Positions 1-50,166 of a stretch of DNA of 50,166 bases are shown piece by piece. Origin of the DNA: Burkholderiales bacterium (GTDB lineage: Bacteria > Pseudomonadota > Gammaproteobacteria > Burkholderiales > SG8-41); contig JBKJMN010000094.1 in NCBI GenBank assembly GCA_046596405.1, positions 1 through 50,166 on the forward strand, written 5' to 3'. The translations under genes were made by a program, and so were the position numbers. Below the pieces are notes generated by a model. The model did not search any database and had not been told where the DNA came from. It saw only the letters and a program-made list of their open reading frames with translations. How positions within the stretch are numbered: position 1 is the first letter of the stretch; every line of letters starts with the position of its first letter.

Positions 1-1468
1 GCTCCGGATCGCCCCAGATCGTGCGTATCATCGACGGCCACGGCCGCTTGATCACGAGAAAGCCGCCTTTGCCCTTTTCGACGTCGTGGCCCGCTTCGTC
101 GACGATCGCTGCCATGATGCCGGGCAGCGGCAGCGTGCACGAACCCGGTTTCGTGCTGACGACGCCGGGCAGCGGCGTAATCATGTGGCCGCCGGTTTCG
201 GTTTGCCACCAGGTGTCGACGATAGGGCAGCGTTTCTGGCCGACGGTTTCGTGGTACCACATCCACGCTTCCGGGTTGATCGGCTCGCCGACCGAACCTA
301 GGATGCGCAGCGAGCTCAGGTTCGACTGTTTCGGCAAGTCGCCGCCGGCTTTAATCAGTGAGCGAATCGCTGTCGGCGCCGTGTAGAAAACCGACACCTT
401 GTGCGCCTCGATCATTTTCCAGAAGCGCGCAGCATCGGGGTAGGTGGGCACGCCTTCGAAAATGATTTCGGTCGCGCCCACCGCGAGCGGTCCGTAGCAG
501 ACGTAGGTGTGGCCCGTGACCCAGCCGACGTCGGCCGTGCACCAGAACACGTCGCTCGCTTTGTAATCGAACGTCCATTTCATGGTGAGGATCGCGTGCA
601 GCAGGTAGCCGCCGGTAGAATGCTGAACGCCTTTGGGCTTGCCGGTTGATCCCGAGGTGTAAAGAATGAACAGCGGATGGTCGGCTTCGACCCATTCCGG
701 CTCGCAATCGGCGGCTTGCTTCTCAACGAGATCGTGCAGCCACACGTCGCGTTTGGCGTCCCACTGCACCTTACCGCCGGTGCGTTTGTAGACGATCACG
801 CTCTTGATCGACTCGCAGCCGCCGAGCGCCAACGCTTCGTCGACCGCGGATTTGAGCGCGATCGGTTTGCCGCCGCGCATTTGCTCGTCGGCAGTCAGCA
901 CCGCCACCGCGCCGGCGTCGATGATCCGCTCCTGCACGCTCTTCGCGGAAAAACCGCCGAACACCACCGAATGAATCGCGCCGATGCGCGCGCAAGCCTG
1001 CATTGCCACTACCGCTTCGACCGACATCGGCATGTAGATGAGCACGCGGTCGCTTTTCTTGACGCCGCGACTTTTCAGCCCGTTGGCCATCAGGCAGACG
1101 CGCCGGTGCAATTCCTGGTAGGTGATCCTGGCGACCTTGCCGTCGTCGGCCTCGAAGATGATCGCGATCTTGTCGGGCTGGCTCTTCAGATGGCGGTCGA
1201 GGCAGTTGTACGACGCGTTGACCGTGCCGTCGGCGAACCACTTGTAGAAGGGCGCATTCGACTCGTCCAGCGTTTGCGTGAACGGTTTGTGCCAAAGCAC
1301 GTTTTCGCGCGCCAGCCGGGCCCAGAAGCCGGTGAAGTCGCGGTCCGCCTCGGCGCAGAGCTTGGTGTAGGCGTCCATGCCCGAAATATTGGCCTGCTTG
1401 ACGAATTCTGCGCTGGGCGCAAAAGTCCGCGTTTCGTTTAACACCGATTCGATCGTCTGGGTCGCCAT
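1..1468 (-). CDS. acs: Acetyl-CoA synthetase (5' part; runs off the window start)
   Basis: Absent from the ORF track because it is truncated. Manual translation from the ATG at 1468 (GGAGGA SD upstream) gives [34 protein letters not shown]... It contains the AMP-binding motif [29 protein letters not shown] and [11 protein letters not shown]. Confidence 0.96.
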
Positions 1469-1520
1469 GCGTCCTCCATTGGTGCTGCAATGACCGCCGA
1501 TTTTAGTCGCAGCGTGCCTG

Positions 1521-1562
1521 CGGCGTAGGCGGTTGCGGGGCGCAGCCGCGCCGGTTTTTTTT
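1521..1562 (+). terminator. Intrinsic-terminator-like hairpin
   Basis: Stem GCGGTTGCG (1529-1537) / CGCAGCCGC (1541-1549), extendable by CGGC/GCCG, followed by T8 (1555-1562). No plus-strand gene directly precedes it. Confidence 0.4.
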
Positions 1563-1700
1563 GGTTTCTTGCCTGGAAAAATTGTATCACGGGCCATTTG
1601 CCCAATCAGGGCATTGCGGGGGCGAATCTGCGCTCGCCGTCAATCGCAACTACGGGCATAATGGCGGCTGGCCGCAAGTGCGTTTGCGGCAACGAACAAT

Positions 1701-1796
1701 GGCGGGCCCCCCCGCATTGCACGGTAGTGAACCTGGTCAGGTCCGGAAGGAAGCAGCCAAAGCTATTCTCTGCAAGTGCCGGGGATCAGGCTCGCC
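1701..1796 (+). ncRNA. ffs: Signal recognition particle RNA (4.5S, small bacterial SRP)
   Basis: Conserved domain IV core GGTCAGGTCCGGAAGGAAGCAGCC (1735-1758). Terminal helix GGCGGGCC...GGCTCGCC, followed by a T-rich tail. Lies upstream of dnaX, a common location. Confidence 0.95.
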
Positions 1797-1861
1797 ACCT
1801 TTTTCTTTTGCGATATCATAGTCATACGGCCGAATATTCGGCCAATGTCCAAGGATCTAAA

Positions 1862-2410
1862 GTGAAAAATGCCCAGTACCTGATTGCCGCGGCCGCGCTC
1901 GCGCTCAGTCCCGCAGTGCATGCCATCGATGGCGTTTCGATCGTTTACGGGCATTCGGATTCTTCGAACGTCAACGTGAATATGGGCCGCGTCGGTGTGC
2001 AATGGGACTGGAACAAGAAATTGGTCGAAATGGGCAACTGGCATCTGGGCGGTTACTGGGAGTCGGATGCCGGGTACTGGAGCAACCGCAGCAACGCCAG
2101 GACGCATTCCAAGATCCTCGACATCGGCTTCACGCCGGTTTTCCGCATCCAGCAGACGACGCTGTCGACGATTGCCCCTTACGTGGAAGCGGGCGTCGGC
2201 GTGCATTTTCTGTCGGCGACTTCTCTCAATGCGCAGCGCCAGTTCGGTAGCAGCTTCCAGTTCGGTGACCATGTCGGCGCCGGCGTGCGCTTTGGCGACA
2301 AGGGCAAGTATGACATCGGTTATCGCTACCAGCATTTCTCCAATGCCGGCATCAAGGGCCCGAACCAAGGCATCAATTACAACGAAGTGCGCCTGCAATA
2401 CCATTTCTAA
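1862..2410 (+). CDS. pagL: Acyloxyacyl hydrolase / lipid A 3-O-deacylase (PagL family outer-membrane beta-barrel)
   Basis: GTG start after AAGGA SD. Signal peptide (KNAQYLIAAAALALSPAVHA), amphipathic beta strands, PYVEAGVG, FQFGDHVGAG, catalytic-type YQHFSNAGIK..NQG, terminal Phe. Confidence 0.85.
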   Translation: MKNAQYLIAAAALALSPAVHAIDGVSIVYGHSDSSNVNVNMGRVGVQWDWNKKLVEMGNWHLGGYWESDAGYWSNRSNARTHSKILDIGFTPVFRIQQTTLSTIAPYVEAGVGVHFLSATSLNAQRQFGSSFQFGDHVGAGVRFGDKGKYDIGYRYQHFSNAGIKGPNQGINYNEVRLQYHF

Positions 2411-2488
2411 CGCGCAGCAGCGGCGGCGCGCGCCCGGCATGAAATCCGCATCGTCTTTTTACCCGGTCCGCGCCCAGCGCGTCGCCTC

Positions 2489-4069
2489 ATGAGTCGGCAG
2501 GCGCTTGCGCGCAAGTGGCGTCCCCGCACTTTCGCCGAATTGGTCGGACAAGAGCACGTCGTCAAAGCGCTGACCAACGCGCTTACCCAGCAGCGGCTGC
2601 ATCACGCGTACTTGTTCACCGGCACGCGCGGTGTAGGCAAGACTACGCTCGCGCGCATTATCGCAAAAGCCTTGAATTGCGAAACCGGAATAACCGCGAC
2701 TCCGTGCGGCAAGTGCGCCGCGTGTGTGGAGATCGATGCCGGCCGGTTCGTCGATCTGATCGAACTCGATGCGGCATCGAATACCCAGGTTGACAACATG
2801 CGCGACCTGCTCGAAAACGCGCTCTACGCGCCGACCAGCGCGCGCTTCAAGGTCTACATCATCGACGAAGTGCACATGCTGTCGCGCAGCGCTTTTAATG
2901 CGATGCTGAAGACTCTCGAAGAGCCGCCGAGCCACGTCAAATTCATCCTCGCGACCACCGATCCGCAGAAAATTCCGGTCACCGTGCTGTCGCGCTGCCT
3001 GCAATTCAATTTGAAGCAGATTCCGCAGGCGCAGATCAAGGCGCAGCTCACAAAAATCCTTGCACTCGAAGAGGTCGTTGGCGACGACGAGGCGTTGACC
3101 TTGCTCGCGCGCGCGGCCCACGGCAGTATGCGCGACAGTCTGAGTCTGCTCGACCAGGCGATCGCGCACGGCGGCGGGCGCGTCGAGCATCAATCGGTGC
3201 GCGCGATGCTTGGCAGCGTCGAGCAGGAATACCTGCGCGATATTTTGCACGCGCTGCAGGAGCACGACGGCGCCGCGTTGATCGCGGTGGCCGACCGGAT
3301 GGCCGAGCGCAGCCTGTCGTTTGAAATTGCATTGCAGGATCTGGCAACGCTATTGCACCGCGTGGCCTTGGCGCAAACGGTGCCGCAGGCGATATCCGCC
3401 GACGATCCCGACCACGCTTCGATCATGCAACTGGCGGACGCGTTCGGCGCGGAGGAAATTCAGCTCCTGTACCAGATTGCCGTCACCGGCCGGCAGGATC
3501 TGGGCCTGGCACCCGACGAGTATGCGGGCTTTACCATGGCGCTCATGCGCATGCTGGCTTTCATGCCGGCGGCGGATGCGGCGGCCCGCCCGGTTGCAGC
3601 GGCTACGGCCCGCGCCGCCACGGGCCCTATTGCCCCGCCCAAGGCTGCTGCGGCCGCGACGGCGACCTCCGAGCTAAAAAAAAAGCCGTTTGACGGCGAC
3701 TGGATTGCTCTGATCAACCGCCTGCCGCTCGCCGGAATGGAGCGCATGCTCGCGCACAACTGCGAACTCATAGACTGGCAGGACGGTCATATCCAGTTGC
3801 GCGTGCCGCATGCGCAGCGTCACCTGAACGATCGCGCTTACCAGGATCGGCTCAAGCTCGCGCTCGAGCAGCATCTGGGCTCCAGGCTCAAGCTGGAGAT
3901 CGCAATTGGTCCGATCAGTGGCACCACAATAGCGGAAATTCGCGACCGCGATAACGAGCAAAAACTCACTACCGCGGCGGCGGCTATCGACGGCGACCCG
4001 TTCGTGCGCGATCTGATCGATAATTTCGGTGCGCACGTCGTGCCATCGACCATCAAACCGTTGCAATAA
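2489..4069 (+). CDS. dnaX: DNA polymerase III subunit gamma/tau
   Basis: ALARKWRP, Walker [10 protein letters not shown], Zn cluster [19 protein letters not shown] motif. Confidence 0.98.
3676..3697 (+). other. Candidate recoding site in dnaX (A9 run, A_AAA_AAG, -1 stop)
   Basis: A9 at 3676-3684. The -1 frame reads GCC GTT TGA (stop 3691-3693). Mini-hairpin GCCGT-TTG-ACGGC. Confidence 0.7.
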
Positions 4070-4079
4070 GGAGCTGAAG

Positions 4080-4406
4080 ATGATGAAAGGTGGTCTGGCG
4101 GGGCTCATGAAGCAGGCCCAGCAAATGCAGGAGAACATGAAGCGCATGCAGGACGAGCTCGCGACCATCGAGGTCGAAGGCCAATCCGGCGCGGGGATGG
4201 TGAAGGTGACGATGACCTGCCGGCACGACGTGAAGCGCGTGGCGATCGACGACAGCTTGTTGAAAGACGACAAGGACATGCTCGAAGACCTGATCGCGGC
4301 GGCGATGAACGACGCGGTGCGCCGTGCCGAGTCGACGACCCAGGAGAAAATGGGCGGCATGACGGCGGGCATGGGACTGCCGCCGGGGATAAAGCTGCCG
4401 TTTTGA
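4080..4406 (+). CDS. ybaB: YbaB/EbfC family nucleoid-associated protein
   Basis: [38 protein letters not shown]; AAGGAG SD; dnaX-ybaB-recR synteny. Confidence 0.95.
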
Positions 4407-4485
4407 GGGTGAGGATGAAAGCAGCAGTGTGCACGATGAATAAGCCCGCTGGCCCGGTGCGGCCGGCCTCCTTGGCTTTTCGCCT

Positions 4486-5094
4486 GTGAAAAATCCCTCG
4501 AGCCTCGAAGAATTGATCGAGGCGTTGCGCTGCCTGCCCGGTGTCGGTCCCAAATCGGCGCAGCGCATGGCCTATCATCTGCTGCAGCGCGACCATAGCG
4601 GCGCCGCGCGCCTTGGCACGGCGCTCGGGCGCTCGCTCGAGCTGATCAAGCACTGCGAGCGTTGCAATACCTTCACCGAAGAGCAGATCTGCGGACTGTG
4701 CCGGTCGCCGCGGCGCGACTCACGCATGCTGTGCGTCGTCGAAACGCCCGCCGACATGCTGATGATGGAGCAGGCGGAGTGTTATCAGGGCCTGTATTTC
4801 GTGTTGATGGGCAGGCTTTCGCCACTCGACGGTGTCGGGCCGAAGGACATCCATCTGGACCGGCTAATCAAACGCGCCGATGACGGCGTGGTGCGCGAAG
4901 TGATCGTCGCGACCAACTTTACGATGGAGGGCGAGGCGACAGCGCACTATGTCGCGGAACTGCTGCTCGCGCGCGATCTCAAGGTAAGCCGGATCGCGCG
5001 CGGCCTGCCGGTCGGCGGCGAACTCGAGCATGTCGACAGCGGCACTCTCGCGCAAGCGGTGATCGAACGCCGCTCGATCGCAGCCGCGCCATGA
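4486..5094 (+). CDS. recR: Recombination mediator RecR
   Basis: Hh[13 protein letters not shown]4 zinc finger (CERC...CGLC), Toprim ([22 protein letters not shown]). Confidence 0.97.
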
Positions 5095-6071
5095 AGCGCG
5101 CGCCTAAACCGGAGCGTCAGGCCCGGTCCGGCAATCGCGCGGATACCCGGCAGCGCGCGCCTAAACCGGAGCGTCAGGCCCGGCCCGGCAATCGCGCGGA
5201 TACCCGGCAGCGCGCGCCCGCGCCGCGCGGCGGCCGCGGCAGGCCGGCTGCCGCCGCCGACGAGCCCACGCAAAAGCTGCAAAAAATTCTCGCGCAATCC
5301 GGCCTCGGCTCGCGGCGCGATATGGAAGTGCTGATCAGCGGCGGGCGGGTGACCGTCAACGGCGCGATCGCCACCATCGGCGCGCGCGTCGGCCCGACCG
5401 ACCAGATCAAAGTATCCGGCCGCATCGTGCGCGCGCACGCCGCAACGCGACTGCCGCGCGTGCTTTTGTATCACAAGCCGGAGGGCGAGATTGCGAGCCG
5501 CGACGATCCGCGCGGCCGGCCCAGTGTTTTCGCGGGCCTGCCAGCGCTGTCCGGTGCGAAGTGGATTTCGATCGGCCGGCTCGATTTCAACACCTGCGGC
5601 CTCTTGATGTTCACCACATCCGGGGAGCTGGCGAACCGGATGATGCACCCGCGGTTCGAAATCGAGCGCGAATACGCAGTCCGGGTGATGGCCAAGCTCA
5701 CGCAGGAGCACGTGCAGCAGTTGATGCAGGGCGTAGAACTCGACGACGGCGTGGCGACCTGCGAGCGTGTCGATTTGCGCGGCGGCGAAGGCGCGAACAC
5801 GTGGTGCCACGTCGTGCTGAAGGAAGGCCGCAATCGCGTGGTGCGCCGCCTCTTTGAAAAACTCGGATTCGTCGTGAGCCGGCTGATGCGCGTGCGCTAC
5901 GGACCGGTCGAACTGCCGTCGCGCGTAAAAAGAAACCAGTATTACGAGCTTACCGGCGACGAGACGCGGCGACTGCTCGACTGGCTCGACGCTGCGCAGG
6001 CGCCAGCGGCTGCTTCGGAGGCAGCGCCGGCAGCGCCACCACACCCGCCAGTTCGGCGCGCCCGAGAATAA
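5091..6071 (+). CDS. rluB: 23S rRNA pseudouridine synthase, RluB-like (S4 + RsuA family)
   Basis: [15 protein letters not shown] (S4), YHKPEGE, GRLDFNT catalytic motif, [18 protein letters not shown]. Has a low-complexity N-terminal extension. ATGA overlap with recR. Confidence 0.88.
5095..5218 (+). repeat. 57-bp in-frame tandem duplication (2 copies + 10 bp)
   Basis: 5095-5151 and 5152-5208 differ at one base (T5127/C5184); they encode [10 protein letters not shown][S/P]GNRADTRQ twice. Confidence 0.95.
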
Positions 6072-6921
6072 AGACGCAATCGTCGCCGCCACTCGTCTGC
6101 GGCCAGACGAAAGGATGGTGCGCAAATGCGGCCTCCACGCGGTCCCGGTGGTGCCCGACTTCGACGACCAGCAATCCATTTTCGGTCAGATGCGCGGCAG
6201 CCTCGCGCAATATCACACGAATCGCGGCCAGTCCGTCTGCGCCACTGGCGAGCGCCAGCGCTGGTTCGTGCCGGTATTCGCGCGGGAGCTTGCGCATCGT
6301 GTCCGCGCTCACGTACGGCGGGTTGGCGATGATCAGGTCGTAGCGCTCGCCGCGAACCGCGGCAAACATATCGGAGTGCAGCACGCGGATGCGGGATCGC
6401 AGGCGATAAGCCGTGACGTTGCGGCGGGCGACGGCAAGCGCGCGGCGGTCGATATCGACGGCGTCGACCTGGGCGCCGGTGAAGGTGCGCGCAAGCACGA
6501 TTGCGAGACATCCCGAGCCGGTGCACAGATCGAGCGCGCGGTGGACCCGCCGGCGCGGCGGCAGCCACGGCGCGATGCGCTCGCGCACCAGCTCCGCAAT
6601 GAAAGAGCGCGGCACTATCACCCTTTCGTCGACGTAAAACCGGTCCTCGCCCAGCCACGCTTCGCGGGTTAGATAGGCGGCCGGCACGCGGCGGCGAATA
6701 CGCTCGCCGATAAGCGCCGCTGCGCGTGCGCGGGCGCGCGGCGGTACGGCGAGATCGAGGACAGACGTCAGCCGGCGAGGCGGCAGCTTCAATGCGTGGA
6801 GCACCAGATAGACCGCTTCATCCCAGGGACCGGGAATGCCGTGCCCGTACGCGAGCCGCGCGCGCGTAAGGCGCGCGCTGGCATCTTCAATCAGGGTACG
6901 GACGGTGAGGGGCGGAGACAT
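5950..6921 (-). CDS. prmB: 50S ribosomal protein L3 N5-glutamine methyltransferase
   Basis: AYGHG...WDEA, RVPAAYLT, FYVDERVIVPRSFIAEL, LDLCTGSGCLA, NPPY, EYRHEP.LALA.G.DG. Confidence 0.93.
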   Translation of the reverse strand: MSPPLTVRTLIEDASARLTRARLAYGHGIPGPWDEAVYLVLHALKLPPRRLTSVLDLAVPPRARARAAALIGERIRRRVPAAYLTREAWLGEDRFYVDERVIVPRSFIAELVRERIAPWLPPRRRVHRALDLCTGSGCLAIVLARTFTGAQVDAVDIDRRALAVARRNVTAYRLRSRIRVLHSDMFAAVRGERYDLIIANPPYVSADTMRKLPREYRHEPALALASGADGLAAIRVILREAAAHLTENGLLVVEVGHHRDRVEAAFAHHPFVWPQTSGGDDCVFILGRAELAGVVALPALPPKQPLAPAQRRASRAVAASRRR

Positions 6922-6949
6922 CGGGCGGCGCGCGCGCCGCGGGAGCGGC

Positions 6950-8119
6950 CTAGACCATGTCGAGATTGAGCTTGATGCTGCTCAAATCGTCGCCTTGGCT
7001 GGTGTTGGTGCGCGTGCCGGATCGCATGTCTTCCTGGCTCGGCGCCGGATCCGTGGCGATTTTGCCGGTGTTGTTGATCAACCAGTGCAGGTTGGTCGGC
7101 GAATCCGAATGGGCCAGCGCATTTTCGAGGGAAATCTGACCGTTCGCATAAAGGTTGAACAGCGACTGCTCGAAAGTCTGGCTTCCGGGCGCGAGGCTTT
7201 GCTCCATCGCGTCCTTGATCTCGCCCATCGCGCCGTTCTTGATCAGCTCGGATATGTGCGCGGTGTTGAGCAGGACCTCGACCGCGGGAATGCGGCCGCC
7301 GTTCGTGCCGCGCACCAAACGCTGCGACAGAATGCAGCGCAGGCTGATCGCGAGATCGGCGAGCAGCGCCTCGCGCGCTTCGCGCGGGAAGAAATTGATG
7401 ATGCGGTTCAGCGCGTGATAGCTGTTGTTCGCGTGCAGCGTCGACAGGCACAGGTGGCCGGTCTGCGCGAAGAGCAGGGCGCTTTGCAGCGTCGGTTGGT
7501 CGCGGATTTCGCCGATCATCAGCAGATCCGGCGCCTCGCGCATGGCGCTGATCAGCGCGCTGTTATACGAACGCGTATCCATGCCGACTTCGCGCTGGTT
7601 GACGATCGACTTCTTGTGCTTGTAGACGAATTCCATCGGATCTTCGATCGTCAGGATATGGCCGGTGCGCGTGCTGTTGCGGTAATCGATCATCGCCGCC
7701 ATCGACGTCGATTTGCCCGACCCGGTCGAGCCGACGATCAGAACCATGCCGAGCTTCTCCATCACGAGGTCCTTGACGATCGGCGGCAGCTTCAGTTCCT
7801 CGACGGTCGGGATGTTCGGCTTGATAAAACGGATGACCATCGCGACCGCGCCGCGCTGGCGGAAGACATTGAGACGGAAGCTCCCAAGATTGGAGCGGCC
7901 GACCGCGAAATTCATCTCGAGCGTTTTTTCGTATTCTTCGATCTGCTGCTCGGACATCACCTCGTAGGCAATTTTCTTGACCCCCGCCGGATCGAGCACC
8001 TGGGCGTTGACCGGCATCACGACGCCGTTGATCTTGATCTGAATCGGCGCGCCGGCGGTGAAAAACATGTCCGACGCCTGCTTTTCAGCCATCAGCTTGA
8101 ACAAGGGGTCGAGGAACAT
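6950..8119 (-). CDS. PilT/PilU family type IV pilus ATPase (PilU-like)
   Basis: ASDMFFTAGAP, Walker A GSTGSGKST, TIEDPMEF, QREVG.DT, Walker B LMIGEIRD, His box GHLCLSTLHANN. Lacks the PilT AIRNLIRE motif. Confidence 0.92.
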   Translation of the reverse strand: MFLDPLFKLMAEKQASDMFFTAGAPIQIKINGVVMPVNAQVLDPAGVKKIAYEVMSEQQIEEYEKTLEMNFAVGRSNLGSFRLNVFRQRGAVAMVIRFIKPNIPTVEELKLPPIVKDLVMEKLGMVLIVGSTGSGKSTSMAAMIDYRNSTRTGHILTIEDPMEFVYKHKKSIVNQREVGMDTRSYNSALISAMREAPDLLMIGEIRDQPTLQSALLFAQTGHLCLSTLHANNSYHALNRIINFFPREAREALLADLAISLRCILSQRLVRGTNGGRIPAVEVLLNTAHISELIKNGAMGEIKDAMEQSLAPGSQTFEQSLFNLYANGQISLENALAHSDSPTNLHWLINNTGKIATDPAPSQEDMRSGTRTNTSQGDDLSSIKLNLDMV

Positions 8120-8131
8120 GGTCGTCTCCGG

Positions 8132-8926
8132 TCAGCGCTTGAGGAGAGATTTGAGATTGCTCATGAGGCTTTTCCCGGCGTCGCCGGCGCTCTCGGCGGG
8201 CGGAGGTTCGGGTTCCGGCGGCGCCGTAGTGTCGAGGCGGGGGGCGCGCGCGTTGGTCGTCGCCATGGCCTGCTGGCGCCGGCCCGTGGTGCGGAAGTTG
8301 TTGGGCTTGGCGATGATGACTTTGCCGAGTTCCTCAAGCACTTCGCGACCGAATTCGTCGAAATCGTAAATGTAGACGTATTCGCCGAGCTTTTCGAGAT
8401 TCTTGGTGACGATCTTGATTTGCGCGTTTTCCAGATCGCCGCTGATCGTGATCGAGACCGGCACTTCGGACTTCACCGTGAAGATGCCGCGCTCGACGTA
8501 GCCGCGCTCATTGCGCACTTCGTTGACGTCGAATTTGAGCGCATGCGTCCACAGATGGTCGCGCAGCCGGTGGACCATGGGATCGGACTGCTTTTCGATC
8601 GTTATCTGCCCTTGCCCGACGCAGCGAAAGCGCAGCACGATCGCTTCAATGTAATCGTGATGGTCGACCGTGAGCCGGCGCCCGTTGCAGTTGTAGTCGC
8701 ATTGCAGCAGGTTTTCGAGCTTGGTGACGCCGCCTTCGAGATAGTAGTAGCGCGGCACTACCGGTTTGATGACGTTGAGGGAGTTAAAAAGATCGACCAG
8801 ATAATGCAGGCCGTCTTTTAGCTTGGCATGCGCCAGCAGCAGGTTTTGATTTAGTTCAGCTTGCGTGACCTGCTGCTTCTGGCGCAGCGAATCCGCCTGC
8901 TGCTTGAGGTCGTCAAGTAAGCCCAT
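8132..8926 (-). CDS. Hypothetical protein (N-terminal coiled coil, Pro-rich linker, C-terminal amphipathic tail)
   Basis: 264-aa ORF with protein-like composition and an AGGGA SD before ATG 8926 (GTG 8929 is an alternative). It fills the gap between dapD and the PilU gene. No family recognised. Confidence 0.8.
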   Translation of the reverse strand: MGLLDDLKQQADSLRQKQQVTQAELNQNLLLAHAKLKDGLHYLVDLFNSLNVIKPVVPRYYYLEGGVTKLENLLQCDYNCNGRRLTVDHHDYIEAIVLRFRCVGQGQITIEKQSDPMVHRLRDHLWTHALKFDVNEVRNERGYVERGIFTVKSEVPVSITISGDLENAQIKIVTKNLEKLGEYVYIYDFDEFGREVLEELGKVIIAKPNNFRTTGRRQQAMATTNARAPRLDTTAPPEPEPPPAESAGDAGKSLMSNLKSLLKR

Positions 8927-9010
8927 CACATCCCTGTTCTGCGGCTCGATGAAAAGACTATTTTGCCAATTTTTGAAGGGCTTGGGAAGTTATTTGAATC
9001 CCGGGCACAC

Positions 9011-9832
9011 TTAGTCGCCGCGTAACAAATCATTAATGCTCGTTTTGGCGCGCGTGCCGGCATCGACGCGTTTCACGATGACCGCACAATACAACTGGCA
9101 TTTGCCGTCGCTCGACGGCAACGTCCCGGAAACGACGACCGAGCCGGACGGAATGCGGCCATAACTGACGGCGCCCGTCGCACGATCGAAGATGCGCGTG
9201 CTTTGGCCGATGAAAACGCCCATCGAGATCACCGATCCGGCCTCGACCACGACGCCTTCGACGATTTCGGAGCGCGCGCCGACGAAACAGTTGTCCTCGA
9301 TAATGGTCGGATTGGCCTGCAGCGGTTCGAGCACGCCGCCGATACCGACGCCGCCGGACAGATGCACGTTTTTGCCGATCTGGGCGCACGAACCGACGGT
9401 CGCCCACGTATCGACCATGGTGCCTTCATCGACGTAGGCGCCGATGTTCACGTACGAAGGCATCAGCACCGCATTCTTCGCGATATAGGCGCCGTGGCGA
9501 ACCATCGCGGGCGGGACCACGCGAAAGCCGCCGCGCGCGAAATCCTCGTGCGTGTAGTGGGCGAACTTGCTGGGAACCTTGTCGTAGTACTGTGTCGATG
9601 CGCCAGGCATCGCCACGTTGTCTTCCAGCCGGAACGACAGCAGAACCGCTTTTTTCAGCCACTGATGCACGACCCACGCGCCGTCGATCTTCTCCGCGAC
9701 GCGCAATTTTCCCGCATCGAGCGCGGCGATTACTTCCGCTACGGCCGCGCCGACCTTCGCGGGCGCAGTGCCGGGTTTGAGTTCGGCGCGCTGGTCCCAG
9801 GCGTGTTCGATGACGCTTTGCAATTCGTTCAT
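9011..9832 (-). CDS. dapD: 2,3,4,5-tetrahydropyridine-2,6-dicarboxylate N-succinyltransferase
   Basis: [51 protein letters not shown]; ATG at 9832 overlaps the dapC stop. Confidence 0.97.
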
Positions 9833-11043
9833 GATTTTTCCGTTGACAGTTGGCGTTGACGCAGAAAGGCGGCGATGCGCTGCGCAGCGTCGGTGCACTC
9901 GGCGGTCGACGCCACCAGCGCGATGCGCACGAAATTGGCGCCGGGATTGACGCCGCGCGCTTCGCGCGCGAGATAGCTGCCCGGCAGCACCGATACGTTT
10001 TGTTCCTCAAGCAGACTGCGCGTAAATGCGGTGTCGTCGGTAAGCGTGTCGAGCCAGATGTAAAACGCCGCGTCGGGCATGCCGATTTCCGTGACTTCGC
10101 GCAGGATGCGCGTCACGGCGGCAAATTTTTCGCGGTATAGGCGCCGGTTTTCGGCGACGTGCGCTTCGTCCTGCCACGCTGCGGTGCTGGCGGCGTGGAT
10201 CGACGGGCTCATCGCGCAGCCCTGGTAAGTGCGATACAGCAGGAATTTTTTCAGGATCTCCGCGTCGCCCGCCACGAAGCCCGAGCGCATGCCCGGCACG
10301 TTGGAGCGTTTCGAGAGGCTCGAAAATATCACCAGCCTCGGATAGCCGGTGCGTCCGCATTGCTGCGCCGCCTGCAAAGCGCCGAGCGGCGGTTGCGCCT
10401 CGTCAAAGTAGATTTCCGAATAGCATTCGTCCGCGGCGATCACAAAACCGTAGCGATCCGACAGCGCGAACAGGCGTTGCCATTCGTCGAGCGTCATGAC
10501 GCGCCCGGTCGGATTACCCGGCGAGCACACGTAAACGAGCTGGGTGCGCTGCCACACGGTGTCGGGCAACTGCGCGAAATCGAGCGCAAAGTTATTGGCG
10601 GGCAGCGTGTGCAGGTATTCAGGCGTTGCGCCCGCGAGCAGCGCCGCGCCTTCGTAAATCTGGTAAAACGGATTCGGTACCACGACCACCGGTGCGGCGC
10701 GCGTGCGGTCGATGACCGTTTGCGCAAAAGCGAACAGCGCTTCGCGGCTGCCGTTGACCGGTATGATCTGCGTTTCGGCATCGATCTCGCGCAGGCCGTA
10801 GCGGCGTTGCAACCAGCCGGCGATCGCAATGCGCAGGCTGGGGGCGCCGAGCGTTGTCGGGTAACTGGCGAGACCGCCGAGGTTATCGGTCAGCGCGCGT
10901 TTGATGAATTCCGGTGTCGGGTGTTTGGGTTCGCCGATGTGCAGGCTGATCGGCTTTAACTGCGGGTTTGGCGTGATTCCGCGATTAAGCGCGGCGAGCT
11001 TCTGAAACGGATAACTCTGCAGTTGATCGAAGGCGGGATTCAT
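9829..11043 (-). CDS. dapC: Succinyldiaminopimelate transaminase
   Basis: [43 protein letters not shown]-lysine motif [14 protein letters not shown]. Confidence 0.95.
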
Positions 11044-11120
11044 GCGCGGCAGTCAAGACCTGACCACGAGGCGAGGCCTCCCGGTCGGCGATATATTAAA
11101 GGTCGGATTATAAGGGTGTT

Positions 11121-12062
11121 GTGGCGCACTTCACAAAAATGATACCGGTCGCGGCGCTGCTTACCGGCGCAACCGTGTGGGGCCTCATCTGGTACCCGTA
11201 CCGCGCGCTCGAATATGCCGGTGTCGGCGGCGCGGCGGCGACCACGCTGACGTACGGCGGCGCGTTCGTGCTGGGTCTCGTGCTGTGGCGGCCACGCGTG
11301 CACCTGTCATGGATGTTGCTCGCGATCGCGCTGAGCGCCGGCTGGGCCAACGTGGGTTTCACCATGGCGGTGGTCTACGGCGATGTCATGCGCGTCGTGT
11401 TGCTGTTCTATTTGTCGCCGGTGTGGACGATCTTGTTCGCGCGCTGGCTGCTGGGAGAAAAACTTTCCGGCGCCGGTTATGCGCTGATGGCGCTCGCGTT
11501 TGCCGGCGCCGCCGTCATGTTGTGGGAACCCGCGCTCGGCTGGCCGCTGCCGCGCACGGTTGCGGAATGGACGGGCCTGTCCGCCGGGGTCATGTTCGCG
11601 CTGTCCAATGTGCTGATCCGAAAAACCCCGCACGTCGCAATCGAGGTGAAAGCGCTCGCGGTATTTTTCGGCGGCATTATCGCGGGGACGGGATGCCTGC
11701 TCGCGATCGGGCCGGTCAGCGCAATCTGGGCCCCGGCCGCTGGCCAGGCGCTGCTGCTGGTGCTGCTCGTGTGCGTAATACTTGCGGTCAACATCGCAGT
11801 GCAATACGGGCTCACGCATATCAGCGCCAACCGCGCGATCGTGATTTATCTTTTTGAACTGGTCGTGACGGCGATCTCGGCGTGGCTGCTCGCGGACGAG
11901 GTGCTGACGCTGCGGGAATGGTGCGGCGGGATCATGATCGTGGCGGCGGGATTGCTGTCCGACCGCATCGGCCGTGTGTTGGTCGATGCGCGGGCCGATG
12001 CGTGCGCCGATGGCGCTGGCGCTACCGCGTGCTCGCCGACGACGGCAGAGCGTCCAGATTGA
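11121..12062 (+). CDS. DMT/EamA family transporter
   Basis: About 10 hydrophobic helices; [33 protein letters not shown]. Start may be the ATG at 11139. Confidence 0.85.
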
Positions 12063-12438
12063 GCGCCGCGGATGCGCACCAGCCTTTCTTTTGCGTGCTC
12101 GCGACGACCGTCGTAAAGATGCCGCCGCGCACATAGAAACGCGCCGTCAGCCGCATATAGCGCGGCTTGGTGGCTCGCGCGAGATCGTCCAGTATGCGAT
12201 TGGTCACCGCTTCATGAAACGCGCCTTCGTTGCGGAACGACCAGATATAGAGTTTCAGGCTTTTCAGCTCGACGCACTTGCGGTCCGGCACGTAGTCGAG
12301 AGAGAGCGTCGCGAAGTCCGGCTGCCCGGTTTGCGGGCACAGGCAGGTAAACTCCGGTATTTCCATATGAATCCGGTAATCGCGGCGAGGCTGCGGATTA
12401 TCGAACGTGGCGAGCGCTTTGGCGGGGCGGCTGGGCAT
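12022..12438 (-). CDS. queF: NADPH-dependent preQ0 reductase (short, unimodular type)
   Basis: [16 protein letters not shown], QueF motif [16 protein letters not shown]. Confidence 0.96.
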
Positions 12439-12515
12439 TAGGGCAGATGAAACAATTCAGTTAAAATGGCGCGCTATTCCGGCCCGAATTATAACCTTAC
12501 CTGGCATAGAAAAAA

Positions 12516-15500
12516 TTGCGCCTCACTGAAATCAAGCTCGCAGGCTTCAAATCGTTTGTCGATCCCACCAGTATCCCCGTGCCAGGCCAGCTAGTCGGCG
12601 TGGTTGGCCCGAATGGCTGCGGTAAATCCAATATTATCGACGCAGTGCGCTGGGTGCTCGGCGAGTCCTCGGCCAAGCATCTGCGCGGCGAGACCATGCA
12701 GGACGTTTTGTTCAATGGCTCGGGCAACCGCCAGATGGTAAACCGCGCGAGCGTCGAGCTCGTGTTCGACAACAGCCTCGGGCGCGCGGCCGGCCAGTGG
12801 GCGAGCTACGGCGAGATTTCCGTCAAGCGCGTGCTCGAACGCGACAGCGAGTCGGCGTATTACATCAACAATCTGCACGTGCGGCGGCGCGACGTCGCCG
12901 ACATTTTTCTCGGCACTGGCCTTGGCGCGCGCGCGTACGCGATCATCGAACAAGGCATGATTTCGCGCATCATCGAGGCGAAGCCCGAAGACCTGCGCGT
13001 ATTTCTCGAGGAGGCGGCGGGGGTGTCGAAATACCGCGACCGCCGGCGTGAGACCGAATTGCGGCTCGGCGATACGCGCGAAAACCTGCTGCGCGTCGAA
13101 GACATCCGTCTCGAGCTCGACAAGCAGCTTGAGCATTTGCGCGAGCAGGCCGAAGTGGCGCGCCAGTATCACAGCCTGCAGGAGCAGCTGCGCCTTGCGC
13201 AAAACCTGCTGTGGCTGCAAAAGCGGCGCGAAGCGACCAGCGCGCGCGAGCGTTATACGCGCGAAATCGAAAAGCTCGGGATCGAACTCGAGGCAGAAAC
13301 TGCGCGCCTGCGCGACGCCGAGCGCCGGATTGAGGAATTGCGCGACCGCCACCACGTGACGGGCGACGCGGTGCACGCGGCGCAGGGCAGCCTGTACGAA
13401 ACGAATGCGGAATTTTCGCGCGTGCAGCAGCAACTCCAGCACGTGCGCGAAAACCGCCACCGCATCAGCACTCAGCTCGCCGCACTGCAAAACCAGCTTG
13501 AGCAAGGCGAAAGCCAGCTCGCGGGCCAGCACGCGAGCCGCGACGAGTGGCAGGCAGAGACCGCGCGCGCAGACGCGCAGGCCGAGGGTTGCCGGACCGC
13601 CGCGGGCGCCGCGGCGACGCAGTTGCCGATCGCCGAGCAGGCGTTCCGCGCCAGCCAGGACGCGCGCGATCGACTGCAGCAGGAGATCGCGGGCAACCTG
13701 CAGGCTTTGCAGCTCGCGCAAACGCGCAGCGAACATGCGCTTAAAATCCTCGCCCAGCTCGCGCAACGCGAGCAGCGGTTGCGCGAAGAGCAGGCCGCCT
13801 TGACGCCGCCCGACAGCGTCGAGCTCGAACGGCTGCGCCGCGAACTCATTTCGCTCGAAGCACAGCATCGCGACAAGCGCGCGGCCCTCGATGCGGAAGA
13901 AGAATCCATCCCACGCCTCGAGCAGGCGCTGCGCGAGCAGAGCACGACAGTCGACTCGGCCGCCCAGCAGGTTACCGCTCTCGCCGCGCGGATCGACGCG
14001 CTCACTCAGTTGCAGGACCGCATCGCGCGCAGCGAGACCATGCAGGGTTGGCTCGCGACGCACGACCTGAATGCGGCACGGCGCCTGTGGCAGGACATCG
14101 AGATCGAGGCGGGCTGGGAAGACGCGCTCGAAGCGGTCTTGCGCGAGCGCCTGAACGCGATTGGCCTCGGGGATCTCGCGCAGGCAGCCCCCTGGCTCGG
14201 CGATTTGCCGCCCGGCAAAATGACCGTTTACACGGGCGCGGGCGACACGCCGGCGACGCCCGCGCCGTTCGGACTCGAACCACTGGCTGCCTATGTACGG
14301 TGCAAGAACTCGGCCGCGGCGGGCGCGCTGGCGGACTGGCTGGATCAGGTTTACGTAGTAAAAGACCGCCACGCAGGCATCGCGTTGCGCGAGCGGTTGC
14401 CGGCCGGCGCCTTGCTGGTATCCGGCGACGGTCATGTGTTTACGCGCCACAGCGTAAGTTTTCATGCGCCGGATTCCGAACTGCATGGCGTATTGTCGCG
14501 CCAGCGGGAAATTGAAGGCTTGAGCGGCCAGCACGCGACCGAGCAGCAGCGTCTCGATACGTTGCGCGGCGCGCTTGGGGAAGCGGAGTCGCACTTCGAG
14601 CAGCGCAGGACCGCGCTCAATGAAGTGCGCTTCGCGGCGGAACTCCTGCAGCAGTCGTTGCATGAGTCCGAGCTCGCGATTTTGCGTCTTTCCGAGCAGG
14701 CTCAGCGCGTCACGCAACGCGGCGAGCAGATCGCGGCCGAGCTCGCGGAAATCAGCGCCCAATCCGGGCACGAGCGCGCCCAGCACGACGCGGCGCAGGT
14801 CAATGTGGCGCAATTCGCCAGGCTGCGCGGCGAGTTTGAGACCCGCCAGACCGGCGTGCTTGCCGGATATACGGCGGCCGCAGCGGCGTTGGAACAGCAA
14901 CGCGAGCTGGTGCAGCAGGCCGAGCGCGCGGCGCAGGAGTCGGCGTTCCACGTCAAGACCTGCGCAAACAAGATCGCCGAAGTCGAAAATGCGATCAAAC
15001 TGATCGCGGACAGCGTAACCACCGTGAAAACCGGCATTGCGCAGCACGAGCACGAGTTGAGTCTGCTCGACGAAGCGCCGCTCACTCAGGAACTCGAGCA
15101 AATCATCGGCGTGCGCGCGCAAAAAGAGCAGGCGCTCGCCGCCGCCCGCGACGCGCTCGAAGCGACCGAGACTTTGCTGCGGGAGACCGAACAGGAGCGG
15201 CTGTCGATCGAGCAGAATCTGCATCCGATCCGTGAGCGTACCGGCGAAGTGAAATTGAAAGAGCAGGAGGCGCGTTTGACTGAAGAGCAGTTCGCGCAGC
15301 AGCTTGCGGAGGCCGGCGCGAACGAGCAGGAGCTCGAAGCCCAACTCGAAAAAGGCAAGCGTTCCGGCGCGTGGCAGGCCGACATCGCGCGGCTGAATGG
15401 CGAGATAAGCGAGCTCGGCGCTGTCAACCTGGCGGCGCTGGAGGAGCTCGACTCCTCTCAGCAGCGCAAAAATTACCTCGACGCGCAATCGCTCGACCTT

Positions 15501-16034
15501 AACCAGGCGCTGACTACGCTCGAAGACGCCATCCGGCGCATCGACCGTGAAACGCGCGAACGCCTGCAGCACACGTTCGACGAGGTCAACGGCCATTTCG
15601 GGCGCATGTTCCCGTCGCTGTTTGGGGGCGGGCGCGCCAAGCTCGAATTGACGGGCGAGGAAATACTCGACGCCGGCGTGCATGTCATCGCGCAGCCGCC
15701 GGGCAAGAAAAACAGCTCCATCCATCTGCTCTCGGGCGGCGAGAAGGCACTGACGGCTTTGTCGCTCGTATTCGCGCTGTTCCAGCTGAACCCCGCGCCG
15801 TTCTGCCTGCTCGACGAGGTCGACGCACCGCTCGATGACACGAATACCGAGCGCTTTTGCGGGCTGGTCAAGAAAATGTCGGCGAATTCCCAGTTCTTGT
15901 TCATCAGCCACAACAAGATTACGATGGAAATTGCCAACCAGCTGATCGGCGTGACGATGCAGGAACCCGGCGTCTCGCGCGTGGTCGCGGTCGATATCGA
16001 GGAAGCCATGAAGCTCGCCGAAGAAGCGGCGTAG
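12516..16034 (+). CDS. smc: Chromosome segregation protein SMC
   Basis: TTG start; GFKSF, Walker A GPNGCGKSN, long coiled coils with hinge, signature LSGGEK, LDEVDAPLD. Confidence 0.97.
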   Translation: MRLTEIKLAGFKSFVDPTSIPVPGQLVGVVGPNGCGKSNIIDAVRWVLGESSAKHLRGETMQDVLFNGSGNRQMVNRASVELVFDNSLGRAAGQWASYGEISVKRVLERDSESAYYINNLHVRRRDVADIFLGTGLGARAYAIIEQGMISRIIEAKPEDLRVFLEEAAGVSKYRDRRRETELRLGDTRENLLRVEDIRLELDKQLEHLREQAEVARQYHSLQEQLRLAQNLLWLQKRREATSARERYTREIEKLGIELEAETARLRDAERRIEELRDRHHVTGDAVHAAQGSLYETNAEFSRVQQQLQHVRENRHRISTQLAALQNQLEQGESQLAGQHASRDEWQAETARADAQAEGCRTAAGAAATQLPIAEQAFRASQDARDRLQQEIAGNLQALQLAQTRSEHALKILAQLAQREQRLREEQAALTPPDSVELERLRRELISLEAQHRDKRAALDAEEESIPRLEQALREQSTTVDSAAQQVTALAARIDALTQLQDRIARSETMQGWLATHDLNAARRLWQDIEIEAGWEDALEAVLRERLNAIGLGDLAQAAPWLGDLPPGKMTVYTGAGDTPATPAPFGLEPLAAYVRCKNSAAAGALADWLDQVYVVKDRHAGIALRERLPAGALLVSGDGHVFTRHSVSFHAPDSELHGVLSRQREIEGLSGQHATEQQRLDTLRGALGEAESHFEQRRTALNEVRFAAELLQQSLHESELAILRLSEQAQRVTQRGEQIAAELAEISAQSGHERAQHDAAQVNVAQFARLRGEFETRQTGVLAGYTAAAAALEQQRELVQQAERAAQESAFHVKTCANKIAEVENAIKLIADSVTTVKTGIAQHEHELSLLDEAPLTQELEQIIGVRAQKEQALAAARDALEATETLLRETEQERLSIEQNLHPIRERTGEVKLKEQEARLTEEQFAQQLAEAGANEQELEAQLEKGKRSGAWQADIARLNGEISELGAVNLAALEELDSSQQRKNYLDAQSLDLNQALTTLEDAIRRIDRETRERLQHTFDEVNGHFGRMFPSLFGGGRAKLELTGEEILDAGVHVIAQPPGKKNSSIHLLSGGEKALTALSLVFALFQLNPAPFCLLDEVDAPLDDTNTERFCGLVKKMSANSQFLFISHNKITMEIANQLIGVTMQEPGVSRVVAVDIEEAMKLAEEAA

Positions 16035-16049
16035 GCGCGCCGGATAGCC

Positions 16050-17138
16050 ATGAGCGATTTGCAGACAGCTTTAGTCGCGATCGGCGCCTGCGTCGTCGCC
16101 GGAGTTTATGCCTTCAATCGCTGGCAGGAACGCGAGTTCCGCCGGCGCGCGGAGCTCGCGTTCGAGCGCAACCATGACGACGTCCTGATGCCGTCAGCAC
16201 CGGGGGCCGACCCGGAGTCGGTCGCGCGTATCGAGCCGCGACTCGATGCCGCGCCGCCAACCGGGGCGGAATTTCCGGCGCCCGCGATGCGCACGCCGCG
16301 CACGCCGACCCCGCGCGCGATAGACCCGGTGATCGATTATGTCGTCGAAGTCGAGCTACCTGCGCCGGTCGCCAGCGCGGCTATGCATGCGCATTTGTGC
16401 GAACTTGCGGCGCAATGGGGTAAGCCTGTGCTCGCCGCGGGCTATGCCGCGGCGGCGGGTGCCTGGCAGAAAGCGGGCGCGGACGGGGACGTGAAATACG
16501 GTCAGTTGCGGTTCGCGGTGCAGATGTCCAATCGCGCCGGCTGCATCGAGCAGGAAAAACTCAAGGCGTTTCGCGCCACGGTGCAAAAATGGGCGGATGG
16601 CGAAGGGGCTGTCGCGGTCAAGTGCCTGGAGCCCGAGCTCGCGCACTCGATGGCCGTCCAACTCGACCGGTTCTGCGCGGATGTCGATATCGCCATCGGC
16701 ATCAACGTGGTGACGCAGAACGGCGATCCATTTGCCGGCACCAAAATACGCTCGCTCGCGGAAGCCGACGGCATGAAGCTCGAAACCGACGGCGTCTTCT
16801 ATTTGCGCAACGACGACGGTCAGACCATCTATACGCTCGACAACCACGAACCGATGCCGTTCGTGCCCGAGCAGATCAACACTCTGACGACCAGCGGCGT
16901 GACCTTCCTTCTCGACGTTCCCTGCGTGGCGGAGGGTCTCGCCGCGTTCGAGGCGATGCTGGGTACGGCGCGCAATTTCGCCGGCATGCTGGGCGGCATG
17001 CTCGTCGACGACAACCGGGCACCGCTGTCAGACGAAGCGATCGAGAAAATTCGCCGCCAGTTGACGGGCATACTGACGAAAATGGAGGCGGGCCAGATCG
17101 CGGCCGGAGGAGCGCGCGCGCTGCGTTTGTTTTCGTAA
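16050..17138 (+). CDS. zipA: Cell division protein ZipA-like (FtsZ-binding C-terminal domain)
   Basis: N-terminal membrane anchor, Pro-rich linker, LDRFCADVDI, TFLLDVP, LVDDN, ALRLFS; smc-zipA-ligA synteny. Confidence 0.85.
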   Translation: MSDLQTALVAIGACVVAGVYAFNRWQEREFRRRAELAFERNHDDVLMPSAPGADPESVARIEPRLDAAPPTGAEFPAPAMRTPRTPTPRAIDPVIDYVVEVELPAPVASAAMHAHLCELAAQWGKPVLAAGYAAAAGAWQKAGADGDVKYGQLRFAVQMSNRAGCIEQEKLKAFRATVQKWADGEGAVAVKCLEPELAHSMAVQLDRFCADVDIAIGINVVTQNGDPFAGTKIRSLAEADGMKLETDGVFYLRNDDGQTIYTLDNHEPMPFVPEQINTLTTSGVTFLLDVPCVAEGLAAFEAMLGTARNFAGMLGGMLVDDNRAPLSDEAIEKIRRQLTGILTKMEAGQIAAGGARALRLFS

Positions 17139-19190
<2,052 letters not shown>

Positions 19191-19204
19191 GGGACCGGTA
19201 TCAC

Positions 19205-20077
19205 ATGGCGAATTTAATTACGAAAGCGGTGTTTCCGGTGGCGGGCCTCGGCACGCGCTTTTTGCCGGCGACCAAAGCGAGCCCGAAGGAAATGCTGCCG
19301 GTAGTCGACAAGCCCCTGATCCAATACGCGGTCGAGGAAGCAGTCGCCGCGGGCATCACCGAGCTCGTGTTCATCACCGGGCGCAGCAAGCGCGCGATCG
19401 AGGACCATTTCGACAAGGCTTTCGAAGTGGAATCCGAACTGACCTCGCGCGGCAAGCATGCGATGCTCGCGATGGTGCGCGACGTCGTGCCGCGCAACGT
19501 CAAATGCATTTACGTTCGCCAGCAGGAAGCGCTGGGGCTCGGACACGCCGTGCTGTGCGCTCAGCCGGTGGTTGGCGACCATCCGTTTGCGGTGATGCTC
19601 GCCGACGACCTGATCGACGCCAAGCCGCCGGTCATGAAGCAGATGGTCGACGTTTACCGGCGCGAGCAATGTTCCTTGCTCGGCGTGCAGAAAATCGCGC
19701 ACGCGCAAACGCGCCAGTACGGGATCATCAAGCCCGGGCGGCGCGAAGGCAATCTGCATCCGGTGATGGCGATAGTTGAAAAACCCGCGCCTGACAAAGC
19801 GCCTTCGCGGCTGGGCGTAGTAGGGCGCTACATACTGTCGCCGCGCATTTTTCATCATCTGCAAAAAGTGAAGCCCGGCGCGGGCGGAGAAATCCAGCTT
19901 ACCGACGGCATCGCCGCGTTGCTCGGCGAAGAACGCGTGCTGGCGCATGAGTTCACCGGCGTGCGCTACGATTGCGGCAGCAAGCTGGGTTACCTCAAAG
20001 CCAACGTCGCCTACGGGCTCAAGCATCCGGAAGTGGCGCGCGAATTTGCGCGGCATCTCGCATCGCTGCGGCGTTAA
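19205..20077 (+). CDS. galU: UTP-glucose-1-phosphate uridylyltransferase
   Basis: [46 protein letters not shown]. Confidence 0.97.
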
Positions 20078-20107
20078 GCTGCCGCCGCGAATCAGTAAAG
20101 CACCCTC

Positions 20108-20668
20108 ATGCTGCAGCCTGCCGACGCCCGCGAAATCCTGCGTACCGCGGATTTGCTGTGTCCTGCCGAAGCAGTGACCGGCGCGGTGCGGCGGGTCTCC
20201 GCCGAGATCTCTGGCGCGCTCGCCAGCGCCAATCCGCTCGTGTTGAGCGTGATGAGCGGGGCGGTGGTATTCACCGGGCAATTGCTGCCTTTGCTCGATT
20301 TTCCGCTCGAACTCGATTATGTTCATCTCACGCGCTACGGCGACGCCACGATCGGCGGGCGCATCGAATGGAAAATGTTTCCCGCCGCGAAGATCGCCGG
20401 CCGCGTCGTGCTCGTGATCGACGACATTCTCGACGAAGGCCATACGCTCGCTGAAATCCGGCGCCGCGTGCTCGAAGCCGGCGCCGCGAAATGCTACGCG
20501 GCCGTGTTTGCCGACAAAACAATCGGTCGCGCCAAACCGGCCGCCGCGGATTTCGTCGGCATCACGCTGCCGGACCGCTACGTGTTCGGTTTCGGCATGG
20601 ACGTCAAAGGCGCATGGCGAAATCTGCCGGCGGTGTATGCGATGAAGCAGGAGCATAACGGATGTTAG
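20108..20668 (+). CDS. hpt: Hypoxanthine-guanine phosphoribosyltransferase
   Basis: PRPP-binding motif VLVIDDILDEGHTL; PDRYVFGFGMD..G.WRNLP. Confidence 0.88.
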   Translation: MLQPADAREILRTADLLCPAEAVTGAVRRVSAEISGALASANPLVLSVMSGAVVFTGQLLPLLDFPLELDYVHLTRYGDATIGGRIEWKMFPAAKIAGRVVLVIDDILDEGHTLAEIRRRVLEAGAAKCYAAVFADKTIGRAKPAAADFVGITLPDRYVFGFGMDVKGAWRNLPAVYAMKQEHNGC

Positions 20669-21408
20669 CGATCGTCGGCGGCAGCGGTTTCAGCCAGGTT
20701 CCGGGTTTCCGACTCGAACGGCGCGAGGTCGCGCGGACTCCGTATGGCGAACCGTCGAGCGCGCTCGCGTTCGGCACGCTCGCAGGCCGGCCGATCGTAT
20801 TGCTCGCGCGCCACGGTTATGGCCACACGATACCGCCGCACCAGATCAATTACCGCGCCAATATCTGGGCGTTGCACGCGGCCGGAGCTAAACAAGTACT
20901 CGCGCTGGCAACCGTCGGCGGCATACGCGACGATCTCGGGCCTGGCGTGCTGATGATTCCGGACCAGATCATCGATTACACGCACGGCCGGCCGGGCACT
21001 TTTTTCACCCAGGCGGACCGCGGCTTGCATCACATCGATTTCACGCTGCCGTATTCGACGGAGTTTCGCCTGGCGTGCGTCGCGGCGGCGCAGCGCGCCG
21101 GGGAACCGATCGTCGACGGCGGGGTCTATGCGGCAACGCAGGGGCCGCGCCTTGAAACTGCCGCGGAAGTTAACCGGCTCGAGCGTGACGGCGCCGACGT
21201 GGTCGGCATGACAGGCATGCCCGAAGCGGTGCTCGCGCGGGAAATCGGCGTCGCCTACGCCGCGCTTGCGATCGTCGTCAACTTTGCGGCGGGCCGCGGC
21301 GCGAGCGGCAAGGGCATCGCAATGGAAGAAATCGATCAGGTCATGCGGCAGGCAGCGGGTAAAGTCGAACGAGTGCTCGAAGAGGTGGCGAAAGGCGATG
21401 GCGGTTAA
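20662..21408 (+). CDS. S-methyl-5'-thioinosine/thioadenosine phosphorylase
   Basis: [53 protein letters not shown]. Has VNFAAG rather than the TDYD of MTAP, pointing to the MTI phosphorylase type. Confidence 0.88.
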
Positions 21409-21931
21409 AGACGTATTGCGGATGGGCGACTCGCGGTTGCTCGAGCGGGCCAGGCCGGTCGAAAAATTCGACACGCCCGAATTGCACGCGTTGCTCGCGG
21501 ACATGCAGGACACAATGGCGGCGCTCGACGGCGCCGGTCTCGCGGCACCGCAGATCGGCGTCGGTTTGCAGGTAGTCATTTTCGGCATCGAGCATAACCC
21601 GCGCTATCCTGACGCTGAAGCGGTGCCGCAAACGGTCTTGATCAATCCGCTGTTGACCGCGTTGACTGACGAGACCGAGGATGGGTGGGAGGGTTGCCTG
21701 TCGGTACCGGGTATGCGCGGCATCGTGCCGCGGATTACGCGCCTGCGCTACCAGGGCTTTGACCAGTACGGCAAACCGATCGAGCGCAGCGTCGAGGGTT
21801 TTCATTCGCGCGTCGTGCAGCACGAATGCGATCACCTGATCGGCGTGCTGTATCCGATGCGTATCCGCGACTTCAGCCGGTTCGGATACACCGACGTGCT
21901 GTTTCCGGGCGAGGAAATCGGGGACGACTGA
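21398..21931 (+). CDS. def: Peptide deformylase
   Basis: [22 protein letters not shown]. Confidence 0.96.
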
Positions 21932-21940
21932 AGGCAGGAG

Positions 21941-22050
21941 TGAGGATTGAGGAATGAGGATTGAGAAAATAAATCTAATTCGTCGATCCTCGATCCTCGA
22001 TCCTCGATCCTCAATCCTCGATCCTCGATCCTCGATCCTCAATCCTCGAT
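21941..22050. repeat. Inverted pair of heptamer tandem arrays
   Basis: Left: TGAGGAT TGAGGAA TGAGGAT TGAGAAA (21941-21968). Spacer: 14 bp, AT-rich. Right: 9 full TC[G/A]ATCC units plus TCGAT (21983-22050). The arrays are reverse complements of each other. Confidence 0.95.
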
Positions 22051-24645
22051 TTAAGTTTGCAGTTCGCGCACGAGATCGCTCTCGAGCTTGATCACTTTTT
22101 TCGGATCACTCAACGCCGGGCCGTTGATCAGGAACACATCTTCCGCGCGGTCGCCCAGCGTGTTGATCTTGGCGGTGTAAAGATTGATCTGGTATGCGAC
22201 TAAGCAGCGGCCGACCCGCGACAAGAGTCCGGGGCGGTCGCCGGCGATGATGTTGAGCACTTTGTAGAGACCGCGTTCGTCCGCGGTAATCCTGACTTCG
22301 GGCGTGATCGGGAAATGCTTGAGTTGGCGGCTCACGCGGCCCTGCGCGGGCGGTTCGAGTGGCGTCTGATTGGCGAGACGCAGACCGAGTTCGTGCTCGA
22401 TGTAGCCGATCAGATCGCGGTACTGCGGCTTCTTGTTGGTGGGATCCAGAATCGCGAAGCTGTCCAGCGCGTAGCCGTGGCGCGTGGTGTATATTTTCGC
22501 GTCGACGATCGAATAGCTGATGCGCTCGAAAAAGCTGCAGATGCGCGCGAATAAATCTTTCTGGTCGCGCACGTAGATCATCACCTGCAGGCCTTCGCCG
22601 GCCGGCGACAGCCGCGCCTTGACGACGGGCACCGGTGTCTCGACCCGGTAGTTTAGAAGCCGCGTGTGCCATGCGATCTCGTCGACGTCGTGGCGCAGGA
22701 AATACGAAATGTCGAGCTGCGACCACAATTTTTCGGTCGCTTCGTCCTTGATTGCGTAGAGCCGCAGCTTGGCTTTGACGGCGTCCTGGCGCTGCTGCAG
22801 GTTGCTGTCGAGCGAGCCCGTGTCGCCGCTCAGGCGCCGGCGCGTCATCCAGAACAGATCCTCGAGCAGCTTCGCTTTCCAGCCGTTCCACACCTTGGGG
22901 CTCGTGCCGCGGATGTCGGCAACGGTCAGTATGTAGAGCGCGACCAGGTGGCGGTCGTCGCCGGCGCGTGCCGCGAAAGCGCTAATCACGTCCGGATCGG
23001 ACAAATCCCGCTTTTGCGCCGTCGCCGACATCACCAGATGGTTCTCGACCAGCCACGCAACGATCTCGGCATCGGCCGGGGGCAGGCCGTGGTCGCGGCA
23101 AAATCTGAGCGCATCGACGCGGCCCAGCGCCGAGTGGTCGCCGCCGCGGCCTTTGGCGATATCGTGAAAGAGCCCCGCGATATACAGCAGCTCGGGGCGG
23201 TCGAAGTCGTTCATCAGACGGCTCGCCAGCGGGAATTCGTGCGCGAGTTCGGGCACGGCGAAGCGCCGCAGATTGCGCACGACGTTGAGGATGTGCTCGT
23301 CGACGGTGTAGACGTGGTAGAGATCGTGCTGCATCTGGCCGGCGACGCGGCCGAACGCCGGGATGTAGCGGCCGAGGATGCCGTAGCGGTTCATGCGCTT
23401 CAATTCGCGCACCACGCGCGACGGGCTGCGCAGGATCTGCATGAAAAGCTCGCGGTTGCGCGGCTCGCGCCGGAACGCGGGGTTGATCAGAGTGCTCGCA
23501 CGCCACAGCGACCGCAGCGTGCCCGCGGCGATGCCTTTCAACTCGTGGCGCTGCTGCAGGATGACGAAGGCCTCGAGCATCGCGCCCGGCTCACGCTTGA
23601 ACAGCGCCTCGTCGTTGGCTTCGAGCAATTCGTTGCGGCTGTGAAAGCGGTCGTTGATTTTTTCGCTCGCGCGCCCGCGCGCTGGAAAAATCAGCGTGCC
23701 GAGGTTCTGCAGCACGATCGTGTTCAACTGGCCGATTTCGATCGCGGTGCGGTAAAAGCGCTGCATCAGATGCTCGCTCGCGCGGCGGTGCGCCGTATCG
23801 CGCAGGCCCATTTGCACGGCAAGCGCGGTCTGCACGTCGAACACGAGGCGCTCCTCGCGCCGCTGCGCGAGATAGTGCAGGCGTACGCGAAGATTCTGCA
23901 GGAAAGCCTCGTGCTTGCGCAGCAGCGCGGCTTCGCGGCGCGTGATGATGTCGCGTTTCACGAGGTCCGACCAGCGTGTGCCGATGCCGGCCGCCTTGCT
24001 GATCCACAATATCGTCTGCAGATCGCGCAGTCCGCCCGCGGTCTCCTTGATATTGGGCTCGAGATTGGTGTCGTGATAGCGCGCGTGGCGCTGCTCCTGC
24101 TCGAGGCGCTTGGCCTTCGTGAACTGAACGGGGTCGAGCGTGCGCCGGAAGTCGCGTTCGAACTGGCGAAACAGCGCGCGTTCGCCGGTGAGCAGGCGCG
24201 CTTCGAGCAGGCTCGTCTGGATGGTCACATCCTGCGCCGCGAGTTCCACGCATTCCGCGACTGTGCGCACGCTATGGCCGACGTCCAGGCCGATATCCCA
24301 CAGCAGACTCACGAACTGTTCGAGAGTCTGGGTAAGCGCGGGATCGGCAGCGCGCGGCAACAGGATCAGCAGATCGATGTCTGAATATGGAAACAATTGA
24401 CCGCGGCCATAACCGCCGACGGCTACCAGCGTAGCGCCGGCGGGCATCACGACATGCTGCCACACGGATTTCAACGTGGTATCGACGAGCTTGCGGTGCT
24501 CGCGCAGCAGTCTCGGTGCAGAATTGTCGGCGAGGTAACGCGCGCGCAGAGCGGCGCGATTTTCGGCCAGCCGCCGCTTCAGCCTCGCGCCCGTCGATTC
24601 CGCTGCGGCAGGAGCGGCGGGCGGCAGTTGGGGCGCTTCAGCCAT
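22051..24645 (-). CDS. glnD: [Protein-PII] uridylyltransferase/uridylyl-removing enzyme
   Basis: AVGGYGRG.L.PYSDIDL, LEPNIKE..GGLRD, HVYTVDEH, HD motif FHDIAKGRGGDHS, two ACT domains. Confidence 0.97.
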   Translation of the reverse strand: MAEAPQLPPAAPAAAESTGARLKRRLAENRAALRARYLADNSAPRLLREHRKLVDTTLKSVWQHVVMPAGATLVAVGGYGRGQLFPYSDIDLLILLPRAADPALTQTLEQFVSLLWDIGLDVGHSVRTVAECVELAAQDVTIQTSLLEARLLTGERALFRQFERDFRRTLDPVQFTKAKRLEQEQRHARYHDTNLEPNIKETAGGLRDLQTILWISKAAGIGTRWSDLVKRDIITRREAALLRKHEAFLQNLRVRLHYLAQRREERLVFDVQTALAVQMGLRDTAHRRASEHLMQRFYRTAIEIGQLNTIVLQNLGTLIFPARGRASEKINDRFHSRNELLEANDEALFKREPGAMLEAFVILQQRHELKGIAAGTLRSLWRASTLINPAFRREPRNRELFMQILRSPSRVVRELKRMNRYGILGRYIPAFGRVAGQMQHDLYHVYTVDEHILNVVRNLRRFAVPELAHEFPLASRLMNDFDRPELLYIAGLFHDIAKGRGGDHSALGRVDALRFCRDHGLPPADAEIVAWLVENHLVMSATAQKRDLSDPDVISAFAARAGDDRHLVALYILTVADIRGTSPKVWNGWKAKLLEDLFWMTRRRLSGDTGSLDSNLQQRQDAVKAKLRLYAIKDEATEKLWSQLDISYFLRHDVDEIAWHTRLLNYRVETPVPVVKARLSPAGEGLQVMIYVRDQKDLFARICSFFERISYSIVDAKIYTTRHGYALDSFAILDPTNKKPQYRDLIGYIEHELGLRLANQTPLEPPAQGRVSRQLKHFPITPEVRITADERGLYKVLNIIAGDRPGLLSRVGRCLVAYQINLYTAKINTLGDRAEDVFLINGPALSDPKKVIKLESDLVRELQT

Positions 24646-25450
24646 TCCCTGCGGTGGCGAACGCGGGCGGCGGCGGACTCTCCGCGGAGACCGTCAGCAC
24701 TTCGTAGCCGGTGGGTGTCACGAGAACGGTGTGCTCCCATTGCGCCGACAGGCTGTGATCCTTGGTCACTATCGTCCAGCCGTCGGCGAGTTGGCGGATG
24801 GCGGCGCGGCCGGCGTTGATCATCGGCTCGACGGTGAATGTCATGCCGGCGACGAGCTGCATGCCGGTGCCCCGGCGGCCGTAATGCAGCACCTGCGGTT
24901 CCTCGTGAAACTTGCGGCCGATGCCGTGCCCGCAGAATTCGCGCACCACGCTGCACCCGTAGCTTTCAGCGCAGGTCTGGATGGTCTGCCCGATGTCGCC
25001 GAGCCGGGCGCCCGCACGGACTTCGATAATGCCGCGCCACATGCATTCGTACGTGATGTCGCACAGCCGCCGCGCCTGCACCGAAGGCTCGCCGACGTAA
25101 AACATGCGACTGGTGTCGCCGTGAAAACCGTCTTTGATCACCGTGACGTCGATGTTGACGATATCGCCGGCTTTGATTTTTTTATCGCCGGGCACCCCGT
25201 GGCATACGACGTGGTTGACCGAGGTGCACACGGATTTCGGATAAGGCTGGTACCCGGGCGGCGCGTAATTCAGCGGCGCCGGCACTGTTTTCTGGACGTT
25301 GACCATGTAATCGTGGCACAGGCGGTCGATTTCGTTGGTGGTCATGCCGGGCTTTACCTGCGGCGTGATGAAATCGAGCACTTCGGACGCGAGTTGACCC
25401 GCTACGCGCATTTTGGCGATTTCGTCGGCGGTCTTGAACGCGGCGTTCAT
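24638..25450 (-). CDS. map: Methionine aminopeptidase type I
   Basis: CTSVNHVVCHGVP, DIVNIDVTV, GFHGDTSR, GHGIG, FTVEPMIN, SAQWEHT. ATG 25450 chosen; TTG 25489 is an alternative. Confidence 0.97.
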   Translation of the reverse strand: MNAAFKTADEIAKMRVAGQLASEVLDFITPQVKPGMTTNEIDRLCHDYMVNVQKTVPAPLNYAPPGYQPYPKSVCTSVNHVVCHGVPGDKKIKAGDIVNIDVTVIKDGFHGDTSRMFYVGEPSVQARRLCDITYECMWRGIIEVRAGARLGDIGQTIQTCAESYGCSVVREFCGHGIGRKFHEEPQVLHYGRRGTGMQLVAGMTFTVEPMINAGRAAIRQLADGWTIVTKDHSLSAQWEHTVLVTPTGYEVLTVSAESPPPPAFATAGNG

Positions 25451-25571
25451 CGTGGAAGAGGGACTATACACAAGGGTTTCGACATTCAAATCAAAAGGAG
25501 GCGGATTCTAGTCCAGATTGCAGCCGGAACCAAACCCGGCCTCGCCGCCGCCGCCGCGGGGACTTTCTGGG

Positions 25572-25601
25572 TTGAAAATAACCGCATAAAGATGATATAA
25601 T
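25572..25601 (+). promoter_or_regulatory. Sigma70 promoter of the rpsB-tsf operon
   Basis: TTGAAA (25572-25577), 18-bp spacer, extended -10 TG-A-TATAAT (25593-25601). Confidence 0.75.
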
Positions 25602-25658
25602 CGTCGTCTTGCTTGAAACAAGTTCCCCGCTGAATTTACGGGGTTTTCAGGCTTAAAT

Positions 25659-25735
25659 CGCACATCCGCCGTAGTCAGGGTGCTCGGCAACGAGTGTAAG
25701 TGGCGGATGGAGGCTTAACCCTTACTGGAGATTGT
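25659..25735 (+). promoter_or_regulatory. rpsB 5' leader (t44 / S2 autoregulatory RNA-like)
   Basis: Helix CATCCGCC (25663-25670) / GGCGGATG (25702-25709), internal GGGTGC, and TGGAGGCTTAACCC resembling the conserved 3' end of the E. coli rpsB leader. Confidence 0.75.
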
Positions 25736-26482
25736 ATGTCAACTAGCATGCGTGAAATGCTGGAGTGTGGTGTCCATTTCGGCCACCAGACCCGCTACTG
25801 GAACCCCAAGATGGCCCCGTTTATCTTCGGCCATCGCAACAAAATCCACATCATCAACCTGGAAAAGACGCTCGCGCTTTACCAGGATGCGCTGAAGTTC
25901 GTGCGCCAGATGACCGCCAACAAGGGCGTCATCATGTTCGTCGGCACCAAGCGCCAGGCGCGCGAGATCGTCAAAGAGGAAGCGCTGCGTTGCTCCGCGC
26001 CTTACGTCGATCACCGCTGGCTGGGTGGCATGCTGACCAATTACAAAACCGTCAAAGCCTCGATCAAGCGCCTGAAGGACATGGAGGCGATGGCCGAGGA
26101 CGGCACATTCGAGAAGCTGGTCAAAAAAGAAGCACTCAATTACCAGCGCGAAATCGTCAAGCTCGAGCGCAGCCTGGGCGGCATCAAAGACATGAACGGA
26201 CTGCCCGATGCGCTGTTCGTGATCGACGTCGGCTATCACAAAGGTGCGGTCGCCGAGGCGAAAAAGCTCGGCATTCCGATCATCGCGGTGGTCGATACCA
26301 ACCATAACCCGGAAGGCGTCGATTACGTGATTCCTGGCAATGACGACTCCAGCCGCGCGATCAGGCTGTATGCGCGCGGCGTGGCGGACGCGGTGCTCGA
26401 GGGCCGCAACCAGGTGGTGCAGGAGATCATCGGCGGCGACGAGGAATTCATCGAAGTCGAGGATGCCGCGCCAACGAAATAA
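25736..26482 (+). CDS. rpsB: 30S ribosomal protein S2
   Basis: [30 protein letters not shown]. Confidence 0.98.
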
Positions 26483-26495
26483 CGGACGCCTTCCG

Positions 26496-26522
26496 AAAAA
26501 GGGGCTGACGCCCCTTTTTTTT
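26496..26522 (+). terminator. Intrinsic terminator/attenuator between rpsB and tsf
   Basis: AAAAAGGGGC-TGAC-GCCCC followed by T8. Confidence 0.85.
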
Positions 26523-26620
26523 AGGTGACGATAGGGACGGCCGCCGGCCACCACCGCGCACCAGGGCGGCAGCGCCTGAACGGCCGCAGTTGAAGAATAA
26601 ATTTTGAATCTGGAGTTGAA

Positions 26621-27523
26621 ATGGCAGATGTAACCGCAGGGATGGTCAGGGATTTGCGCGATAAGACCGATGCCCCGATGATGGAATGCAAAAAAGCGCT
26701 GACCGAAGCCCATGGCGATCTCGCCAAGGCCGAAGAAATTCTACGCATCAAGCTCGGCAACAAGGCGAGCAAGGCGTCGTCGCGCGTGGCGGCCGAAGGC
26801 ATAGTCGCGGCGTTTGTCGCGGCCGACGGCAAGCTCGGCGCGCTGCTCGAAGTCAATTGCGAGACCGATTTCGTCGCCAAGAACGAGGATTTTCTCGCGT
26901 TCGCGGCGAAGGCCGCGCAGCTCGCGGCCACCAGCGATGCGGCAAATGTCGCCGCATTGTCGGCGCTGCCGCTCGATGGCGCGACGGTCGAAGAGGTGCG
27001 CACAAGGCTGGTCGGTAAGATCGGCGAGAACGTCTCGCTGCGCCGGTTCGAGCGCGTGGCGGCAACGGGAAAACTGGCGACCTACATTCATGGTGGCGCC
27101 AAAGTCGGCGTATTGATCGACGTCGCCGGCGGCGACGACGCGCTCGCGAAGGACATCGCAATGCACATCGCGGCGATCAAGCCGGTGGCATTGTCGAAAG
27201 CGGAAATTCCCGCCGACCTCATCAAGCGCGAGCGCGACATCGCGGCCGCCAAAGCGGCGGATTCGGGCAAGCCCGCGAACATCGTCGAAAAGATGGTCGA
27301 AGGCAGCGTGCAGAAATTTCTGAAGGAAGTCACTTTGCTCGGCCAGCCGTTCGTCAAAGACGACAAGCAGACGGTCGAGCAATTGCTGAAAAGCAAAAAC
27401 GCGACGGTTAACGCGTTCAAGCTCTACGTCGTTGGCGAAGGGTTGGAAAAACGCAAGGACGACTTCGTCGCCGAAGTCATGGCGCAGGCCAAGCAGGCCG
27501 ACAGGGCAGCGCAGCCGTCCTGA
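26621..27523 (+). CDS. tsf: Elongation factor Ts
   Basis: [38 protein letters not shown]. Confidence 0.98.
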
Positions 27524-27527
27524 TCCC

Positions 27528-28247
27528 ATGGCCGACCAACCCGCGCATAAAAGGATATTGCTCAAGCTCAGCGGCGAGGCGCTGATGGGCGGGGACAGCT
27601 ACGGCATCAACCGGCCGACGATAGAGCGCATCATTTCCGAAATAGCCGAGGTCGTGTCGCTGGGCGTCGAAGTCGCGGTGGTGATCGGCGGCGGCAATAT
27701 TTTCCGTGGCGTGGCGCCCGCGGCGGCGGGAATGGACCGCGCGACTGCCGACTACATGGGCATGCTGGCGACCGTAATGAACGCGCTGGCGCTGCAGGAC
27801 GCGATGCGCCACATGAATCTCGTGAGCCGCGTGCAGTCGGCGCTCAACATCGAACAGGTCGTCGAGCCATATATCCGTGGCAAGGCGATGCGCTACCTCG
27901 AAGAGGGTAAGGTGGTGATTTTCGCCGCCGGCACCGGCAACCCGTTTTTCACCACCGACACTGCAGCGGCGCTGCGCGGGATGGAGATGAACGTGAGCCT
28001 CGTGCTCAAAGCGACCAAGGTCGACGGCGTTTACACCGACGACCCGAAGACCCACGCCGACGCGATGCGCTACAAGAGTCTCACGTTCGACGAGGCGATC
28101 ATCAAGAACTTGAAAGTGATGGACGCCACGGCATTGACGTTGTGCCGCGACCAGAAGTTGCCCATCAACGTGTTCAGCATTTTCAAGCCCGGCGCGTTCA
28201 AGCGTGTGGTAATGGGCCAGGACGAAGGCACGCTCGTGCATTGCTAG
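27528..28247 (+). CDS. pyrH: UMP kinase
   Basis: [42 protein letters not shown]. Confidence 0.98.
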
Positions 28248-28259
28248 CGGAGAACCCCC

Positions 28260-28817
28260 ATGATCGCCGACATCAAGAAATCCGCCGAAGAAAAAATGAA
28301 AAAGACGCTCGAGACGCTGAAGAACGATCTCGGCAAGATCCGCACGGGACGCGCGCATACGGGCCTGCTCGATCACGTGATGGTCGACTATTACGGCACC
28401 TCGACGCCGATCAACGGCGTTGCGAACGTGTCGCTGCTCGATGCGCGGACGATTGCGGTCACGCCGTGGGAGAAGAAATTGGTCGCCGCCATCGACAAGG
28501 CGATTCGCGACTCCGGCCTGGGCCTGAATCCGGCGACGATGGGCGATACCGTGCGCGTGCCGATGCCGGCGTTGACCGAAGAGCGCCGCAAGGATCTCGT
28601 CAAGGTAGTGCACCGGGAGGGCGAGGGCGCGCGGGTTGCCGTGCGTAACATCCGGCGCGACGCGAACAATCACCTGAAAGATCTGCTCAAGCAGAAAAAG
28701 GTCGCTGAAGACGAAGAGCGCCGCGCGCAGGACGACGTGCAGAAACTGACGGATCGCCATATCGCGGAAATCGACAAGATGCTGGCCGCCAAAGAAGCCG
28801 AACTGATAGCGGTATAG
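28260..28817 (+). CDS. frr: Ribosome recycling factor
   Basis: [28 protein letters not shown]. Confidence 0.98.
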
Positions 28818-28826
28818 CGCACATCC

Positions 28827-29618
28827 GTGGCTACCCCCGGTTCAACTACGCTCGGCATTCCGGCGACGGCCGCGATGCCGCGGCACATAGCCATCATCAT
28901 GGACGGCAACGGCCGCTGGGCCAAGCAGCGTTATCTGCCGCGCATTGCGGGCCACCGGCGCGGGATCGAAAACGTCCGCAGCACGGTGCGCGCCTGCGCC
29001 GACAACGGCGTCGAATACCTGACCCTCTTCGCGTTCAGCAGCGAGAACTGGCGGCGGCCGGCCGAGGAAGTCTCGTTTCTGATGCAATTATTTATTTCCG
29101 CGCTCGAGCAGGAAGTCGCCAAGCTGCACGAAAACGGCGTGTGCTTCAAAGTGATCGGCGATTTGTCGCGGTTCGAGCGGTCGCTGCGCCAGCTCGTCGC
29201 CGACGCGGAGAAGCTGACTTGCGACAACAAGCGCCTGACGCTGACCGTAGCGGCCAACTATGGCGGGCGCTGGGATATCATGCAGGCGGTCAAGCGGATG
29301 CTAGCCGATAAGCCGCAACTCGCGGGTGAATTCGCCGAGGCGGACCTGCTGCCTTACCTCTCGCTCGCGTACGCGCCGGAGCCCGACCTTTTCATCCGCA
29401 CCGGCGGCGAGCAGCGCATCAGCAATTTCCTGCTGTGGCAACTCGCTTATTCGGAAATGTACTTCACCGATACCTTGTGGCCGGATTTCGATACGGCCGC
29501 ATTCGACGCGGCAATCACTTCCTATCAGCAGCGCGAGCGGCGGTTCGGCCGCACGAGCGAGCAATTGCGCGAAGACGGTGCCGAAGCATCGCTGCGGCGC
29601 GTCTCCGATGCTCGATAA
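28827..29618 (+). CDS. uppS: Undecaprenyl diphosphate synthase
   Basis: [47 protein letters not shown]. Confidence 0.97.
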
Positions 29619-29642
29619 TGGCACGCGCATTGGGCGCCGCGC

Positions 29643-30446
29643 ATGCTGAAGCAGCGTTTGCTGACTGCCGGAATTCTGATTCCGCTGCTGCTGGCGGCAA
29701 TGTTTTTGCTGCCAGCCCTCTGGTGGCAGCTGGCGATCGTAGTGCCGGTGATCCTCGCCGCCCGCGAATGGTCGCGCCTGGCGGCCTTCGACCGCAGCGG
29801 CGAAGCGATATTCCTCGTCGTCTTGCTGGCGGCGATCGGCGCGCTCTTCGTCGTCGCCAATATGCGAGCTGGCCCAGCGGGGGAGAGCGCCGCGGCGGTG
29901 CGCGTGGTCCTCGGTTGCAGCGTCGCATTCTGGCTCATCGTGGTGCCGGTCTGGTTGTGGCTCAAGATCGTCCTGCGCCATCGCTTCCTGCTGGCGCTCT
30001 GCGGGATCGCCGTCCTGGTGCCGACCTGGCTCGCGCTGGCGCAATTGCAACGCACTCCGCTGCTTTTGCTGCTGTTGCTGGGAGTAGTGTGGATCGCCGA
30101 TACTGCGGCGTATTTTTTCGGCCGCAATTTCGGCCGCCACAAGCTGGCGCCCGGTATCAGCCCGGGAAAAACCTGGGAGGGCGTTGCCGGTGCGCTGGCC
30201 ACGGTCGCAGTGTATGCTCTCATCGTGCATTTTGCGGGAGTCACGGGACGTGATCGCGGATTTCTGGTCGCAACGTTTTTGGGCATGACGGTATTCAGCA
30301 TCGCCGGCGACCTCTACGAATCGTGGTTGAAGCGCAGCGCCGGCGTCAAGGACAGCGGCACGCTGCTGCCGGGGCACGGCGGCATCCTTGATCGCATCGA
30401 CGGCGTCATGGCGGCGCTGCCGCTGGCGGCCCTCATCTACCCATGA
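29643..30446 (+). CDS. cdsA: Phosphatidate cytidylyltransferase
   Basis: [48 protein letters not shown]. Confidence 0.97.
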
Positions 30447-31684
30447 CCCAACCCCGGCAACTCGCCGTCCTCGGCTCGACCGGCAGCGTCGGCGTCAACA
30501 CGCTCGACGTCGTCGCCCGTCATCGCGAACGTTTTGAGGTCGTCGCGCTTGCCGCCCATCGCCAACTCGACCTCTTGTTTCGCCAATGTGTCGAATTCAG
30601 CCCGTCGTATGCGGTGATCGGCAGCGCGCGCGATGCCGAAGTGCTGGAGGAGAGATTGCGCGCGCAGGGCGTTGCGACTACGGTGCTGCACGGCGAGCGC
30701 GCCCTTGAGAAAGTCGCGAGCCTGCCGCAAGTCGACACGGTAATGGCGGCGATCGTCGGCATCGCCGGCCTGCGGGCGAGTTTCGCCGCCGTCCAGGCAG
30801 GCAAGCGCGTGTTGCTCGCAAACAAGGAAGCTCTGGTTACGGCGGGCCCGGTATTCATGCAGGCGGTGCGCGCGCACGGCGCGACTTTGTTGCCGATCGA
30901 CAGCGAGCACAACGCGGTTTTTCAGGCGTTGCCGCGCGGTTTTGCGGGCGATCTGGCTGCCGCCGGGGTGCGCCGCATCGTCCTGACCGCCTCGGGCGGA
31001 CCGTTTCGCGACGTCCCGCGCGAGCGCCTGCACCACGTGACGCCAGACGAAGCGTGCGCGCATCCGAACTGGGTGATGGGGCGCAAGATTTCGGTTGATT
31101 CGGCGACGATGATGAACAAGGGACTCGAAATCATCGAGGCGAGCTGGTTGTTCAATGCGGATGAAAGCCGGATCAAGGTGGTCATTCATCCGGAAAGCGT
31201 TATCCATTCGCTGGTCGAATACGTAGACGGGTCACTGCTCGCCCAGCTCGGGAATCCTGACATGCGCACGCCGATCGCATTCGCGCTCGGCTTTCCCGAC
31301 CGCATCGACGCGGGTGTCGAAGGCCTCGATCTGGCGGTCTTGGGCCAGCTCAACTTTTTGGAGCCGGACAGCGCGAGATTTCCGTGCCTGGAGCTTGCGC
31401 GCGCCGCATTGCGCGCGGGCGGCAGCGCGCCGGCCGTGTTGAACGCCGCCAATGAGATCGCGGTGGGCGCATTTCTGGCCTCGCAACTCGGGTTCAACCG
31501 CATTCCGGAGTTGATCGAACACGCGCTCGCGACCGTCAGCAACGCGCCGCTTAATGATATCGAAGACGTGTTCGCGGCCGATCTGATCGCGCGCGAATGC
31601 GCACAGGACTGGCTGGCGCGCAATGGTGCGGGCGCCGCCCACCAGCCCTCGCGAGTGTCGGCTCAGCCGTCGGTAACGCGATGA
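30443..31684 (+). CDS. dxr: 1-deoxy-D-xylulose 5-phosphate reductoisomerase
   Basis: [42 protein letters not shown]. Confidence 0.98.
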
Positions 31685-33045
31685 ATCTCCTGACCACCAT
31701 AGTCGCGTTCGCGGTGGCGCTTGGAACGCTCGTTGTCGTGCACGAGTTCGGCCATTATCTGGCAGCGCGCCTGTGCAATGTGAAGGTGCTGCGATTCTCG
31801 GTGGGTTTCGGCCGCGTGCTGGCGAGCCGCCGTCTCGGGCGCGACCAGACCGAATGGGCGCTGGCCGCTTTTCCGCTCGGCGGTTACGTCAAAATGCTCG
31901 ACGAGCGGGAGGGCGAAGTCGCGCCCGCGGACCTGCCGCGCGCGTTCAACCGCCAGTCGGTCGGCCGCCGGTTCATGATCGTGGTGGCGGGACCGCTCGC
32001 CAATTTCCTGCTCGCGATAGGTCTTTACTGGGTGATATTCATGCACGGCGTGCCCGGCCTGAAACCGGTCATCGGCGCGATCACCGCGGGTTCGCCGGCG
32101 GCGCAGGCGCAATTCGAGGTCGGCGAAGTCATCATCAAGGTCGGCGCCGAGCCGGTCGCGACGTGGCAGGATGCGCGCTGGGTACTGCTCAAGCACGCAG
32201 TAGACCGATCCAGCGTCGTCGTTGAAGCGCAGAATCAGCGTGCGGAAATCAATTTCCACAAGCTCGATATGGGCGGGTTGAAACCCGCTGACCTCGACGG
32301 CGACTTCCTGCGTACTCTGGGCTTCGCGCGTCCGCAGCCGCCGCTGGCGCCGGTGATAGGACGCGTGCTGCCCGGCGGCGCCGCGGAGCGCGCGGGCATG
32401 CTCGCAGGCGACGAAGTGGTTGCGATCGACGCAACCGCGGTGAAGCGCTGGGACCAGGTCGTCGCCGCGATCGGCGTCAATCCGGGACGGGAAGTCACGC
32501 TCGAAATCAAGCGCGGCGAGACGCTGCAGAAAATTCGCATCACGCCGGATGTTGTGGACGAAAATTCGGGCCGCATCGGCCGCATCGGCGTCGCGGTGCG
32601 CGTCGATGCCGAAGCGATGCGCCGCTACATGGTCGAAGTGCGCTACTCGCCGTGGGACAGTATCGGCAAAGCGCTCGAGCGCACGTGGGATACATCGCTC
32701 TTCAGCCTGCGCATGCTGGGGAAGATGATCATCGGCGAAGTGTCGCTGAAAAATCTGAGCGGCCCCATCACGATTGCCGATTACGCGGGCCAGTCCGCGC
32801 AAACCGGGTGGATTTCCTATCTCGCCTTCATTGCCCTGATCAGCATCAGTTTGGGCGTGCTCAATTTATTGCCCATCCCGTTATTGGATGGCGGACATTT
32901 GATGTATTATATGCTTGAAATTGTTAAGGGAAGTCCCGTGTCGACTCAGGTGATGGAGATCGGCCAGAACATCGGGATGGGATTGCTGTTTATGCTCATG
33001 AGTTTTGCACTTTATAACGATCTCACCAGGCTCTTGAACGGTTGA
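31681..33045 (+). CDS. rseP: RIP metalloprotease RseP
   Basis: [13 protein letters not shown], two PDZ domains, [12 protein letters not shown]; ATG at 31681 overlaps the dxr stop. Confidence 0.96.
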
Positions 33046-33050
33046 ACACG

Positions 33051-35318
33051 ATGCGCTTTCACCAACACCTGCTGCTCGTAGTCGCCGTCCTGGTGGCGTG
33101 CGCCGCCCACGCGTTCGAACCCTTCGTCGTCAAGGATATCCGCATCGAGGGCATACAGCGCACCGAAGCGGGCACCATATTCAGCTACATGCCGATCAAA
33201 GTCGGTGAGACGATGACCGACGACAAAGCGGCGCAGGCGATCCGTTCGCTGTATGCGACCGGTTTTTTCAAGGACGTCAGCCTCGAAGTAGACAACGGCG
33301 TGTTGATCGTCAACGTGCAGGAGCGGCCGTCGGTCGCGCAGATCGACATCGTCGGCGCGAAGGAATTCAGCAAGGAGGATTTGCTGAAAGGGCTGCGCTC
33401 GATCGGTCTCGCGGACGGGCGCATTTTCGACCGCGGACTGCTCGACAAATCGGAACAGGAACTGAAGCGCCAGTACATCAGCCGCGGTAAATATTCCGCG
33501 CAGATCACGACCACGTCGACGCCGCTCGAGCGTAACCGCGTTGCGGTGCGGTTCGATATCGTCGAAGGCGAGGTCGCCAAGATCCGTCAGATCAACATCA
33601 TCGGCAACCGCGTTTTCGCGGAAAAAGAGCTGTTGAGTCAGTTCAAGCTGCGCACGCCCGGGCTGCTCACGTGGTTCAGCAAGGACGACCAGTATTCGAA
33701 GCAGAAGCTCGCCGCCGATCTCGAGTCGTTGCGCTCCTATTATCTGGATCGCGGATATCTCGAATTCAATGTCGACTCGACCCAGATTTCGATCACCCCC
33801 GACAAAAAGGACGTCTACATCACGGTCGGTCTGACGGAAGGCACGCAGTACACTGTCGCCGACGTCAAGCTCGCGGGCGAGACGCTGATCCCGGAAGCCG
33901 AGGCGCGCACGCTGATCAAGATCAAATCCGGCGATATTTTCTCGCGCAGCAAGCTGACGGAGTCGACCAAGCTCCTGAGCGACCGCATCGGCAACGAAGG
34001 TTATGCGTTCGCCAACGTCAATGCGGTGCCGGAACTCGATAAGGACAAGCGCAAAGTCAACTTCACGTTCTTCGTCGACCCGGGGCGGCGCGTCTACGTG
34101 CGACGCATCAACGTGACCGGCAACACGCGCACGCGTGACGAGGTGATCCGGCGCGAAATGCGCCAGCTCGAAGGCGGCTGGTATTCTGCCGGCAAAATCC
34201 AGAATTCCAAGCAACGCGTCGACCGCCTCGGATATTTTGCCGATGTCAACGTCGAAACGCCGAGCGTACCGGGCACGACCGACCAGGTCGATCTGAATAT
34301 CAACGTCACCGAGAAGCCCACCGGCAGCGTCCTGTTCGGCGCCGGCTTCGGTAGCGAAGGCGTAGTCTTAAGCGGCGGCATCACGCAGCAGAACGTATTC
34401 GGCTCGGGCAACCATCTCGGCGTGCAGATCAATTCCAGCAAGATCAACACCGTTTATTCGCTTTCGTTTACGCAGCCGTACTGGACAGTGGACGGCGTAA
34501 GTCGGGGATTCGATGTCTATCATCGTAAAAGCAACCCGGCCGCACTGGGACTCGGGCTATACGAGACCTCCACGACCGGCGGGCAGGCGCGCATCGGCAT
34601 ACCTTTCACCGACATTGATTCGGTAACCATAGGCGGCGGTTACGAGAACACCAGCATCACGGCATTCACCGGTGCGCCGGTCCAGATCACCAATTACGTG
34701 AATACGTTCGGGAACAACAACACTGCCGTGCTCGGCACGCTCGGCTGGAATCGCGATACGCGCGACAGCGCGATCTATCCGACCTCCGGGGCAGCCTCGC
34801 GCGCGAATCTCGAAACGGGCCTGCCGGGTGGGACTTTGCGGTTTTACAAGTTGAGCGCCGAGCATAAGAGATACATTCCCTTGACGTCGACTTTCGTAGG
34901 CTACGTGAATGCGGAAATCGGCTATGGCGGTGGCTACGCCGGCAAGCCGCTGCCTTTCTTTCGCAACTACTACACCGGCGGCCCCACCTCCGTGCGCGGT
35001 TTTTATCCGGCCAATATCGGCCCGAAGGACATCAATGGCGATCCGACGGGCGGTGAGCGCAAAATAGTCACGAATCTTGAATTGTTGTTTCCGGTGCCGG
35101 GCCTGCAGAACGACAAGTCCATCCGACTTTCAACATTCGTGGATGCCGGTATCATCGGCAGTAACTACTCAGTGAGCCAAGCGCGCACCTCCGCTGGCAT
35201 CGCTGTGACTTATGTGTCGGCGTTTGGTCCTTTGAAACTGAGCGTTGCGCAGCCCCTGAAGTCTCAGGCCGGAGACAAATTGCAAAGAATCCAGTTCCAG
35301 TTCGGGCAGTTGTTCTAA
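33051..35318 (+). CDS. bamA: Outer membrane protein assembly factor BamA
   Basis: Signal peptide, POTRA repeats ([26 protein letters not shown]), VRGF motif, terminal Phe. TTG at 33042 is an alternative start. Confidence 0.97.
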
Positions 35319-35367
35319 GGCAACGCCGCCCACGGGAACGGGTTAATGTCAGTGTAAGGAGACGACG

Positions 35368-35877
35368 TTGAAGCGAATCTGTTTAATGGTGCTGACGGTT
35401 GCGACGCTCGCAGCCGGAATTTTTTCAAGTGCGCACGCGGCCGATCTCAAGATCGGTTTCATCGACGCCGACCGCATCAACCGCGAATCGGTACCCGCGG
35501 AGCGCGCGACGAAGAAACTCGAGAAGGAATTCGCGCCGCGCGAGCAGGAACTGCGCAGAATCGAAGGTCAGATCAAAAGCCTGCAGGGCCAGCTCGAGAA
35601 GGACGCTCTGACGATGAGCGAATCCGACCGCCGCACCAAGGAAACCGAACTCGGCCGCCAGACACGCGAGTTCCAGCGCCTGCAGCGCGAGTTCCGCGAG
35701 GACCTGAACCTGCGCCGCAACGAGGAACTCGCCGCGCTGTTCGAACGCGCGAACAAGGTCATCAAGCAGGTCGCGGAAGCCGAAAAGTACGACCTTATTC
35801 TTCAGGAAGCCGTCTACCGCAGCCCGCGCATCGATATCACCGAGAAGGTCCTGAAGGCGCTCGCGGGCGACAAATAG
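35368..35877 (+). CDS. skp: OmpH/Skp periplasmic chaperone
   Basis: TTG start after AAGGAG; signal peptide, KIGFID, coiled coil, YDLIL, DIT..VL; bamA-skp-lpxD synteny. Confidence 0.93.
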
Positions 35878-35929
35878 CCGCGCTGCGCGGTGGCGGACAC
35901 AGCGCCGGCAAGCGCACTGCGGGATCGCA

Positions 35930-36976
35930 ATGATCAGGCGCAAATCCTACCGGCTCGACGAAATCACCGGCGAATTCGGCGGCGCAGTCATCGGTGATCG
36001 CGCTGTGCGCGTGAGCCAGGTGGCGTCGCTCGAGTCTGCGGGGCCGACCGATATCGTATTCATTTCGCAGCCCCGTTACCTTGGTCAGTTGCGCCACACC
36101 CGTGCGGGCGCGGCGATACTCGGGGCGGACGCGCCGGAGGCGGCCGCCATCGCGCGTATCGTATGTCCGAATCCGTATGCTTATTTCGCGAAAGTGTCGG
36201 CGCTCTTTAATCCGCCCGCTGCGACGTCCGCCGGCGTGCACAAGAGCGCGGTCGTCGACAAGTCAGCGCGCATCGACAAAACCGCCAGCGTAGGCGCCGC
36301 GGCGGTAATCGGTAAACGCGCGCGTCTGGGCAAGCGCGCGCAAGTCGGCGCGGGCTGCTACGTTGGCGACGACGTGAGCATAGGCGACGATTCGGTGCTG
36401 CATTCGAACGTATCGGTCTATTACGGTTGCCGTATCGGCCAGCGCTGCATCGTTCACGCCGGTGTCGTCATCGGTGCCGATGGTTTCGGCATCGCGCGCG
36501 AGGACGGAGCATGGAAAAAGATTCCACAAATCGGCAGCGTCGAAATCGGTGATGACGTGGAAATCGGCGCCAACACGACAATCGACCGCGGCACGCTCGA
36601 CGCTACGGTAATCGGGGAGGGGGTCAAACTCGACAACCAGATCCAGATCGCGCACAACGTCAAAATCGGCGCGCATACCGCAATCGCCGCCTGCGTCGGC
36701 ATTGCGGGCAGCGCGATCATCGGCCGCAACTGTGCGCTCGGCGGCGCCGCTATGATCTACGGGCATATTACAATTGCGGATAATGTGAGCGTATCGGCCG
36801 GTACGCTGGTGATGAAATCGCTGTCGCAACCAGGTACGTATACCGGCGTGTATCCGTTTTCGACGCACCAGCGGTGGCTCAAGAACGCGGCGCAACTGCG
36901 CAACCTCGACGAGCTCGCCGACCGGGTGCGCGTACTCGAAGCGCAACTCGGCAAAGACAAAGGGAAACCGCAGTGA
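35930..36976 (+). CDS. lpxD: UDP-3-O-(3-hydroxyacyl)glucosamine N-acyltransferase
   Basis: NPYAYFA, hexapeptide repeats, [30 protein letters not shown]. Confidence 0.97.
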
Positions 36977-37428
36977 ACAGTATGGACATTCATCAAATTC
37001 TCGAATACCTGCCGCACCGCTATCCGTTCCTGCTGGTGGACAAGGTGCTGTCCTGCGAACCGGGCAAAGGCATCGTGGCGATCAAGAATGTGACGATCAA
37101 CGAGCATTTTTTTGCCGGCCATTTCCCGCACCATCCGGTGATGCCGGGTGTGCTCATCATCGAAGCTCTCGCGCAGACCGCCGCCATCCTGACTTTCAAG
37201 ACGCACGATCACAAGGCGGATGGCAAGTCGGTCTACTATTTTGTCGGGATCGACAAGGCCCGCTTCAAGAAGCCGGTCCTGCCCGGCGATACCCTCGAGC
37301 TGAACGTCGAGATCAAGCGCTTCGCGCGCGGGATCTGGTGGTTCGCCGCGCACGCGAAGGTCGACGGGCAGGTCGCCACCACGGCCGACCTCATGTGCAC
37401 GCTGCGCACCATCGACAGTCCGGCTTAG
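36973..37428 (+). CDS. fabZ: 3-hydroxyacyl-ACP dehydratase
   Basis: [38 protein letters not shown]. Start GTG 36973 or ATG 36982. Confidence 0.97.
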
Positions 37429-37442
37429 GCGCGCCCGCAACC

Positions 37443-38219
37443 GTGGCAGCGATACATCCCACCGCGATCGTGCATGGCGGCGCCCGCCTCGCGGCCGACG
37501 TCGAGATCGGCGCTTATACCGTGATCGGCGAGCATGTCGAAATCGACGCCGGATCGCGTATCGGGCCGCATGCAGTGATCAGCGGCCATACGCGGATCGG
37601 GCGCGATAACCGTGTTTTCCAGTTCGTCTCGCTGGGCGAGGCGCCTCAGGACAAGAAATACGCGGGCGAGCCCACGCGCCTGGAGATCGGCGACCGCAAC
37701 ACGATCCGCGAATTCTGCACGTTCAACTGTGGCACGGTGCAGGACGCGGGCGTGACGCGCATCGGCAGCGACAACTGGGTGATGGCGTACGTGCATCTCG
37801 CGCATGACTGCCAGGTCGGCAATTACACGATTTTCGCCAACAATTCGCAGCTCGCCGGACATGTGCGCGTGGACGATTACGCAATCCTCGGCGGATTCAC
37901 CGCCGTGCACCAGTTTTGCCGGATTGGCGCGCATAGCATCACCGCAATCGGCACGGTGGTGTTGCAGGACATACCGCCGTTCGTGACCGCGTCGGGCAAT
38001 ACGGCGGCGCCGTACGGCATCAATTCCGAGGGACTCAAACGGCGTGGATTTTCCGCGGCGGCGATCGCCGGTATCAAGCGCGCCTACAAAACGCTGTATA
38101 AAGCGGGCCTCGGGCTCGAGGACGCGAAACTGCAGATCGCCGCTCAGCTGGAACAATGCCAGGAGCTACAGCCACTGCTCGATTTTCTTGCCCTGTCGAC
38201 GCGTGGCATTATCCGCTGA
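37443..38219 (+). CDS. lpxA: UDP-N-acetylglucosamine O-acyltransferase
   Basis: [43 protein letters not shown] start. Confidence 0.97.
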
Positions 38220-39372
38220 GCGCGCGGGGCGCCCGCGCACGATCGCGATCGTCGCGGGCGAGGCGTCCGGCGACCTGCTCGGCAGTGAACTCATCCTTGC
38301 ATTGCGCGAACTCGTACCTGACCTGAACGTCGTGGGCATCGGCGGCCCGCGCATGGAAGCGGCCGGCATGCAGGTCTGGTTTCCGCTCGAAAAGCTCGCC
38401 GTGCGCGGCTACTTCGAGGTACTGCGGCATTACTTCGAGATCGTCGGCATCCGGCGCAAGCTGCGCCGGCGGCTGCTCAAGAACCGGCCGGACCTTTTCA
38501 TCGGCATCGACGCGCCGGATTTCAACCTCGAGCTGGAGCGTGGCCTGAAGGCGCGCGGCATTCCGACCGCGCATTACGTGAGTCCCGCGATTTGGATGTG
38601 GCGCCGCGAGCGGCTGCGCAAGATCAAGCGCGCGGTCACCAAGATGCTGACGCTGTTTCCGTTCGAAGAAGACCTCTACCGCGAGGCGGGCGTCGACGTC
38701 GCGTTCGTCGGCCATCCGCTTGCCGACATGCTCGACCGGGTGCCGCGCGACGACGCGGCGCGCGAACAATTGAAGCTGCCGCCCGCGGCGCCCGTCATCG
38801 CATTGCTGCCCGGTAGCCGGCAAAGCGAACTCCAGTACATGGCAGATCTCTTTATTCAGACCGCGAAGGTGATCCACACGCGGCTGCCGAACGCGGTGTT
38901 TCTGGTGCCGCTGACCACCCGCGAAACGCGGGCCATGTTCGAAACCGCGCTTTACCACAACGCAGCCGAAGACCTGCCGCTGACCATCATGTTCGGTCAT
39001 GCGCAGGATGCGATGGCCGCCGCCGACGTAGTGCTCGTCGCGTCGGGGACCGCGACCTTGGAAGCAGCGCTTTTGTGCAAACCCATGGTCATCACGTACA
39101 AGATGCCGCGCGCGACCTACTGGCTGCTGCAGGGCAAGGGCTACCTGCCGTATTACGGATTGCCGAACATTCTCGCGCGCGAGTTCGTCGTGCCCGAACT
39201 GATCCAGGATGACGCGACGCCCGCGAACCTGGGTCAGGCACTGCTCAATCTGCTCGGCGACGTCGCGACCCGCGAGCGCATTGCCGCCCGGTTTGCCGCC
39301 ATGAATGCAAGCCTGCATCGGGGGGCGGCGCATCAGGCGGCGCTCGCGGTGCTGCCGCTGTTGCCGAATTGA
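38203..39372 (+). CDS. lpxB: Lipid-A-disaccharide synthase
   Basis: [51 protein letters not shown]. Start approximate (GTG 38203). Confidence 0.95.
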
Positions 39373-39374
39373 AC

Positions 39375-39938
39375 ATGCGCTGCGGGGTCGACGAAGCCGG
39401 ACGCGGACCGCTCGCCGGGCCGGTGTTTGCCGCGGCGGTCATCCTTGGCAAGGGCCACGGCATCAAAGGCCTCGCCGATTCGAAGTCGATCAGCGCGGCG
39501 CGGCGCGATGAGCTGGCAGTCGAGATCCGGAGTTGCGCTGTCGCCTGGGCGGTCGCCAGCGCGACGGTCGAGGAAATCGACGCGCTGAACATCCTCCAGG
39601 CGACCTTGCTCGCGATGCGGCGGGCGGTCGAAGCGCTTGCCAGATCACCAAGCGAAGTGCTGGTCGACGGCCTTTATTGTCCGCGGATCGTGCAGCCTTC
39701 GCGTGCGATCGTGCGCGGCGACGCGCTGATCGCGGAGATCTCCGCGGCTTCAATACTGGCAAAAACGGCGCGTGATGCAGTCATGGTCGCGCTGCATGCG
39801 CAATACCCGGCCTATGGATTCGACCGCCACAAGGGATACGGCACCGCCCGACATCTCGACGCGTTGCGCGTACACGGCGCTTGCGGCGTGCACCGGCGGT
39901 CATTCGCGCCGGTGCGTTGGCTGCTCGAAAACGAGTGA
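39375..39938 (+). CDS. rnhB: Ribonuclease HII
   Basis: [45 protein letters not shown] 39369 is an alternative start. Confidence 0.97.
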
Positions 39939-39945
39939 CCGGCTC

Positions 39946-40896
39946 CTAGGCCTCGAATTCCCGCAGCAGTGAGCGCAGGGCGTTTTTTTCGCGGCCGGGA
40001 CGCGTCAACTCCCGGCGCGCGTCACATTGGCGCTTGAGCCGGGCATAAAATTCAGGCTCGGATTCGGCGCGCCACAGCAGGCGCGCCAACGCGCGCTCGT
40101 CGCCGAGGGGAAAATAGCCCGCGTAATCCCGGCCGAGCATGCCGACGTTGCCCGGCACGCGCGACGCGATCACCGGCACGCGCGCCGCCAGCGCCTCGGT
40201 GACGACGTTGGCGCCGCCTTCCATGTGCGAGCTGATCACCATCAAGCGCGCCCGCGCGAGGCGGCCGAGCGCCGCGCCGTGCGGCAGTTCACCGATCCAG
40301 CGATAGCGCGGCTCGCGGCGCATCCACCGCTGCGCCGCTTGTTTCATGGCCCCGTTCATTGCGCCGCCGACCTGCACCGCGCAAATGCGGCTTCTCGCCG
40401 GCAGATAGCGCAGTCCGGCGGCGAGCCTGAACGGGTCTTTCACTGCGCGCAGGTGGCCGCTGACGCAGACTTCGAACCGTGACTTGAGCGCCGCCGGTTT
40501 TGCGCGCGGCATGGTCGATTGATAAATCACGCGCGTCTTGCGCCGCAGGCGCGGCGCCAGCTCAGCGCGCCCTTCGTCCTGCAGAACGACCAGGCGGGTC
40601 GCGAGCTCGAGGGAAAGTTGCGCCTGGGCATTCACGCGGATGTCGGCATACAGATCGGTGCCCGTCAGCATCACGATCAGCGGCAAGCGGGGACACGCCG
40701 CCGCGAACCGCGCGATCGAGTCGTGGCTGCGTCGCGCGTGCAGTGCGATCATGAGATCCGCCGGCCTGCCGTCCCATTCCGTTGCCACGCGCACGCGATG
40801 CCCGAGGTCGCGCAGCAGCGCCGCCCAGCGCATCGCCGTGTTGCGGTTGCCGGAGTGCGCGACGGGCCGCGCGGGCGTGATGAGTGCGATTTTCAT
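39946..40896 (-). CDS. senB: Selenosugar synthase SenB-like glycosyltransferase (TIGR04348-type, GT-B)
   Basis: Family-typical segments: ITP......GN..TA.RW, MIALHARRS, LTGTDLY, LVVLQ, GHLR..KDP, SHMEGGANV, PVIASRVPGNVGMLG.DYAGYF. Adjacent to an EgtB-like gene. Confidence 0.85.
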   Translation of the reverse strand: MKIALITPARPVAHSGNRNTAMRWAALLRDLGHRVRVATEWDGRPADLMIALHARRSHDSIARFAAACPRLPLIVMLTGTDLYADIRVNAQAQLSLELATRLVVLQDEGRAELAPRLRRKTRVIYQSTMPRAKPAALKSRFEVCVSGHLRAVKDPFRLAAGLRYLPARSRICAVQVGGAMNGAMKQAAQRWMRREPRYRWIGELPHGAALGRLARARLMVISSHMEGGANVVTEALAARVPVIASRVPGNVGMLGRDYAGYFPLGDERALARLLWRAESEPEFYARLKRQCDARRELTRPGREKNALRSLLREFEA

Positions 40897-40910
40897 GCGT
40901 GCCGATCAGC

Positions 40911-40946
40911 TAGAATGACGCCATGCGTGCAGCGCAAACTATAGCA
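40911..40946. promoter_or_regulatory. Overlapping -10 elements for senA (+) and senB (-)
   Basis: Plus strand: TAGAAT at 40911-40916, 6 nt before the senA ATG. Minus strand: TG-C-TATAGT (40946-40938), 41 nt upstream of the senB ATG. Confidence 0.45.
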
Positions 40947-42263
40947 GAGAGCCGGCAGCGCAGATTGACGTCCGCGTCGTCCGCGCAGACCTTGGCGCAC
41001 CGCTTGCGCGAGGCGCGAGCGCGCACGCTGATGCTCGCCGCCGATTTGACCGGCGAGCAGCTGCTCGGCCCCGTACTGACTAGCGTGAACCCGCCGCTAT
41101 GGGAAATCGCCCACCTCGGCTGGTTCCAGGAATACTGGTGCCTGCGCTATCGTCACGAGAACGACTTTGCGCCTTCGCTGGTCGACGCGGCCGATGCGCT
41201 TTACGACTCGGCGCGCGTGCCTCACGCAACGCGCTGGACGCTACCGCTGCTGCCGTTCGATGCGGTGCTGCGTTTCACCGGCGACGTGCTCGAGCGGGTA
41301 ATCGAGAGGTTGCAGCGTGAGCCGGAGAATGCAGCGCTGCGCTATTTCGCGGAGCTCGCGGCAGCGCACGAAGAAATGCATTGCGAGGCGTTCACCTACA
41401 CGCGCCAGACGCTCGGCTATGCCGCGCCGCGCAGCCCCGCGGTGAATATTCCGTGCGGCGGCCCCTGGGCCGGCGACGTGGCGCTAACGGGCGGAGACTT
41501 TTTGCTCGGCGCGCCACCGGGAGACGGGTTCGTGTTCGACAACGAAAAGTGGCAGCATCCGGTCGCGCTCATGCCGTTCAATATCGCGCGCGCTGCGGTA
41601 ACCAACGGTGAATTTGCAGGATTTATCGAAGATAACGGGTATGCGCGGCGTGAATTATGGTCTGACGCGGGCTGGCAATGGCGCGCAAGCGTGGCTGCGC
41701 GGGCGCCCGTTTACTGGGTCAAGGCGGCCGGCGAATGGCGGCAGCGCGTCTACGCTGAAGTTGTCGCGATCCCGCCGCATGCGCCCGTCATGCATGTGAA
41801 CTGGTTCGAGGCCGATGCCTGGTGCCGCTGGGCGGGGCGCCGCTTGCCGGCCGAAGCCGAATGGGAAAAAGCGGCCGCCACGGGGAAAGACGCTGCGCGC
41901 AGCGCCGCCGACCAGCGGGTTTATCCGTGGGGCGCGGCGGCGCCGGATCTCGCGCATGCCAACCTGTACGGCGTGTGCGGTGCGGTCGCACCGGTATCCG
42001 CGTTCGCGGCCGGCGATAGCGCCCAAGGTTGCCGCCAGATGATCGGCAATGTCTGGGAATGGACGGCGGACTGGTTTGAGGCATACCCGGGCTTTGAGCG
42101 CGATCCTTATAAAGAATATTCCGCACCGTGGTTCGGGAACCATAAAGTGCTGCGCGGCGGCAGCTTCGCCACCAACGCTGCGCTGCTGCGCAATACCTGG
42201 CGCAACTTCTATACGCCCGACCGGCGCGACGTATTCGCCGGTTTTCGCACGTGCGCGGCATGA
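40923..42263 (+). CDS. senA: Selenoneine synthase SenA-like (EgtB family DinB + FGE-sulfatase domains)
   Basis: NPPLWEIAHLGWFQEYWCLR, LYDSARVPH..RW, non-heme iron motif HEEMHCE (HxxxHxE), FVFDNE, RRLPAEAEWE, GNVWEW, PYKEYS.PWF, LRGGS, RNFYTPDRRDVFAGFRTC. Divergent from senB. Confidence 0.85.
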   Translation: MRAAQTIAESRQRRLTSASSAQTLAHRLREARARTLMLAADLTGEQLLGPVLTSVNPPLWEIAHLGWFQEYWCLRYRHENDFAPSLVDAADALYDSARVPHATRWTLPLLPFDAVLRFTGDVLERVIERLQREPENAALRYFAELAAAHEEMHCEAFTYTRQTLGYAAPRSPAVNIPCGGPWAGDVALTGGDFLLGAPPGDGFVFDNEKWQHPVALMPFNIARAAVTNGEFAGFIEDNGYARRELWSDAGWQWRASVAARAPVYWVKAAGEWRQRVYAEVVAIPPHAPVMHVNWFEADAWCRWAGRRLPAEAEWEKAAATGKDAARSAADQRVYPWGAAAPDLAHANLYGVCGAVAPVSAFAAGDSAQGCRQMIGNVWEWTADWFEAYPGFERDPYKEYSAPWFGNHKVLRGGSFATNAALLRNTWRNFYTPDRRDVFAGFRTCAA

Positions 42264-43054
42264 GGCGGATCGTCTCCGCTGACAACGCGCGGTTCAAGGC
42301 TTTGCTCAAGCTCGCGGAATCATCGCGCGAGCGAAAAAAGCACGGCTTGTCGCTGCTCGACGGCACGCATCTGATCGCGGCCTATCACGCGCATGTCGGG
42401 GTGCCCGTCGAACTCGTCATCAGCGACAGCGGCTCGTCCAATCCCGAAGTGCAGGGACTCGTCGCGGCGATGGCGCCGCTCGCGCCGCTGCTGCTCGCCG
42501 ATGCGCTGTTTAGCCGGCTGTCGACCGTCGCGACTCCGACCGGGGTGCTGGCGACCGTCAAGACGCCGCGCCCGCCGGTCGTTCCCAAGAGCATAATCGC
42601 GTGCGTGATGCTGGAGGACATTCAGGATCCGGGCAATCTGGGGTCCGTGCTGCGCTCGGCGGCGGCAGCCGGGATCCAGCACGTTTTCCTGTCGACGTCG
42701 TCGGTGCAGGCCTGGTCGCCGCGCGTATTGCGGGCCGGCATGGGCGCGCATTTCATGCTGCAGATTCACGAGCAGTGCGATTTAAATGTGCTCGCGCGAG
42801 AGTTCAAGGGGCGCGTGATCGCGACCAGCCCGTGCGCGGCAACGACGGTTTTCGACGCCGACCTCGGGGGACCGGTGGCGCTCCTGTTCGGCAATGAAGG
42901 CGCGGGCGTGTCGCCTGAGCTCATGGCGGCCGCACATGAAACCGTCGCGATACCGATGCCGGGAGCTGCCGAATCGCTGAATATCGCGGCAGCGGCGGCG
43001 GTGTGCTTGTTCGAGCGCGTGCGCCAGCTCAAGGCGGGCCGCGCCCGTCAGTAG
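42260..43054 (+). CDS. TrmH/SpoU family RNA methyltransferase
   Basis: I.S.DN..FK, IQDPGNLGSVLRSA, LRAGMGAHF, GNEGAG, IPMPG..ESLN; ATGA overlap with the senA stop. Confidence 0.93.
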   Translation: MRRIVSADNARFKALLKLAESSRERKKHGLSLLDGTHLIAAYHAHVGVPVELVISDSGSSNPEVQGLVAAMAPLAPLLLADALFSRLSTVATPTGVLATVKTPRPPVVPKSIIACVMLEDIQDPGNLGSVLRSAAAAGIQHVFLSTSSVQAWSPRVLRAGMGAHFMLQIHEQCDLNVLAREFKGRVIATSPCAATTVFDADLGGPVALLFGNEGAGVSPELMAAAHETVAIPMPGAAESLNIAAAAAVCLFERVRQLKAGRARQ

Positions 43055-43872
43055 ACGCGGCGCACGAGTTTCGCCTGCTGCAATATCGTGGTCGCGAGCT
43101 CTTCGACCGACTTGGTGGTTACATCGAGATAAGGGATGCCTTCCTGGCGCATCAGCGCTTCGGCTTCGCGCACCTCGAATTCGCAGTTGGCGCGCGTCGC
43201 GTAAGTGCTGCCGGGCCGGCGCTCGTTGCGTATTTTCTCGAGCCGGTCGGGTTTGATCGTCAGGCCGTAAAGCCGCTTGCGTAAAGCCTTGACCTGGCCC
43301 GGCAACTGCATACTGGCGAAATCCTCGGGGACCAGCGGATAGTTGGCCGCGCGAATGCCGAATTGCATTGCGAGATACAGGCAGGTCGGCGTCTTGCCGC
43401 AGCGCGAGACCCCGACCAGGATCACGTCGGCTTCCGCCAGATCGCGCGTCGCGACGCCGTCGTCGTGGCTCAGCGAATAATTCACCGCCTCGATGCGGTG
43501 ATGATAGTTGGCGAAATCATTGGCGCTGTGCGAGCGCCCGACCGCATGCGAGGCGAGTACGCCGAGCTCCTTCTCCATCGGCAGGATAAAAATGTCGAAA
43601 CAGTCGAGGAAGAGCGCATTGGCTTTCGCGACCACGCTGGAGACGTCCTGATTGACGAGCGTGCTGAAAATCAGCGGACGCGTGCCGTCGGTCGCCCCCT
43701 GGTCGTTGATCTGGTTGACCGCGGCGTCCGCCTTCTCGATCGTATCGACGAACGGCAGCGTGACTTCGTTGAACGACACCATCTCGAACTGCGTGAGCAG
43801 GCTGTGGCCGAGCATCTCGGCGGTGATGCCGGTGCGGTCGGAAATGAAGAAAGCTGAGCGCTTTTGCGGCAT
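43048..43872 (-). CDS. ppsR: PEP synthase regulatory kinase/pyrophosphorylase
   Basis: FFISDRTGITAE, RIEAVNY...HDDG, GVSRCGKTPT, AANYPL; divergent from ppsA. Confidence 0.95.
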   Translation of the reverse strand: MPQKRSAFFISDRTGITAEMLGHSLLTQFEMVSFNEVTLPFVDTIEKADAAVNQINDQGATDGTRPLIFSTLVNQDVSSVVAKANALFLDCFDIFILPMEKELGVLASHAVGRSHSANDFANYHHRIEAVNYSLSHDDGVATRDLAEADVILVGVSRCGKTPTCLYLAMQFGIRAANYPLVPEDFASMQLPGQVKALRKRLYGLTIKPDRLEKIRNERRPGSTYATRANCEFEVREAEALMRQEGIPYLDVTTKSVEELATTILQQAKLVRRVY

Positions 43873-43946
43873 CGCGATGGCCAGGGAAGGGATAACCGGT
43901 AAAATAGCCGCTTTCGCTGCTTTGCACAAATCTTAACGGGTGAATC

Positions 43947-46343
<2,397 letters not shown>

Positions 46344-46369
46344 TTCGCGCGCGAAACGCGTGAATTCCA

Positions 46370-48107
<1,738 letters not shown>

Positions 48108-48113
48108 CGCGCC

Positions 48114-50166
<2,053 letters not shown>

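Follow-up and report, generated by a model that had tools for sequence, protein, structure and literature searches.

Two divergent genes at positions 39946..42263 of the window (the whole stretch of 50,166 nucleotides analyzed here, contig C135) probably encode the enzymes for the two steps of the known selenoneine pathway that are specific to selenium, with the inputs coming from genes elsewhere in the genome; we give this reading a probability of about 0.85. The pathway has been reconstituted in vitro with senA, senB, and senC of Variovorax paradoxus DSM 30034 (Kayrouz et al., bioRxiv 10.1101/2022.04.13.486033), and structures of the V. paradoxus Sen proteins have been deposited (8jjn, 8fbx, 8ryz, and 8k5i; PMC11237966). 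In the proposed scheme, SenB would join selenophosphate and a UDP-sugar (UDP-GlcNAc in the characterized enzyme) into a selenosugar, which the non-haem-iron enzyme SenA would oxidatively join to C2 of hercynine, and the resulting selenoxide would collapse to selenoneine. Selenophosphate would be provided by a single Sec-containing SelD, which is paired with mnmH/selU and would also serve Sec and selenouridine synthesis, while a stand-alone egtD would supply hercynine. All parts of the pathway are in the genome despite the split locus and, because the helper genes lie elsewhere in the same genome, the locus appears to be part of an ordinary known pathway with scattered genes.

According to the ORF list, the interval contains exactly two ORFs, arranged head to head. 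On the minus strand senB (39946..40896) encodes a selenosugar synthase of 316 aa, a GT-B glycosyltransferase matched by NCBIfam TIGR04348 and Pfam Glycos_transf_1, and on the plus strand senA (40923..42263) encodes a non-haem-iron selenoxide (selenoneine) synthase of 446 aa in a 'long-loop' form, matched by NCBIfam NF041186. An earlier note on this DNA had named both proteins from short motifs. These motifs are present in the translations (LHARRS, TGTD, HLRAVKDP, and EGGANV in SenB; NPPLWEIAHLGWFQE and HEEMHCE in SenA), and the identities hold, with profile scores above the equivalog cut-offs (422 bits for SenB and 493 bits for SenA) and matches far beyond chance (E=8.8e-127 for TIGR04348 and E=7.5e-148 for NF041186). 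The 26-bp gap between the genes (40897..40922), which contains a -10-like TAGAAT, was also borne out, as was the insertion of the pair into the rnhB-trmH block, where the surrounding genes are lpxB, rnhB, the gene of a SpoU-type methyltransferase, and ppsR. On the left, rnhB (RNase HII; 39369..39938, plus strand; NF000596, 264 bits against a cut-off of 251) has its stop 7 bp from the end of senB. The right flank is a gene for a SpoU/TrmH-family RNA methyltransferase (42251..43054, plus strand), whose NCBIfam matches are all below cut-off, the best being RlmB TIGR00186 with 92.2 bits. It overlaps the senA stop by 13 bp if translation starts at GTG 42251, or by 4 bp (ATGA) if it starts at ATG 42260, and its expression may ride on that of senA.

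The earlier note had seen no mobility genes, and a Pfam scan of the 31 other window ORFs agrees with this: only housekeeping families were matched (5/31 ORFs had no match), with 0 integrases or transposases. Repeats or att-like sites flanking the insertion were also sought, but the search returned only short GC-rich matches at chance level. The claim of a host-like base composition stands only roughly, with a GC content of 69.2% in senB and 65.7% in senA against 62.8% in the window and 62.3% in the genome; the neighbors are also GC-rich (rnhB 66.3%, trmH-like gene 66.9%).

SenB matched model positions 1-309 of 310 of TIGR04348 with 422.4 bits (cut-off 300). In the window genome the senB locus alone passes this model, the next match having 40.3 bits, and the SenB and SenA cut-offs were reached in 0/14 control genomes. 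The score against the V. paradoxus SenB structures (8jjn/8jjq/8fbx) was 230 bits. In an alignment to 8jjn, on which residue positions were counted by hand, the catalytic Lys158 of V. paradoxus is kept as K153, as are most other contacts (N17, T20, H53, T78, Q126, R150, L204, H206, and E226-G227-G228), whereas three contacts differ (R22, T214, and H235 of V. paradoxus are N19, A209, and N230 in the window SenB). H235 is described as a main-chain contact (PMC11237966). With the catalytic Lys and most contacts conserved, SenB is predicted to be a Se-glycosyltransferase that uses selenophosphate.

SenA, which combines the Pfam domains DinB_2 and FGE-sulfatase, exceeds the NF041186 cut-off of 420 bits. 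The pair belongs to the same two enzyme families as in the V. paradoxus sen cluster, and the window SenA has the same catalytic and substrate residues: the iron triad H64/H149/H153 and the catalytic Y396 align with H71, H167, H171, and Y363 of V. paradoxus, the selenosugar contacts N56/E61/R104 correspond to Asn63/Glu68/Arg120, and Y399/N428/F429 are equivalent to the hercynine-type Tyr366/Asn395/Phe396, in place of Met/Gln/Ala in OvsA. Its 12-site motif, NEHHRHHYYNFY, is the same as in SenAs encoded in full senA-senB-selD(-egtD) clusters.

An ordinary EgtB of ergothioneine synthesis beside an unrelated GT4 glycosyltransferase would also bring together two such proteins. SenA still scores 340.5 bits with the EgtB model TIGR03440, and the genome has egtD and no other EgtB. 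The type I EgtB of Mycolicibacterium thermoresistibile (4x8b/4x8d; 263 bits) shares with SenA the DinB and FGE fold families, an iron site of three His, the catalytic Tyr and, for hercynine binding, the N and the aromatic residue; its loop is of similar length. However, the score with TIGR03440 is below the cut-off of 360 and, when aligned with 4x8b, SenA has H101 and Y430 where EgtB has the thiol-binding R87/D416, which places the protein outside type I EgtB; S43/D48 are likewise replaced by N56/E61. A change of Arg87/Asp416 to His and Phe/Tyr has been reported for SenA (Kayrouz 2022, 10.1101/2022.04.13.486033). Moreover, the glycosyltransferase is over the SenB equivalog cut-off, its second-best family reaching 111 bits against a cut-off of 400, and senB stands divergently beside senA in 30/30 loci. 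We find an ordinary EgtB beside an unrelated GT4 enzyme scarcely credible.

Among solved structures, the best match of SenA was the engineered OvsA-YNF, and OvsA entries were on top (286.6 and 276.7 bits); V. paradoxus SenA scored 255 bits, lower than OvsA or the M. thermoresistibile EgtB. OvsA of Halomonas utahensis is an ovoselenol selenoxide synthase (PDB 8u41, 8u42, and 8ux5, including OvsA-YNF), and OvsA-YNF was shown to selenylate hercynine at C2 (PMC11030361). OvsA is of the same length class as the window SenA, has the same loop, and likewise depends on SenB for its selenosugar. The NF041186 cut-off was passed by one OvsA-motif protein as well (G040:C6, 427.1 bits), and the HMM alone therefore does not settle SenA membership. 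If the second gene were of the OvsA type, its product would selenylate free histidine at C5 in an ovoselenol-like pathway. Wild-type OvsA, which acts on C5 of histidine, carries M401/Q430/A431 at the specificity positions, whereas the window SenA has Y/N/F, as do SenA and the YNF mutant, and the higher of the two OvsA scores belongs to this mutant and not to the wild type. The OvsA pathway also includes the methyltransferase OvsM, but a search of the window genome for an OvoA-C-terminal/OvsM-like methyltransferase (TIGR04345-type) gave a best match of 23.3 bits (cut-off 170); egtD is present. With the motif Y/N/F and no such methyltransferase found, the protein falls outside OvsA, and we give almost no credence to a histidine-selenylating enzyme at this locus.

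The window SenA keeps a segment of ~54 residues (321-374) that is absent from the crystallized V. paradoxus SenA, the sole characterized SenA; because this segment is missing from the latter, the alignment of the two proteins splits into two stretches. This segment and the three differing SenB contacts could point to a senC-less, long-loop SenA/SenB pair that takes another donor (selenosugar or thiosugar) or acceptor and makes a product other than plain selenoneine. The gene contexts could be read in the same way: among loci with known context, an adjacent selD was absent for 20/21 long-loop SenAs and present for 8/9 short-loop SenAs, although these counts are no statistical test because the rows are related genomes. 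Against such variant chemistry, all 12 active-site positions are those of full-cluster SenAs, and the loop is also found in OvsA, a SeGlcNAc user. The loop seems to be ancestral rather than newly specialized, because EgtB and OvsA also keep it and long-loop SenAs are not one clade in the tree; this polarity rests on a midpoint-rooted tree with a poorly resolved backbone, in which 42/103 inner branches are open. The earlier note had raised a variant pathway for the case that selD or egtD were lacking. This is not supported, because both genes are in the genome and SenA has the full set of selenosugar and hercynine residues, and we consider a different donor or acceptor distinctly unlikely. What is mildly new is that the long-loop SenA is a structural form not yet characterized. 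It is possible, though unlikely, that this form prefers another selenosugar or is regulated differently via a conserved element in the promoter region.

As the earlier note had stated, profile searches gave no selD or egtD match on C135. This makes the locus a senAB pair, not a three-gene sen cluster; a cluster as defined by Kayrouz (2022) combines an egtB homologue, tigr04348, and selD, and no selD/senC lies within 5 kb of senB. The V. paradoxus sen cluster is co-directional with selD, whereas in the window senB and senA are divergent, the 50-kb contig has no senC/selD, and a Sec-type selD is located beside mnmH elsewhere. In having egtD encoded away from the locus, the window resembles most published sen clusters (10.1101/2022.04.13.486033). 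The genome search suggested by the earlier note recovered selD, mnmH/selU, egtD, selA, and selB, and supports its proposal of a distant SelD as the selenophosphate source. The sole selD over cut-off in the window genome is on contig C144 (202 bits over model positions 1-140), encodes the Sec motif GGGUGCK, and is divergent from mnmH/selU (494 bits). A stand-alone egtD is located at C323:6883-7776 (386 bits; cut-off 290.9). At 4.7 and 13.9 kb, the contigs that carry selD and egtD are small fragments of a genome bin whose contamination is estimated at 3.7%. The search with the EgtB profile found no canonical EgtB over the cut-off in the window genome, and SenA is therefore the sole predicted user of hercynine.

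The gene on C144 runs off the end of its contig after residue 148 of SelD, and a tblastn search with a relative's SelD (X at the Sec codon) hit residues 1-148 only and did not find the C-terminal half. Likewise, tRNA-Sec was not among the 38 ARAGORN tRNAs of the fragmented 468-contig assembly, and the best matches to Rfam RF01852 (44.8 and 43.6 bits, threshold 47) were tRNA-Ser. An incomplete selD and a missing tRNA-Sec would fit a decaying or silent remnant that yields no product in the organism, as would the senB in two pieces of the relative G021 (L038). However, both window ORFs are unbroken and retain every catalytic residue, the selD cut coincides exactly with the contig end, and 33/37 genomes of the family conserve senB and senA along with selD and egtD. 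Decay of the locus is thus very improbable, and we retain a working selenoneine pathway as the preferred reading.

The -10-like TAGAAT at 40911-40916 is 6 nt ahead of the senA ATG, and TA(G/A)AAT-N6-ATG recurs in 13/13 genus-level loci in the rnhB context; it may be a promoter giving a leaderless senA mRNA. The locus alignment also revealed a conserved element, ACTATAGCAGAG (40938..40949, minus strand), where the minus strand reads TGCTATAGT, an extended -10-like box aimed at senB. This element is kept in the 22 aligned loci, with substitutions in more distant genera, in which it is located upstream of the senA start. It may be the senB promoter box, in which case the two genes would be read from overlapping back-to-back promoters. 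A scan with the sigma-70 consensus gave 0 sites in 39300-43200. No operator shared by senBA, egtD, and selD was found: the conserved ACTATAGCAGA element has a single genomic copy and is missing from the regions ahead of egtD and selD/mnmH. A direct repeat between selD and mnmH in the window genome was also considered as a shared operator and rejected, as relatives do not conserve it. A search for sequencing runs containing the locus gave 11 DNA-type metagenome runs and no RNA run.

Across 42 SenA-bearing related genomes, selD was found in 39 (within 5 kb of senA in 4 and elsewhere in 35) and not found in 3, and egtD was over the cut-off in 41. The earlier note had regarded the architecture as novel but had conceded in advance that this novelty would drop if selD and egtD lay elsewhere in the genome, the product were plain selenoneine, and the split layout were common. 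The helper genes are indeed elsewhere, plain selenoneine is the probable product, and selD is away from senA in the 35 of 42 relatives, so that the novelty drops. Published counts (2,353 TIGR04348 genes versus 827 three-gene clusters, 10.1101/2022.04.13.486033; senB in 8.1% versus senC in 6.3% of NHISS neighbourhoods) likewise imply that split sen loci are not novel. A full-text search found no paper discussing senA-senB pairs without senC as a topic, although the 2022 and 2024 supplements may show them.

The same trmH-like gene is directly downstream of senA in 22/30 loci. The divergent pair was probably inserted between rnhB and the trmH-like gene, where most of the bacterial family would have inherited it. 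Two genomes of the same genus, G023 and G002, have an empty rnhB-trmH site (rnhB-to-trmH-like spacing of 8 and 17 nt) and carry senBA at a second site, next to genes for TctC/Bug binding proteins and hydrolases; no selenium-related or mobile genes were seen beside this second site. Within this one genus, the pair occupies at least two chromosomal positions. It is possible, albeit unlikely, that divergent senB and senA with a long-loop, OvsA-like SenA form a movable, self-contained unit of two genes that can draw on any housekeeping SelD. If so, genomes that, like this one, have egtD and no EgtB would make selenoneine as their sole thio/seleno-imidazole.

Under the preferred reading of a known pathway with scattered genes, the long-loop SenA would be a natural counterpart of the engineered OvsA-YNF, leaving the known chemistry unchanged. 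A SenA HMM alone cannot split SenA from OvsA, but the three-residue motif can. Nearly all genomes of the family have senA, senB, egtD, and a distant Sec-type selD, and counting three-gene senABC clusters would undercount selenoneine producers.

The ORF listing places the two genes exactly where the earlier note had read them: senB (39946..40896, minus strand, 316 aa) and senA (40923..42263, plus strand, 446 aa) lie with their start codons head to head, 26 bp apart, and every motif quoted in that note is present in the translations. The senB product scored 422.4 bits against the SenB equivalog model TIGR04348 (cut-off 300), and the senA product scored 493 bits against the SenA model NF041186 (cut-off 420) and 340.5 bits against the EgtB model, under its cut-off of 360, in line with the proposed identities. 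Pfam reports a GT1-type glycosyltransferase domain in SenB, and DinB_2 and FGE-sulfatase domains in SenA. The flanks are all housekeeping, with dnaX, smc, ligA, rpsB-tsf-frr, bamA, lpxD-fabZ-lpxA-lpxB and rnhB on one side and genes for a SpoU/TrmH-family methyltransferase, ppsR, ppsA, pyrG and kdsA to the right; as claimed before, no mobility genes were found around the pair among the window ORFs. The claim of a host-like base composition held only in part: senB (69.2% GC) and senA (65.7%) are somewhat above the genome mean of 62.3%, and their direct neighbours are likewise high (66-67%).

Among solved structures, the best match to the window SenA was the engineered variant OvsA-YNF (8ux5, 286.6 bits) of the ovoselenol selenoxide synthase OvsA, followed by wild-type OvsA (276.7 bits), the ergothioneine enzyme EgtB of M. 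thermoresistibile (263 bits) and, in fourth place, the SenA of V. paradoxus (255 bits, aligned in two stretches). OvsA and EgtB rank above the Variovorax enzyme because the latter lacks the equivalent of window SenA residues 321-374, whereas OvsA and EgtB keep this segment. By the structure alignments, from which positions were counted by hand, the iron ligands are H64, H149 and H153, the catalytic tyrosine is Y396, and N56, E61 and R104 correspond to the selenosugar contacts N63, E68 and R120 described in the SenA/SenB structures paper (PMC11237966). H101 and Y430 occupy the positions of the thiol-binding R87 and D416 of EgtB, where His and Tyr are given as a SenA signature by Kayrouz et al. 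(2022; 10.1101/2022.04.13.486033). Y399, N428 and F429 occupy the positions of OvsA M401, Q430 and A431; the ovoselenol paper (PMC11030361) showed that replacing precisely these three OvsA residues by Y/N/F moves the reaction from histidine C5 to hercynine C2.

We then aligned 124 sequences: the window protein, 30 others whose locus context is known, and 93 library representatives (those of 370-480 aa among 150). The window SenA has the 12-site string NEHHRHHYYNFY, exactly as do SenAs encoded in full senA-senB-selD(-egtD) clusters, while EgtB-I has SDHRRHHYYNWD and two OvsA-like rows have NEHHRHHYMQAY. Judged from these alignments, the functional residues of the window enzyme are those of SenA. 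Another genome of the same order, G040, carries two genes of this enzyme family (NHISS), one encoding a SenA within a complete egtD-senA-senB-selD cluster. The second (G040:C6:41488-42777, L058) has the OvsA-type M/Q/A motif but reaches 427 bits against the NCBIfam SenA model (cut-off 420), and automatic annotation would probably mis-name it as SenA. The HMM alone therefore cannot tell SenA from OvsA; at the level of sequence, it is the motif that separates them.

SenB aligned to structure 8jjn with 230 bits and keeps most contacts (R150, H53, T78, N17, T20, Q126, L204, H206 and the E-G-G stretch), K153 being the equivalent of the catalytic Lys158. Three contact residues differ from 8jjn: R22 is N19, T214 is A209 and H235 is N230.

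No match to selD or egtD was found on the window contig (C135) by profile search, as the earlier note had said of the 50 kb, but both genes lie elsewhere in the assembly (5.13 Mb in 468 contigs, estimated 97.8% complete with 3.7% contamination). A selD of 202 bits over model positions 1-140 stands at the very end of C144 (C144:3-446, L001), divergent from mnmH/selU (494 bits); it is cut by the contig end and its remainder is not assembled. With TGA read as Sec it begins ...FSHGGGUGCKLPP, the in-frame TGA falling in the GGGUGCK motif, and by this reading it is a selenocysteine-type selD, itself a selenoprotein gene. Both selA and selB are on C192; the 38 tRNAs detected in the assembly included no tRNA-Sec. 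A lone egtD (386 bits, cut-off 290.9) lies on C323 between a D-Ala-D-Ala endopeptidase gene and an ORF without an NCBIfam match. No EgtB over cut-off was found in the genome and senA is its only full-length EgtB-like gene, which makes SenA the only predicted consumer of hercynine; an OvsM-like methyltransferase was not found there either. The suggestion that selenophosphate is borrowed from a distant SelD therefore stands, whereas the alternative of new chemistry in a genome devoid of selD or egtD falls.

Besides the window's own genome, the layout was followed through 28 of the same genus, eight from further genera of the family and 24 from other families of the order, 61 in all. The unpublished genome G034 is included in these counts, and no claim stands on it alone. 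SenA over cut-off was present in 42 genomes (33 of the 37 in the family), 41 of which also have egtD over cut-off. In only four of the 42, all outside the family (G040, G043, G049 and G050), is selD within 5 kb of senA; in 35 it is elsewhere, on another contig or, in G059, 250 kb off, and in the remaining three, which are 76-85% complete, it was not found. This removes the layout as a novelty. All 34 family relatives with a selD found share the in-frame TGA with the window's genome, and selD is divergent beside mnmH in all three family relatives examined. In G049 (L054:7258-11679) the selD/mnmH pair directly adjoins the senA/senB pair, bringing together two divergent pairs which the window's genome carries on different contigs. 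A divergent senB accompanies senA at all 30 best SenA loci, one of them truncated at the edge of its contig and another in two pieces; in the latter (G021, same genus, L038:468-1410) the senB match is split into residues 1-262 and 264-314 with a few bases between them, possibly by a frameshift or an assembly error.

Phylum-wide, the proportions of selD-linked senB are opposite to those in the 61 genomes: SenB occurred in 10 of 400 other genomes, nine of which have a SelD homologue no more than about 10 kb away. The exception, G282, has a SenA 53% identical to that of the window, the highest identity among the six phylum-wide loci with SenA nearby. In G287, G317, G166 (L068, L069, L073) and G377 (L065), senB is beside a SelD homologue (divergent, with 33-36% identity, in the first three) and no SenA-like gene was found within about 10 kb of it; they are possibly selenosugar-only or split loci. 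In published tallies, too, many senB genes have no selD beside them: Kayrouz et al. (10.1101/2022.04.13.486033) give 2,353 TIGR04348 genes and 827 three-gene clusters, and a published survey of NHISS neighbourhoods gives senB in 8.1% and senC in 6.3%.

Directly after senA there is a trmH-like gene at 22 of the 30 loci, and rnhB lies upstream of senB at 15, within 1.5-kb flanks; in wider regions from two other families of the order, the pair is flanked by rnhB and the trmH-like gene (G056) or by rnhB and ppsR (G051). Among the eight loci with no trmH-like gene downstream, one (G050) has selD after senA. The other seven belong to same-genus genomes with a more distant senB/senA pair (51-57% identity) at another site, surrounded by genes for TctC-type binding proteins and hydrolases. 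In two of these seven, G023 and G002, the rnhB-trmH site is empty: the trmH-like gene starts 8 and 17 nt beyond rnhB. In this respect the pair acts like a two-gene module that was put into the rnhB-trmH junction. In the window, the start of the trmH-like gene lies within the end of senA (42251-42263): the overlap, which takes in the senA stop, is 13 bp from GTG 42251, or 4 bp (ATGA) from ATG 42260. Together with the abutting genes at the empty sites, this overlap indicates that a housekeeping gene was probably captured into the senA transcript.

Alignment of 22 start regions revealed a -10-like TA(G/A)AAT, separated from the senA ATG by exactly 6 nt in all 13 genus-level loci (TAGAAT in the window). 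A second conserved element, ACTATAGCAGAG (40938-40949), reads TGCTATAGT on the minus strand, an extended -10-like box facing senB. It lies inside the first senA codons in the window and upstream of the senA start in other genera, which shows conservation of the DNA itself rather than of codons. A consensus promoter scan of the region found no site, and the element is single-copy in the genome and not shared with egtD or selD. The pattern suggests overlapping back-to-back promoters within 40897-40965 and possibly a leaderless senA mRNA.

After removal of 18 rows missing the iron triad or the catalytic tyrosine, 106 aligned sequences remained: 39 with the SenA motif and the 321-374 segment (long-loop), 36 with the motif and no segment (short-loop), 11 EgtB-I, two OvsA-like and 18 with other motifs. 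Among the short-loop rows the largest group is a clade of 24 (support 96). Long-loop rows are dispersed over the tree, as expected of an ancestral state common to EgtB and OvsA, though the poorly resolved backbone sets no order of events. The window SenA falls in a 13-row clade (support 87) of long-loop proteins, all from rnhB-context loci. At loci of known context, selD is not adjacent for 20 of 21 long-loop SenAs and is adjacent for eight of nine short-loop SenAs, a pattern among related genomes and not a statistical test.

Together these results identify a genuine senB/senA pair for selenoneine synthesis by the known pathway, whose selD and egtD lie at other places in the genome; this is the standard arrangement within the bacterial family. 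The conserved promoter-region element and the long-loop form of SenA, which is uncharacterised, could be studied further.
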